Shown: one piece after another, positions 1-64,000 of the stretch
Numbering within the stretch: position 1 is the first letter of the stretch
How the letters are laid out: the number at the start of each line of letters is the position of its first letter
DNA from: Myxococcota bacterium
GTDB lineage: Bacteria > Myxococcota_A > UBA9042 > PHBI01 > JAWLBL01
Length of the DNA: 64,000 bases
Reading direction: 5' to 3'
NCBI GenBank assembly: GCA_041687695.1
Contig: JAWLBL010000025.1
Location: 76,129-140,128 of the forward strand
The notes under the pieces: model-generated
Database searches by the model: none
What the model saw: only the letters and a program-made list of their open reading frames with translations
Told to the model about the DNA's origin: nothing
Translations under genes and position numbers: made by a program

Positions 1-765
1 GCGCCCCACGCCGCCGCCGCCCGCGGCGAGATCCACGTTGATGGTGGCGCGCTGGCCGCCCGTGACGCGCACCTGCTCGGAGTGGGACGGGTAGCCGTCC
101 AGCACGACCTCGACCAGGTAGTTGTCCTCGGACAGCTGGTCGATGACGGTCGGCGTGACCCCGCGCGGGGCGCCGTTGATGCGCACCTGGGCGCCCGACG
201 GCGTGCTGGCGACCAGCAGCGACCCGAAGCGCGCCACCTTCTTCATCACCACGTCGAAGGCGACCTTCTGGGCCTCGCTGGCGTCGATCCAGCGCTCCCA
301 GGGCTCGTAGCCCTCCTTGACGACCTTGACGTAGTGCCGGCCCGGCGGGACCGAGGTCGACGTCGGCACGACGCCCACCTCTTGATCGTCGACGAAGACC
401 TTGGCGCCGTAGAACTCGCTCGCCGCGATGAACTCGAGCTGCGCCGGCTTGATCTCGCGCAAGAGGTTGAAGACGTAGCTCTGCGTCTTCCAGGTGACCT
501 CGATGGTCTCCAGCAGATCCTGGAAGCCGTCCTTCTTGAAGCGCAGCGTCGTCATCCCGCGCGGGATCTTGGCGTTCTTTAGCGGCGTGACGCCCAGGGG
601 CTGCTCGCCCGACTCGAGGACCAGGAAGACCTCGGCCCCGCTGGGGGTCGTGTCCAGGTTGGTCCGCGTCGTGCGCACCCGCTGGGCGTGGGCGTCGGCC
701 GGCAGGAGCGACACGAGCAGGGCGGCGGCGGCCGCCAGGGCGGCGAGGGGCGAGCAGCGTGGCAT
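1..765 (-). CDS. PEGA domain-containing secreted protein (partial, runs off left edge)
   Basis: Translated by hand (absent from ORF track): MPRCSPLAALAAAAALLVSLLPADAHAQ signal peptide, then repeated PEGA-like units (TTPSGAEVF..LGVTP; GAKVFVDDQEVGVVP..PGRHYVKVVKEGYEPW; STPSGAQVRINGAPRGVTP). GGAAGGA just upstream of ATG 765. Confidence 0.8.
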   Translation of the reverse strand, partial: MPRCSPLAALAAAAALLVSLLPADAHAQRVRTTRTNLDTTPSGAEVFLVLESGEQPLGVTPLKNAKIPRGMTTLRFKKDGFQDLLETIEVTWKTQSYVFNLLREIKPAQLEFIAASEFYGAKVFVDDQEVGVVPTSTSVPPGRHYVKVVKEGYEPWERWIDASEAQKVAFDVVMKKVARFGSLLVASTPSGAQVRINGAPRGVTPTVIDQLSEDNYLVEVVLDGYPSHSEQVRVTGGQRATINVDLAAGGGGVGR

Positions 766-820
766 CACGATCCTTCCAGGAAGGTTGTCGAACCGGCCCC
801 GAACTTATTACTTAGCGCGC

Positions 821-2002
821 ATGAGTCAACCGAGACGCCGAGCGGGATCGGGCAGTTCCACGCCAACACTGGCCCTGTTCGCGACCACGTCGGCGGGGCT
901 GGAGCCCGCGCTGGAGGCCGAGCTGAGGGCCCTGGGGGCGCGTGGCCTCGAGCGGGTGCGCGGCGGCGTGGGTTTCGTCGGCGACCGCCGGCTGATGATG
1001 GCCGCGTGCGTGAACCTGCGGACCGCGCACCGGGTGCTGTGGAAGCTGGGCGAGGGGGTCGCGCGCGACGGCGACGCGCTGTACGAGGGGACACGCGGGG
1101 TCGTGCGCTGGGAGGGGCTGGTGCCGCCCGACAAGACCTTCGCGGTGCGGGCGACGGTCCGTGACAGCGCCTTGCGCGACAGCCGCTGGGTGGCGCTGCG
1201 GGTCAAGGACGCGATCGTGGACGCCGTGCGGGACGCGCGCGGCGAGCGGCCGTCGGTCGACGCCGCGGATCCGGACGTGCGGGTGCAGGTGCGGGTGGCG
1301 CGCGATCGGGTGACCGTCAGCCTGGACGCGGCCGGCGACAGCCTGCACGCGCGCGGCTATCGGACCGAGGCGGGCGAGGCGCCGCTGCGCGAGACGATGG
1401 CCGCGGGGATGCTGTTGATGAGCCGCTGGGACGGCCAGGCGCCGCTGGTCGACCCGATGTGCGGGTCGGGGACGTTGCCCATCGAGGCGGCGCTGCTGGC
1501 CAGCGGGACGGCGCCGGGGCTGCTGGGGCGGCGGTTCGGGTTCGAGCGGTGGCCCGGGCACCGGCCGGCGATGCTGGAGGCCGTGGTCGAGGGCGCGCGA
1601 CGGCGGGCGCGGCCGCGGCCCGAGGGGGCGCTGGCGTTCGGGCGCGACCGGGACGCGCGGGTGGTGGGGCTGGCGCGGGACAACGCGCGTCGCGCAGGCG
1701 TCGACGGGCTGACCGACTTCGCGGTCGGTGAGCTGGACGCCCTGGCGCCACCGCCTGGGGCGAGCCGCGGGGTGCTGGTGACCAACCCGCCCTACGGCGA
1801 GCGGCTGGGCGAGATCGAGGGCCTGGTGCCGCTGTACCGGCGGCTGGGCGCCATCGCGCGCGAGCGGTTCCGCGGCTGGGAGCTGTGGATCCTGCTGGCG
1901 CACGACGTGCATCGCGAGGCGCTCGGGCTGCCGATCGCGCGGCAGTGGCCGATGATGAACGGCGCGCTCGAGGTCACCCTGGCGCAGATCGTGATCCGGT
2001 GA
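821..2002 (+). CDS. THUMP-domain class I SAM RNA methyltransferase (RlmL/YpsC-like)
   Basis: GLEPALEAEL N-terminus, SLHARGYR..APLRET, DPMCGSGT..IEAA, TNPPYGERL; start placed at ATG 821. Confidence 0.88.
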   Translation: MSQPRRRAGSGSSTPTLALFATTSAGLEPALEAELRALGARGLERVRGGVGFVGDRRLMMAACVNLRTAHRVLWKLGEGVARDGDALYEGTRGVVRWEGLVPPDKTFAVRATVRDSALRDSRWVALRVKDAIVDAVRDARGERPSVDAADPDVRVQVRVARDRVTVSLDAAGDSLHARGYRTEAGEAPLRETMAAGMLLMSRWDGQAPLVDPMCGSGTLPIEAALLASGTAPGLLGRRFGFERWPGHRPAMLEAVVEGARRRARPRPEGALAFGRDRDARVVGLARDNARRAGVDGLTDFAVGELDALAPPPGASRGVLVTNPPYGERLGEIEGLVPLYRRLGAIARERFRGWELWILLAHDVHREALGLPIARQWPMMNGALEVTLAQIVIR

Positions 2003-2008
2003 GGCCGG

Positions 2009-3265
2009 TCACGCGGTGAGGCGGCGGTCGCCCCGGGCGGCGAGGGTGGCCAGCTCGAGGCGGTCGGCGCCCCAGAACAGCTGGGGCGCGCCGGCGGGCG
2101 GGCGGACGACGTAGGTGGGAGCGCCGAAGACGCCCGCGGCGACGGCCTCGTCGGTGGCGGCGCGCAGGGCGGACTTGGCCTCGGGGGCGCCGGCGGCCTC
2201 GACCAGGGTGGCGCCGTCGAGGCCGACCTCGTCGCACAGGGCGCGGACGACGTCGGGGCTGGAGACGTCGAGATCCTGGGCCCAGGCGGCGTGGTAGAGG
2301 CGCTCGATGAGGCGGACGCCCGCCGGCGAGTCGCCGGCGCCGGACAGCAGGGTGACGCGCAGGGGCAGGGTCGTGTTGAAGGGGAAGCGCGACGGCCAGC
2401 GCAGCGGGAAGCCGATGGCGGCGGCCTGGCGGGCCAGGTCCTCGGCCACCCAGCGGCGGCGCGGGGCGTTCATGGTCTGGAGCGGGACGTCGACCTGGCC
2501 GATGGCGCGGAAGAGGCCGCCGAGCAGCATGGGACGGTAGCGCAGGGCGGCGCCGAGCAGCGCGGGCGCGCGCAGGACGCCCAGGGCGCTGAAGGGGCTG
2601 GAGTAGTCGAACCAGAGGTCGACCGGCGCCGTCGGGCCGTCCCAAGCGGCGGCGGAGGGCAGGGCGGCCGGCGCGCCGCCGAGGGCGCGCTCGACCTCGT
2701 CGAGGCGGTCCTGACCCCAGTAGAGGCGGCCGTCGACGACGCAGCCGGGCGCGCCGAAGAGGCCGAGGGCGATGGCCTCGTCGGTGCGTCGTCGGAGATC
2801 GTCCTTGACGGCGTCGGAGGCGGCGCGGGCCAGCACGGCGTCGGCGTCGTGGCCCGCGTCGCGGAGGACGCGCGCGACGACGGCCTCGTCGCCGAGGTCG
2901 GCGCCGTGGACCCAGTAGGCCTGGTAGAAGCGGTGGGCCAGGGGCATGAAGGGCTCGCCGGCCGCGAGGAGCGCGCGGAGGGCGGTGACCGTGCGGAAGG
3001 GGTGGCCGGCGGGCATCTCGAAGGGGACCTGCCACAGGGCGGCGTGGCGGCGCATGTCGAGCAGGTTGTGGCGCGCCTTGGCCGGCCCGAGGGTGACCGA
3101 CAGGTTCTGGGCGGTGCCGACGGCGCGGAAGACGCCGCCGAGCAGCATCGGGCGCGGCTGCAGCGTGGCGCCGGTGCGCGCGGCGAGGGCCTCGACCTGG
3201 GTGGAGGCCAGGTAGGCGTACGGGCACGAGAAGTCGAACCAGAAGACGAGGTGCGGTGTGGTCAT
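2009..3265 (-). CDS. Tandem two-domain DsbA-fold 2-hydroxychromene-2-carboxylate isomerase / GST-kappa family protein
   Basis: Two similar halves: FWFDFSCPY..PMLLGGVF..GLFGAP..WGQDRL and LWFDYSSPF..PMLLGGLF..GVFGAP..WGADRL. Confidence 0.85.
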   Translation of the reverse strand: MTTPHLVFWFDFSCPYAYLASTQVEALAARTGATLQPRPMLLGGVFRAVGTAQNLSVTLGPAKARHNLLDMRRHAALWQVPFEMPAGHPFRTVTALRALLAAGEPFMPLAHRFYQAYWVHGADLGDEAVVARVLRDAGHDADAVLARAASDAVKDDLRRRTDEAIALGLFGAPGCVVDGRLYWGQDRLDEVERALGGAPAALPSAAAWDGPTAPVDLWFDYSSPFSALGVLRAPALLGAALRYRPMLLGGLFRAIGQVDVPLQTMNAPRRRWVAEDLARQAAAIGFPLRWPSRFPFNTTLPLRVTLLSGAGDSPAGVRLIERLYHAAWAQDLDVSSPDVVRALCDEVGLDGATLVEAAGAPEAKSALRAATDEAVAAGVFGAPTYVVRPPAGAPQLFWGADRLELATLAARGDRRLTA

Positions 3266-3332
3266 GGCGCTCTGCATACCGCGGAGCACGTGGGCGGCGC
3301 CAGCGGCGGCGCGGCGTGGTAGGCTGCGCGCC

Positions 3333-4427
3333 ATGTGGGGGCGAGGTCGACGGTGGTGGGTGGTCGCGGCTTTGATCGCGGCGGCGCCGGGCGCGCGCGC
3401 GGGTGAGGCCGAGCGGCTGGAGGCGACCGGGGCGGCGCTGGAGGCGGCGGCGGCCTGGGAGCGGGAGGCCGTGCGCGGGCGCGACGACGAGGCGACGCTG
3501 CGGGCGGCGCGGCTGTGGGCGCTGGACGAGGCCGGGACGCGCGGTGAGGCGCTGCTGGCGCAGTGGCTGGCGCGGAGCGGCCGGGACGAGCGGGCGCCCA
3601 GGGTGGCGCTGGAGCGCGCGCGGCTGGTCGCGCGGAGGATGGCGCGGCGCGACTCGGCCGGGGCGCGGCGCGTGGCCATCACGCTGTACGAGCAGATCGC
3701 GCACAAGTTTGGGCCACAGGACCCGGCGCTGGTGGTGCTGGCGCTGGCCGAGGGCGGGCGGCTGGTCCCGCCGGACGCGCGGCCCGACGAGCGGCTGGTC
3801 GCCCATCAGCTGTACTGGGCGGCGGTCTATCAGTGGCACCTGCTGCCTCAGGCGCTGGCGCGGCGCGAGGAGGTCCGCGACGCGGCGGCCGGGGCGGCCT
3901 TCGCGTTGGCCGAGGTGTCGGTGGGGCGGGCGCTGTCGCCCAGCCTGGACGAGGCCATCGCCGAGGCGGGCGAGGTGGACGCGGCGCGGCTCGTGCGGAT
4001 CGTGACCGATCGCCTGTCGTGGCTGGAGACGGCGCGCCCCAAGCTGCACAAGGTCGCCGACTACGGCGCGCCCCGGTGGGCCATGGCGGCGGTGGTGCGC
4101 GAGGCGCAGCTCTTCCACGCCTTCGCCGACATGATCGAGGGCCTCCGGGGACCCGCCGACTGGACGCGCGCCCAGCGCGACGCGGTGCGGCCCGGGCTCG
4201 CCGGCAAGGTCGCCGAGCTGCGCGAGCAGGCCGAGGAGCGTTACGCGGCCGCCTTGCGTTACGCCGTCGAGCGCGAGGTCACCGGGCCGTGGTCGCGCGC
4301 CGCCGCCGAGGGGCTGGCGCGGCTGCGACCGGAGGGCTATCCCCTGGTCGTCCGGCGGCCGGCGGTGGTCCGGCTCCCCGACGGCCTGCCCGGGACGGGG
4401 TTCGTCACCCGGCCCGGGCGGCGCTGA
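3333..4427 (+). CDS. Secreted helical (TPR-like) hypothetical protein
   Basis: Signal-peptide-like N-terminus, Ala-rich helical repeats, C-terminal W..AAEGLARLRPEGYP. Confidence 0.55.
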   Translation: MWGRGRRWWVVAALIAAAPGARAGEAERLEATGAALEAAAAWEREAVRGRDDEATLRAARLWALDEAGTRGEALLAQWLARSGRDERAPRVALERARLVARRMARRDSAGARRVAITLYEQIAHKFGPQDPALVVLALAEGGRLVPPDARPDERLVAHQLYWAAVYQWHLLPQALARREEVRDAAAGAAFALAEVSVGRALSPSLDEAIAEAGEVDAARLVRIVTDRLSWLETARPKLHKVADYGAPRWAMAAVVREAQLFHAFADMIEGLRGPADWTRAQRDAVRPGLAGKVAELREQAEERYAAALRYAVEREVTGPWSRAAAEGLARLRPEGYPLVVRRPAVVRLPDGLPGTGFVTRPGRR

Positions 4428-4439
4428 CGGGGTCGGTGG

Positions 4440-5657
4440 CTACAGCGGCAGGATCCACAGGTCGCTCAGGCCGTCGTTGTCGGGGCGCGGCGCGGTGAGG
4501 GCCAGGTGGTTGGGGCCGAGGCGAGCTTGGCTGAGGCCGACGAGCTGCGTGACCGTCTGGACGGGCTCGGCGCCGCCGTCCGCCAGGTCGACCATGCGGA
4601 CGCGGCGCTGCTCGGCCGGGGCGCCCGGGATGGACTCGATCCAGGCGACGCGCGAGCCGCTGGCCGTGGGGGCGCCGTCGAGGGTCGGCTCGACGTGGCC
4701 GTGGAGGCTGAGCGAGCTGGTGGCGCCCGTGACCGCGTCGGTGATGAAGACGTCCGAGGGGATCATGCTGTCCGGGTTGATGATGGACTTGCTGGCGCGC
4801 CACACCAGCTTGCCCGACGCGAGCGCCAGCGAGTCGACGTCGAAGGCGACGTCCCAGACCGTCTCTGCGTCGTCGACGAGGGCCGCGACCGAGGTGGCGC
4901 CGGAAAGCCACCCGAGGGTGACCTCCTGCCCGTCGGCCAGGGTGCCGAAGGCCGGGCGCCGCTCGGGCTCGACGCCGTCGGTCACGCGGGCCTCGCTGCC
5001 GCCGGTCATCTCGCGCGCGTAGATGGCCGGCACCTGGGGCTGCCCCTCGACGCAGAGCCGGCAGTCCTGCCAGGCGACCAGGCTGCCCACCGCGGTCGGG
5101 TGCTCCTGCGCGCCGGGCTTGGTGACGACCGCGACATCGGCGCCGTCGCTGAGGCGCACGCCGAAGACGTCCGGGTCGCCGTAGCGATCGTCGACGTAGA
5201 ACAGCCAGGTCGGCGTCAGGACCAGCTGCCGCGGCTGCGTCAGGTAGGGCGCGTCCAGGTCGACCGGCTCGCTGGCGCCGTCGAGCGCCCACAGCATCAG
5301 CCGCTCGGGCTCGCCCGGGGCGTCGCGCTCGACCCAGGCCGCGTGGGTGGCGGACAGCGCGATCTCGCGCCGCTCGGCGACGGCGCCGGGCACCAGGAAG
5401 ACCGGATCCTCCTTCAGGCTCAAGGTGCGCACGTCCGGCGCGACCGAGTCCTCGGTAGGCACGTCGGGCAGCGGGCCGGAGTCCTGCTCGTTGACGTCGT
5501 CGCCGGGGAACACCACGTCGGACAGGCCGGCGTCGGCCGAGGTGTCGCCCTGGGAGGCATCGGGCGCGACGCCGCCCCCCGCCTCGACGGCCATGTCGCC
5601 GCAAGCCCCCAACACAAGGGCCAACCCCATCGTCACCAGCGTCGCGCTCGCTCTCAT
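4440..5657 (-). CDS. Lipoprotein with beta-propeller-like repeats
   Basis: Lipobox-like LVLGAC, acidic linker, repeated blades (FYVDDRYGDPDVF, QEHPTAVGSLVAWQD, SGSRVAWIE). Confidence 0.65.
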   Translation of the reverse strand: MRASATLVTMGLALVLGACGDMAVEAGGGVAPDASQGDTSADAGLSDVVFPGDDVNEQDSGPLPDVPTEDSVAPDVRTLSLKEDPVFLVPGAVAERREIALSATHAAWVERDAPGEPERLMLWALDGASEPVDLDAPYLTQPRQLVLTPTWLFYVDDRYGDPDVFGVRLSDGADVAVVTKPGAQEHPTAVGSLVAWQDCRLCVEGQPQVPAIYAREMTGGSEARVTDGVEPERRPAFGTLADGQEVTLGWLSGATSVAALVDDAETVWDVAFDVDSLALASGKLVWRASKSIINPDSMIPSDVFITDAVTGATSSLSLHGHVEPTLDGAPTASGSRVAWIESIPGAPAEQRRVRMVDLADGGAEPVQTVTQLVGLSQARLGPNHLALTAPRPDNDGLSDLWILPL

Positions 5658-5823
5658 CGTCCCCCACCGCGGCAGCAGGCCTCGTCCACGCACGGATGTT
5701 GATACAAGATTCGTGCCGCCGCGCGAAGCCCGCCGCGCCACGCGCCCGCCCGGCGCCCTGGCGACCGACTTGTCAGGGGGTGTCAACCTGCTAGTCACCC
5801 GCCGCCCCCGCTGCTCACGCTCG

Positions 5824-5853
5824 TTGACGGTCCCGGCGGCGCAGGGCTAGGGT
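5824..5853 (+). promoter_or_regulatory. Putative sigma70-type promoter for the ABC exporter operon (possibly leaderless)
   Basis: TTGACG (5824-5829), 18 nt, TAGGGT (5848-5853); GTG start 7 nt downstream with no SD. Confidence 0.5.
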
Positions 5854-5860
5854 CCGCCGC

Positions 5861-7675
5861 GTGGATCGCCTGAAACGCTTCTGGCACGACTACGCGCGAC
5901 GCTACACGGGCTGGTACCTGCTGGGGTTCCTGTTCCTGCTCGCCACCAACGTGCTGACCGTCGCCATCCCCGGCTTCGTCCAGGAGGCCGTCGACGCGCT
6001 CGACGCCGGCCGCGGCGCCGACCCGGCCGCCGCCTGGTCGCTGGCCATCGTGGCCGCGGGCGCCGGCATCATCGTCGTCCGCACCCTCAGCCGCACCCTG
6101 TTCTTCAACCCCGGCCGCACCATCGAGTTCCGCCTCAAGGGCCGCATGTTCGACCACCTGCTCGACATGCCGCGCGCCTTCTTCGACCGCATGCGCCCCG
6201 GCGAGATCATCAGCCGCGGCACGAACGACGTGAACTCGGTCCGCGCCCTGGTCGGCTTCGCCTCGCTGCAGCTGTTCAACGTCGCCTTCACCCTGGTGCT
6301 GACCCTGGGGAAGATGGCCATCGCCAACGCGGCCCTGACCTTCTGGTGCGTCCTGCCCCTCATCGCCGCCGCCCTGGTCATGCGCGTCGCCGTCCGCGCC
6401 ATGTTCAAGCTGGTCGCCGCCACGCAGCAGCAGGTCGCGACCCTCAGCGAGCGCATCCTCGAGAGCTACAGCGGCGTCGGCGTGCTGCAGGCCTTCGGCG
6501 CCGAAGCCGGCGCCAAGGCCCGCTTCGACCAGGCCAACGACGAGCTGCTGCGCCTGGGCGTCGATCTCGGCAAGGTCAGCGCCTGGCTGCTGCCCATCGT
6601 CTCGGTGGTCGGCAACGTGTGCATCGTCATCCTGCTCTACGTCGGCGGCGGCATGGTCGTCCGCGAGCAGCTCACCGTCGGCGAGCTGGCCGCCTTCGCG
6701 GTCTACATCAACATCCTGGTCAGCGGCCTGACCAGCCTCGGCTGGCTGGTCAACTCGGCCCAGCGCGGCTGGATCTCGCTCGGCCGCGTCTTCGAGGTCG
6801 TCGAGACCCCCTCGAACCGCCCGCCGGCCGTGGCCACGGTCCCGCCGCCGGAAGATGGGGGCGGCCACGCGCTGACCGTCGAGGGCCTGACCTTCGACTA
6901 CGCCGACGTGAACCCCGCGACCGCCGAGGCCGAGCGTCGCGCCGAGCCCGCCCTGCGCGACGTGACGTTCCAGGTCGCCCCGGGCGAGCGCCTGGGCCTG
7001 TTCGGTCTGACCGGCGCCGGCAAGTCGACCCTGCTCAACGTCCTGGCCCGCGTGTACGACCCGCCCCCGGGCACCGTGCGCCTGGGTGGCGTCGACGTCC
7101 GCGACGTGCCCACGGCCGACTACTGGCGCGAGGTCGCGCTGGTCCCGCAGGACGCCTTCCTCTTCAGCCTCAGCCTGCGCGAGAACATCGGCCTGTCGGC
7201 CCCGCTCGGCGGCATCGACGACGCGCGCGTCGCCGCGGCGGCCGAGGACGCCGCCCTGACCGACGACCTCGCGGCGCTGCCCGAGGGGCTCGAGACCCGC
7301 GTCGGCGAGCGCGGCATCATGCTCTCGGGCGGCCAGCGCCAGCGCACCGCCCTGGCCCGCGCCTTCTACCGCGACGCCCGCGTCCTGCTGCTCGACGACG
7401 TCATGAGCGCCGTCGACCACGCCACCGAGAAGCGCCTCATCGACGCGGTCTACCGCCGGGCCGCCGGCGCCACGCTGGTCATCGTCTCGCACCGGGTCAG
7501 CGTCCTCGCCCGCGCCGACCGCATCCTCGTGCTCGAGGACGGCCGCGTGGTCGACGAGGGCACCCACGACGAGCTGGTCCGCCGCGACGGCCCCTACGCG
7601 CGCGCCTGGACGCTGCAGCAGGCGCGCGAGGCCATCGAGGACGACGCCCAGACCCGCGAGGTGGCCGGTGCCTGA
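5861..7675 (+). CDS. ABC exporter subunit, fused TMD-NBD (MdlA-like, degenerate site)
   Basis: Multi-helix N-terminal membrane domain, Walker A GLTGAGKS, signature LSGGQ, Walker B LLLDD (no catalytic Glu). Confidence 0.92.
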   Translation: MDRLKRFWHDYARRYTGWYLLGFLFLLATNVLTVAIPGFVQEAVDALDAGRGADPAAAWSLAIVAAGAGIIVVRTLSRTLFFNPGRTIEFRLKGRMFDHLLDMPRAFFDRMRPGEIISRGTNDVNSVRALVGFASLQLFNVAFTLVLTLGKMAIANAALTFWCVLPLIAAALVMRVAVRAMFKLVAATQQQVATLSERILESYSGVGVLQAFGAEAGAKARFDQANDELLRLGVDLGKVSAWLLPIVSVVGNVCIVILLYVGGGMVVREQLTVGELAAFAVYINILVSGLTSLGWLVNSAQRGWISLGRVFEVVETPSNRPPAVATVPPPEDGGGHALTVEGLTFDYADVNPATAEAERRAEPALRDVTFQVAPGERLGLFGLTGAGKSTLLNVLARVYDPPPGTVRLGGVDVRDVPTADYWREVALVPQDAFLFSLSLRENIGLSAPLGGIDDARVAAAAEDAALTDDLAALPEGLETRVGERGIMLSGGQRQRTALARAFYRDARVLLLDDVMSAVDHATEKRLIDAVYRRAAGATLVIVSHRVSVLARADRILVLEDGRVVDEGTHDELVRRDGPYARAWTLQQAREAIEDDAQTREVAGA

Positions 7676-9449
7676 CGCGACCCCCGACACGGCCGCCCAG
7701 GCCCCGCGGAAGGCGCGCAGCCTGGCCGTCATGGACCCGCGCTTCGCGCCCTTCATCCGGCCCTACTACCGCACCCTCGCCGGCGTGCTGGTCCTGACCG
7801 TCCTCGGCGTCCTCGCCGGCCTCCTGCAGCCCCTCCTGCTCAAGCAGGGCATCGACGAGCACGTCGCCACGGGCGATCTCCAGGGCCTCGCCGGCATCGC
7901 CGGGCTGTTCCTGGGCGTGGTCGCCGTCGGCTTCACGGCGCGCTCGCTGGGGCTGTACCTGCTGCTCAAGGTGGGCCTCGAGGCCCTCGCCGCCCTGCGC
8001 CGCGCCATCTTCGACCACGTCCTCGGCCAGGGGCAGCGCTTCTTCGACCGCCGCACCACCGGCTCGCTGATGACGCGCACCACCAGCGACGTCGAGGCCG
8101 TCTACGAGAGCCTCATCATGGGCGCGGTCAACCTGCTGACCGACGCCCTGACCATCGTCGGCATCGTCGTCGCGATGCTCATCCTCGACTGGCGCCTGAC
8201 CCTCATCGCCTTCGCCGTCTCGCCGGTCATCGTCATCGTCGTCGAGGTGTTCCGCCGCAAGCTCCGCGCGCTGTCGTTGGTCATCCGCACCAGCCTGAGC
8301 CACCTCAACGGCTTCTTCGCCGAGCAGATCAACGGCATGAGCCTCGTGCAGCTCTACGGCGCCGAGGCCCGCTCGCGCCGCCACTTCCGCGCGCTCAGCT
8401 ACGAGTACCTCGACGCCTACCGCCGCTCGAACTGGTGGGACGCCGGCCTGTACGCGATCATGGACGGGATGAGCGCCCTCGCCATCGGGCTCATGCTCTG
8501 GTACGGCGCGCGTTCGTTCGTCGAGCCGGGCTCGGCGGTCACGCTGGGGCTGCTGGTCGCCTTCATCGACTACCTGAGCCGCGTCTTCGTGCCCATCCGC
8601 GAGTTCTCGGGGCGCCTAGCGACCGTGCAGCGCGCCGCCGCGGCCCTGGACCGCATCGGCGACCTCCTCGAGACCGACCAGCGCGTACAGCCGGGCACCG
8701 TCGCCATGCCCGCCATCCGCGGCGACGTCGCCTTCGACCGCGTCAGCTTCGCCTACGCCGCCGACCGCCCGCAGGTCCTGCGCGACGTCAGCTTCGAGAT
8801 GCGGCCGGGCGAGGTCGTCGCCCTGGTCGGCGCCACCGGGTCGGGCAAGACCACCATCGGCAAGCTGCTGATGCGCATGTACGACGGCTACCAGGGCCAC
8901 ATCCGGGTCGACGGGCGCGAGCTCCGCGACGTCCAGCTCGAGGACGTCCGCCGGCAGGTCACCGTCGTGCACCAGGACGTGTATCTGTTCCACGGCACCG
9001 TCGCCGAGAACATCGGCCTGTGGCAGGACGGCCTGGACCGCGCGCGCGTCGAGGCGGCCGCGCGCCTGGCCCGCGCCAGCGACTTCATCGACAAGCTGCC
9101 GGGCGGCTACGACCACGTCGTCAGCGAGCGCGGCGGCAACCTGTCGTCGGGGCAACGGCAGCTGCTGGCCATCGCCCGCGCCATGGCGCGCGACGCCCCC
9201 ATCGTCATCCTCGACGAGGCCACCAGCAGCGTCGACGCCATGACCGAGCGCCTCATCGACGACGCCATCGCGGAGCTGCTCGCGCGCAAGACGGTGCTGG
9301 TCATCGCCCACCGCCTGTCGACCATCAAGAAGGCCGACCGCATCCTGGTCCTGCACCACGGGCAGGTGGTCGAGCAGGGCACCCACGACGAGCTGATGGC
9401 GCGCGGCGGGCGCTACCAGCTGCTGGTCGAGACGGGGTTCGCGCTGTGA
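7668..9449 (+). CDS. ABC exporter subunit, fused TMD-NBD (MdlB-like, consensus site)
   Basis: Walker A GATGSGKT, LSSGQ, Walker B IVILDE, IAHRLST; overlaps upstream gene. Confidence 0.92.
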   Translation: MPDATPDTAAQAPRKARSLAVMDPRFAPFIRPYYRTLAGVLVLTVLGVLAGLLQPLLLKQGIDEHVATGDLQGLAGIAGLFLGVVAVGFTARSLGLYLLLKVGLEALAALRRAIFDHVLGQGQRFFDRRTTGSLMTRTTSDVEAVYESLIMGAVNLLTDALTIVGIVVAMLILDWRLTLIAFAVSPVIVIVVEVFRRKLRALSLVIRTSLSHLNGFFAEQINGMSLVQLYGAEARSRRHFRALSYEYLDAYRRSNWWDAGLYAIMDGMSALAIGLMLWYGARSFVEPGSAVTLGLLVAFIDYLSRVFVPIREFSGRLATVQRAAAALDRIGDLLETDQRVQPGTVAMPAIRGDVAFDRVSFAYAADRPQVLRDVSFEMRPGEVVALVGATGSGKTTIGKLLMRMYDGYQGHIRVDGRELRDVQLEDVRRQVTVVHQDVYLFHGTVAENIGLWQDGLDRARVEAAARLARASDFIDKLPGGYDHVVSERGGNLSSGQRQLLAIARAMARDAPIVILDEATSSVDAMTERLIDDAIAELLARKTVLVIAHRLSTIKKADRILVLHHGQVVEQGTHDELMARGGRYQLLVETGFAL

Positions 9450-11146
9450 GCGAGGGGCTGAACACGGCGGCCTGGGCCCTGGACCTGGGCACGTCGAACA
9501 CGGCCCTGGCGCGCTGGGACGTCGAGGGGCGTCGCCCGCGCCTGGTCGAGCTGCCCGCCATCTGCCGCGCTCCCGAGGCCGACGACCCGCTGCAGGCGCC
9601 GCGCGTCGTCCCCTCGGCCACCCACGCCGTCCCCGACCCCAGCTTCTGGACGCGCCTGACGCGCGCGCGGCCGTTCCGCGGGCGCCCGTGGGGGCGCGAG
9701 GCCTGGATCGGCCGCGACGCCCTGGAGCGCAACGCCGCCGCGCCCAGCCCGGCCTTCGCCTTGGGCTTCAAGTCGGCGCTGTCGACCTCGCCGCTGCGGA
9801 CCCTGGCCAGGCAGGGCGGCAGGCCGCTGGCCGCCCGCGAGGTGGCGCGCCTGTTCCTGCGCGAGCTGCTGGCCGAGGCGCAGCGGGTCACGGGCGAGCG
9901 GCCGCGGGACATCGCCGTCACGGCGCCCATCGAGTCGTTCGAGGGCTACCGCAACGAGGTGGCGACCCTCCTGCGCGGCCTGGGCGTGCAGCGCGTCCGC
10001 TTTTGCGACGAGCCGGTGGCCGCGGCGCTCGGTTACGGGCTGACGGCGCGCTCGAACCGGCACGTGCTGGTGGTCGACATGGGCGGCGGCACGATGCACG
10101 TCGCGCTGGTCGCCCTGACGGCGCGCGGGCTGCACGAGGGCGCGTGCGACGTGGTGGCCAAGGCGGGCCGCTTCATCGGCGGCGACCGGGTCGACGAGTG
10201 GCTGCTGACCGAGTTCTGCCGGCGGCTGGACTATCCGCTCGAGCGGTTCGGCGCGGGCGACGAGCTGGACTTCTGGCGCCGCATGGTGCTGGGCGAGGCG
10301 CGGCGCGTGAAGGAGGCCGTGTACTTCAGCGGGACCGAGCGCTTCTTCCTGCAGCCTCCCGAAGACCTGCGCCGGTTCGAGGCGCGCCTGCGGGGCGACG
10401 CGCCCGAGCTCGAGGTCGACCGGGCGCTGCTGGCCGAGATCCTGACCGCCAACGGCCTGTACGCCGCGCTGGAGCAGTGCCTGGACGAGGTCGCCGCCGG
10501 GGCGGCGACGCGCGGGCTGACCCTGGACGACGTCGAGGACGTCCTGATGGTCGGTGGGTCGACCCTGCTCCCGGGCGTCTATCCCCTGTTCGAGGAGCGC
10601 TTCGGCCGCGGCCGCGTCCGCGCCTGGCAGCCCTTCGAGGCCGTCGCCTGGGGGGCCGCCGCCTTCGCCGCCGACGCCTGGTCGCAGTCGGACTACATCG
10701 TCCACGACTACGCCTTCGTGACCTACGACGCCACGACGCACGCCCCGCAGTACACCGTCGTCGTGCCGCGCGGCACCCGCGTCCCCAGCGCGCCCGACCT
10801 GTGGAAGCGCAAGCTGGTGCCGACCTGCTCGCTGGGCGTGCCCGAGAGCACCTTCAAGCTGGTGGTCTGCGAGATCGGCCGCGCCGACCAGGGCCGCGGC
10901 CTCGGCTTCGACGCCGCGGGGCAGCTGGTCAAGCTGGGTGAGCGGGGCGAGGCGCTGGTCATCCCGCTCAACGAGGCCAACCCGACGCTGGGCGAGCTGC
11001 GGCCCCCGCACGAGCCCGGCGACCGCGTCCCGCGCCTCGAGATCGCCTTCGGCGTCAACGCCGAGCGGTGGCTGTGCGCCTCCGTGCGCGATCTCCGCAG
11101 CGGCAAGTGGCTGATGGACGGCCAGGCCGTGGTCCGGCTGCTCTGA
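9446..11146 (+). CDS. Hsp70-family (atypical DnaK-like) protein
   Basis: ALDLGTSNT, DEPVAAALGYG, VVDMGGGT, IGGDRVD, MVGGSTLLP; GTG start overlaps upstream TGA (GTGA). Confidence 0.85.
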   Translation: MSEGLNTAAWALDLGTSNTALARWDVEGRRPRLVELPAICRAPEADDPLQAPRVVPSATHAVPDPSFWTRLTRARPFRGRPWGREAWIGRDALERNAAAPSPAFALGFKSALSTSPLRTLARQGGRPLAAREVARLFLRELLAEAQRVTGERPRDIAVTAPIESFEGYRNEVATLLRGLGVQRVRFCDEPVAAALGYGLTARSNRHVLVVDMGGGTMHVALVALTARGLHEGACDVVAKAGRFIGGDRVDEWLLTEFCRRLDYPLERFGAGDELDFWRRMVLGEARRVKEAVYFSGTERFFLQPPEDLRRFEARLRGDAPELEVDRALLAEILTANGLYAALEQCLDEVAAGAATRGLTLDDVEDVLMVGGSTLLPGVYPLFEERFGRGRVRAWQPFEAVAWGAAAFAADAWSQSDYIVHDYAFVTYDATTHAPQYTVVVPRGTRVPSAPDLWKRKLVPTCSLGVPESTFKLVVCEIGRADQGRGLGFDAAGQLVKLGERGEALVIPLNEANPTLGELRPPHEPGDRVPRLEIAFGVNAERWLCASVRDLRSGKWLMDGQAVVRLL

Positions 11147-11207
11147 CGGTCCCTCTGACGGTCACGGCCGCTGGGCAGGCGCGCCCGGCGTGCTAGGCTG
11201 CCGCCCC

Positions 11208-12719
11208 ATGAACGCACGCGACACGCAGATCCTCGTCATCGGCGCCGGCTTCGGCGGGCTGGGGCTGGCCATCCGCTTGAAGCGGGCCGGCCTCGACGAC
11301 TTCCTGGTCCTCGACAAGGAGGACGGCGTCGGCGGGACCTGGCGCGTCAACACCTACCCGGGCGCGGCCTGCGACGTCGAGTCGCACCTGTACTCGTTCT
11401 CGTTCGAGCCGAACCCCGCGTGGTCGCGCAAGTTCGCGCCCCAGGCCGAGATCCTGGCCTACCTCGAGCGCTGCGCCGACAAGTACGGCGTGCGGCCCCA
11501 CCTGCAGCTCGAGGTAGAGGTCACGGGCGCCGTCTGGGACGAGGGCGAGCAGCGCTGGACCGTCTCGACCGCCGACGGCCGGCGCTATCGCGCGCCCGTC
11601 CTGGTCTCGGCCGCCGGCGGGCTCAGCCGCCCCTGCTGGCCGGACCTCCCGGGTCTGTCGGACTTCCAGGGCGACCTCTTCCACTCGGCCCGCTGGAATT
11701 CCGACGCGCAGCTCGACGGCCGGCGCGTCGCGGTGGTCGGCACCGGCGCCAGCGCCATCCAGATCGTCCCCGAGCTGGTCGGCCGCGTCGCCCACCTGGA
11801 CCTGTACCAGCGCACGCCGCCCTGGATCATGCCCAAGCCCGACCGGGCCATCGCGCCGCTGACCCAGGCCGCCTTCCGCCGCCTGCCCGCGCTGCAATAC
11901 GCCGCGCGCCTGGCCCAGTACGTCACCCTCGAGTCGCGCGCGGTCGCCTTCGTGCTGGCCCCGCAGCTCCTGGCCCTGGCCTCCCTCGCCGCGCGCCGCC
12001 ACCTGGCGCGCAGCGTCCCCGACCCGGCCCTGCGCGCGAAGCTGACCCCCGACTACACGATGGGCTGCAAGCGCGTCCTCATCTCGAACGACTACTACGC
12101 CGCCGTGCAGCACCCCTCGGTCGCGCTGGTCACAGACGGCATCGAGCGCGTCACCGCCGACGCGGTCGTCAGCCGCGACGGGCAGTCCCGCCCCACCGAC
12201 GCGCTGATCCTGTGCACCGGCTTCAAGGCGGCCGAGGACGCCGCCCCGTTCCCCGTCATCGGCCGCGGCGGGCGCGCGCTGGCCGCCGAGTGGCACGAGG
12301 GCGCCGAAGCCTACCTGGGGACGACGGTCGCCGGGTTCCCGAACCTGTTCCTGCTGGTCGGCCCCAACACGGGCCTCGGCCACAACTCGATGGTCTACAT
12401 GATCGAGTCGCAGGTGGCGTACGTGATGGACGCGCTGGCCACCATGCGCCGCGAGGGCCTGTCGGCCCTCGAGGTCCGCCGCGACGTGCAGGACCGCTAC
12501 AACGCGCGCGTGCAGCGCCGCATGGCGCGCACCGTGTGGGCCAGCGGCTGCAAGAGCTGGTACCAGACCGCGTCGGGCCGCAACACGACCCTGTGGCCCG
12601 GCTTCACCTTCGAGTTCCGCGCCCGCACGCGCCGCTTCGACCCGGCGGCCTACCTGACCACGGCGCGCCCGGCCGTCCGTCCTGTCTCAGCGCGCCAGGC
12701 GACCGCCGCCGCGCGGTGA
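11208..12719 (+). CDS. Flavin-containing monooxygenase (Baeyer-Villiger type)
   Basis: GAGFGG FAD motif, GGTWRVNTYPGAACD, fingerprint FQGDLFHSARW, GTGASAIQ NADP motif. Confidence 0.9.
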   Translation: MNARDTQILVIGAGFGGLGLAIRLKRAGLDDFLVLDKEDGVGGTWRVNTYPGAACDVESHLYSFSFEPNPAWSRKFAPQAEILAYLERCADKYGVRPHLQLEVEVTGAVWDEGEQRWTVSTADGRRYRAPVLVSAAGGLSRPCWPDLPGLSDFQGDLFHSARWNSDAQLDGRRVAVVGTGASAIQIVPELVGRVAHLDLYQRTPPWIMPKPDRAIAPLTQAAFRRLPALQYAARLAQYVTLESRAVAFVLAPQLLALASLAARRHLARSVPDPALRAKLTPDYTMGCKRVLISNDYYAAVQHPSVALVTDGIERVTADAVVSRDGQSRPTDALILCTGFKAAEDAAPFPVIGRGGRALAAEWHEGAEAYLGTTVAGFPNLFLLVGPNTGLGHNSMVYMIESQVAYVMDALATMRREGLSALEVRRDVQDRYNARVQRRMARTVWASGCKSWYQTASGRNTTLWPGFTFEFRARTRRFDPAAYLTTARPAVRPVSARQATAAAR

Positions 12720-12745
12720 TCCAAGGGCGCGGCTGGGCGCCCGGG

Positions 12746-15700
12746 TCACGGCGCAGGCTTTCGGGCCTCGAGCTGCGCGAGCCGGCGGATGTGCCCGATC
12801 TGCTCGTAGAGTGACACGGCCTGCTCCCACAGGGCCGGGGCGGTGTCGTCGCCGCGGCGGGCGCGCACGTCTGCGAGGGCGGCGGCGGCCTGGGCCAGCA
12901 GCAGGCCGCTGCCGTCGCGGCCCGCCAGCAGGCGGTGGGCTTGGGTGAGGCGCGCGTCGGCCACCTCGAGGAGATCGGCGGCGGCGGCGGCCTCGCCGGT
13001 GATGACCAGGGCGAAGGTGCGATCGTGGGTCAGCGGCAGCTCGTCGCTGGCGTCGAGGGCGCGCTCGCCCCACTCGAGCGCGGCGTCGTGCTGGCCGCGC
13101 AGCGACGCGATCTCGGTCAGGGCCAGCAGGGACCGGGCGGTGCCGCGCTGATCGCCGATGGTGCCCGACAGCGCGAGGGTCTGGTGGGCCAGCACCTCGG
13201 CCTCGTCGAAGCGGCTCGCGGCGGCGAGGGCGCGCGCGCGCAGCCGCAGGGCGAGGTTCCGGCACCGCGCGAGGCCCACGCGCTCGTACCGCTCGAGCGC
13301 GTCGTCGCAGGCCAGGGCCGCCCGCTCGTCGATGCCCAGGGCGAGCAGAGCCGCGCCCTCGACCACCCTGGCGCGGGCGCGGCTGAGGTCGTCGATCGGC
13401 GCCGGGGCTCCCTCGAGCAGCTTCAACGCGCCGCGAGGCGAGCCGGCGTGCAGGACCGTGTTCGCCAGGTGCGCCAGCGCCTCCCACGCCAGCTCCGGCA
13501 GGTCGTGTTCGGCGCCGACCAGGCGGGCCTGCTCGAAGCACTGGCTGGCCCGCGCGGTCTCGCCGCAGCGCCACAGCACGCGGCCCAGCTTGACCGCCAC
13601 CCGCGCCGCCTGCGCCTGGTCGGCGCCGTCCATCCAGGCGTTGAGGGCCTCCTCGAACAGGTGCACGGCCCCCCGGTCGTCGGCGCCGGCCTCGCGGAGG
13701 TCCCCCATCAGCTCGAGCCGCGGGGCCTCGTCGGGCAGCCGCTCGACCCAGGGCGCAGCCACGACGTGGCGCCCGCCCGCGATGAGCATCGTCGCCAGCC
13801 CGCGCCAGATCGTCGCCGCCGTCATGGGCGTGTCCTCGGCGTCGACCAGGGTCGCCGCGCGCTGCCAGGCGGCGAGCGCCTCGCCGAAGACCTTCCGGCG
13901 CTCGGCGTCGCGCGCCGCCTCGACGAACTGGTAGACCGCCTGGCCGCGCTCGCCGGCCTCGGCCAGGTGCGCGCCGATGAGCGGGCCCCAGCGCCCGCGG
14001 TGGTCGCGATAGATGGCCGCCAGGCTCTGGGCGGCCAGCGAGAAGAGCCTGCGCCGATCGGGGCCCTCGGGGATGGCCGCCAGCAGCGCCTCGCGCCAGG
14101 CCTCGTTGCGCAAGTGCAGAAAGCGCGCCCCGCCGGTCCGTTGGTCGTCGCGGATCCAGCCGGTCGTCACGAGGAGCGCGAGGTCGAGATCGAGCGGCTC
14201 CACCGCGTCGGGCCGCCCCTCGCGCCGCAGCAACGTGCGCAGCAGCCGATGCGGGACCCGCGGCCCCAGCAGCGCCAGGCGCAGCAGGATGCCGTGGGCG
14301 CTCTCGCCGCCGGGCTCGATGGCGCGCAGGCTGGCCAGCCGGCGGCCCAGGATCTCTCGCTCGAAGGGTGGCAGGATCTGCGCGCGCAGCGTCCATCCGG
14401 TGGGCGTCTCGACGATGTCGCCGCGGGACACGCGCTCGCGCAGCAGCTCGAGCGCGCGCAGCGGGCTGCCCGCCGCCGACTGCACGACGTGCTCGACCAG
14501 CGGCGCGTCGGCCCCGGGCAGGGCGCTGAGGACCAGGAGCCGCATGTCCGTGTCCTGGAGCGCCAGCAGCCCCAGGGCGCGGAAGCCTTCGCCGAGGAGC
14601 CGCTGGGCCTCGACGAGCGCCGGGTCGGTGGAAGCCGGCCCCGGCTGGCGCTGCAGCACGAGCACGAGCAGCGCCGGCTTGCCCAGGGTCGCCAGCTGAC
14701 GCGCCAACGCCCCCAGCAGCTCGGGCGGCAAGGGCCGCTCGCCGTCCACGTCGTCCGCGATGAGCACCGGCGGGCCCCGGTTGGCCGCGGTCGCGATGGC
14801 CCGCGCGGCGGCCTGCAGGCGCCCCGGGCTCGCGTCGGGGCCCCCCGCGGCAGCGCCCAACCCCAGCGCGGCCGCCAGCTCGACCAGCTCGGGCGCCTCG
14901 CGCACGTCCAGCACCCGCATCCCACGCTGCCGCGCCTCGCCCTTGACGAAGTCGGCCAGGCGCGACTTGCCCAGCCCGCGCTCGCCCTCGATCCAGAGCA
15001 GGCGCCCGGACTCGAGGTTCAGCGCGTCGTCCAACATCCGAATGGCCGCGGCCTTCTGCGGCGCCCGCCCCGTGAACCCGGGGGGCGCCAGCTCGGGGCC
15101 GGTCCGCGTCGTCGTCGCCGCCCTGGGCGGCGCAGCGCGCAGCTGCTGCTCGAGGGCGCGCAGGCGCTCGGCGACCTCGGCCGCGTCGCCGGGGCGATCG
15201 GTGGGGTTCTTGGCGAGCAGGCTCAGGCACAGGGCGTCGACCGAAGCGGGCAGACCGGGCTCGAGGCGGCGTGCGCTGGGCGGCTCGGGCGGGTGGTCGA
15301 GGTGGCCCCGCACGACCTGGGCCGCGGGCTCGGTGCCGAAGGGTGGGGCGCCGGTCAGGGCTTCGTACAGCACGGCCCCCAGGGCATACAGATCGGCGGC
15401 GGACCCCAGGCGGCGGCCGCGCAGCTGCTCGGGGCTGGCCCAGGGGGCGCCGCCGCGGGTGCGATCGCGCTGCGGGTCGGCGTCGAGGGCCAGCGCGAAG
15501 CCGATGAGACGCACGCGGGCGGGATCGAACTCGGCGCCAGGGGCCAGGATGTTGGTGGGCCGCAGCTCGCCGTGGACCAGGCCGGCGCGGTGGATGTCGG
15601 CCAGCGCGTCGGCCAGGTGGGCGGCGATGGCCAGGGCGTCGGCGGCGCGCAGGCCCTCGGCCCGCAGGTGGTCCGCGAGGCGGCGGCCGACGGGCCGCTC

Positions 15701-16102
15701 GGTGGCGCGGTAGCAGGTGCCGTCCGGGCAGGTGCCCCAGGCGATGACCGAGAGGACGGCGGGGTGGGTGATGGCGCCCCAGGCGCGGGCCTCGCGCAGG
15801 AAGGGGGTGGCCTGCGAGGGGGCGAGGGCGTCCGTGGCGGGCTGCACCAGCTCGATCAGCACGTCCGCGTCCTCGGGGTGCCGTCGGGCCGTGTAGACGA
15901 GGCCGACCCGGCCGCGGCCGAGCGGGGCGAGCAGGGTGAAGCGCTCGTCGACGAGCGCGCCGGGGAGGAGCTCGGGGGGCAGGTGCCACACGGGCTGGGT
16001 GTGCACCGGGCAGCGGCGCGCGCTCGCGGCCGTGGCCGGCGTCTTGACCGGCGGCGGCCCGCCACAGCTCGTACAGTAGGGGACCAGGGAACGGTCGCGC
16101 AT
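12746..16102 (-). CDS. Ser/Thr kinase-like (probable pseudokinase) + P-loop ATPase + TPR protein
   Basis: N-terminal CTSC..CPVH knuckle; kinase fold (LGRGRVG, SPEQL, ADLYALG, LTGAPPF); Walker A GERGLGKS, Walker B LIADD; C-terminal TPR-like helices; start uncertain. Confidence 0.8.
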   Translation of the reverse strand: MRDRSLVPYCTSCGGPPPVKTPATAASARRCPVHTQPVWHLPPELLPGALVDERFTLLAPLGRGRVGLVYTARRHPEDADVLIELVQPATDALAPSQATPFLREARAWGAITHPAVLSVIAWGTCPDGTCYRATERPVGRRLADHLRAEGLRAADALAIAAHLADALADIHRAGLVHGELRPTNILAPGAEFDPARVRLIGFALALDADPQRDRTRGGAPWASPEQLRGRRLGSAADLYALGAVLYEALTGAPPFGTEPAAQVVRGHLDHPPEPPSARRLEPGLPASVDALCLSLLAKNPTDRPGDAAEVAERLRALEQQLRAAPPRAATTTRTGPELAPPGFTGRAPQKAAAIRMLDDALNLESGRLLWIEGERGLGKSRLADFVKGEARQRGMRVLDVREAPELVELAAALGLGAAAGGPDASPGRLQAAARAIATAANRGPPVLIADDVDGERPLPPELLGALARQLATLGKPALLVLVLQRQPGPASTDPALVEAQRLLGEGFRALGLLALQDTDMRLLVLSALPGADAPLVEHVVQSAAGSPLRALELLRERVSRGDIVETPTGWTLRAQILPPFEREILGRRLASLRAIEPGGESAHGILLRLALLGPRVPHRLLRTLLRREGRPDAVEPLDLDLALLVTTGWIRDDQRTGGARFLHLRNEAWREALLAAIPEGPDRRRLFSLAAQSLAAIYRDHRGRWGPLIGAHLAEAGERGQAVYQFVEAARDAERRKVFGEALAAWQRAATLVDAEDTPMTAATIWRGLATMLIAGGRHVVAAPWVERLPDEAPRLELMGDLREAGADDRGAVHLFEEALNAWMDGADQAQAARVAVKLGRVLWRCGETARASQCFEQARLVGAEHDLPELAWEALAHLANTVLHAGSPRGALKLLEGAPAPIDDLSRARARVVEGAALLALGIDERAALACDDALERYERVGLARCRNLALRLRARALAAASRFDEAEVLAHQTLALSGTIGDQRGTARSLLALTEIASLRGQHDAALEWGERALDASDELPLTHDRTFALVITGEAAAAADLLEVADARLTQAHRLLAGRDGSGLLLAQAAAALADVRARRGDDTAPALWEQAVSLYEQIGHIRRLAQLEARKPAP

Positions 16103-16258
16103 CGCGCGGGACCTGCCGTCGAAGGGTGGGCCGGCCACGCCCCCCCGCGGGGCGCGACCTCGCGAACGCATCCGTTCGCGTGTGCGGGGACCGACCGGAT
16201 CTCCGGAGGGTCACTCCCCTCTAGAACACGAGCGTCGTCGCTCCGGCAAGCCCCATGG

Positions 16259-16996
16259 TTACAGTCGCATGGCCCGGACGAGCAGCCGGGGACAGCCGTC
16301 GCGCACCGGGCCGCCTCCGTAGTCGCCGAGCAGCGCGTCGGCGACGAAGCCGGCCGCCTCGAGCATCCACTCGACCTCGGCGGGGAAGACGAGGCGCAGG
16401 GTCAGCGGCGACGTGGCGACGAGCGCGTCGTCGAGGTAGTAGCGGTCCAGGAACTCGATGCGCTGCTCGGCCGGGAACCGGCGCGTCTCGCGGGTGCGGC
16501 GGGCTTCGCGCTCGCCGAGCTGCCCCTGCCAGCTGGTGCGCTCGGGGCTGTGGCGCACGCCGAGCAGGGCGAAGTCGGGCATCGGCAGGTCGAGGGTCAG
16601 CAGGCCGCCGGGGTGCAGGGCGCGGTGGCAGGCGGCGAGGCACCGCTGCTGGTCGACCCGCCTGGGCAGGAAGTTGAAGGCGGCGTTGGGGACGACGATC
16701 TCGGCGAAGGGGCCGCCGACGCGGGCCACGTCGAAGTCGCGCATGTCCCCTTGCACGTATCGGGCCTGGGGCGCGCGCTCGCGGGCGATGGCGAGCATCG
16801 CCTCGGATCGGTCGAGGCCGACGACCCCGCGCGAGGCGCCGAGGACGCGGCCGACGCGGCCGGTGCCGCAGCCGAGGACCAGCAGCCGCCCGGCGACACC
16901 GCGCCGGGCGAAGAAGGCGACGTCGGCCTCGAGGCGGCCGTACTCGGCTTCGTAGAAGTCGGCGATGAGGGCGTAGGGGTCGAGCTCGTCAGTCAA
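16259..16996 (-). CDS. Class I SAM-dependent methyltransferase
   Basis: LVLGCGTGR motif I, GLDRSEAML, QGDMRDF, LHPGGLL; TTG start 3 nt after the upstream stop. Confidence 0.85.
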   Translation of the reverse strand: MTDELDPYALIADFYEAEYGRLEADVAFFARRGVAGRLLVLGCGTGRVGRVLGASRGVVGLDRSEAMLAIARERAPQARYVQGDMRDFDVARVGGPFAEIVVPNAAFNFLPRRVDQQRCLAACHRALHPGGLLTLDLPMPDFALLGVRHSPERTSWQGQLGEREARRTRETRRFPAEQRIEFLDRYYLDDALVATSPLTLRLVFPAEVEWMLEAAGFVADALLGDYGGGPVRDGCPRLLVRAMRL

Positions 16997-16999
16997 GCG

Positions 17000-21871
<4,872 letters not shown>

Positions 21872-21882
21872 GTGCGCCTCGC

Positions 21883-24800
21883 TCAGTCGATGCAGTACAG
21901 GGTGCCGGCGTCGTCCCCGAAGACGACGTAACCCGGCCCGATGGCCGCCGCGCCGTCCACGGCGGCGCCGGTCGTGAAGGTCCACAGCGTCGAGCCGGAC
22001 TGGGTGAACGCGTGGAAGCGGCTGTTGCCCGCGCCGACGTAGACGTCCCCGTTGGTGTCGAAGACCGGCGAGGCGCCCGGGGCCGAGGGCTTGCTGACGC
22101 TGGCGGTCCAGCTGGTGCCCAGCGCCGAGGTGAAGCGGCGCAGGCCGGTGCCGCCCTGCGGCGACACGAACACGAAGTCCTGGGGGTTGCAGCACTGGAA
22201 GCCGGTGTTGTGGATGGCCAGGTTCGAGTGGTTGGTCGAGCCGGTGCCGACGGTGGCGACCTGCACGGCCTGCGCGCCGGCGTCGTTGATGGCGTACAGG
22301 GTCGAGCCGAAGGTCTGGTAGAGCGTCCCGGTCTGCGAGACGACCACCGAGCCGCCGGCGGACTGGCCCGAGACCGCGAAGGTCCACAGGACGGCGCCGT
22401 TCTTGTCGACGGCGTAGACCTTGTGGTCGGCGGCGGCGAAGTAGACGCGGCCGCTCGGGCCCAGGGCCAGCTCGGCGTGCTTGGTCTTGCTGTTGGGGAC
22501 GGGGGTCGACCAGGCGACGACGCCGTCGGGGCCGACCCGGTGCAGGGCGGCGTTGGTGACGACGTAGGTGTTGCCGACCGCGTCGACCAGCGGGCTCGCG
22601 ACGATGACGTCGTCGTCGGCGCCGGGCAGCGGGGTCGCCCAGATGGTGCTGAGATCGGGCCGCACCATCAGCAGCTCGCGCCCGGCGGGGACCAGCATCG
22701 TGCCGCCGGCGCGGACGCTGGGGCTGGCGCGTTTGAACGCTGGCGCGGGCAGGTCGCGCTCGTACAGGGTCGCGCCGTTCGAGGCCTGCAGGCGGAAGAG
22801 CTTGCTGCCGGCCAGGGCGACGATGCTGCCGTCGTCCAGGATGACGGGCGAGCCCTCGAGCTCGGCGCCCGCGACCAGCGTCTTCTTCCAGCGCAGCCCC
22901 GAGCCGCTCGAGGTCGGCGCCGACACCAGCATCGAGTGGCCGATGCGGCGCGCGTCGAACAGGTAGGTCGGCCAGCCGGTGGTCGACAGCCCGCAGCCCT
23001 CGTCGACCACGCCGTCGCAGTCGTCGTCGATGGCGTTGCAGGTCTCGCTCGCGTCGGGGCGGACCGCCGCCGCGTCGTCGTCGCAGTCGCCCCCGCGGCT
23101 CGCCGTGTGGTCGCCCTCGGAGGCGCACAGGCACAGGGCCGAGCCGTCGTCGCCCCAGGTGTCGCCGTCGACGTCCTCGTACAGGGTGACGCAGCCCTCC
23201 ACGCCGACGCCGTCGGTCTGCCCGTCGCAGTCGTCGTCGACGCCGTTGCAGGCCTCGACCTCGTCCGGGTTGCGCGCCGGGTTCGCGTCGTCGCAGTCGC
23301 CGGCCTCGGCCGCCGTGTAGGCCGCCAGCGGGCTGCACAGGCACAGCGACGCTCCGGCCACGCCGAACCCGTCCCCGTCGCCGTCGAGGAAGTAGGTCGC
23401 GCACCCGGCCGCGTCGGTCTCGTCCACGAAGCCGTCGCAGTCGTCGTCGACGCCGTTGCACACCTCGGCGACGCCCGGGTGGCGCTGCGCGTCCTCGTCG
23501 TCGCAGTCGCCGCCCACGCCCACCTGGTAGGGCGGCGCCAGGGCGCACAGGCACTGGCCCGACCCGGTGACCCCGTAGCCGTCCCCGTCCCCGTCGACCA
23601 GGTACTCCACGCACCCGCCCGCCCCCTCGGGGTCCGTCAGCCCGTCGCAGTCGTCGTCGACCCCGTTGCAGGTCTCGGCCGCGCCCGGGTTCACGGCCGC
23701 CACCAGGTCGTCGCAGTCGCCGCCGATGAAGGCCCCGTAGCCGTCGCCCGGCGCGCACAGGCAGCGGGTGTCGCCCGCCACGCCGAACGTATCGCCGTCC
23801 TGGTCCAGCATGTACGGGTAGCACCCGACCGCGTCCGCCTCGTCGACCGCACCGTCGCAGTCGTCGTCCTGGCCGTTGCACTGCTCGGTCGCCTTCGGGT
23901 TGAACGCCGCCTGCAGGTCGTCGCAGTCGCCCCCCTGCGTGGCCGTGAACGTCCCCTTGGGCGCGCACAGGCACTGGGCCTCGTCGGTCCGGCCGAAGGT
24001 GTCGCCGTCGGTGTCGCGGTAGTAGACCGTGCAGCCCTCGATGTCCGGGTCGTCGGCGACGCCGTTGCAGTCGTTGTCCAGCCCGTCGCAGACCTCCTCG
24101 GCCCCGGGCGAGATCTGCGGCGCCAGGTCGTCGCAGTCGCCGCCCACCGTCGCGACGTAGGGCGGCGCCGGCTCGCACAGGCAGCGCACGTCCGATGCGA
24201 CCCCGAACCCGTCGCCGTCGGTGTCGCGGAAGTAGTCCGTGCACCCCTGGGCCCCGGCCTCGTCGGTCGCCCCGTCGCAGTCGTCGTCCAGCCCGTTGCA
24301 CACCTCGGCCGCGCCCGGCCACGCCCCGGCCTCGTCGTCGTTGCAGTCGCCGCCCTGCTGCGTCGTCCACGGCGCGGCGGCCCCGCACAGGCACTGGTAG
24401 TCGGCCTGCACCCCGAAGCCGTCCCCGTCGCCGTCGCGGAACCACAGCGCGCACCCGACCGCGCCCACGTCGCCCGGGTCGCCGTTACAGTTGCGGTCCA
24501 CGTCGTCGCACTGCTCCTCGGCCAGCGGGTGCACGTCCTTGTCGCCGTCGTCGCAGTCGCCGCCCTTGACGGCGACGTACGGCCCCTCGGGCTTGCACAG
24601 ACACTGGCTGTCGCCCGTGACGCCCCAGCCGTCGCCGTCCGCGTCCCGATAGAACGGCGAGCACGCGAGATCCACCGCCTCGTCCGCCTCGCCGTCGCAG
24701 TCGTCGTCGATCTGGTTGCAGACCTCGGCCGCGTCCGGGTGGACCAGCGGGTTCTTGTCGTCGCAGTCCAACGCGGCCGCGTCGGCCACGGCCACCGTGA

Positions 24801-26751
24801 AGGGCAGGGCGGGCGCGCACAGGCACCGGGTCTGCCCGTCGACCGCGAAGCCGTCCTGGTCCAGGTCGGCCAGGTACTCGGTGCACCCGGTCGCTCCCTC
24901 CTCATCGATGAAGCCGTCGCAGTCGTCGTCCAGGCCGTTGCAGGCCTCGACCCCGCCCGGCTTGGCGTCGGCCGACAGGTCGTTGCAGTCGCCGCCCTGG
25001 GCCGCCGTGTAGGGCGCCGCCCCCTCGCACACGCACTGCAGATCGCCCGACAGGCCGAAGCCGTCCCCGTCCTCGTCCCGGTAGGCCGGCGCGCACCCGA
25101 CCGCGCCCGGCTCGTCGACGAGGCCGTCGCAGTCGTTGTCGACGCCGTCGCACACCTCGGGCAGCTGCGGGTTGCGCTCGGCGTCGCCGTCGTCGCAGTC
25201 GCCCCCGACCGTCACGACGTAGGCCCCGGCCGGCGCGCACAGACACGCGAAGGCCTGCTTGTCGCCGAAGCCGTCGCCGTCGGCGTCCTCGAAGTACAGG
25301 ACGCACTTGCCCGCGCCCTCCTCGTCGGTCTGCCCGTCGCAGTCGTTGTCCAGGCCGTCGCACAGCTCGACCGAGCCCGGGTTCGCCTTGGGCTCGGCGT
25401 CGTCGCAGTCGGTCTTGTCCTTGGCGGTCATGACGCCCGCCGGCGCGCACAGGCAGGCGCTGACGGCGGCGTCCCCGTACCCGTCGCCGTCCACGTCGGC
25501 GAAGTAGCCGAAGCACCCCGTCGCCCCCGGCTCGTCCGTCTCCCCGTCGCAGTCGTCGTCCAGGCCGTTGCAGACCTCGAAGCCGCCCGGGTTCGCCTTC
25601 TTGGCCGCGTCGTTGCAGTCGCCGCCCTTGGTCGCCGTCAGCGCCCCCTCGGGGCCGCACAGGCAGACCGGCTCGCCGACGCCCCAGCCGTCGCCGTCCT
25701 CGTCCAGGTAGTGGTCGACGCAGCCGCTGCCGTCCTCGTCCGTCTCCCCGTCGCAGTCGTCGTCCTTGCCGTTGCAGACCTCGGCGGCGGGCGCGACGCC
25801 CTCGCAGGTCACGCCGCCCTCGCCGCCGCAGGCCGTCACGCCCGGGCAGCTGCCGTGCGCGTTGTCGATGGCGCAGGGCTCGCTCGCGAAGCCCTCGTCG
25901 ACCGCGCCGTCGCAGTCGTTGTCGACGCCGTCGCACAGGTCGGGGCTCGGCTCGGCCGCGTCGCAGGCCGTCAGGGCGCCCGCCGGGTCGTCCGGCGCGC
26001 ACCGCCGCTCGCCCGGGCACGAGCCGGCGGCGTTGGTGTGGTGGCACGTCGTCCCCAGCCCCAGCGCGGTCGCCTTCGGCGAGCACGCGCAGGTCCCCGT
26101 CTCGGGGACGCACTGCTCGCTGACCGCGCCCGTGACGTCGGCCACGGTCGCGCAGAAGTAGCCCGCCGGACAGCCCGCCTTGTCGCAGGCGCCGCCGCAG
26201 AAGGCGCCGTCGTCGCCGGCCGCCACGCACCGGTGCGGGGTCGAGTCGTGCTTGGTCGTGCAGTCCGTGTTCTGCGTGCACGGGTCGCACAGGGTCGGGA
26301 AGCGCGGCAGGCACAGGTACAGCACGTCCGGCAGCGCCGACAGGTCCTGCCGGCACGCGAAGTCCCCCGGGCAGCTGGTCGTGCACCCCTTCGAGCAGAC
26401 CTTGCCGCTGGGCGCGTCGACGCAGTAGCTGCTGTTGCAGTCGCCCTCGGTCTGGCAGGGCCAGCCCAGCTCTCCCTCGGTGGGGACGTACGGCCCCAGG
26501 TCGCCCTCGACGTCGGCCCCCACGTCCGCGACGTCCGGCGTCACGTCGGGCCCGCTCGCATCCACGACGTCCGTCGGGTCCGGCTTGGTGTCCCCGCCCG
26601 CCTCGACCGAGGCGTCCTCGGCCGACGAGGTCGCGTCGCCCCCACAGCCGGCGGCCACCACGGCGAGCGCGAGCGCCAGCGCCGCCGGCCACCCAACGCT
26701 CGCCGGACCCCGCCTGGGCCCACCACAAACCGCGCGACGTGCGACTCGCAT
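21883..26751 (-). CDS. Giant Cys/Asp-rich surface lipoprotein with C-terminal PQQ-like beta-propeller, copy B
   Basis: GGAGG before ATG 26751; lipobox-like AAGC; 13 units of the same repeat; same architecture as copy A. Confidence 0.85.
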   Translation of the reverse strand: MRVARRAVCGGPRRGPASVGWPAALALALAVVAAGCGGDATSSAEDASVEAGGDTKPDPTDVVDASGPDVTPDVADVGADVEGDLGPYVPTEGELGWPCQTEGDCNSSYCVDAPSGKVCSKGCTTSCPGDFACRQDLSALPDVLYLCLPRFPTLCDPCTQNTDCTTKHDSTPHRCVAAGDDGAFCGGACDKAGCPAGYFCATVADVTGAVSEQCVPETGTCACSPKATALGLGTTCHHTNAAGSCPGERRCAPDDPAGALTACDAAEPSPDLCDGVDNDCDGAVDEGFASEPCAIDNAHGSCPGVTACGGEGGVTCEGVAPAAEVCNGKDDDCDGETDEDGSGCVDHYLDEDGDGWGVGEPVCLCGPEGALTATKGGDCNDAAKKANPGGFEVCNGLDDDCDGETDEPGATGCFGYFADVDGDGYGDAAVSACLCAPAGVMTAKDKTDCDDAEPKANPGSVELCDGLDNDCDGQTDEEGAGKCVLYFEDADGDGFGDKQAFACLCAPAGAYVVTVGGDCDDGDAERNPQLPEVCDGVDNDCDGLVDEPGAVGCAPAYRDEDGDGFGLSGDLQCVCEGAAPYTAAQGGDCNDLSADAKPGGVEACNGLDDDCDGFIDEEGATGCTEYLADLDQDGFAVDGQTRCLCAPALPFTVAVADAAALDCDDKNPLVHPDAAEVCNQIDDDCDGEADEAVDLACSPFYRDADGDGWGVTGDSQCLCKPEGPYVAVKGGDCDDGDKDVHPLAEEQCDDVDRNCNGDPGDVGAVGCALWFRDGDGDGFGVQADYQCLCGAAAPWTTQQGGDCNDDEAGAWPGAAEVCNGLDDDCDGATDEAGAQGCTDYFRDTDGDGFGVASDVRCLCEPAPPYVATVGGDCDDLAPQISPGAEEVCDGLDNDCNGVADDPDIEGCTVYYRDTDGDTFGRTDEAQCLCAPKGTFTATQGGDCDDLQAAFNPKATEQCNGQDDDCDGAVDEADAVGCYPYMLDQDGDTFGVAGDTRCLCAPGDGYGAFIGGDCDDLVAAVNPGAAETCNGVDDDCDGLTDPEGAGGCVEYLVDGDGDGYGVTGSGQCLCALAPPYQVGVGGDCDDEDAQRHPGVAEVCNGVDDDCDGFVDETDAAGCATYFLDGDGDGFGVAGASLCLCSPLAAYTAAEAGDCDDANPARNPDEVEACNGVDDDCDGQTDGVGVEGCVTLYEDVDGDTWGDDGSALCLCASEGDHTASRGGDCDDDAAAVRPDASETCNAIDDDCDGVVDEGCGLSTTGWPTYLFDARRIGHSMLVSAPTSSGSGLRWKKTLVAGAELEGSPVILDDGSIVALAGSKLFRLQASNGATLYERDLPAPAFKRASPSVRAGGTMLVPAGRELLMVRPDLSTIWATPLPGADDDVIVASPLVDAVGNTYVVTNAALHRVGPDGVVAWSTPVPNSKTKHAELALGPSGRVYFAAADHKVYAVDKNGAVLWTFAVSGQSAGGSVVVSQTGTLYQTFGSTLYAINDAGAQAVQVATVGTGSTNHSNLAIHNTGFQCCNPQDFVFVSPQGGTGLRRFTSALGTSWTASVSKPSAPGASPVFDTNGDVYVGAGNSRFHAFTQSGSTLWTFTTGAAVDGAAAIGPGYVVFGDDAGTLYCID

Positions 26752-26889
26752 CTGCCCTCCCGCCGACCAGGGGCCCGACCGACGGGCATCATAGGCCTCG
26801 CCGCGGCGCATGGGAATGGCAGGCTCGCGTCCGCCGCCCGCGCCCCTCACGTTCAGACGGGACACGGGGTCGCCGCTCTCCAGCGACGC

Positions 26890-27390
26890 TCAGCCGTCCT
26901 CGGGCCGCCGCTCCAGCGTCACGAAGGCGAGCTCGCCGCGCTCGTCCCGCTCGACCTCTCGCCACTGGGCGCGGTCGAACGGCGGGAACGACACGTCCCC
27001 CGCCACGTCGCGGTGGACCTCGGTCCAGTAGATCCGGCTCGCCACCGGCAGGGCCAGGCGGAACAGGTCGGCGCCGCCGATGACCCGCGGCTCGGGATCG
27101 CCTTGCCGCGCCAGCGCCAAGGCCTCGTCCAGCGAATGCGCCACCTCGGCGCCCTCGGCCACGTAGCCGGCCTGGCGCGTCACCACGATGTTGCGCCGCC
27201 TGGGCAGCGGGCGGCCGATGGACTCCCAGGTCTTGCGGCCCATGATGACCGCGTGGCCCAGGGTCTTGGCCTTGAAGTGCTTGAGATCCTCGGGCAGGTG
27301 CCAGGGCAGGGCGCCGCCCGCCCCGATGACGCCGCTATCGGCCACCGCGACGACCAGCACCAGCCCGGCCTGGGGCGCCTCGGCGCTCAC
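26890..27390 (-). CDS. folA: Dihydrofolate reductase
   Basis: [51 protein letters not shown]. Confidence 0.96.
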
Positions 27391-28229
27391 ACCGACACCT
27401 CGGCCTTGATGTGGGGGTGCGGGTCGTAGCCCTCGAGCCGGAAGTCCTCGAAGCGAAAGGCGAACAGGTCCGTCACCGCGGGATTGAGGACCATGCGCGG
27501 CAGCGGCCGGGGCGCGCGCGTCAGCTGCAGGCGCGCCTGCTCGAGGTGGTTCGAGTACAGGTGGGCGTCGCCCAGCGTGTGGACGAAGTCCCCCGGCCGC
27601 AGCCCCGCGACCTGGGCGATCATCAGGGTCAGCAGCGCGTAGCTGGCGATGTTGAAGGGCACGCCCAGGAACACGTCGCCCGAGCGTTGGTACAGCTGAC
27701 AGCTCAGCTCGCCCTGGCTGACGTACAGCTGGAACAGCGTGTGGCAGGGCGGCAGCGCGACCTGGTCGGCCTCCTTGGGGTTCCAGCCGGTGACGATGAG
27801 GCGGCGGCTGTTGGGGTTGTGCCGCAGCTCATCGAGCAGACGCAGAATCTGGTCGACACCGTCGGCCTCCCAGGTCCCGTCCGGCCGCGGCGTCGCGCCG
27901 AAGTTGCGCCACTGGTGGCCGTAGATGGGCCCCAGATCCCCCTCGGCGCGGCCGAAGCGGGCGGTCTGCTCGGCGGTGGCCCACTCGTCCCAGATGCGGA
28001 CGCCGGCCTCCTGCAGCGACCCGACGTGGGTCTCGCCGCGCAAAAACCACAGCAGCTCGTGCAGGATCGAGCGCAGGTGAAGCTTCTTGGTCGTCAGCAG
28101 CGGGAAACCCGCCCGCAGATCGAAGCGCATCTGGTGCCCGAACACGCTCAGCGTGCCCGTCCCGGTGCGGTCGTCGCGCCGGACGCCCTCCCGCAGGATC
28201 CGGTCCAATAGATCGAGATACTGCTGCAT
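27387..28229 (-). CDS. thyA: Thymidylate synthase
   Basis: [20 protein letters not shown] catalytic Cys, [18 protein letters not shown]. Confidence 0.97.
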
Positions 28230-28305
28230 GGCGCCTCACTACCCCGAGCCATCCCGCCCAAGCAAGCGTTGGCGCAGGCCGGTGGGTCCCCCATACTCGC
28301 CGGCC

Positions 28306-28983
28306 ATGACCGCCCCCGCGCCCGCCACCGAAGCCGAGCTGCTCGCCCGCGCCCGCCGCCTCGCCGGCCGCTCCCTCGCCGCGGTCGCCGCCGAGCTCGA
28401 GGTCCCGGTCCCGCCCGATCTCCGCCGCCACAAGGGCTGGGTCGGCCACCTGGTCGAGCGCGCCCTGGGCGCCACCGCCGCCAGCCGCGCCGAGCCCGAC
28501 TTCCCCCAGCTGGGCGTCGAGCTCAAGACCCTGCCGGTCGACGCGCGCGGCCGCCCCCGCGAGTCGACCTGGGTGTGCACCGCGCCGCTGGCCGACCTCG
28601 ACGCCCTCGACTGGGAGACCTCGCCCGTCCGCCACAAGCTGGCCCGCGTCCTGTGGGTCCCCGTCCAGGCCGACCCCGCCATCCCGCTGGCCGACCGCCG
28701 CCTGGGCAGCCCGCTCATGTGGACCGCCGCCCCCGACGAGGAGCGCGCCCTCCGCGACGACTGGGTCGAGCTGACCGACGTCATCCGCTTGGGGCAGGGC
28801 GAGACCCTCACCGCCCACCACGGCGAGGTGCTGCAGGTCCGCCCCAAGGCCGCCAACGCCCGCGAGCGCAAGCTGGGCGTCGGCCCCAGCGGCTGGCTCG
28901 AGGAGGTCCCGCCGCTGGGCTTCTATCTGCGCGCCCGCTTCACCGCGGCCCTGCTGGCGCGCCACTACGCCCTGCCGGCCTGA
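28306..28983 (+). CDS. mutH: DNA mismatch-repair endonuclease MutH
   Basis: KGWVGHLVERALGA, catalytic PDF-x4-VELKT (D-x6-E-x-K), LQVRPKAAN, GFYLR; single domain of 225 aa. Confidence 0.88.
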   Translation: MTAPAPATEAELLARARRLAGRSLAAVAAELEVPVPPDLRRHKGWVGHLVERALGATAASRAEPDFPQLGVELKTLPVDARGRPRESTWVCTAPLADLDALDWETSPVRHKLARVLWVPVQADPAIPLADRRLGSPLMWTAAPDEERALRDDWVELTDVIRLGQGETLTAHHGEVLQVRPKAANARERKLGVGPSGWLEEVPPLGFYLRARFTAALLARHYALPA

Positions 28984-29043
28984 CGCGCGCTCGTCGCCCA
29001 ACCCCGCGTGCGCGCTTGCGAAATCGCTTCCGGCGCGCCGCGG

Positions 29044-29072
29044 TTGAACGCCCCCCGGGCGTCGGCTATGGT
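29044..29072 (+). promoter_or_regulatory. Putative sigma70-type promoter for tkt
   Basis: TTGAAC, 17 nt, TATGGT; GGAGG SD upstream of ATG 29126. Confidence 0.45.
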
Positions 29073-29125
29073 GCGCCCGCCCGACCCCCCAGGCCCCGCC
29101 CGGCCCCCGTACGGAGGACGCTTCC

Positions 29126-31189
29126 ATGAGTGATCCGCGGCTCGACGAGCTCGTCGTCAACACCCTCAAGACGCTGGCCATCGACGCCGTCGAGCGCGCC
29201 AACTCCGGCCACCCCGGCATGCCGATGGGCATGGCCGACACGGCCTCGGTCCTGTGGCGCCAGTTCCTGGTGGTCGACCCGGCCGATCCCGGCTTCGCCG
29301 ACCGCGACCGCTTCATCCTCTCGGCCGGCCACGGCAGCATGCTGCTGTACGGCCTGCTGCACCTGTCCGGCTTCGACCTGTCGATGGACGAGCTGCAGCG
29401 CTTCCGCCAGCTGGGCTCGAAGACCCCCGGCCACCCCGAGGTGGGCCTGACCCCGGGCGTCGAGACCACCACCGGCCCGCTCGGCCAGGGCTTCGCCAAC
29501 GGCGTCGGCCTGGCGCTGGCCGAGGCGCACCTCGCCGCACGCTTCAACCGCCCCGGCCTCACCCTGGTCGACCACTTCACCTACGCCATCTGCTCGGACG
29601 GCGATCTGCACGAGGGCCTGTCCCACGAGGCCGCCGCCATCGCCGGCCACCTGGGCCTCGGCAAGCTGGTCTACCTCTTCGACGACAACAGCATCACCAT
29701 CGACGGCGCCACCGATCTGTCGACCAGCGAGGACGTCACCGGCCGCTTCGAGGCCTACGGCTGGCACGTCCTGGCGGTCGACGGCCACGACCGCGCGGCC
29801 GTCGCCCAGGCCATCGCCGCCGCCCAGGCCGTCACCGACAAGCCCTCGCTCATCCGCTGCAAGACCCGCATCGGCGCCGGCAGCCCCAACCGCGGCGGCA
29901 CCTCCAAGTCGCACGGCTCGCCGCTGGGCAAGGAAGAGACGCGCCTGACCAAGGAGGCCCTCGGCTGGCCGGTCGACGCCGAGTTCCTGGTCCCCGCCGG
30001 CGTCCGAGAGGCCTTCGCCGAACTGCGCCGCCGCGGCGCCGAAAAGCGCGCCGCCTGGCACGACACCTTCGCCCGCTACCAGGCCGCCCACCCCGAGCTG
30101 GCCGCCGAGTGGCGCCGCATCCACGACGGCGCCGGCCTGCCGGGCGACGTCCAGGCCCACCTGCCGACCTGGGCCGCCGACGCCAAGCCCGAGGCGACCC
30201 GCGTGTCCTCCGGCAAGGTCATCAACGCCCTGGCGCCCCACGTCACCCAGCTGATGGGCGGCTCGGCCGATCTGGCCGGCTCGAACAACACCACCTTGAA
30301 GGACATCCCCTTCGTCCGCCGCGGCGACTACCAAGGGCGCAACGTCCACTTCGGCGTGCGCGAGCACGCGATGGCCGCCATCCTGAACGGTCTGGCCCTG
30401 CACGGCGGCGTCATCCCCTACGCCGGCACCTTCCTGACCTTCAGCGACTACATGCGGCCGTCCATCCGCCTGGCGGCGCTCATGCACCAGCGGGTCGTGC
30501 ACGTCCTGACCCACGACTCCATCTTCCTGGGCGAGGACGGCCCCACCCACCAGTCCATCGAGCACGCGATGGCGCTGCGCCTCATCCCGGGGCTCCACGT
30601 CATGCGCCCGGCCGACGGCCGCGAGACCGCCGCCGCCTGGCTCGCCGCGCTGCGCCGCACCGACGGCCCGACCGCGATGCTGCTCACCCGCCAGAACCTG
30701 CCCCAGCTGCCCGGCAGCGAGAGCGCCGTCGAGGGCGTCGCCAAGGGCGGCTACGTCGTCCACGGCGACCCGGACGCGCGCCCCGACGTCATCCTCATCG
30801 CGACCGGCTCCGAGGTGCACCTGTGCACCCAGGCCGCCGCCATCCTCGAGGGCCGCGGCCTGTCGGTCCGCGTCGTCTCGATGCCCTGCGTCGAGCGCTT
30901 CATGGCGCAGCCCGAGGTCTACCGCCTGGCCGTCCTGCCGCCCGAGTGCCCCATCCGCCTGTCGGTCGAGGCCGGCCGCACCCTGGGCTGGGAGCGCTTC
31001 GTCGGCCCGCTGGGCGCCAGCATCGGCATCGACCGCTTCGGCGAGTCGGCCCCCGCCGAGGATCTCGCCACCTTCTTCGGCCTGACCGTCGACAACGTGG
31101 TCAACCAGGCGCTGGGCCTGCTCGGCACCGCCCGCCAGCGCGCCCGTGACCAGCGCGCGCTGCTGGACCACCTCGTCGGCGGACCTTGA
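29126..31189 (+). CDS. tkt: Transketolase
   Basis: [44 protein letters not shown] motif, [15 protein letters not shown]. Confidence 0.97.
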
Positions 31190-32127
31190 TCGCCCTTGGA
31201 GTCGACGCCGAGAACCTGGCCCTCGCCCCCGCGGCGGCGGCCTGGCTCGGCGACGTCCTGCCGTACCAGGGGACGCCTCCGGCCCAGGCCGAGGCGCTCC
31301 TCATCCGCTCGACCCTGCGGCTCGACGACGCGCTGCTCGGCCGCCTGCCGCGCCTGCGCCTGGTCGCGACCGCCAGCAGCGGCACCGACCACGTCGACAC
31401 GGACGCCCTGGCGCGGCGCGGCATCGCCTTCGGGGCCGCCCCGGGCGCCAACGCCGAGGCGGTCGCCGACTGGGTGCAGCTGGCCTTGGAGCGCCTCGAG
31501 GTCGGCCCCGCGACCGTCGGCGTCATCGGCGTCGGCCACGTCGGCCGCGCCGTCGCCGCGCGCCTCGGCCCGCTGGGCCATCGCCTCTTGCTGTGCGACC
31601 CGCCCCGCGCCGGCCGAGAGCCCGGCTTCCCGCACCGAAGCCTCGACGACCTCCTGGCCCAGGCCGACGTCCTGACCCTGCACGTCCCGCTCGACCCCTC
31701 GACCCGCGATCTCCTCGACGCGGCGGCCCTGCAGCGCTTCGGCGGCCACGTCGTCCTCAACGCCGCCCGTGGCCACGTCCTGAACGAGCCCGCCGCCCGC
31801 GCCTGGCGGCAGGGCGGGGCAGGGCGCCGCCTGGCCCTCGACGTCTTCGCTGGCGAGCCCAACCCCGACCCGGCCACCCTGGCCGCCGCCGACTTCGTCA
31901 CCCCCCACGTCGCCGGCCACACCACCGAGGCCAAGACCGAGGCGGTCCGCCGCGCCATCGCCTGGCTGGCCACCCAGCTGGGCCGCGACCCGGCCGACAT
32001 GCCCCCGACGCCCCCGCCGGTCGTCCCCGGCGATCCCAGCGCCATCCTGGCCGCCGCCGACGCCGCCCTGCGCGCCGGCCAGCCCTTCAAAGAGGTCCGC
32101 GCCGCCTCGGTCCGCCCTCCGCTCTGA
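31186..32127 (+). CDS. D-2-hydroxyacid dehydrogenase, erythronate-4-phosphate dehydrogenase (PdxB)-like
   Basis: [60 protein letters not shown]. Confidence 0.75.
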
Positions 32128-32200
32128 AGCGTCGTCGGCTCGGCCTCACCGGGCGCACGACCGCATGAATCCTACCGCGAACGCGTGTTTTCGATCTGCA

Positions 32201-32392
32201 GGACCCTTCGCGGCAGCTGCGAGGCCCTGTCCCAGCCGCCAGAGGACCTTCGCGGCCGCCGCGAAGCCATGTTGGACCTGCAAGAGGGCTTCGCGGCCGC
32301 TGCGAAGCCCTGTTGGACCCGCGAGGGGGCCTTCGCGGCAGCCGCGAAGCCCTGTTGAACCCGCAAGAGGCCTTCGCGGCCGCCGAGACGGC
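32201..32392. repeat. Intergenic array of five palindromic REP-like units, 41-42 bp period
   Basis: TTCGCGGC at 32207, 32249, 32290, 32332, 32373; core CTTCGCGGC-N-GCYGCGAAG is self-complementary. Confidence 0.8.
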
Positions 32393-32493
32393 CATTTCGA
32401 GCCCAGGACGCGCCTCGAACCCATCTTGGGGCCTCGTCCCGAAGGCCGCTCCCGGCTCCAATCGACGCGCGGGCTGTGCTACAACCCCGCGCC

Positions 32494-33054
32494 ATGCGAC
32501 GCGCCCTCGAGACCCTCGCCTTCATCGCGCTGCTCGCGCCGGCGCCCGCCGCCATCGCGGCCCCGCCGCAGCCGCCGGCGGCCTCTACCCGGCCCGGCTA
32601 CCGCACCGACATCATCTTCCTGCGCGCCATGCCGGCCTCGCGCGCCATCGCGCTGTACAACCGGGTCATCGGGCCCGGCCCCGGCGCGCGCATCGTCCCC
32701 GACGACGACGAGCGCCGCCTCATCGTCTACGACGACGCCAGCCGCCTCGCGCGCTTCCGCGAGCTCCTCACCCACCTCGACGTCCCCACGGACGCCGATC
32801 TCCGCATCTACGTCCGCCCGGTCGTCTACGTCGCCCCCAGCGATCTGGCCGCCCGCCTGCGCGACGTCATGCGCGCCGCCGCCCCCGGCCCGCTGACCCT
32901 GGTCCCCGACGACCGCGGCTCGGTCCTGGTCGTCCACGCCTCGCGCGCCACCTACGCCACCCTCGACAAGCTCGCGCGGCGCCTCGACGTGCCGCCCGGA
33001 CAGGGCGAGCGCGCGATCCGCACCGCGCCGCGCCCGGACGGAGCCCACCCATGA
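32494..33054 (+). CDS. Secreted protein with two secretin N-terminal (GspD N1/N2-like) domains and no secretin barrel
   Basis: Signal peptide; two repeats of the pattern I..L....A....(I/L)VPDD...L(I/V)V......L...LDVP. Confidence 0.6.
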   Translation: MRRALETLAFIALLAPAPAAIAAPPQPPAASTRPGYRTDIIFLRAMPASRAIALYNRVIGPGPGARIVPDDDERRLIVYDDASRLARFRELLTHLDVPTDADLRIYVRPVVYVAPSDLAARLRDVMRAAAPGPLTLVPDDRGSVLVVHASRATYATLDKLARRLDVPPGQGERAIRTAPRPDGAHP

Positions 33055-33686
33055 CCCGCCTGCTCGCGCTCGCAGCCAGCGCGCTCACCGTCGCCGCCTG
33101 CGCCTCTTCCATTCGCTCGGCGGTCGCCCCCGGCCCGCCGGCGCAGGCCAACGAGCTGTTCCTGGTCGACGTGCTCGAGGCGCCTCCGTCGCGCCCCACC
33201 GAGCTGGTCAGCCTCTCGGTCGCCGAGTGGGACCGAGACGACCCGCTGCCGGCGCAGCCCAACGAGGACGTCGTCGACGCCATGAAGCGCGTCGCGGCGG
33301 CCCAGGGCGCCGGCGTGCTGGTCATCGAGCGACTCGACACCCAGTGGCGCCGCGCCTTCTACGGCCTGGGCCTGCGCTTCGTCGAGGCGCCGCCGCCCGA
33401 GCCACCCGAGTGCACCCACCCCGAAGCCACACAGGCCCTGGCCGACGCCCGCCGCCGCGCCCAGGCGTGCCTGGCCCTGGTCCGCCAGCAGCGCCCGAAC
33501 CTGCAGGGCGCCGTCACCGTCGCCTTCGAGATAGACCCCTTCGGCGCGGCCCGCCTGGCGGCCACCACGCCCGACTCGACCCGCGACGGGCAGGTCCAGG
33601 CCTGCGCCCTCGAGGCCGTCCACCGCACCGACTTCGGCACGCCGCCCGGCCTGGGCTGCCGCCTGCGGCTCGAGGTGGCGCTGTGA
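33051..33686 (+). CDS. Lipoprotein with C-terminal TonB-C/AgmX-like domain
   Basis: Lipobox VAAC; C-terminus QAC..PNLQGAVTVAFEIDPFG..VQACALEAV..F. Confidence 0.55.
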   Translation: MTRLLALAASALTVAACASSIRSAVAPGPPAQANELFLVDVLEAPPSRPTELVSLSVAEWDRDDPLPAQPNEDVVDAMKRVAAAQGAGVLVIERLDTQWRRAFYGLGLRFVEAPPPEPPECTHPEATQALADARRRAQACLALVRQQRPNLQGAVTVAFEIDPFGAARLAATTPDSTRDGQVQACALEAVHRTDFGTPPGLGCRLRLEVAL

Positions 33687-34780
33687 GCCCGGGCGCCCTG
33701 ACGACCACCCACTTCGAGGTCGCGCTGCCCGAGGACGAGCAGCTCGCCCGCCGCCTGGGCGTGTCGCTCGAGGCCGTGCAGCTCACGCGCAAGAGCGACG
33801 TCATCGATCTCCACGTCGACACCTTCATCCCGCCGCGCCTTTGGGGCTACGACCTGCTCGAGCGCCACGAGCGCGGCCCACTGGCCGGCCGCTTCTTCGG
33901 CCACCTGGACTTCCACCGCATCCTCGAGGGCGGGATGACGGGCGCGATGTGGTCCATCACCACCAACCCGTTCCGCACGGCCGGCTCGCGCTGGCAGCAG
34001 TTCCAGAAGAACCTGACCCGCTTCCAGGGCCTCATCGAGCGCACCCGCGGGCGCTATCGCTTCGCCCGCACGCGCGCCGAGTACGACGCCGCCCGCCAGG
34101 CCGGCGCGCACGCCGTCATGCTGGCCATCCAGGGCGGCAACGCGCTGGAGGCGGCCCCCGAAGGCGTGGCCTCGCTGCCCGACCAGCTCGTCACCCGCGT
34201 CACCCTGGTGCACCTGACCAACTCGGTCTACGGCGTCACCTCCAGCCCGCTCGCCGGCATGAAGCGCGGGCGCGGCCTGACCGGTCAGGGCCGCGACTTC
34301 GTCCGTCAGCTCGACGCCCACCGCATCTTCGTCGATCTGGCCCACATCAACCCCGAGGGGTTCTGGGAGGCGGTCGAGGCCCACGACCGCTCGCTGCCGC
34401 TCATCGCGACCCACACCGGCGTGTCGGGGGTCAAGCCCCACTGGCGCAACCTCGACGACCGGCAGGTGAAGGCCATCGCCGACTCGGGCGGCGTCGTCGG
34501 CGTCATCTTCGCCGCGCAGTTCCTCAGGGTGCGCGGCGGCCCCAGGGACTCCGACATGGTCCTCGATCACCTCGCCCACACGCTGAAGGTCGGCGGCGAG
34601 GACGCGGTCGCCCTGGGCAGCGACTACGACGGCGCCATCACCCCGCCGCCCGACCTGCGCGACGGCCTCGCCTGGCCTCGCCTGGTCCAGCGCATGCTCG
34701 ACCGCGGCTGGAAGACCGAGCGCATCCAGAAGATCCTGGGCAAGAACTTCCTCGCCTCCTTCGCGCGGCTGCGTCCATGA
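33683..34780 (+). CDS. Membrane dipeptidase (peptidase M19 family)
   Basis: IDLHVD, TLVHL, VDLAH, IATHTG, RNLDD, LGSDYDG, ILGKNFL; GTGA overlap with upstream gene. Confidence 0.88.
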   Translation: MSPGALTTTHFEVALPEDEQLARRLGVSLEAVQLTRKSDVIDLHVDTFIPPRLWGYDLLERHERGPLAGRFFGHLDFHRILEGGMTGAMWSITTNPFRTAGSRWQQFQKNLTRFQGLIERTRGRYRFARTRAEYDAARQAGAHAVMLAIQGGNALEAAPEGVASLPDQLVTRVTLVHLTNSVYGVTSSPLAGMKRGRGLTGQGRDFVRQLDAHRIFVDLAHINPEGFWEAVEAHDRSLPLIATHTGVSGVKPHWRNLDDRQVKAIADSGGVVGVIFAAQFLRVRGGPRDSDMVLDHLAHTLKVGGEDAVALGSDYDGAITPPPDLRDGLAWPRLVQRMLDRGWKTERIQKILGKNFLASFARLRP

Positions 34781-35973
34781 GCCATTCCGACCTCGACTAC
34801 GGCCCCGTCCGCGACGCGGCCGAGGACCGGGCCCTGTACGACCTGGTCAACATCGCCTTTCGGCCCTCGGCCGCCGCCGAAGACCCCAAGGGCTGGGAGC
34901 GGTACCAGACCCGCGCCGACTCGGGGGACCTGCGCGTCGTGCGGCGCGGGGGCCAGGTCGCCGGCGGCCTGCGCGCCATCCCGATGGCCCACTTCTTCGG
35001 CGGCCGCGCGGTGCCCTGCGTCGGCCTGTCCGCCGTCACCGTCGCGCCCGAGCACCGCTCGCGGGGCCTCGCCGCCGCGATGATGCGCCGGCACGCCCTC
35101 GAGGCCCGCGCGCAGGGGGTCCCGCTCGCCTCGCTGTACCCGGCGTCCGACGCGCTCTACGGCCGCGCCGGTTACGAGCGCGCCGGCCACTACCTGCACC
35201 ACGAGGTCCGCCCCGGCGCCCTGACCGGGGCGCGCCGCGAGCTCGAGGTCCGCCGCGCGACCGAGGCCGACCAGCCGGCCATCCACGCCCTGTACGCGAC
35301 CTACGCCCGCCACCGCGACGGCCACGTCGACCGCGACGCCCGCTGGTGGCGCTTCTGGGTCGAGGGCTTCTTCCCCACGCCGCTGCGCACCTACCTCGCC
35401 CTCGCCCCGGACGGCGCCCCCGAGGGTTACGTCTCGCTGGTCCAGACCGCCACCGACGGCCACCCCTACGACGTCGTCGTCCGCGACGTCGCCGCCACCT
35501 CGGCGCGCGCCTGGCGCTCCCTCGCGGCCTTCCTCGCGGCCCACTCGACCATGGCCGGCCACGTCGTCTTCCGCGGCGGCTTCGACCACCCGCTGGTCCA
35601 GCTCACCCGCGAGCAGGACGTCACCATCACCCAGCGCCTCGACTGGATGCTGCGCGTCCTCGACGTCCCCGCCGCCCTGACCGCGCGCGGCTATCCTCCC
35701 ATCTCCGGCGCCCTCGATCTGGCCGTCACCGACGATCTCGTCGCCGACAACGCGGGCCCCTTCCGCCTGACCCTCGACGCAGGCCATCCGACGGTCACCC
35801 CGGGCGGCGACGGCCGCCTCCGCCTCGACGTCCGCGCCCTGGCCAGCCTCTACTCGGGTTATGCCTCGCCGTTCACCCTGGCCAGCTTCGGCCAGCTCGA
35901 CGGCGACCCCGAGTCCCTGGCCCTCGCCCGCGCCGTCTTCGCGGGCCAACCCTCGCTCGCCGACATGTTCTAG
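34777..35973 (+). CDS. Eis-family GNAT acetyltransferase
   Basis: VTVAPEHRSRGLA acetyl-CoA motif, ASLYPAS..LYGRAGYE, MLRVLDVPAALTARGY, LASLYSG C-terminal SCP2-like domain. Confidence 0.85.
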   Translation: MSHSDLDYGPVRDAAEDRALYDLVNIAFRPSAAAEDPKGWERYQTRADSGDLRVVRRGGQVAGGLRAIPMAHFFGGRAVPCVGLSAVTVAPEHRSRGLAAAMMRRHALEARAQGVPLASLYPASDALYGRAGYERAGHYLHHEVRPGALTGARRELEVRRATEADQPAIHALYATYARHRDGHVDRDARWWRFWVEGFFPTPLRTYLALAPDGAPEGYVSLVQTATDGHPYDVVVRDVAATSARAWRSLAAFLAAHSTMAGHVVFRGGFDHPLVQLTREQDVTITQRLDWMLRVLDVPAALTARGYPPISGALDLAVTDDLVADNAGPFRLTLDAGHPTVTPGGDGRLRLDVRALASLYSGYASPFTLASFGQLDGDPESLALARAVFAGQPSLADMF

Positions 35974-36082
35974 CGCCGCCGACCGAAACGGCCGGGCCTC
36001 TCAGCACCCGTCCGCGTGCCGGGGGGGCATTTCCAAGCGGCGCCCGCTGTGCTACCCCATTGCAAAACAGCAGGGGTTCATC

Positions 36083-37297
36083 ATGCGCATCTGCAAGCAG
36101 TGGCTTGCCGTGACGGCTTTGTGCGTCGCGGCGGTGGGTTGTGATGGGGACGACGGCCAGCCGGGCGGCAAAGACGGCGACGTCGTCGACGCCGTGGAGG
36201 AGGTCGCCGAGCAGGACGCGGCCGGCGAGGTGGACGAAGACGCGCCGCTCTCGGACGCCGGAGAGGACGCCTCGACGCCCGACGCGGCGTCGCTCGACTG
36301 CGCCGCCGATCCGGACGCCTGCCTCTATCCCAGCCAGGGCCTGGAGTTCACGGTCCGCGAGGGCTACGAGGTCGAAGATCCCGTCACCGGCCGCAGCCTG
36401 CCCATCCTCGCCCGCATCCCAAAGGGGCCCGGGCCGTTCCCGGTGGTCGTCTGGTCCCACGGCGGCGGGTTCAGCACGACGGCCCACAAGCAGAGCGTGG
36501 CCTGGGGCAGCCTGCTGGCCCGCCACGGCTATGTGGTCATCCATCTCGCCCACACGCCGCCCACGACCGACACCGGCCTCGCGGTGTGCGCCGCGGCGTC
36601 CATCCCGCAGGCCGATTGCAGCCCCGACGCCGGTGACCCGGACGACAACCCGCTCCTGGTCGTCATCCGCTCCTACGATCTGGTCGCCATCCTCGACAAG
36701 CTCCCCGCGCTGTCGAAGTGGAGCACCGACAACGGCGGGCCGGGCCTCGACCTGGACCGCGTCGCCGTCGCCGGCTGGTCGGCCGGCTCCCGCGCCCCGG
36801 TGACCCTGCTCGGCGCCGTCACCCACCCCTCGTCCAACGCCCCGCCGTTCTCGATGCCCGACGAGCGGGTCAAGGCCGCCCTCATGATGAGCCCGACCGG
36901 CCCCGGCTTCGGCGGCTTCTACGACGAAGCCGGCGAGACGAGCTGGGACGACCTGCGGGGGCCGAGCTTCTTCGCGACCGGGGTCCACGACGTCAAACCC
37001 AAAAAGCCCGAGCTCGACGGCCCCTCCCGCCGCTTCGGCTTCGATCACCAGCCCGCGAGCGGCTCGAGCTACCTCCTGTACTCGCACCTGCCGGTCGGCA
37101 CGGGCGGCCACGACACCTACAACCTCGCGGACGCCCAGTCGGACGACGCGCGCCTGGCCAACCTGACGCTCGCGCTCGGGTCGGCCGCCCTGGCGTTCCT
37201 CGACGCCTACCTGCGCGACGACGCCGCGGCGCTGGTCTGGCTGCAGTCCGACATGGCCAAGCAGCTGGCCGGTGACGTCGACTGGGAGAACCGCTGA
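36083..37297 (+). CDS. Alpha/beta hydrolase lipoprotein
   Basis: Lipobox AVGC, acidic linker, PFPVVVWSHGGG, nucleophile elbow AGWSAG, candidate Asp (GVHD) and His (GGHD). Confidence 0.75.
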   Translation: MRICKQWLAVTALCVAAVGCDGDDGQPGGKDGDVVDAVEEVAEQDAAGEVDEDAPLSDAGEDASTPDAASLDCAADPDACLYPSQGLEFTVREGYEVEDPVTGRSLPILARIPKGPGPFPVVVWSHGGGFSTTAHKQSVAWGSLLARHGYVVIHLAHTPPTTDTGLAVCAAASIPQADCSPDAGDPDDNPLLVVIRSYDLVAILDKLPALSKWSTDNGGPGLDLDRVAVAGWSAGSRAPVTLLGAVTHPSSNAPPFSMPDERVKAALMMSPTGPGFGGFYDEAGETSWDDLRGPSFFATGVHDVKPKKPELDGPSRRFGFDHQPASGSSYLLYSHLPVGTGGHDTYNLADAQSDDARLANLTLALGSAALAFLDAYLRDDAAALVWLQSDMAKQLAGDVDWENR

Positions 37298-37388
37298 GCC
37301 TTCGCCGCCCTGGGCCGGCGCTCGTCCGGCCCACATCCATCGCGTTCCGACGCCGGAGAGGCCCCCCAGGACCTCTCCGGCCGAACCC

Positions 37389-39545
37389 TCAGGCGCCCGG
37401 GAGCGGGAAGAAGCGCTCGCCGCGCTCGGCCATGTCGCGCAGCAGCTGCGGCGGCGTAAAGCGCGGGCCGTAGTCGGCGGCCAGCGCGTCGGCGCGCTCG
37501 ACCACCCACGGGGCGCCGTGGCGGTCGATCCAGGCCAGCGGGCCGCCGGACGACGGGGCGAAGCCGATGCCGAAGACGGCGCCGACCTCGGCGTCGCGGT
37601 GGCTGCGCAGGACGCCGGACTCGACGCAGCGCACCACGTCCAGCACCTGCGCCAGCATCAGCCGGTCGCGGATCAGCTCGACGCCGGTCTGCGCCGGGCG
37701 CGCGTCGGTCACGGTGGCCGCCAGGTCGCGCAGCCCCGGCCACAGCCGGCGCTCCTTGCCCTGGTAGTCGTAGAAGCCCTGGCCGGCCGCCTTGCCGATG
37801 CGGCCCTGCTCGACCATCTTGGCCAGCAGCTGCACGCCCGCCAGATCCACGGCCTCGCCGACGTACTTCTCGCGCTGCGTCAGCGCGTGGTGGCCCAGGC
37901 GCAGGGTGACCTCGTCGAAGACCTTCAGCGGCGGCACGACCATGCCGGCCGACCGCGCGGCCCACTCGACCAGCACCGGGTCGTGGCCCTCGGCGACCAG
38001 CTGCACGCCCTCCATCAGGTAGGCCGCGAACACCCGGCTGGTGTAGAAGCCGTAGCCGTCGTTCACCACGATCGGCGTCTTCTTCAGCTTCTTGGCGATG
38101 CCCAGCGCCCGCGCCAGGGTCTCGTCGCTGGTCTTGGCGCCGACGACGATCTCCAGCAGCGGCATCTGCTCGACCGGCGAGAAGAAGTGCAGGCCGATGA
38201 AGCGGTCCGGGTCGGCGCTGGCCTTCGCCAGGTGCGTAATCGGGATGGCCGAGGTGTTCGAGGCGAAGATGGCCTTGTCGGTCAGCAGCGGCTCGACCTC
38301 GCGGGTCACCTTGGCCTTGACGGCGTCGTCCTCGAGCACGGCCTCGATGACGAGATCGGTCCCCGCCAGATCCGCCGTGTCCAGCGTGTAGCGGATGCGC
38401 CCGACGACGGCCGCGCGCTCCTCGGCGCTCAGGTGCTTCAAGCGCTTGCCGGCCTCGGCCTCGACGTGGGCCTTGGCCGCGTCCAGCGCCTCCTGCTCGA
38501 TGTCCTTGAGCGCGACCTCCCAGCCGGCCTGCGCGCACAGAAAGCCCAGCCCCGCGCCCATCATGCCGGCGCCCAGGATGGCGACCCGCTGCACGCCGGG
38601 GTCGGCGACCTCGTAGCCCTCGGCCCGCTCGGCGGCGGTCCGGTGGAACCACATGGTGCGGATCATGTCCTTGGCCTGCGGCGAGACGGCCAGCTTCACG
38701 AAGTAGCGCGTCTCGACCTCGAGCGCCCGGTCGAAGGTCACCGCCGCGCCGTCCTGCACGGCCGCGATGACCGCCTCGGGCGCCTGCATGGTCCCCGCGG
38801 TCTTCTTGGTCAGCATGGCGCAGGCGACCATGAACATGGCGCGCCCGTCTTCGCTGTCGGGCCGCGGCCCGGGCCACCGGAAGCCCTTGACGTCCCAGGG
38901 CTGCCTGGCCTTGGGGTTGGCGGCGATCCAGGCCTCGGCCTGCTTGCGCAGCGAGGCCGCGTCGGGCGCCAGCTCGTCGACCAGCTTCATGCCCAGCGCC
39001 TTGGGCGCCCGGACGATCTTGCCCTGGCCGATGAGCTCGAGCGCCGCCTGGATCCCGACCAGACGCGGCAGCCGCTGCGTGCCGCCCGCGCCGGGGATGA
39101 CCCCCAGCCCCACCTCGGGCAGGCCCACCTGCACCCGCGCGTCGTCCAGCGCGATGCGTCGGTGGCAGGCCAGGGCCAGCTCGTAGCCGCCGCCCAGCGC
39201 CGACCCCGTCAGCGCGGCCACGACCGGCACGCCCATGGTCTCGATCTGGCGGAACAGGCGGTTGAGGCCCTGCACCAGCGCGAGCATCTGCTCGGGCGTG
39301 GTCATCCCGTACAGCATGTCGATGTCGGCGCCGACGCAGAAGTCCTTGTGGGCCGAGGCGATGATGACGCCCTCGAGCCCCTCGCGCGTGCGCGCCCACT
39401 CGACGGCGGCGCTCAGGCCCTCGCCGAAGGCGGCGTTGATCTTGTTCGCGCGCCCCTCCATCGTCAGGGTCAGCGTCGCGATGCCCGTGTCCGCGTCGAA
39501 CTGCATCTCGACGGCGGCGTTGCGGTCCGTCTGGCTCGTCGTCAT
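37389..39545 (-). CDS. fadB: Fatty-acid beta-oxidation multifunctional subunit alpha (enoyl-CoA hydratase/3-hydroxyacyl-CoA dehydrogenase)
   Basis: ALGGGYELAL, GLPEVGLGVIPGAGGTQRL, ILGAGMMG, ASNTS, GLHFFSPV. Confidence 0.92.
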   Translation of the reverse strand: MTTSQTDRNAAVEMQFDADTGIATLTLTMEGRANKINAAFGEGLSAAVEWARTREGLEGVIIASAHKDFCVGADIDMLYGMTTPEQMLALVQGLNRLFRQIETMGVPVVAALTGSALGGGYELALACHRRIALDDARVQVGLPEVGLGVIPGAGGTQRLPRLVGIQAALELIGQGKIVRAPKALGMKLVDELAPDAASLRKQAEAWIAANPKARQPWDVKGFRWPGPRPDSEDGRAMFMVACAMLTKKTAGTMQAPEAVIAAVQDGAAVTFDRALEVETRYFVKLAVSPQAKDMIRTMWFHRTAAERAEGYEVADPGVQRVAILGAGMMGAGLGFLCAQAGWEVALKDIEQEALDAAKAHVEAEAGKRLKHLSAEERAAVVGRIRYTLDTADLAGTDLVIEAVLEDDAVKAKVTREVEPLLTDKAIFASNTSAIPITHLAKASADPDRFIGLHFFSPVEQMPLLEIVVGAKTSDETLARALGIAKKLKKTPIVVNDGYGFYTSRVFAAYLMEGVQLVAEGHDPVLVEWAARSAGMVVPPLKVFDEVTLRLGHHALTQREKYVGEAVDLAGVQLLAKMVEQGRIGKAAGQGFYDYQGKERRLWPGLRDLAATVTDARPAQTGVELIRDRLMLAQVLDVVRCVESGVLRSHRDAEVGAVFGIGFAPSSGGPLAWIDRHGAPWVVERADALAADYGPRFTPPQLLRDMAERGERFFPLPGA

Positions 39546-39547
39546 CG

Positions 39548-40753
<1,206 letters not shown>

Positions 40754-40975
40754 GGTCGGTCTCCTGACTGGCGGTCCCAGCGATGGCTACAGGGGCGCGG
40801 ATCCTGTCGCGGGACGGGGCCTGATGTCAAAGGCGAGGCGCGGGTCGGCGGGGCAGGGTGGGGCCGCCCTGGCGCGTCTGTGGCCAGGCCCCGGCGGGTG
40901 CCGCGCGCCCGAGTGCCGTTGCCAAGCCGGCGCGCCTTTGTTAACGGGTCCGCTCCCTTGTCGATCGAGGCCGTG

Positions 40976-42709
40976 ATGCCCCCACCTCCCGCTGGCCCGA
41001 GCCAGGCCCCCTATCGCGAGTTCACGCTCGCCGCGCTCATCCTCGGCGTCATCCTCGGCGCCGCCATGACCGCCGCGTTCGTCTACATCTCGCTCAAGCT
41101 CGGCTTCGGCCTGTCGGGCTCGTCGGTCGCCGCCATCGTGGGCTTCGCCGTGCTCCGCGGCGTGCTGCGGCGCGGCACCATCGTCGAGAACAACATCAAC
41201 CAGACCGTCGCCTCGGGCGTGAACACCGCCTCGAGCGGCGTCGCCTTCACCTTGCCCGCCCTGTTCTTGATGGCGGCCAACGATCCCGAGCTGGCCGGCT
41301 TCAGCGCCGCCCCCTTCGTCCTCGCCGCGACCGCCGGCTCCTTCCTCGGCATCATCGTCATCCTCCCCCTGCGCAAGCAGATGATCGAGTTCGAGCGGCT
41401 CCGCTTCCCGTCGGGCATCGCCGTCGCCTCGCTGCTCCGCTCGCCCGGCGCCGGCGTCCGCCAGGCCAAGCTCCTGGCCGTCGGCCTCGTCATCGCCGCC
41501 CTGCACACCTTCATGGCCGACGCCGAGCGCGGCTGGCTCCCCGACGAGGTCGACTTCGGCGGCCTGTTCGACGCGCCGCCCTGGTTCCCCCTCGCCATCT
41601 CCATCAGCTTCGCCAACTTCGGCGCCGGCCTGCTCTCCGGCCGCGGCGGGCTCCCCTTCGTCGCCGGCGGCGTCCTGGCCTGGTGGATCATCAGCCCCTT
41701 CGCCATGACCAGCGGCTGGGTCCCCGACCCCGGCGCCCCCGGCCAGGAGGGCTGGCAGACCGGCTACCTGTTCTTCAACCTCCTGCGGCCCGTCGGCATC
41801 GGCCTGCTCATCGGCGGCGCGCTCATGGGCGTCATCGTCGCCCTGCCGGCCATCAAGAGCGCCATCAAGGGCCTGTCGGCCACCGTGCAGGCCCGCGGCG
41901 CCGCGACCGTCGGCCCCGCCCAGGAGCTCGGGACCCGCGTCATGACGGTCGGCCTCGGCGCCGCCGTGCTGGTCCTGTTCGGCGCCGCCATGATCGCGAC
42001 CGATCAGATCACCGTGATGGAGGCGGTCTGGATCGCCGTCGTGGGCACCATCTGGCTGGCCCTCGCCGGCCTGGTCGTCGCCCAGGCGACCGGCCTCACC
42101 GACATCTCGCCCCTGTCCGGCATGGCCCTCATCGCCGTGACGCTGATGTACTTCCTGACGCAGGGGAACATCGTCGCCTCCATCATGCTGGGCGTCGCCG
42201 TCTGCATCGGCATCGGCCAGTGCGCCGACATGATGACCGACCTCAAGACCGGCCACCTCGTCGGCTCGACGCCGCGCAAGCAGCAGCTGGCCCAGATGAC
42301 CGTCGCCTGGGTGGGCGCGCCCGTGGCCATCGGCGCCGTCTACCTCTTCTGGGAGAGCCCCGGCTTCGGCCCCGGCACCCAGCTCGGCGCCCCCCAGGCC
42401 GCGACCCTGCAGGCCATCATCGAGGGCGTCAGCGCCGGCAACGTCCCCCTCGACAAGTACGCGGCGGGCATCGGGCTCGGCAGCGCGCTCGGCCTCTTCC
42501 CCATCGGCGGCGTCGGCGTGCTGGTCGGCCTCGCGATGTACCTGCCGTTCTCCATCACGCTCGGCTACGGCGTCGGCTGCCTGACCTCGATGGGGCTGCA
42601 GCGCTGGCTGGGTCGTGCCTGGATCGGCAGCACCCTGGTCCCGATCTCGGCCGGCTTCATCGTCGGCGAGGCGCTGGTCAGCCTGGCCAACGCCCTGTCC
42701 AAGCTCTGA
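40976..42709 (+). CDS. OPT-family oligopeptide transporter
   Basis: YISLKLG, ENNINQTVAS, LRFPSGIAVA, DMMTDLKTGHLVGSTPRKQQ, APQAATL; many TM segments. Confidence 0.9.
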   Translation: MPPPPAGPSQAPYREFTLAALILGVILGAAMTAAFVYISLKLGFGLSGSSVAAIVGFAVLRGVLRRGTIVENNINQTVASGVNTASSGVAFTLPALFLMAANDPELAGFSAAPFVLAATAGSFLGIIVILPLRKQMIEFERLRFPSGIAVASLLRSPGAGVRQAKLLAVGLVIAALHTFMADAERGWLPDEVDFGGLFDAPPWFPLAISISFANFGAGLLSGRGGLPFVAGGVLAWWIISPFAMTSGWVPDPGAPGQEGWQTGYLFFNLLRPVGIGLLIGGALMGVIVALPAIKSAIKGLSATVQARGAATVGPAQELGTRVMTVGLGAAVLVLFGAAMIATDQITVMEAVWIAVVGTIWLALAGLVVAQATGLTDISPLSGMALIAVTLMYFLTQGNIVASIMLGVAVCIGIGQCADMMTDLKTGHLVGSTPRKQQLAQMTVAWVGAPVAIGAVYLFWESPGFGPGTQLGAPQAATLQAIIEGVSAGNVPLDKYAAGIGLGSALGLFPIGGVGVLVGLAMYLPFSITLGYGVGCLTSMGLQRWLGRAWIGSTLVPISAGFIVGEALVSLANALSKL

Positions 42710-42719
42710 GAGGCCCGCC

Positions 42720-43661
42720 ATGCTGATGCGTTGGATCGGACTCGCGCTCGTCATCGCCGGCACGGCGGTCGCCGCCATCGCCGCCGCCCGCCCGCCCGCC
42801 GGCCTCATCGAGGAGGGGCGCGTCATCCGGCGCGTCGATCTCCTCGGCGAGGCCGCGAAGGCCGCCCGCGACGAGTACTGCGCCGCGTTGACCGAGGCGG
42901 GCCTCAGCGCCCCCGACGCCTGCCCGCCGCCGGACGCCCCGACGGGACAGCGCCCCGAGGGCGAGCCCCCGCCGACCCCGGCCGAGCAGCTGGCCGCCGA
43001 CCGCGACCGCATCGCGCGGCTGCGGCAGGTCCCGCCCGCCGGCCCGGCCCCGCTGCAGACCAAGCGCGAGGCCTGGCTCACGGCCGAGGCGACCAGCATC
43101 GAGGCCCGCGGCGAGGCCGTCACCGTCCAGACCCTGCAGCCGTCCGAGCGCCTGACCAGCTGGCTCGGCCTCGCCGGGCTCCCCTACGCCGCCGGCCTCG
43201 TCCTCATCGTGCTGGGCGCCCTGCTCAGCCGCCGCGCCCAGGCCGCCGCTTCCCGCGGCGACGCGGGGCCGTCGCGCAAGGGGGCGGCCCCGCTCGACTT
43301 CGGCGTGGCCCTGCGCGAGATCACCGAGACCGTCGCCGCCATGGCCGCCGAGGCCGAGGCCCAGGCCGCGCCCACCCAGGCCGACTTCGACGCGCTCAAG
43401 GCGCGCCTCGACGCGCTCACCCTGTCGCACATCGAGCCCGTCGTCGAAGCGCGCGACCGCCTCAAGGCCCGCTACGGCGTGGCGGGCTTCGCGGCCGTGT
43501 TCGGGCCGCTGTCGGCGGGCGAGCGCAACGTCAACCGCGCCTGGTCGGCCCTGGTCGACCAGCACTGGCCCGAGGCGACCGCCTCGCTGGGCACGGCCGC
43601 CGCCTACTTCGGCGAGGCGCGGCGCGAGCTGGACGAGCTGATCAGCGCCAAGCCGACCTGA
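42720..43661 (+). CDS. Hypothetical membrane protein, probably co-transcribed with the OPT transporter
   Basis: Two hydrophobic segments, helical C-terminus (GERNVNRAWSALVD); starts 10 nt after the OPT stop. Confidence 0.6.
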   Translation: MLMRWIGLALVIAGTAVAAIAAARPPAGLIEEGRVIRRVDLLGEAAKAARDEYCAALTEAGLSAPDACPPPDAPTGQRPEGEPPPTPAEQLAADRDRIARLRQVPPAGPAPLQTKREAWLTAEATSIEARGEAVTVQTLQPSERLTSWLGLAGLPYAAGLVLIVLGALLSRRAQAAASRGDAGPSRKGAAPLDFGVALREITETVAAMAAEAEAQAAPTQADFDALKARLDALTLSHIEPVVEARDRLKARYGVAGFAAVFGPLSAGERNVNRAWSALVDQHWPEATASLGTAAAYFGEARRELDELISAKPT

Positions 43662-43725
43662 ACCGTCGGCCCGAGCCGTGGGCACGGCGCCCTTGAAGGG
43701 GCCGACCACCCGCGGCGCGCGCGGC

Positions 43726-46125
43726 TCAGGTGCTCGGGTCGTCGCTGCCCAGCTGGGCGACGGCGGTCCGCAGCTCGACCAGGTAGGCGCGCCCGCGCTC
43801 GACCATCTCGCGGCCGATCTCGAGCGACCGGCGCAGCTCGTTGAGGGTCCGGTCGACGCCCTTGGCCGACTTCGGCGGCAGGCGCGAGGTCGTCTGCAGC
43901 AGCTCGAGCGCCTGCCGCCCGACGCCGATCTCGATCTTCCCCCACTCCTTGACGTCGAGCTCGGCCTCCTCGACCGCCTGCTCCATCGCCTGCAGCAGGA
44001 TGCGCAGCTGGTTGCGCAGCGCGGGCGTGGACTCGTCCGGCAGCGGCGTCGCCGACGCCGGCGGCCCCCCGCCAAGGGCGATGGCCCCGCCCCCGGAAGC
44101 CGCCGCGCCGCCGGCCGTCGCCTCCGACAGCTGGTCGCGCAGCTTGTAGACGTCGGCCTGCAGCGCATCGATCTCCCACTGCAGCTCGTCGCGCGCCGCC
44201 TCGCCCTCCCGCCGCTCGGCCTCCAGCCGCGCCTCGGCGGCCGTCCGCGCCGTCTGCGCCTCGTCCAGCGCCCGCTCGAGCTCGGCCACCTGGGTCCTCA
44301 GCCGGGGCGCCTCGTCGCCCGGAGCCGCCTCCGACGCCGCCTCGGCCTGCTCGCGCAGCTGCATCACCTCGACCTCGAGCTCGCCCAGCTCCCGCGACAG
44401 CCGCAGCCCGGCCTCTTCGGCCTCGCGCCGCGCGGTCACGGCGGCCTTCCACGCCGCCTCGACCGTGCCCTTGTCCTGGGCCGCCTGGTCGCGCGCCGCC
44501 TCGGCCTCTCGCAGCGCGGCCTCGGCCTCTCGCAGCGCCGCCTCGCTCTGTCGCAGGGCCACCTCGCTCTGTCGCAGGGCCGCCTCGGCCGCCTCCTTGT
44601 CCGCGGCTGCCTGCGCCCGCGCCGCTTCGGCCCCCTCGAGGGCCCCCTCGGCCGCGCCCTTGTCCAGCAAGGCCTGGTCGCGCGCCGCCTCGGCCTCCTT
44701 CAGGGCCCCCTCGGCCGCGCCCTTGTCCAGCAAGGCCTGGTCGCGCGCGGCCTCGGCGGCCATCAGCGCGTCGCGCATGCTCTGCAAGGCCTCCTGCGAA
44801 GCGTCGATCGCGCGCTCGAGGTCCTCGACCCGATCCGACCCGTTCGCGCGCGCCTCCTCGAGCGCCAGCGTCAGCTCGGTCGTCCGCGCCCGCGCCCGCT
44901 CGATGGCCTTGGTGGCGATGGCCCCCTGCTGCTCCAGCTCCTCGGTCAGCCGCGCCACCTCGGCCCGCGCCGTCTCCAGCGCGTCCTCGAGCCCCTCACG
45001 CGCCCCCTCGGCCTCGGCCGCCGCGCGCGCCAGCCCGTCGTGCAGCCCCCGCAACGTCGCCAGCTCGTCTGCCGCCTCGTCGCGCTCCGACCGCGCCTGC
45101 TGCAGCGCCGCCGTCAGCGCCGCCCGCTCGTCCTCGAGCGCCTCGAGCACCACGCCGTGGCCGGCCTGCTCCGTCTGGTGCCGGTGCAACGCCGCCTCGG
45201 CCTCGGCCAGCGCCGCGCGCAGCGCCTCCATCTCCGCCGCCGTCCCCGCGAGCGCCGCCTCCGCCGCGTCGCGCGCCTCGGTCAGCGCCGCCCGCTCCGC
45301 CTCGAAGGCCGCGCTCGCCGCCGCGATCCCCTCGCGCTCGGCGACCAGGGCGTCCCGCTCGGCCACCGCGGCGTCCCGCTCGCTCACCGCGACGTCCCGC
45401 TGCGCCGCCGCCAGGTCCCGCTCGACCGCCACGGCGTCCCGATCGATCCCCAGCCGATCCCGCTCGGCCATCAGCCCGTCGCGCTCGCGCTCGGCCGCCT
45501 CCCGCGCCTCGGTCAGCGCCGCGAGCTGCACCTCGAGCGCCCGCGCCTGCTCCTGCGCCGCCGCGAGGCTCGCCTCGAGCCGCTCTCGCTCCTCCATCTG
45601 CTCGTGCAGCCGCGTCTCGAGCGCCGCGACCGACTGGTGCAGCGTCCCCAGCGCCCGCTCCTGCTCAGTCCGGACCTCGGCGTTCTCGGCCTCGGCCAGG
45701 GTCAACCGCCGCGCCAGCTGCGCCGCCGACTTCTCGGCCAGCTCGGCCCGCGCCTCCGCCGCCTGCGCCAGGCTCACCACCTGCCCGGCCGCGTCCAGGT
45801 ACTGCTGCAGCGCCGACAGCGTGAAGCCGGGCAGCGGCGGCGCCGCCGGCCGCGTCCCGTCATCGACGACCACCACGTCGGGATCGTCCAGCACGATCTC
45901 GTGGTCGGCCACCGAGGCCGGGTCCGTCAACGCCGCCCTGGCCGCCAGCAGCTGCTCGCGCGTCTTCAGGACCAGCGCGAGCGGGCTCGCCCCCCACTCG
46001 GCCGTGACCTCGTTCTCCTCGTCGAAGCCCGGATCGCTGCACTCGTCGGGCTGCGGCGCCGCCAAAGTGGCTTCGTCCACCAGCGGTAGATCGGTCTCCG
46101 TCGTCGCCCCGACTTCTCCAGACAT
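43726..46125 (-). CDS. Long coiled-coil protein with acidic N-terminus
   Basis: Extended Ala/Glu/Arg heptad pattern over most of the length; internal 63-bp duplication (44641/44704) and 21-bp repeats (~44495-44590). Confidence 0.7.
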   Translation of the reverse strand: MSGEVGATTETDLPLVDEATLAAPQPDECSDPGFDEENEVTAEWGASPLALVLKTREQLLAARAALTDPASVADHEIVLDDPDVVVVDDGTRPAAPPLPGFTLSALQQYLDAAGQVVSLAQAAEARAELAEKSAAQLARRLTLAEAENAEVRTEQERALGTLHQSVAALETRLHEQMEERERLEASLAAAQEQARALEVQLAALTEAREAAERERDGLMAERDRLGIDRDAVAVERDLAAAQRDVAVSERDAAVAERDALVAEREGIAAASAAFEAERAALTEARDAAEAALAGTAAEMEALRAALAEAEAALHRHQTEQAGHGVVLEALEDERAALTAALQQARSERDEAADELATLRGLHDGLARAAAEAEGAREGLEDALETARAEVARLTEELEQQGAIATKAIERARARTTELTLALEEARANGSDRVEDLERAIDASQEALQSMRDALMAAEAARDQALLDKGAAEGALKEAEAARDQALLDKGAAEGALEGAEAARAQAAADKEAAEAALRQSEVALRQSEAALREAEAALREAEAARDQAAQDKGTVEAAWKAAVTARREAEEAGLRLSRELGELEVEVMQLREQAEAASEAAPGDEAPRLRTQVAELERALDEAQTARTAAEARLEAERREGEAARDELQWEIDALQADVYKLRDQLSEATAGGAAASGGGAIALGGGPPASATPLPDESTPALRNQLRILLQAMEQAVEEAELDVKEWGKIEIGVGRQALELLQTTSRLPPKSAKGVDRTLNELRRSLEIGREMVERGRAYLVELRTAVAQLGSDDPST

Positions 46126-46185
46126 CCGCCGCCTGCTCTCCGTCTCGGTCCCCACGTCGCGCGCCCCCAGGCAAATGATCGGGCC

Positions 46186-47559
46186 GTGCCCGATCCGACA
46201 CACTTCTTATCAGTACGGCCGCGCTCGGGCAATGCGCCGCCCCCCGGTCAGGCGTCACCGTCGTTGCCAACCGACCCCGTCAGGGCCTATGGTGGCCGGT
46301 CAACGTCCCGCGAGGCCTCCTTGGGCAAGGTACACATTCGATCGAAGGGCCGCTCCGATGGACGCGGCGCCGCGGCTCCCCAGGTCGGCCGCTCCTCCAG
46401 CGCCACCCCGGCGCGGCCATCGTCTCCCTACGCGTCACCGTGGGTGCCCCTCGCCGCCCTCGCGGTCGTCACGGCCGCGCTCGTCGCCTGGCACCTGCGC
46501 GCCGGCGCGGACGCCGACGAGGCGCCGGCGGCCTCACAGCGCCTCCCCGACGTCGCCGCCCTCGACCCGTACGCCCCCGGGGACGCCGAGCAGCTCGCCC
46601 AGGCGGGCCGCGCGCTGACGCCCGCTCAAGCCGAGCGGCTCGAGGCAAGCCTCGGAGCAGGGCAGGGCGACCACGCCCTGCGCACCCAGCTCGTCGGCTA
46701 TTACGCCGGCGCGGGCGTGGACCGGGCCACCCGCGCCCGCCTGGGCCTGCACGTCGCCTGGTTCGCACGCCACGCCCCCGAGGCCGCCGTCCTGGGCACC
46801 CCGTGGGCCCGGCTGACCCCCGCCGACCCCTCCTGGGCCGAGGTCGAGGCCGCCTTCGCCACCCACACCGACCGCGCGGACGCCTCGCCCGCCACCCTAC
46901 GCCACGCGGCCCGGTTCTTCGGCTCGTTCGCGCCCGAGCGCGCCATCGCGCTCCTCGAGCGCGGCGCCGCCCTCGAGCCGGCGAACCCCGACTGGGCCTA
47001 CGCCATCGGCCGCGCCGAGGCCGAGGCCCGCGCCCTGGCAAGCAGCGAGGCCTCAGGGCTCCCCGCCGAGCAGGCCGCCCCAGTGTTGGCCCTGGTCCAG
47101 CCCGAGCTGGTGGACGAGGCCGCCGGCGTCCCCTTCCAGGATCTCGCCGACGCCGCCACCCGCGCCCTCGCCGACGGCCAGCGCGCCCGGGCCGCCGCCT
47201 ACGCCAACCACGCCCTCGAGAGCGCCCGGCGCCACGTCGAGCACCACGCCCACGGCTACGTCTTCCATCACTGCAACATCGTGCTCGGCCGCCTCGCCCT
47301 GCGCCTCGACCACGTCGCCCTCGCCGAGGCCTACCTGCTGCGCGCCACGCGGGCCCTGCGCTCCCCGCGCCTGTCCAGCGGCGGCCCCGACACGACCCTG
47401 GCGGCCGAGCTGCTCGCGCGCGGGCGCCGCGACGCCGTCCTGACCTACCTCGAGCGCGTCGGCCACCTGTGGCCCGCCGGCCGCGAGGGCGGCCACCTCG
47501 CCCGCTGGCGCGCCGAGATCAAGGACGACCGCGTCCCCACGTTCGACAAGAGCCTCTGA
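46186..47559 (+). CDS. Membrane-anchored TPR-like hypothetical protein (start uncertain, possibly near 46444)
   Basis: TM segment VPLAALAVVTAALVAW, TPR-like AIALLERGAALEPANP, C-terminal HHCNIVLGRLAL..SPRLSSGGP..LAAELL. Confidence 0.55.
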   Translation: MPDPTHFLSVRPRSGNAPPPGQASPSLPTDPVRAYGGRSTSREASLGKVHIRSKGRSDGRGAAAPQVGRSSSATPARPSSPYASPWVPLAALAVVTAALVAWHLRAGADADEAPAASQRLPDVAALDPYAPGDAEQLAQAGRALTPAQAERLEASLGAGQGDHALRTQLVGYYAGAGVDRATRARLGLHVAWFARHAPEAAVLGTPWARLTPADPSWAEVEAAFATHTDRADASPATLRHAARFFGSFAPERAIALLERGAALEPANPDWAYAIGRAEAEARALASSEASGLPAEQAAPVLALVQPELVDEAAGVPFQDLADAATRALADGQRARAAAYANHALESARRHVEHHAHGYVFHHCNIVLGRLALRLDHVALAEAYLLRATRALRSPRLSSGGPDTTLAAELLARGRRDAVLTYLERVGHLWPAGREGGHLARWRAEIKDDRVPTFDKSL

Positions 47560-47587
47560 GGCCGGCGACGAGCGCCGCCGACGCCGG

Positions 47588-48556
47588 TCACAGCCGCGCG
47601 ACGAGCGCGTCCAGCAGCGCGCCCGGGGCCGTCTCGACCGGCAGCGCGGCCAGCAGCGCCAGCAGGCCCGCTTCCCCGCCCAGCCGATCGGCCGCCAGCG
47701 TCCCGTACAGCTCGCGAAAGCGCCGCGCGACCTGCTCGCGCAGCCGGCCCTCGCGCGCCGCCGGCAGCCGGTCCGCCTGCGCCTGCCGGTGCCGCTCCAG
47801 CGCCTCGGCCAGCGCCTCGACGCCTTGGCCGTCGGCCGCGCTGGTCAGCACGATCTCGACGTCCTCGCGTCCCAGCGACGCCAGCGCCCCGCGGAGATCC
47901 GACCGCGTCCGCCGCGCCACCGCGCCCAGATCGGCCTTGTTCACGGCGAGCACGTCCGGGATCTCCATCAGCCCGGCCTTCAGGAACTGCAGGGTGTCCC
48001 CGCTGGCCGGCTGCACGATGACCAGGGTCGTGTCGGCCACCGTCGTCACGTCGGTCTCCGACTGGCCCACGCCCACGGTCTCGACCAGCACGCGGTCGCA
48101 ACCGGCCCGCAGCGCCAGCACGGCCTCGAAGGTGGCCGGCGCCAGCCCACCCAGCCGGTCGCGCGCCGCCATCGACCGGATGAACAGCCCGGGATCGCGC
48201 TCTCGCCCGGGCGCCGCCATGCGCGCCCGGTCCCCCAGCAGCGCCCCGCCCGAGCGGCGCGAGCTGGGGTCGACCGCCACGACGCCCACGGTCCAGCCGC
48301 GCGCGCGCCAGTCGCCCAGCAGCCGCCCCACCAGGGTGGATTTCCCGACCCCGGGCGGCCCGGTCACGCCCACCACCTGGCCGCCTGGCCGCGGCCGCGC
48401 GGTCAGCGCGTCGACCAACGCCCGCGCGGTCTGGCGGTCCTCGGGGCGGGTCGACTCGAGCAGGTTCATCGCCCGCGCGAGGGCCCCGCGCTCGCCGCGC
48501 GCGACGGCCTCGGCCGCGGAGGGCGCCCCGTCCACGGCCCCAGCGCCCCGCGTCAC
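47588..48556 (-). CDS. meaB: MeaB/ArgK GTPase chaperone of B12-dependent mutases
   Basis: GVTGPPGVGKST, AVDPSS..GGALLGDRARM, VETVGVGQSE, KAGLMEI, NKAD; GTG overlaps ecm stop. Confidence 0.92.
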   Translation of the reverse strand: MTRGAGAVDGAPSAAEAVARGERGALARAMNLLESTRPEDRQTARALVDALTARPRPGGQVVGVTGPPGVGKSTLVGRLLGDWRARGWTVGVVAVDPSSRRSGGALLGDRARMAAPGRERDPGLFIRSMAARDRLGGLAPATFEAVLALRAGCDRVLVETVGVGQSETDVTTVADTTLVIVQPASGDTLQFLKAGLMEIPDVLAVNKADLGAVARRTRSDLRGALASLGREDVEIVLTSAADGQGVEALAEALERHRQAQADRLPAAREGRLREQVARRFRELYGTLAADRLGGEAGLLALLAALPVETAPGALLDALVARL

Positions 48557-50574
48557 GCCGCCCGGCCGTGCCGTTCGGCGACCAGGCCGGCGATGTCGGC
48601 CATGATGGCGTTGAGGTCGAAGTTCGCGGGCGTGAAGACCCGGGCGACGCCCGCCCCCAGCAGCGCCTGGCGGTCGGCCTCGGGGATGATGCCGCCCACG
48701 ATGACCGGCACGTGGCCGAGATCGCGCTCGGCCAGCAGCTGCACGACCCGCGGCACCAGCTCGAGGTGGCTGCCCGACAGGATGGACAGCCCCACGGCGT
48801 GCACGCCCTCGTCCTCGGCGGCCGAGGCGATCTGCTCGGGCGTCAGCCGGATGCCCTCGTAGACCACCTCCATCCCGGCGTCGCGCGCCCGCACGGCGAC
48901 CTGCTCGGCCCCGTTCGAGTGCCCGTCCAGCCCCGGCTTGCCGACCAGCAGCTTCAGCCGCCGGCCCAGCGCCCCGCTGACCTCGTCGACCGCCCGCCTG
49001 GCCTTGGCCAGCCCGTCGCCCTCGTCGGCGCGGACCTCTCCGCCCTGGCCGCCGACGCCGGTCGGCGCCCGGAACTCGCCGAAGACCTCGCGCAGGGTGC
49101 GCCCCCACTCGCCGGTGGTCACGCCCGCGGCGGCGCAGCGCAGGCTGGCCTCCATCACGTTCGTGCCCGCCCGCGCCGCGTCCTTCAGCTGCGTCAGCGC
49201 GGCCTCGACCTCGCCCTCGCCGCGCTGGGCGCGCCAGGCCTCGAGCCTCGCCACCTGCTCGCGCTCGGCCGCCGGGTCGACCGTCAGGATGCCGCCGTCG
49301 TCGCTGGCCGTCAGCGGCGACGGGGCCGACTCGCGCCACCGGTTGACGCCGACCACGACCTGCTCGCCGGCCTCGATGCGGCGCAGGCGCGCGGCGTTCG
49401 CCTCGACCAGGCGCTGCTTCATCGCGCCGGTCCCGACCGCCTCCATCACGCCGCCCTGCCGCTCGATCCAGTCCAGCTCGGCCAGCACCTGCGCCTCGAG
49501 CGCGTCCTCGAGGCGCTCGATCTCGCGCGACCCGTCGAACAGGTCGCCGTACTCGAGGAGATCGGTCTCGTTGGCCAGGATCTGCTGCAGGCGCAGCGAC
49601 CACTGCTGGTCCCACGGCCGCGGCAGGCCCAGCGCCTCGTTCCAGGCGGGCAGCTGCACGGCCCGCGCGCGCGCCCGCTTGGACAGCACGACGCCCAGCA
49701 TCTCGAGCGCGATGCGGTAGACGTTGTTCTCGGGCTGCTGCTCGGTCAGCCCCAGCGAGTTGACCTGCACGCCGTAGCGGAACCGCCGCAGCTTGGGGTC
49801 CTGCACGCCGTAGCGCTCGAGCGTCAGCCGCTCCCACAGCCGCCCCATCACCCGCAGCTTGACCAGCTCCTCGACGAAGCGGATGCCCGCGTTGACGAAG
49901 AAGCTGATGCGGCCGACCACCTCGGGGAAGGCGGCCTCGGGCACGTCACTGCGGCCCTTGACGGCGTCCAGCAGCGTCAGCGCGTTGGCCAGCGCGTAGC
50001 TGACCTCGAGCACCGGCGTGGCCCCGGCCTCCTGCAGGTGGTAGCTGCAGATGTTGACGGGGTTCCAGTGGGGCAGCTCGCGGACCGTGAAGGCGACCAC
50101 GTCCGACTGCAGCCGCAGCGACGGCGCCGGCGGCAGCATGTAGGTCCCGCGCGACAGGAACTCCTTGACCAGATCGTTCTGCGTCGTGCCGCGCAGGGCC
50201 GCCCGCGCCGCCCCCTGCCGCTCGGCGACCGTCACGTACAGCGCCAGCAGCCACGGCGCCGTCGCGTTGATGGTCATCGAGGTGTTCATCTCGGCCAGCG
50301 GGATGCCCTGGAACAGGGCCTCCATGTCGCCGAGGTGGCCGATGGGCACCCCGACCTTGCCGACCTCGCCGCGCGCCAGCGGATCGTCGCCGTCGTAGCC
50401 CGTCTGCGTGGGCAGATCGAAGGCCACCGACAGCCCCGTCTGCCCCCGCGCCAGGTTCTCGCGGTACAGCGCGTTGGACGCCGCGGCCGACGAGTGCCCC
50501 GAGTAGGTCCGCATGACCCAGGGCCGGTCCCGCCGCCCCTGGGCCGCCGCCTGCGACGCCGCCCGCTCGCTCAT
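48553..50574 (-). CDS. ecm: Ethylmalonyl-CoA mutase (MeaA/Ecm), B12-dependent
   Basis: PWVMRTYSGHSS, GLSVAFDLPTQTGYD, YGVQVNSLGLTEQQPENN, GKPGLDGHSNG B12 motif; directly downstream of ccr. Confidence 0.92.
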   Translation of the reverse strand: MSERAASQAAAQGRRDRPWVMRTYSGHSSAAASNALYRENLARGQTGLSVAFDLPTQTGYDGDDPLARGEVGKVGVPIGHLGDMEALFQGIPLAEMNTSMTINATAPWLLALYVTVAERQGAARAALRGTTQNDLVKEFLSRGTYMLPPAPSLRLQSDVVAFTVRELPHWNPVNICSYHLQEAGATPVLEVSYALANALTLLDAVKGRSDVPEAAFPEVVGRISFFVNAGIRFVEELVKLRVMGRLWERLTLERYGVQDPKLRRFRYGVQVNSLGLTEQQPENNVYRIALEMLGVVLSKRARARAVQLPAWNEALGLPRPWDQQWSLRLQQILANETDLLEYGDLFDGSREIERLEDALEAQVLAELDWIERQGGVMEAVGTGAMKQRLVEANAARLRRIEAGEQVVVGVNRWRESAPSPLTASDDGGILTVDPAAEREQVARLEAWRAQRGEGEVEAALTQLKDAARAGTNVMEASLRCAAAGVTTGEWGRTLREVFGEFRAPTGVGGQGGEVRADEGDGLAKARRAVDEVSGALGRRLKLLVGKPGLDGHSNGAEQVAVRARDAGMEVVYEGIRLTPEQIASAAEDEGVHAVGLSILSGSHLELVPRVVQLLAERDLGHVPVIVGGIIPEADRQALLGAGVARVFTPANFDLNAIMADIAGLVAERHGRAA

Positions 50575-51842
50575 CCCTGCGCCTGCCGGCTCTCGGCCAG
50601 GTTGCGGCAGCCCGGGACGGTCGCGTTCACCTGGATGGCCATGTTCCCCGGCGGGTGCTTGTTGTCCATCATCAGCTGGTGCGCGAGGCCCGTCTCTTCG
50701 AAGGCGAAGGCCCGGCTCAGGCCCGTGTCGATCTTGCCGTCCATCACCAGGTGGTTGGCCTCGTCGGCCTCGTACATGCTGGCGAAGTGGCTGCCCTGGA
50801 TGCGCTTTTGCCGCATCCACACGTAGCGCGCGTCGAAGGTGATGTTGTAGCCGGTCGTGCCGGCGCAGAAGACGACCATGCCGCCGCGGCGCACGACGTA
50901 GCAGCTGACCGGGAAGGTCTGCTCGCCGGGGTGCTCGAAGACGATGTCGACGTCGACGCCGCCGGTGATGGCGTAGATGGCCTTGCCGAACTCGCGGACC
51001 TTCTTGACGTACTTCTTGTAGCCGTCCACGTCGGCCGTGTCGGGCAGCGCCCCCCAGCAGTCGAAGTCCTTGCGGTTGATGTACGCCTTGGCGCCCAACT
51101 CCAGGCAGTAGGCGCCCTTGTCGTCGCTGGAGACGACCGCGATGGCGTTGGCGCCGGCCGCGCGGCAGATCTGGATGGCCATGGTGCCCAGGCCGCCCGA
51201 GCCGCCCCAGACGAGCACGTTCATCGCCGGCTTGAGCGTGTGTGGCGCGTGGCCGTACAGCATGCGCCAGGCGGTCGCGTAGACCAGCATGTAGCAGCCG
51301 GCCTGCTCCCAGGTCAGGTGCTTGGGCTTGGGCAGCAGCTGCTGGGCCTGCACGCGCGTGAACTGCGCGAAGCTGCCGTCGGTGGTCTCGTAGCCGTAGA
51401 TCTGCTGCTCGCGGCACAGCATCGGCTCGCCGCCGTTGCAGTTGTGGCACTGCCCGCAGGTCTGGTTGCAGTGGACGATGACCTCGTCTCCGACCTTCCA
51501 GCGGCGCACGGCCGAGCCGACCTTCCACACGATGCCCGAGGCGTCGGAGCCGGCGACGTGGTAGGGCTGCTTGTGGATGTCGAGCGGGCTCAGGGGCACG
51601 CCCAGGCCGGCCCAGACGCCGTTGTAGTTCACGCCCGAGGCCATGACGTAGACGAGCACCTCGTCGGGGCCGATCTCGGGGACCGGGACCACCTCGGGCT
51701 GAAACGCCTGCGGCGGCGGGCCGTGGCGCTCGCGACGGATCGTCATCGCGTGCATCTCGGCGGGGACCAGGCCGAGCGGCGGGATCTCGCCGAGCGCGTA
51801 AACCTGCTTCGCTCCGGATTCCTGGAACGCGGCCTGGGTCAT
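50571..51842 (-). CDS. ccr: Crotonyl-CoA carboxylase/reductase
   Basis: YALGEIPPLG, MASGVNYNGVWA, AGSDASGIVW, YGYET, CAGTTGYN, WMRQKRIQGSHFA; GGAGG SD. Confidence 0.93.
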   Translation of the reverse strand: MTQAAFQESGAKQVYALGEIPPLGLVPAEMHAMTIRRERHGPPPQAFQPEVVPVPEIGPDEVLVYVMASGVNYNGVWAGLGVPLSPLDIHKQPYHVAGSDASGIVWKVGSAVRRWKVGDEVIVHCNQTCGQCHNCNGGEPMLCREQQIYGYETTDGSFAQFTRVQAQQLLPKPKHLTWEQAGCYMLVYATAWRMLYGHAPHTLKPAMNVLVWGGSGGLGTMAIQICRAAGANAIAVVSSDDKGAYCLELGAKAYINRKDFDCWGALPDTADVDGYKKYVKKVREFGKAIYAITGGVDVDIVFEHPGEQTFPVSCYVVRRGGMVVFCAGTTGYNITFDARYVWMRQKRIQGSHFASMYEADEANHLVMDGKIDTGLSRAFAFEETGLAHQLMMDNKHPPGNMAIQVNATVPGCRNLAESRQAQG

Positions 51843-52084
51843 TCGATTGCCTCCGTGGTGGGCCGTGGGGGAAGGGTTGGGGTGCGCGCGACAGGCTACG
51901 ACGCGACGCGTCACGAGCGTAGTCGGCGGTCGCGAGCGGCGCAACAGCTGAATGGGCGCTCACTCAGGCGCGCGAAACCGCGCCACCGCTCGGCCTCGCC
52001 GGCCTGGCCCGACGCCCGAGCCCGCCGGCTTGGAGGCCCCCGCCCGCCGGGCGATACTCGGGACATCGACCCAGCCGAGGCCCG

Positions 52085-52387
52085 ATGTCCACCACCTCTC
52101 CGCCCCCTGGCGAACGCGCGCGCCTGCACCTGCTGGTCGGCGGCCGCGTCCAGGGCGTCTCCTTCCGCCAGTCCACCCGCGACCAGGCCCGGGCGCTGGG
52201 CCTCGACGGCTGGGTCCGCAACCTGCCCGACGGCCGCGTCGAGGCGCTCGCCGAGGGCCCGCCCGACGCGCTGCGCGCCCTCGAGCGCTGGTGTCACACC
52301 GGGCCGCCGGGCGCGGCCGTCACCGGCGTCGAAGCGCGCTGGAGCCCCGCCGAGGCGTTGCCGCCCGGCTTCGAGGTGCGCCGCTGA
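52085..52387 (+). CDS. acyP: Acylphosphatase
   Basis: GRVQGVSFR, GWVRNLPDGRVE, GPPGAAV. Confidence 0.92.
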   Translation: MSTTSPPPGERARLHLLVGGRVQGVSFRQSTRDQARALGLDGWVRNLPDGRVEALAEGPPDALRALERWCHTGPPGAAVTGVEARWSPAEALPPGFEVRR

Positions 52388-52410
52388 CGCCGCCCCGCCC
52401 TGGAGGACCG

Positions 52411-52863
52411 ATGCCGACCGACTGGACCGTCCCGCAGCCCTTCGAACGCGTGCTGGCGTCCGCCGATCCCGGCCACGACGGCGCCGTGCGCGTCACGGGC
52501 AGCACCCCCGAGGAGACGCTGGCCCGGCTGGTGCTGGCCCAGGCCCAGCTGATGAGCGGCGGCGGGCCCATCGCCCCGCGCGGCGAGGGCGCCATCGAGC
52601 TGCCCGGCTCGCCCGACCTGGCCGTGACCGCCGTCGACGTCCTGCGCGAGGTCTGTCAACGCTACTGGGTCGCGGGGCAGATCGCCTGCGGCGTCGAGGT
52701 CGTCGACGTCTCACCGAGCCGCGTGCGCTTGCGCGTCGTCTACGGCAACTACGACCCCGAGGCGCACGCGTCGGGGCTGAACATCAAGGCCGTCGCCTAC
52801 CACGGGGCGCGGTTCGAGCCCCTGGATCTCGGCTACGTGGCCGAGGTGGTCTTCGAGGTCTGA
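52411..52863 (+). CDS. Archease-like protein (divergent)
   Basis: C-terminal YDPEAH..IKAVAYHG..AEVVFEV resembles the archease IKAVTYH..V.FDV signature; GGAGG SD. Confidence 0.6.
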   Translation: MPTDWTVPQPFERVLASADPGHDGAVRVTGSTPEETLARLVLAQAQLMSGGGPIAPRGEGAIELPGSPDLAVTAVDVLREVCQRYWVAGQIACGVEVVDVSPSRVRLRVVYGNYDPEAHASGLNIKAVAYHGARFEPLDLGYVAEVVFEV

Positions 52864-52956
52864 GCCCGCGCGTAACAGGCTGCGACATCCGGCCCGGGTG
52901 GGGATGAATCCTCGCGCGACCCCGTGCTACAGTGGGCCTCCCACTCGGAGGTCCCT

Positions 52957-55900
52957 GTGTCGCACGGTCGCACGGCCGAAACGTTTGCTCCCCGCCCCGA
53001 ACCGGTCTTCGGCGTTGCGGCGCGCCATGGGCGCTGGCGCGCGCTGCTGGTCGTCCTGTCGGCCCTGGCGTTCGGGGCCACGTCCCTCGGATGTGGGGAC
53101 GAGTCCGGCGGCGAGCCGGGCAGCGACGACGTCGGTGACGCCAAGGCCGACGACACGGCCGACGCAGCCGCCGACGCCGCGGTGGACGCCGCCGACGAGG
53201 ACGCCGTGGTGCCGGGCAGCTTCGGCCAGCCGTGCACCGGGTCGGACGACTGCCTGTCGGGGTGGTGCGTCGCGGGCCCGGACGGGCTGGTCTGCACCGA
53301 GAGCTGCGTGTCGACCTGCCCGGACGACTGGCAGTGCCGCGAGATCAAGAGCGCCTCCGGCGACCCGGTGTTCATCTGCATCAACCCGATGGCCGAGCTG
53401 TGCCACCCGTGCGCCAACGACGCCGACTGCAACAAGACCGTGGTCGGCGGGGGGAACCGGTGCCTGGGCGACGACGTCGACGGGCGCTTTTGCGGCGTGG
53501 CCTGCGGCGAGGAGGGCGTCGCCTGCCCCGAGGGATACGCGTGCGAGGCGGTCACGGGCGCCGACGGCGAGCCCGCCGAGCAGTGCGTGCCGACCGGCGG
53601 CGCCTGTGAGTGCAACGGCCTGGCCAAGCAGCTGAGCCTGTTCACCGGGTGCCTGCTCGACAACGAGCACGGCACCTGCGAGGGCGTGCGCCTGTGCGGC
53701 GCCGAGGGGCTGAGCGCGTGCGACGGGACCGCGCCCGGCCCCGAGACCTGCAACGGCTTCGACGACGACTGCGACGGGCAGACCGACGAGGACCTCGCCG
53801 AGGTCGCCTGCACCATCGACAACGCGCACGGCAGCTGCCCCGGGACCGAGCGCTGCTCGTTCGGGGCGCCCGTGTGCGACGGCACGCCGCCGACCGCCGA
53901 GATCTGCAACGGCAAGGACGAGAACTGCGACGGCGTCGCCGACGACGGCTTCCCCGACACGGACGGCGACGGCGAGGCCGACTGCATCGACACCGACGAC
54001 GACGGCGACGGCGTGCCCGACAACGTCGACTGCGACCCGCTCGACGCGGGCGTGTACCCGGGCGCGCCCGAGGTGTGTAACGGCAAGGACGACGACTGCA
54101 ACGGCGTCACCGACGACGAGGGCGCCGAGGGCTGCGAGCCGTGGTTCCTGGACAAGGACGGCGACGGCTTCGGCAACGACGGCGTTGCGACGCGGTGCCT
54201 GTGCGGCCCGGACGCCCTCACGTCGTTCACGGCGAAGGTCGGCGGGGACTGCAACGATCTCAACGGCGTGGTCTTCCCCGGCGGCGGCGAGCTGTGCAAC
54301 GGCCAGGACGACGACTGCGACGGCGAGACGGACGAGCCGGTGGACCTGGGATCGTGCCTGGTCGAAAACGAGCACGGCGCCTGCCCCGGCCAGCAGACCT
54401 GCACCGATGGCGTGGTCGCCTGCGACGGGCCGACGCCGCAGCCCGAGCTGTGCAACGGCGTCGACGAGGACTGCGACGGCCAGACCGACGAGGGCTTCCC
54501 GGACACCGACGGGGACGGGGTGGCCGACTGCGTCGACTTCGACAACGACAACGACGGCGTGCCGGACGTGCTCGACTGCGCGCCGACCGACCCGGACATC
54601 TACCCGAACGCACCCGAGCTCTGTAACGGCAAGGACGACGACTGCGACGACCTCGTCGACGAGGAGGACGCGCAGGGCTGCACCGAGTGGTTCCAGGACG
54701 CCGACCAGGACGGCTTCGGCTCCGACGCCATGGAGGCCAAGTGCCTGTGCGGCGCCGACCCGCTCATCTACTACACGGCCAAGGCGCAGGGGGACTGCAA
54801 CGACATCATCCCGTCGGCGCACCCGGGCGCGGCCGAGGTGTGCAACGGGGCGGACGACGACTGCGACGGCGCGACCGACGAAGGGGTGGCGTCGCCCTGC
54901 GGCACCTGCGGCGGGCTGTGCGTCCTCGAGGTCGGCCCGAACAAGGCGCGTGAGTTCGAGCCGCTGGCCACGCGGTCGTCGGCGGTCACGTTGAACGCGT
55001 CCGGGGCGCTGGTGCTGGACGCGGCGGCGGCCGGGACGCCGTGGGTCTGGGTGCCCAACACGTCCGACGGCACGGTCTCCAAGCTCGACGCCGCCAGCGG
55101 CTGCGAAGTGGCGCGCTACAAGGCGTGCTCCGGGGCCAGCCGCGTGGCGGTCGATCGAGGCGGCAACGCGGTCGTCGCGTGCGTGGGCGACGGGCGCGTC
55201 GTGCGCATCGCCGGCCACCCCTCGGCCTGCCCCGACGAGGACGGTGACGGCGTGGTCGCCACCTCGGCCGACGCCGACGGCAGCTGCACCATCGAGGCGT
55301 CCGAGCAGGTCGCCGCCGACGAGTGCGTCCTGTGGACCGCCCAGCCGGACGGCGCCGGCAGCCAACCGTGCGACCTGGGCACCGCGGGCTGCGCGCGGGC
55401 CGTCGCCGTGGACGACGCGGGCGACGTCTGGGTCGGGCTGTGGAACTCCAAGAAGCTGTACCGCCTGAGCCCGGTCGACGGCGCCACCCAGGCCACCCAC
55501 ACGCTGACGGTCCGTCCGACCGACATGGCGGTGGGGCAGGGCGGCGTCCTGTGGATCTCGTCGCGCGACCCGCACGCGCTGGCGCGCTTCACCGTGGCCA
55601 CCGCCGCGCTGAAGTCCTGGCCGGCGCCCTCGGGCACGGCCGAGGGCCTCGCGGTCGACCCCTACGGGAACGTGTGGCTCGCCGGAGGCATCGCCGGTGA
55701 CGTCGCGCGCTTCGATCCCGCGGCCGAGCAGTGGCAGACGGTCCCGGCCTTTGGAAAGGGCCACGCGCGCAACGTGGCCGTGCAGGCGCAGCGCGACGGC
55801 GCGGGTGCGCTGACCGGCGCCAGGGTCTTCGTCGCGCACCACACGGCGCCCTCGTGCACCCAGGCCGGGATGCACCGCACGGTCTCGGTGGTCGACGCGC

Positions 55901-56448
55901 AGAGCCTGGCCGTCCTCGACCCGCTCGATCTCGGCGCCGACCGCGGCCCGGTGGGGCTGGCGGTCACGGGCGCCGGCCACGTGTTCACGATGAACCAGTG
56001 CGAGAGCACCGTCACCCGGCTCGACCCGGCCACGGGGTCGGTCCTCGGCACCGCGCCGGTGGGCGCCGGGCCGCTGGCCTACGGTGACCCGTCCGGCGCC
56101 GCCCTCAAGCTCGACGGCACCCACCAGGGCTACTACCGCCAGATCTTCGAGGGCTGGCCGCTCAGCGGCACGTCTTGGGACCAGCTCATCCTGCAGGCCA
56201 AGCTGCCGGGCGCCGGCAAGACCTCGGTCTCCCTGCGCTACCGCTTCGCCGCCAGCGCCGCCGCCTTGCCCGCGGCCGCCTGGCAGGGCCCCTTCGGCCC
56301 GTACCCGCCCGCGGCCTTCCCGCTGGTCCTCGGCGAGACCACCGGCCCGGGCGCCGCGCTCGAGGTCGAGGTCACGCTGAAGACGACCGACCCCGCGGTC
56401 GTCCCGACCCTCGAGCGCATCTCCATCATCGCCTCCGAGGTCCCCTGA
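52957..56448 (+). CDS. Cys/Asp-repeat surface lipoprotein with thrombospondin type 3-like Ca motifs and Vgb/NHL-like beta-propeller
   Basis: GGAGG before GTG 52957; lipobox SLGC; same N-terminal Cys module as the two giant proteins; DTDGDG.ADC.D.D.DGDG motifs; propeller blades VAVDDAGDVWV, LAVDPYGNVWL. Confidence 0.82.
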   Translation: MSHGRTAETFAPRPEPVFGVAARHGRWRALLVVLSALAFGATSLGCGDESGGEPGSDDVGDAKADDTADAAADAAVDAADEDAVVPGSFGQPCTGSDDCLSGWCVAGPDGLVCTESCVSTCPDDWQCREIKSASGDPVFICINPMAELCHPCANDADCNKTVVGGGNRCLGDDVDGRFCGVACGEEGVACPEGYACEAVTGADGEPAEQCVPTGGACECNGLAKQLSLFTGCLLDNEHGTCEGVRLCGAEGLSACDGTAPGPETCNGFDDDCDGQTDEDLAEVACTIDNAHGSCPGTERCSFGAPVCDGTPPTAEICNGKDENCDGVADDGFPDTDGDGEADCIDTDDDGDGVPDNVDCDPLDAGVYPGAPEVCNGKDDDCNGVTDDEGAEGCEPWFLDKDGDGFGNDGVATRCLCGPDALTSFTAKVGGDCNDLNGVVFPGGGELCNGQDDDCDGETDEPVDLGSCLVENEHGACPGQQTCTDGVVACDGPTPQPELCNGVDEDCDGQTDEGFPDTDGDGVADCVDFDNDNDGVPDVLDCAPTDPDIYPNAPELCNGKDDDCDDLVDEEDAQGCTEWFQDADQDGFGSDAMEAKCLCGADPLIYYTAKAQGDCNDIIPSAHPGAAEVCNGADDDCDGATDEGVASPCGTCGGLCVLEVGPNKAREFEPLATRSSAVTLNASGALVLDAAAAGTPWVWVPNTSDGTVSKLDAASGCEVARYKACSGASRVAVDRGGNAVVACVGDGRVVRIAGHPSACPDEDGDGVVATSADADGSCTIEASEQVAADECVLWTAQPDGAGSQPCDLGTAGCARAVAVDDAGDVWVGLWNSKKLYRLSPVDGATQATHTLTVRPTDMAVGQGGVLWISSRDPHALARFTVATAALKSWPAPSGTAEGLAVDPYGNVWLAGGIAGDVARFDPAAEQWQTVPAFGKGHARNVAVQAQRDGAGALTGARVFVAHHTAPSCTQAGMHRTVSVVDAQSLAVLDPLDLGADRGPVGLAVTGAGHVFTMNQCESTVTRLDPATGSVLGTAPVGAGPLAYGDPSGAALKLDGTHQGYYRQIFEGWPLSGTSWDQLILQAKLPGAGKTSVSLRYRFAASAAALPAAAWQGPFGPYPPAAFPLVLGETTGPGAALEVEVTLKTTDPAVVPTLERISIIASEVP

Positions 56449-56480
56449 CGGGCCTCCCCACCTCCCCACGGAGCCTCCTG

Positions 56481-57410
56481 ATGTCGCATCGCCCCGGACT
56501 GCTCGCCCTGACCCTGGCCGCCCTCGTCGGCTCCTCGGCGCTCGTCGACGCCGGCCCGGCGCTCGCGCAGAGCCCGAGCCCCGCGGACCGCATGCGCGCC
56601 GGCGAGCTGTTCCAGCAGGCCGAGGGCGCCATCCAGCAGCAGCGCTTCCTCGACGCCGCCGGGCTCTACGAGCAGGCCTACCGGCTCGACCCGCGGCCCG
56701 AGCTGGTCTGGAACGCGGCGCAGGCCTATGAGGCGGCGGGGCACCTGCCCGGGGCCAAGGTGCGTTACGAGGAGTTCCTGTCGCTGCCGGGCGTCGCGCC
56801 CCAGCACCGCCAGATCGCCCAGGGCCGCCTCGACGGCGTCGACGTCAAGCTGCGCCTGGAGAAGCCCAAGCCGGGCCAGGTGGCGCCCCCGCCGCTGGTC
56901 ACCGCCGGCGCGCCGCTGCCGACCCCCACGCCGGGCCCGGCGACGCCCGGCGGGATGCCGACCGGACCGGCCGTTCCCACGCCCACGCCGACGCCGCCCG
57001 CCACCGCGGGGGCCGGGGCCGGGCAGGGCACCCCGTCCAAGCAGATCGTCCGCAGCGACTCGGCCGACGGCGAGCGCCCCTACCGCGTCAGCGCCATGCA
57101 CTGCCGCTGGGTGGGCGGCCTCGGGCAGTTCCAGTCCTGCTCGACGACCCACGCCTGGGGCGGCGAGGCCAACTTCGCGGTGCGCGCGGGCGGCACGCGC
57201 GCGGCGGGCAACCTGCTGAACGTCGCCTTCGCCGAGAGCTACCGCCGCCGCCCCTACTGCAGCGTCGAGTTCGAGGACCTCGTCGCCCACCGGCGCGTGG
57301 AGGCCAAGGAGGGCGGCGTCGCGTTGCACCTGTACGGCGCCACCGGCACGTCCCTGCCGTGGAGCGACGTGACCACCTGGGTCACCATCGTCTGCCACGG
57401 CGTGGACTGA
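56481..57410 (+). CDS. Secreted TPR protein with Pro/Thr linker and small Cys-containing C-terminal domain
   Basis: Signal peptide; A..LYEQAYRLDP.PELVWNAAQAYE..A...YEEFL TPR pattern. Confidence 0.7.
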   Translation: MSHRPGLLALTLAALVGSSALVDAGPALAQSPSPADRMRAGELFQQAEGAIQQQRFLDAAGLYEQAYRLDPRPELVWNAAQAYEAAGHLPGAKVRYEEFLSLPGVAPQHRQIAQGRLDGVDVKLRLEKPKPGQVAPPPLVTAGAPLPTPTPGPATPGGMPTGPAVPTPTPTPPATAGAGAGQGTPSKQIVRSDSADGERPYRVSAMHCRWVGGLGQFQSCSTTHAWGGEANFAVRAGGTRAAGNLLNVAFAESYRRRPYCSVEFEDLVAHRRVEAKEGGVALHLYGATGTSLPWSDVTTWVTIVCHGVD

Positions 57411-57420
57411 GGCCGCGCCC

Positions 57421-57972
57421 TCACAGCTCCGCGCGTAGCCTCGCCTCTTCGGCGGCGTACATGCGCAGGGCGTCCTCGATGGTCTCGAAGGCGGCCTCCG
57501 GCCCCAGCAGCTGCTCGACGACGACGTGCTTGTTCTCGAGCGCCTTGTAGTCCTCGAAGAAGCGCCGCACCTCCTGCATGGTGTGGCGCGGCAGCTGCGT
57601 GATGTCGGTCAGGTCCCACCACCCGGGGTCGTTGACGTGGACGGCGATGACCTTGTCGTCGTGGCGCCCCTCGTCCTGCATCCGCATCACGCCGACGGCG
57701 CGCGCCTCCATGATGGCCAGCGGGACGACGGTCTCGTTGCCCAGCACCAGCACGTCCAGCGGGTCGCCGTCATCGGCCAGCGTGCGCGGGATGAAGCCGT
57801 AGTGCGCCGGGTAGATGACCGAGCTGTACAGGATGCGGTCGACGCGCAGCAGGCCGGTCGGCTTGTCCAGCTCGTACTTCACCTTGGATCCGCGTGGGAT
57901 CTCGATCACGGTGTTGAGGGTGCCGCGGGCGGCGGCGATGGGGTTCGGGATGTCGTGCCAGGGGTGCGTCAT
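57421..57972 (-). CDS. ppa: Inorganic pyrophosphatase (family I)
   Basis: IEIPRGSKVKYELDK, YGFIPRTLADDGDPLDVLV, DDKVIAV, FFEDYKALE. Confidence 0.96.
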   Translation of the reverse strand: MTHPWHDIPNPIAAARGTLNTVIEIPRGSKVKYELDKPTGLLRVDRILYSSVIYPAHYGFIPRTLADDGDPLDVLVLGNETVVPLAIMEARAVGVMRMQDEGRHDDKVIAVHVNDPGWWDLTDITQLPRHTMQEVRRFFEDYKALENKHVVVEQLLGPEAAFETIEDALRMYAAEEARLRAEL

Positions 57973-58157
57973 CGGGGCGAGCCTCGCGCCAGTGGGATGG
58001 GCGCGCCTTCTTATCGCGCCGCCCCCGTGGGATCACGAGCTTTGAGACCCCGTGTCGGCCGTGGCGGGCTGGACGGGGGCCGGGTTGACGCGCCGGGGCC
58101 GCTGGGCGATGACCGGCGGGCGCCACGTCCGTCCGCCGCCCACGCCCGGAGCCCGAC

Positions 58158-59594
58158 ATGACCTTCCCCGAGCAGCCCCTCGATCGCGACGCCGTCCTCG
58201 GCCACCTCCGCGCCCTGCACGCCGGCGACACGGACTGGCGCGACGGCCAGATGTTCGCCTACATCTACGACCCCGGCCGCGCCGCCGAGGAGGTCGCCGC
58301 CGACGCCAACCGCCTGTTCCTGGGCACCAACGCCCTCGACCCCACGGTCTTCCCCAGCGTCCTCGGCCTCGAGACCGAGCTGGTCCGCATGGTCGCCTCC
58401 CTGCTGGGCGGCGGCCCCTCCGCCGTCGGCAACTTCACCAGCGGCGGCACCGAGAGCATCATGCTGGCCGTCAAGGCCGCCCGCGACCACGCCCGCGCCC
58501 GCCGCCCCGATCTGGCGCGCCCCGAGCTGGTCCTCCCGGTCACCGCCCACGCGGCCTTCCACAAGGCCGCCGACTACCTGGGCCTCACGCCCGTCATGGT
58601 CCCCGTGGACCCGGCCACCTGCACCCCCGACCCGGACGCCATCCGCCGCGCCGTCACCGACGACACCGCGCTCATCGTCGCCTCGGCCCCGTCCTTCGCC
58701 CACGGCGTCGTCGACCCCATCGCCGACATCGGCGCCGTCGCCTTGGAGCGCGACGTCCCCTTCCACGTCGACGCCTGCGTCGGCGGCTTCCTGCTGCCCT
58801 TCTTCCGCCGCCTCGGCGCCGATGTCGCCCCCTTCGACCTCAGCGTCCCCGGCGTCACGACCCTGTCGGTCGACCTGCACAAGTACGCCTTCGCCCCGCG
58901 CGGCGCCTCGCTCCTGCTCCACCGCGACGACACGCTGCGGCGCCGGCAGATCTTCGCCTGCGCCGAGTGGACCGGCTACACGGTCGTCAACACCGCGGTG
59001 CAGAGCTCGCGATCGGCCGGCCCGCTCGCCGCCGCCTGGGCGACCGTGCGCTTCCTCGGCGGCGAAGGCTACCTGGCGCTCGCCCGCAAGACCCTCGACG
59101 CGACGCGCCGCCTCATCGCCGGCGTCGAGGCCATCGACGGCCTGTCGCTGATGGGCCGCCCCAACTTCAGCATGATCGCCGCCGTCGCCGACGGCTTCAG
59201 CGTCTTCCACGTCGTCGACGAGATGAAGGCGCGCGGCTGGACCATCCAGGCCCAGCTCGCCTACGACGAGACCCTGCCCGAGAACCTGCACTTCTCGGTC
59301 AACCCGGGCAACGCCCACCAGATCGACGCCATGCTGGCCGACCTCGCCGACGCGGTGGAGGCCGCCAAGCAGCTCCCGACCCGCACGCCCGCCTCGCAGG
59401 TCGCCGCCGCCCTGGCCACCCTGACGCCGGCCGACCTCGACGGCGGGCGGCTCGCGGCCCTGCTCGGGCAGGCCGGCCTGTCCTCCAGCGCGCTCCCCGA
59501 CCGCATGGCCTTCGTCAGCGAGCTGCTCAACGGGCTGCCCCGCACGCACCGCGAGCGGCTGCTGGTCGAGTACATCAACCAGATCTTCCGCTGA
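58158..59594 (+). CDS. PLP-dependent group II decarboxylase, sphingosine-1-phosphate lyase-like
   Basis: TSGGTESIMLAVKAARD, TAHAAFHKAA, FHVDACVGG, SVDLHKY PLP lysine. Confidence 0.85.
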   Translation: MTFPEQPLDRDAVLGHLRALHAGDTDWRDGQMFAYIYDPGRAAEEVAADANRLFLGTNALDPTVFPSVLGLETELVRMVASLLGGGPSAVGNFTSGGTESIMLAVKAARDHARARRPDLARPELVLPVTAHAAFHKAADYLGLTPVMVPVDPATCTPDPDAIRRAVTDDTALIVASAPSFAHGVVDPIADIGAVALERDVPFHVDACVGGFLLPFFRRLGADVAPFDLSVPGVTTLSVDLHKYAFAPRGASLLLHRDDTLRRRQIFACAEWTGYTVVNTAVQSSRSAGPLAAAWATVRFLGGEGYLALARKTLDATRRLIAGVEAIDGLSLMGRPNFSMIAAVADGFSVFHVVDEMKARGWTIQAQLAYDETLPENLHFSVNPGNAHQIDAMLADLADAVEAAKQLPTRTPASQVAAALATLTPADLDGGRLAALLGQAGLSSSALPDRMAFVSELLNGLPRTHRERLLVEYINQIFR

Positions 59595-59612
59595 CGCCCC
59601 CAGCCGCCGGGC

Positions 59613-59909
59613 TCAGCCCTTGCGCCGGATCGCCCGGACCAGCTCGTCCTTGTTCATCTTGCTGCGCCCCTCGATGTCCAGCTCCTTGGCGCGGTTGTAC
59701 AGCTCCTGCTTGCTGCGGTCCTCCAGCGAGCGGGTCGGGTTGCCCGTGCCCTGGGTCGTCCGGTTGGGCGTCCGCCCCTGCTCGCGCCGCTGCTTGTTGA
59801 CCGTCCGCGCCGCGATCTCCTTGGCGCGCTCGTCGCTCTTGCCGCGCTCCTTGGCGCTGTCCTTGATGTGCTCGTACTTGCGCTCGTCTTTGTTCGACCA
59901 GGACGGCAT
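59613..59909 (-). CDS. Small basic protein with C-terminal Rho-N-like helical motif
   Basis: WSNKDERKYEHIK..EIAARTVNKQR..SKQELYNRAKELDIEGRSKMNKDEL; GAGGAGG SD. Confidence 0.8.
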   Translation of the reverse strand: MPSWSNKDERKYEHIKDSAKERGKSDERAKEIAARTVNKQRREQGRTPNRTTQGTGNPTRSLEDRSKQELYNRAKELDIEGRSKMNKDELVRAIRRKG

Positions 59910-60059
59910 CACGTTCCTCCTCGTGCCTCGCCGCGCGTCGGGTGCGGCGTCGCCATAACCGTAGGCATCACGCGGGCTTGGCAAGGACGAGGGCGGGCGC
60001 CCCCTGCGGCCGGGCCCTCAGCCTTGACCCCCTTCGAGCGCGGGGCCCATCCTGCCCGC

Positions 60060-60917
60060 ATGGAAGCAACCCGACCCGCGATCGTCATCGCGGCGCACGG
60101 CTCGAAGGCGGAAGGCTGGTCCGACGCCGTCGAGGAGTTCGCCGAGCACGTCCGCCAGACCCCCGGTGTCGCCGCTGCCTTCTCGATGGTGGCCCCGGCC
60201 TACCTCGAGGGGCCCGCGCCGCGCATCCCCGACGTCGTGCAGGTGGCCATCGAGGCCGGCTGCTCCGAGGTCCTGGTCGTCCCGCTGTTCCTGACGGTGT
60301 CGACGCACGTCAGCGAGGACCTGCCCGGCGTCCTGGGGCTGCCGGTGCCGCCCCACGTCGAGCAGCGCCTGCGCACCGAGGGGCACGAGCCGCTCGCGCC
60401 GGGGCTGCCGGTCCGGCTGCTGGACATCGGCCCGCTCGCCGAGCTGCTCGTCGCCAACGTCGAGCGCCGCGTCGCCCTGCGCGAGGCCGACCGCAAGGAG
60501 GAGGCGCTGGTCCTGGTCGCCTACGGCTCGACGCTCCACCACGACAAGTGGGAGGAGCTGATGCACGCCATGCAGATGCGGCTGCTCGAGCACGGCTACG
60601 GCTACGCCGGTCACGCCTACGTCGGGCACACGGTCGGCACGTCCCCCGAGCCCACCTCCCAGGCCATCCACCTGGCCGCCCACCAGGCCGGCATCCGCCG
60701 GGTCCACGTCGTCCCGCTGCTGGTCGGCGTGTCGAACCTGCAGACGACCGTCATCGCCGCCGCCTGCATGGACGCCGCCCGCTCCCATCCGCGCACCCAG
60801 GTCCTGTACGCCGCCGACGCCATCCTGCCGGACGGCGACCTCGCCGCGCACGTGGCCGCGGTGGCCCTCGGGGCGGTCGGCATCTTCGCGTCGCCGACCC
60901 ACGAGGCGCTCGCCTGA
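60060..60917 (+). CDS. CbiX/SirB-type sirohydrochlorin chelatase-like protein (two domains)
   Basis: IAAHGS, AYLE, VVPLFLTVSTHV.EDLP; second domain LVAYGS..VVPLL. Confidence 0.7.
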   Translation: MEATRPAIVIAAHGSKAEGWSDAVEEFAEHVRQTPGVAAAFSMVAPAYLEGPAPRIPDVVQVAIEAGCSEVLVVPLFLTVSTHVSEDLPGVLGLPVPPHVEQRLRTEGHEPLAPGLPVRLLDIGPLAELLVANVERRVALREADRKEEALVLVAYGSTLHHDKWEELMHAMQMRLLEHGYGYAGHAYVGHTVGTSPEPTSQAIHLAAHQAGIRRVHVVPLLVGVSNLQTTVIAAACMDAARSHPRTQVLYAADAILPDGDLAAHVAAVALGAVGIFASPTHEALA

Positions 60918-61021
60918 CGCCCGACCTTGACCCGAAGCCCCGGTCCGACGACGATCCGCCGTCGAACGGGCGCGCCCACCCCTGCGGCGGCGCCCCCTGA
61001 GAAGGGACAGGGTCCAGGTCC

Positions 61022-61642
61022 ATGCGCATGCTCTTCAGTCGCTCCTCCCTCCTGGCCGCCAGCGCGCTGGCCGTGCTCGGCGCCCAAGCCTGTAGCGGCG
61101 CCGACCGCAAGGACGACAAGCCGGGGTTCGTGGCCCTCGAGGTCGACGGCGACAGCGAGATCGAAAAGCTCGACCTCAACGAGGACGGCAAGCCCGAGGT
61201 CTTCCGGTACTACAACCGGCTCGGGTCGCCCGAGACGCCCCGCGAGCAGCGCGAGCGGGTCCTCGCGCGCAAGGACAGCGATCTGAACCGCGACGGCAAG
61301 ATAGACATGCGCGAGCACTACACCCGCCAGGGCCAGATCGCGCGCATCGACATCGATCTCGACTTCGACCAGAAGTTCGACGCCACCCACTTCTTCCGCG
61401 ACGGCGAGGACTTCCCCTTCCGGGTCGAGTACGTCACCGATTTTTCGGGCCAGACCGCCATCTGGAAGTTCTACAAGGCCAAGGACCTCGTCGAGCGCAA
61501 GGAGCTCGACACGACCGGCAACGGCAAGCCGGACGTCTTCGAGTACTACGACGACAAGGGCACCCTCCTGCGCGTCGGCTACGACCGCGACGGCGACGGC
61601 AAGCCCGACTACTACGAAGAGGCCGGCGACAAGAAGGGGTGA
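61022..61642 (+). CDS. Lipoprotein with repeated DxNxDG/DxDxDG Ca-binding-like hairpins
   Basis: Lipobox-like AQAC; DLNEDGKP, DLNRDGKID, DLDFDQKFD, DTTGNGKPD, DRDGDGKPD. Confidence 0.75.
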   Translation: MRMLFSRSSLLAASALAVLGAQACSGADRKDDKPGFVALEVDGDSEIEKLDLNEDGKPEVFRYYNRLGSPETPREQRERVLARKDSDLNRDGKIDMREHYTRQGQIARIDIDLDFDQKFDATHFFRDGEDFPFRVEYVTDFSGQTAIWKFYKAKDLVERKELDTTGNGKPDVFEYYDDKGTLLRVGYDRDGDGKPDYYEEAGDKKG

Positions 61643-61648
61643 GGGCGG

Positions 61649-61757
61649 GTGCTGAGGGCGGGGTAGCTGCGTACTGAGGGTGGGGTAGCTGGGTACTGAG
61701 GGTTGGGTAGCTGCGTACTGAGGGTGGGGTAGCTGGGTGCTGGGCTGGCGTAGCTGG
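61649..61757. repeat. G-rich tandem repeat, 22-bp unit x4 plus one degenerate copy
   Basis: GTRCTGAGGGYKGGGTAGCTGS at 61649, 61671, 61693, 61715. Confidence 0.9.
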
Positions 61758-61880
61758 GTGCTGGGGTTCAGCGGGGCTGCGGTACGTGGGTGCTGGGGTT
61801 CAGCGGGGCTGCGGTACGTGGGTGCTGGGGTTCAGCGGGGCTGCGGTACGTGGGTGCTGGGGTTCAGCGGGGCTGCGGTA
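61758..61880. repeat. G-rich tandem repeat, 32-bp unit x3.8
   Basis: GTGCTGGGGTTCAGCGGGGCTGCGGTACGTGG at 61758, 61790, 61822 and partial at 61854. Confidence 0.92.
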
Positions 61881-62140
61881 GCCTCCGCTGCGGCCGGCCT
61901 CAAGGGCTTTGTCCCCCTTGGCCGACCTGACGGCCGGCCAATTCCTCGCGGACGACAAAGCCCTCGACCCCTGCCTCCGCTGCGGCTGAGTGGCTGATAT
62001 CGGCCCGGAAGGGGGCCTTCCGGGCCGCTTCGCGTCCCGGCGCGGCGCTGAGGGGCCGAGAGCCTGAACCCGGCCGCCCAGCGAGCTCCCCTCGCGGGTC
62101 GAGCCTGGTCGTCGTGTGCCGGCATGGACGGCGACTCGAC
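61881..62140. other. Hairpin-dense non-coding tract (candidate structured RNA/ssDNA element)
   Basis: Stems 61903-61913/61954-61964, 61918-61924/61935-61941, 62001-62012/62016-62027, 62081-62095, 62098-62140; 14-bp direct repeat at 61881 and 61973. Confidence 0.45.
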
Positions 62141-62159
62141 AATTAAACAAGCATCCAGT

Positions 62160-62281
62160 TCGCCGTCCCGGGGCGGAAGCTCGTCCTCCCGGGGCGGAAG
62201 CTCGTCCTCCCGGGGCGGAAGCTCGTCGTCCCGGGGCGGAAGTCGTCGTCCCGGGGCGGAAGTCGTCGTCCCGGGGCGGAG
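62160..62281. repeat. Tandem array of a 20-21-bp imperfect palindrome, six copies, immediately 3' of the HNH gene
   Basis: TCCCGGGGCGGA at 62166, 62187, 62208, 62229, 62249, 62269. Confidence 0.92.
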
Positions 62282-62282
62282 G

Positions 62283-63536
62283 TCATCCACGAGCTGCTCG
62301 CCCGGACCGACGGTCGCCCCTTTCGTCCCGGGGCGGAAGGGACTTGGCGCGCCGCTCGCCGACCTTGTCGGCGACGAACCCGGCCCCCAGCTCCTGGCGG
62401 GTGATGAGCAGATTGTGGGCCTGACAGACGACCCGGATGTTGTCGACCGAGTGAGCGCCGCCCCTGGCGAAGGCCTCGTCGTGATGCAGCTCCAGCCGGC
62501 GGGTCTCCGTGCACCGTCCTCCCGGGCCCTCAAAGGTGCACCGCAACCCGTCCCGCTCCACGACGGCCCGCTTGACCTCGGCCGGGATGGCGCGGCTGCG
62601 ATCGGTCGGCGCCGACTTCGACGGGTCGGTTTCCGTTGCGACCGACTCGTCCGCCACGGCCACGCTCTCGGCCGACTCTCCGGCCATGGTCACGCTCTCG
62701 CCCGACTCGTCCGCCACGGCCACGACGCTCTCGGCCGACTCTCCGGCCGTGGCCACGCTCACGCCCGACTCGGACGCCTTCACGATGACCTTCTTCGTCC
62801 GTCGCTTGGCCCCGACCCCGAAGCGCTGCTTCTTCTTCGTGGCCAGGAAGACGTCCAGGGCCATCTCCAAGAGCGTCTCGTAGTCTCCGGACGCGACCTG
62901 ATGCCCGGCCAGCGCCATGGCCTCCTCGAGCTTCGCCGCCACCCGCGCGCCCACGGTCACCTGCACCCGATACCGACTCTCAGACAGCGGCTCGACCCGG
63001 TGCTTCGGCTTCGGCTGCTCCAGCGTCAGCTCGGTCGCCGGCCTCGCTTCGGTCCGCTTGGGCGCCTCCGCCCGCGCTCCGCCCCGGGGCGGAGGCAACT
63101 TGAACACCCGCGCCGGCGCATCAGGCCGCGGCGACCACTTGGCCACCAGCTCGGCCAGCTCCCGCTTGCTCTTCCCGGCGGCCTCGGCCAGCCGCTCGCC
63201 GACGTTCTCGTCGCCCAGATGCGGCCCAATCACCCGCACCCCGCTCAGGTTCAGCCGCCCATCGGCCAACATGGCGCCCATCTCGGGCCACCGCCGCACC
63301 CACCCGACGGCCTTCACATAGTTGTAGGCCTTGTCCTCACCAAAGCCCCACCGCGTCCGGCACCACTCGAACAGCGACGGGCTGCCATCGCAAAGGTGAA
63401 GCTCCCTGGCCTCGACCTCGGCCAGATGAACGACCAGATTGGCCGTCGTCCGCCGCTCCAGAACGACCAGCTCACCGACCCGCCCAAGCAGCCGCTCGTC
63501 GGACAACTTCCCCAGCACTTCCAAGCCCTTGCTCAT
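62283..63536 (-). CDS. HNH endonuclease with DUF222-like helical N-terminal region
   Basis: GGAGG before ATG 63536; LSDERLL..ERRTTANLVVHLAEVEARELH..SLFEWC; C-terminal RAIPAEVKRAVVERDGLRC..RC..LELHHDEAFARGG..DNIRVVCQAHN. Confidence 0.88.
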   Translation of the reverse strand: MSKGLEVLGKLSDERLLGRVGELVVLERRTTANLVVHLAEVEARELHLCDGSPSLFEWCRTRWGFGEDKAYNYVKAVGWVRRWPEMGAMLADGRLNLSGVRVIGPHLGDENVGERLAEAAGKSKRELAELVAKWSPRPDAPARVFKLPPPRGGARAEAPKRTEARPATELTLEQPKPKHRVEPLSESRYRVQVTVGARVAAKLEEAMALAGHQVASGDYETLLEMALDVFLATKKKQRFGVGAKRRTKKVIVKASESGVSVATAGESAESVVAVADESGESVTMAGESAESVAVADESVATETDPSKSAPTDRSRAIPAEVKRAVVERDGLRCTFEGPGGRCTETRRLELHHDEAFARGGAHSVDNIRVVCQAHNLLITRQELGAGFVADKVGERRAKSLPPRDERGDRRSGRAARG

Positions 63537-63563
63537 CCCGCAGCCCTCCCAATCGAGGCCTGC

Positions 63564-63572
63564 AGCATAACA
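63564..63572 (-). promoter_or_regulatory. Putative extended -10 element of the HNH gene
   Basis: Minus strand TG-T-TATGCT about 28 nt upstream of the ATG, followed by a GGGAGG SD. Confidence 0.35.
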
Positions 63573-63793
63573 CGGGGGTCTCACTCCCCTCGGAGCACCC
63601 CCTGGACGGCCGTTCAGCCCTCTCGGACGACTCGCGACGACCCTCACCCCGGATCAGGGCCCTGTGAAGCCAGCCAGAGGCCTCCCAGACCCTCCCTTGG
63701 CACGACCCCGGATCGACCAGAGCGCGCCCCATAAATCCGTCAACAACTATTTGCGTCCTGGCCGCGTCCGGATGTCGTTTTTTCGGCCCCTCC

Positions 63794-64000
63794 TTCCGCC
63801 CGGGGACGACGACCCGGACTCCCGCCCCGGGACGACGACCTGCGCAACCCGCCCCGGGACGACGACCGCGGCAACCCGCCCCGGGACGACGACCGCGGCA
63901 ACCCGCCCCGGGACGACGACCGCGGCAACCCGCCCCGGGACGACGACCGCGGCAACCCGCCCCGGGACGACGACCGCGGCAACCCGCCCCGGGACGACGA
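63794..64000. repeat. Tandem array, 27-bp unit, at least eight copies, truncated by the window edge
   Basis: CCCGCCCCGGGACGACGACCGCGGCAA-type units at 63821, 63848, 63875, 63902, 63929, 63956, 63983 plus a degenerate copy at 63794. Confidence 0.93.

Follow-up and report, generated by a model that had tools for sequence, protein, structure and literature searches.

We found that the window, the whole 64,000-nt stretch of myxococcotal DNA analysed here, holds one copy of a repeated, apparently mobile DNA element carrying a single gene. Its product is predicted by structure modelling to be a homodimer combining a ParB/Noc-like helix-turn-helix, a ribbon-helix-helix (RHH) and an HNH nuclease domain. 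We propose, giving the idea an even chance of being right, that this dimer binds and cuts at or near its own CCCGGG-centred palindrome, and that the break, when repaired against other palindrome copies, gives rise both to the spread of the element and to its tandem arrays. The literature we searched, in which few subscription journals were covered, held no description of this element. Its features are as follows, P1 and P2 being the two palindromes involved.

61647..61882, plus strand: simple tandem repeats rich in G and T (22-nt x5.6, 32-nt x3.9), lying after the host gene stop (61642) and before the end-arm
61877..62039, plus strand: end-arm "E", a nested hairpin of 165 nt that begins with GGTAG and is in inverted orientation to the gene
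62141..62161, plus strand: AT-rich AATTAAAC box, in many arms located ahead of the outermost palindrome unit
62160..62280, minus strand: downstream array of 6 units, each a P2-left/P1-right hybrid half-site pair on the gene strand
62283..63536, minus strand: 417-aa gene for the predicted homodimer (ParB/Noc-like HTH, RHH, HNH), a distant DUF222 relative
62322..62339, minus strand: extra motif unit in the 3' end of the reading frame (motif copy seen at 62327)
62385..62594, minus strand: HNH domain (aa 315-384), with C333, C342, H351, H352, N366, C371, H374 and N375
62817..62981, minus strand: RHH domain (aa 186-240) by fold matches, part of the predicted dimer interface
63077..63094: perfect 18-bp palindrome (P2) in the part of the gene that encodes the linker following the N-domain
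63129..63461, minus strand: ParB/Noc/KorB-like helix-turn-helix domain (aa 26-136) by fold matches
63564..63572, minus strand: extended -10-like box
63573..63737, minus strand: leader of fixed length (168 nt between hexamers), with almost no indels and stops in most frames
63738..63743, minus strand: -35-like box TTGACG, with the -10 hexamer 168 nt downstream
63796..64000, minus strand: upstream array of at least 8 P1-left/P2-right units, truncated by the contig end

The hairpin arm, the AT-rich box, the in-gene motif copy, the in-gene palindrome and the stretched promoter had been overlooked in the initial annotation.

Palindromes, arrays and end-arms

The initial annotation described an HNH gene enclosed by inverted tandem arrays of one 18-mer. 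Re-deriving periods, copy numbers and positions from the sequence confirmed that both mirror-image arrays are real: the downstream one (21-bp period, 5.9 copies at 62160-62280) begins 3 nt past the stop codon (62283-62285), and the upstream one (27-bp period, 7.6 copies at 63796-64000) lies 260 nt from the ATG at 63536. Their cores are indeed reverse complements joined by different linkers. The 18-mer is amplified as stated, being exact in 2 of 6 downstream units and within two changes in all 6, but it is not the elementary unit: it is a hybrid of two palindromes, joined between the CCC and GGG of the centre, and this alone explains the inversion of the arrays. Following the upstream array beyond the contig end towards a right boundary, we found that it probably runs on into the end of contig C10, which carries 12 more units, an AT box and an end-arm. 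The suggestion that units vary progressively from outside to inside did not survive, because linkers reappear in this probable continuation; variation comes instead as blocks of neighbouring units.

The 7.97-Mb genome contains 146 occurrences of the 15-nt core, of which 144 are no more than 1.5 kb away from a gene copy or end-arm. Since this zone makes up 1.6% of the genome, the motif is not there by chance, nor is it scattered independently of the HNH genes.

By tblastn the genome has 22 gene copies, two of 24 loci having been dropped as weak (C12:66320 and C40:19441, the latter a PF02720 gene). These copies form two clades, each with its own palindrome, which is placed upstream and in the gene itself, and in most cases also close to the 3' end. 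All 7 clade-B copies have P1 both upstream and downstream; clade A has P1/P2 hybrids upstream in 14 of 15 copies and pure P2 in the fifteenth. A clade-matched site sits at the N-domain linker in 21/22 copies (14/15 in clade A, 7/7 in clade B), and 32/33 P1 palindromes and 32/33 P2 palindromes of this genome are at gene copies or arms. Half-sites are of three types and occur in at least seven combinations, reassorted about the CCC/GGG centre. Furthermore, the putative recognition helix reads EDKAYNYVK in the 14/14 clade-A copies that have it and EDQAWTYTK in 7/7 clade-B copies. Palindrome type and helix therefore switch together, as expected from the earlier proposal that motif and protein co-vary, in what is one clade split among non-independent kin within this genome. 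The in-gene palindrome was rejected as a family trait, being absent from 41 loci of other genomes searched with an AC..GT filter.

An end-arm is found upstream of all 19 copies with enough sequence and on both sides of 7 copies. Its alignment, from which 11 of 46 arm starts without a second hairpin match were left out, contains compensatory changes, and the DNA fold is stable (z -3.9 and -5.0). C-GNA-G motifs are confined almost entirely to one strand (152 vs 7 in 31 arms); the count of G-U against A-C cells (6 vs 10) was uninformative about the strand of the arm. Outside most arms lies G-rich, copy-specific sequence, with 52% G in the outer 100 nt of 46 arm starts compared with 36% after stops genome-wide.

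Two ideas about the ends were tried and set aside. That the right arm is copied from the left arm of the same element is weak; by their spacers the two arms are mutual best matches in 3 of 5 pairs, this copy not being among them, and exact unit sharing between an element's two arms was seen in 1/10. Preferential insertion beside stop codons or between convergent genes was rejected, with the nearest outer gene pointing toward the arm in 18/35 cases and away in 17/35 (background ~38% toward). For target-site duplications, inspection by eye showed outer junctions of low complexity, and the empty sites had diverged too far for the ends to be fixed.

The predicted protein and its stretched promoter

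The excess of T-ending and TTG codons attributed to the HNH gene was upheld by codon counts: 32 of 417 codons end in T (7.7%, the 97th percentile of crude genome gene calls), and TTG occurs 6 times, compared with 0-2 times per gene in five neighbours.

Fold searches with the N-domain returned ParB/Noc in all of the top 10 Foldseek rows and KorB/ParB as the top 3 VIA-align matches, a middling resemblance (Z 5.8-7.0, rmsd 2.9-4.5 over 91-102 residues, Foldseek E >0.2). The central domain matches the RHH folds of NikR, ParD2, TraM and AmrZ at Z 4.4-5.1. The HNH fold is matched at Z 7.8, PF01844 scores 16.7 bits for this protein, under the cut-off of 21.4, and the catalytic residues listed above are kept in 22/22 copies. 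The homodimer prediction scored 0.73 against 0.00 for the best control, with at least 53% of contacts shared between runs and a partner pLDDT of at least 64; the mark applied is reached by 20/30 solved homodimers and 1/23 single chains, and part of this pass may be owed to resemblance to solved RHH dimers.

The description of the locus as free of transposases holds for the Y1 family, the only one scanned: no Y1 gene was found closer than 17.9 kb to a copy or arm. Y1_Tnp (PF01797) has no match in the protein, and the 11 matches in the genome lie elsewhere. DDE, tyrosine and serine recombinase families were absent from the listed Pfam/NCBIfam matches of 104 family members and from the fold matches.

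The promoter, with boxes 164-181 nt apart among family loci and ~165 nt apart in relatives from other families, is an oddity by itself; none of 28 other -35/-10 pairs was spaced at 160-170 nt, and none was found at 11 Y1 loci. Palindromes sit just upstream of the -35 box. A coding role for the leader was rejected, given stops in most frames and length changes of +/-1. No conserved RNA structure was detected in it (structure conservation index 0.17-0.27 in this genome, 0.0 in G217 and G267, two species that are sisters of each other), and helical periodicity was not significant in this genome (p 0.06-0.21) or in G217/G267; a 10-nt AT period appears only in G011 (5 sequences, p 0.002).

Copies, relatives and possible routes of spread

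The copies in this genome have unrelated neighbours at each site. The reading frame is full length in 21/22 of them, median dN/dS is 0.215 over 231 pairs, and the youngest pair has a dS of 0.14, hence no copies are recent or near-identical. Three gene-less two-armed units are present, and solo palindromes are nearly absent. For the exact empty site, we found no close relatives of this genome, and the single public run, holding 5% of this genome's words as short contigs, showed no usable joint. A search with one representative protein gave no match among 72,556 plasmid and 50,697 phage records.

The gene family occurs in 22/251 genomes of the phylum, at 1 to 22 copies. Its profile scores E<=1e-30 against 10,855 clusters at 50% identity; DUF222 proteins of more remote kinship may account for some of them. 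In relatives from other families the palindromes are different ones. That homologues should have arrays of their own proved true within this genome and, among loci of other genomes, for G011 only; tandem arrays or long arms were seen in these two genomes only. Of the remaining loci, some lack a palindrome, and the others have a single one upstream, to which a 3' one is sometimes added. Among 18 fresh loci an upstream palindrome was present in 10 of the 15 scorable, compared with 4.8% of 351 background windows. For agreement between the palindromes of the two ends, the permutation p was 0.20 with the fresh loci alone and 0.0012 with the discovery loci added; loci in which the -35 box or the HNH end could not be located were left out (3/18 new, 7/21 old), and several lineages have no matching end palindromes.

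Comparison of filled and empty sites, a check foreseen in the initial annotation, was possible between G217 and G267, where 6 of 9 sites are filled in only one species and 3/9 in both. Two of the six hold a solo palindrome in place of the element, and the one at the ortholog of locus L034 is of another subfamily's type. One empty site has no palindrome, and three are confounded by other host genes. Derivatives include an internal-deletion mini-element (L099) and cargo lying between two palindromes (L092).

In the model that we propose, the dimer would recognise its palindrome in the manner of ParB on parS and Noc on NBS, and its HNH domain would make a nick or break near the centre. HNH enzymes hydrolyse DNA and, to our knowledge, do not perform strand transfer, so that joining must fall to host repair. 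The broken half-palindrome would anneal to another copy and host enzymes would copy from there, giving a new palindrome-bounded copy, a hybrid junction, an inverted arm copy or a solo palindrome. A P1-left/P2-right junction at one end would thus have its mirror image at the other, and the arrays would therefore look "inverted". Repeated short rounds, aided by slippage, would lengthen the arrays, while sites beside the promoter and within the gene, together with the 168-nt stretched promoter, would limit expression. Among the roles first offered for the arrays, they are best read, from their sequence and placement, as binding or cleavage sites near the element ends; that the nuclease made them is what we infer. 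Against this model, the copies are not recent (minimum dS 0.14) and 3/9 sites are common to two species. Moreover, annealing needs a palindrome, yet one empty site has none, and solos are nearly absent here.

With somewhat less than even confidence, we extend this model to a transposon class without DDE, HUH, tyrosine/serine recombinase or reverse transcriptase, whose palindrome would be a universal short adaptor for host copy-in, excision, cargo capture and array growth. In this class, which would cover >10,000 protein clusters and probably REP13E12 as well, looping or wrapping of ~150 bp of DNA would act as the promoter switch.

We consider it unlikely that the palindromes are self-repression operators only, with arrays arising by slippage and movement by another route, e.g. 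a Y1/RAYT enzyme acting in trans on the arm while the HNH protein serves as guardian. Palindromes just upstream of the -35 box and within the gene would suit operators, and an RHH protein represses IS605 promoters according to the available text of bioRxiv 10.64898/2026.09.24.754181. Likewise, the GTAG start of the arm, its compensatory changes and its one-strand C-GNA-G motifs resemble single-stranded DNA ends, gene-less arm doublets look like REP doublets, and the genome does have 11 Y1_Tnp matches. However, these Y1 genes all lie at least 17.9 kb from any arm, the arms of this genome and G011 are unrelated in sequence and each confined to element loci, and arm-less relatives (G217, G059) are nonetheless multicopy and polymorphic. 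Operators would also leave the second palindrome at the 3' end, the solo scars and the half-site exchange unexplained.

It is rather improbable that these are old, mostly immobile genes kept by host selection or addiction, whether for a nuclease that is regulated or induced by stress or for a protein that marks the chromosome, with the repeats as binding platforms. The low dN/dS, the intact frames, the lack of near-identical pairs, the sites common to two species and the absence of the representative protein from plasmid and phage records all agree with this explanation. On the other hand, it accounts poorly for the patchy distribution and variable copy number, the presence/absence at orthologous sites, the unrelated neighbours, the gene-less derivatives and the atypical codon use.

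Very improbable, in our judgement, is an RNA-guided system with a guide from the leader, arm or arrays (IscB/omega-RNA, CRISPR- or TIGR-like). A weak HNH match to the IscB model in 71/104 family members, the structured arm and the fixed-length leader would point that way; but the IscB match here (NF040563, 23.5 bits vs a cut-off of 175) spans residues 317-382 only, the predicted model has no RuvC, no Rfam match falls below E 3 (two chance-level rows), the leader has no conserved fold, linkers are self-similar and 2-15 nt long, and most relatives have neither arrays nor arms. Finally, assembly artefact is scarcely credible: the upstream array meets a contig end and 8 contig ends carry such units, but the same layout, with locus-specific linkers, lies deep within six unbroken contigs (C1, C2, C6, C11, C22 and C33), so that only the exact upstream copy number is doubtful.

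Under the proposed model, a gene family that is very large and so far unexplained would gain a route of spread that needs no transposase and can be tested. The locus has defined ends and a candidate recognition site; its genome offers two natural variants of specificity as well as naturally non-autonomous derivatives, and relatives supply empty sites, so that the question of movement can be tested directly. If true, the model would add a transposase-free route of gene spread and a compact nuclease with a 16-20-bp site, possibly retunable via a few helix residues.

Comparison with known systems

REP13E12/DUF222-HNH genes of mycobacteria (PF02720 plus PF01844) are likewise multicopy, with a helical N-domain and a C-terminal HNH. 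An hhalign comparison with a PF02720 protein of this genome (probability 98.2%, E 4.8e-14, 308 columns) covers N-domain and HNH, and by such alignment our protein is a distant DUF222/REP13E12 relative. PF02720 itself does not match this protein, the best family member in this genome scoring 21.2 bits against a cut-off of 24.4; it is matched (E<=0.01) by 3/104 relatives and PF01844 by 68/104. PF02720-type loci also hold 14-20-bp palindromes. Unlike them, this element encodes a central RHH and bears arrays on its flanks, arms that form hairpins and a stretched promoter, and in the literature searched we found neither arrays, arms nor such a promoter described for REP13E12/DUF222 genes. REP13E12 is treated as an unexplained repetitive element in the available text of PMC10589994 and PMC1931498, and no way of moving was described for it in the literature searched.

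REPtrons (RAYT/TnpA-REP with REP, BIME and REPIN) and TIRtrons also place a nuclease gene between inverted palindromic repeats, according to the parts available of PMC3733652 and PMC6006769. The likeness to REP-RAYT drawn in the initial annotation holds for the GTAG-tagged hairpin arms inverted around the gene, to which gene-less doublets can be added, the arm being missing from most other genomes' copies. It is loose overall, because this protein has no HUH/Tyr (Y1) domain, there are 22 gene copies rather than one gene per repeat type, and the repeats are not dispersed through the genome (144/146 at the element). In addition, the whole gene-bearing unit shows presence/absence here, whereas PMC6006769 states that REPtrons do not move as whole units.

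The N-domain fold most resembles, at a middling level, the proteins of the ParB-parS, Noc-NBS and KorB-operator pairs, whose sites are palindromes of 16-20 bp like the candidate site here. In the available text of PMC7383237, NBS is a 16-bp palindrome with the same CCCGGG centre, and specificity in the ParB/Noc family switches via a few residues. Unlike these proteins, ours has no CTPase domain, is fused to RHH and HNH domains and has its sites only at its own locus.

Cut-and-repair, by which IS200/IS605 elements with IscB or TnpB are reportedly maintained, is our working analogy. Such OMEGA elements have a related HNH (in IscB), and an RHH protein (Arc repressor) adjoins the mobile nuclease in the available text of bioRxiv 10.64898/2026.09.24.754181. 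This element differs in having no RuvC, no TnpA beside any copy, a leader without conserved RNA structure and recognition predicted to be by protein. CRISPR/TIGR guide arrays have constant repeats and unique fixed-length spacers, whereas linkers here vary from 2 to 15 nt and are repeated within and between arrays. Free-standing HNH homing endonucleases spread by a break and host repair without a transposase; homing requires long flanking homology and moves between alleles. In contrast, copies of this element lie at unrelated sites and keep the predicted recognition site at their own ends.

The window's copy and its relatives in the same genome

A repeat scan of the window, which forms the last 64 kb of contig C25 in a 7.97-Mb, 73% GC assembly (genome G000), found both arrays around the HNH gene as the initial annotation had described them. 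The features in window coordinates are:

18143-20911, 23221-25783, 52924-56448: large proteins of 70-aa cysteine-rich repeats (210-nt period)
32196-32385: 42-bp tandem repeat, 4.4 copies, unrelated to the element
61022-61642, plus strand: host gene flanking the element, for a 206-aa predicted lipoprotein with repeated D-x-D/N-x-D-G motifs
61877-62039: hairpin arm, 165 nt
62160-62280: left array, 21-bp period, 5.9 copies
63536-62283, minus strand: HNH gene, 417-codon frame, enclosed by both arrays
62642-62772: 30/63-nt tandem repeats within the gene
63077-63094: perfect 18-mer, a clade-matched palindromic site within the gene
63796-64000: right array, 27-bp period, 7.6 copies, truncated at the contig end

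The reported excess of T-ending codons was borne out (32/417, the 97th percentile against crude gene calls). On the other hand, the proposed outer-to-inner polarity of the array units was not found, as their variation is block-wise and without gradient. Contig C10 probably supplies the end that this copy lacks: its terminus carries an arm, an AT box and 12 array units. Within G000, one array linker is restricted to C10 (7) and C25 (5), and the two contig ends overlap by 97 nt, but this overlap falls inside the periodic array. The lipoprotein gene, for which no Pfam family scored above the cut-off, is oriented toward the element, and so is the gene preceding the arm on C10.

We found 24 loci by tblastn in G000, 22 of them family members with 51-84% identity to the window's copy. 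The eight HNH and zinc-ligand residues are kept in all 22 copies and the frame is full-length in 21, with a median dN/dS of 0.215 over 231 pairs and a dS of at least 0.14 for the closest pair. The 30/63-nt repeats lie in the unfolded linker between the ribbon-helix-helix (RHH) and HNH parts; since the length and repeat type of this linker vary among copies, repeats expand inside the reading frame too.

The 165-nt arm stands upstream of all 19 copies with enough sequence and recurs downstream, inverted, at seven (plus one partial), while in three gene-less units (C3, C7 and C27) two arms face each other across intervening palindromes. Compensatory base changes occur in the arm (one pair is C-G in 29, U-A in 4 and G-C in 2), which folds as DNA with z of -3.9 and -5.0 on its two strands, a modest strand bias. 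C-GNA-G motifs may stabilise folded single-stranded DNA; in the arm, with the middle base free, they are almost one-stranded (152 versus 7 in 31 arms). Sequence outside the arm is G-rich (52% G versus 36% after stops), copy-specific and often tandem. At five G000 sites the outer arm tip is duplicated in tandem with a few flanking bases (C2:186863-186951, C9:2194-2260, C13:387-450, C33:12341-12448, C3:293017-293117), and whole arms lie head to tail on C3 and C47.

Palindromes and leader

Two perfect palindromes contribute to the 18-mer, P1 (GTCGTCCC/GGGACGAC) with its left half and P2 (CCGCCCC/GGGGCGG) with its right half. The initial annotation had named genome-wide scatter of the motif as a point that would tell against it, and the motif proved confined: 144 of 146 hybrid 15-mers, 32/33 P1 and 32/33 P2 are found no further than 1.5 kb from a gene copy or arm, a zone amounting to 1.6% of G000.

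The protein tree separates clade A (15 copies) from clade B (7) with full support. Clade B has P1 on both sides in 7/7 copies, one of them also with hybrids. Clade A carries P1/P2 hybrids upstream in 14/15, the remaining one having pure P2, and P2, the mirror hybrid or nothing downstream. Both parents being palindromic, the hybrid at either end is the reverse complement of its reciprocal at the opposite end, and array inversion therefore requires no additional step. A third half-site and at least seven half-site combinations point to half-site exchange at the CCC/GGG centre. The gene itself also contains a clade-matched site, located in the linker that follows the N-domain, in 14/15 A and 7/7 B copies. 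Ahead of the array, upstream arms in G000 show two alternative boxes, a AATTAAAC..AATTA type and a GATAG..GTTAT type, the latter in clade-A copies only (8 by pattern).

In all 21 copies keeping the leader, a -35-like box and an extended -10-like box are separated by 168 nt (17 copies) or 169 nt (4), and no other -35/-10 pair 160-170 nt apart was found in G000. By the patterns used, neither these widely spaced boxes nor the arm occurred at unrelated mobile genes there. The distance is 162-169 or 176-181 nt in other genomes, about one helical turn separating the two ranges, and 164-167 nt in 15 of 18 fresh loci. Two copies in the sister species G217 and G267 (L094, L113) have an ordinary 16-17-nt spacing, as if ~149 nt of the leader had been lost, from the -35 box up to a degenerate -35 close to the -10. 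The spacer is nearly indel-free and has no conserved RNA fold, and tests for helical periodicity on the leader were mostly negative. We infer that the DNA may loop or wrap between the boxes.

The protein and its homologues

The structure model (mean pLDDT 82) comprises three folded parts. Residues 26-136 match DNA-binding domains of KorB, ParB and Spo0J (Z 7.0, 6.9, 6.4, 5.8), and their top 10 Foldseek rows are all Noc or ParB, with E never below 0.2; residues 186-240 match RHH proteins (Z 4.4-5.1) and residues 315-384 HNH nucleases (Z up to 7.8). The predicted homodimer, whose contacts involve the long N-terminal helix as well as the RHH, scored 0.73 against 0.00 for the best control, the mark being reached by 20/30 solved homodimers and 1/23 single chains; runs agreed in at least 53% of contacts, with pLDDT of at least 64. 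According to PMC7383237, ParB and Noc recognise 16-bp palindromes, with CCCGGG at the centre of NBS, and their specificity is switched by four residues. The putative recognition helix of our family is invariant inside each clade and differs between A and B. In other genomes, Lys at one helix position goes with an AT-centred palindrome at 8/9 loci for which helix and palindrome could both be read. His, Arg or Gln there accompany a CCCGGG centre, both associations being confounded by kinship.

Matches occur in 22/251 genomes of the phylum and 24/201 of another class, with 10,855 representatives at E<=1e-30. The expectation that homologues have their own flanking inverted arrays held in part. The nine copies of genome G011 (~31% protein identity) follow the same plan with different parts, namely their own palindrome in short arrays and a 240-nt branched arm, unrelated to that of G000 and inverted on both sides in 8/9. 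Elsewhere the element is minimal, with one 18-20-bp palindrome just upstream of a -35-like box and then the gene, some copies repeating the palindrome at the gene's 3' end; several of the lineages examined show none. Given these minimal layouts, arrays and arms are lineage-specific elaborations, and palindrome and leader are the more general traits. Among 18 fresh loci, the upstream palindrome was present in 10/15 scorable (background 4.8%), and matching palindromes at both ends were not significant (p 0.20). The element ends are 40-bp direct repeats in two copies of another genome, G059.

The G011 arm (L021-L029) is a multibranch hairpin of 210-265 nt whose distal stems vary freely yet remain paired, and its fold is 10-22 kcal/mol more stable on the strand that reads inward. 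Profile comparison relates the family to a PF02720 protein of G000 (probability 98%), and the family itself falls below the PF02720 cut-off. True PF02720 genes of G000 lie at C40:19432-20355 (L124) and C12:173568-174680 (L125, L126), and 14-20-bp parS-like palindromes occur in or near these and similar PF02720 loci.

Gain and loss, mechanism and known systems

Since no close relative of G000 was found for a direct empty-site comparison, we compared G217 and G267, two species of another genus, at 8 of ~14 G217 copies and one further G267 site. Three of the nine sites are filled in both species and six in one only. Among the one-sided sites, one ortholog holds a solo palindrome and then the element's right tail, resembling an excision scar, one a solo palindrome of another subfamily's type, and one no palindrome; at three, other host genes occupy the orthologous position. 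An internally deleted mini-element is also present. This shows that the unit was gained or lost at these sites, whichever the direction and whatever the rate. Together with the 22 copies in G000, it supports an apparently mobile multicopy system, and we are confident that the unit is a repeated one that undergoes gain and loss.

Further loci differ in content. L092 of G217 (980-2630) has 1.6 kb between two identical palindromes, with no HNH gene and with small toxin-antitoxin-like genes and a transposase remnant (named by reading frames), possibly a cargo capture. In L069 of G059, a single small gene bracketed by two palindromes precedes the HNH gene. Beside the left palindrome of L066, a 48-nt remnant in G217 of a gene still intact in G267 (L117) suggests a deletion beside the insertion. 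A 1.3-kb element of unrelated kind, present at least 28 times in G217, adjoins three G267 copies and lies inside one G217 copy (L108 3673-4955, L109 3424-4705, L110 3786-5067, L093).

We see about even prospects for self-targeting, in which the dimer would bind the element's own palindrome, the HNH domain would cut close to its centre, and host repair would then be primed by a different palindrome, spreading the element and giving rise to new copies and hybrids as well as to inverted arms, scars and arrays. Weak points are the entry into a new site without palindrome, the fact that recent copies are lacking, and arms that match each other poorly in the window's copy. Alternatively, the palindromes may be operators and the unit moved in trans, a possible reading to which we give roughly half that weight. 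That the gene is kept by the host is unlikely, and guidance by RNA highly improbable. Misassembly of the arrays we consider scarcely credible.

The element is real and well defined, and apparently undescribed. We found no description of it in the literature, subscription journals being largely outside the scope, and in passages of PMC3592412, PMC10589994 and PMC1931498 DUF222 or REP13E12 receives no more than a brief mention. The likeness to REP-RAYT holds for the layout, which is similar to that of a REPtron, but the HUH enzyme, single gene and dispersed repeats described in PMC3733652 and PMC6006769 are missing. The protein is not IscB. To REP13E12/DUF222 it is related by profile homology, without being a member by the Pfam test. 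The element is a variant of a kind that has been named without being explained, and the chance that its way of moving is new is fair.
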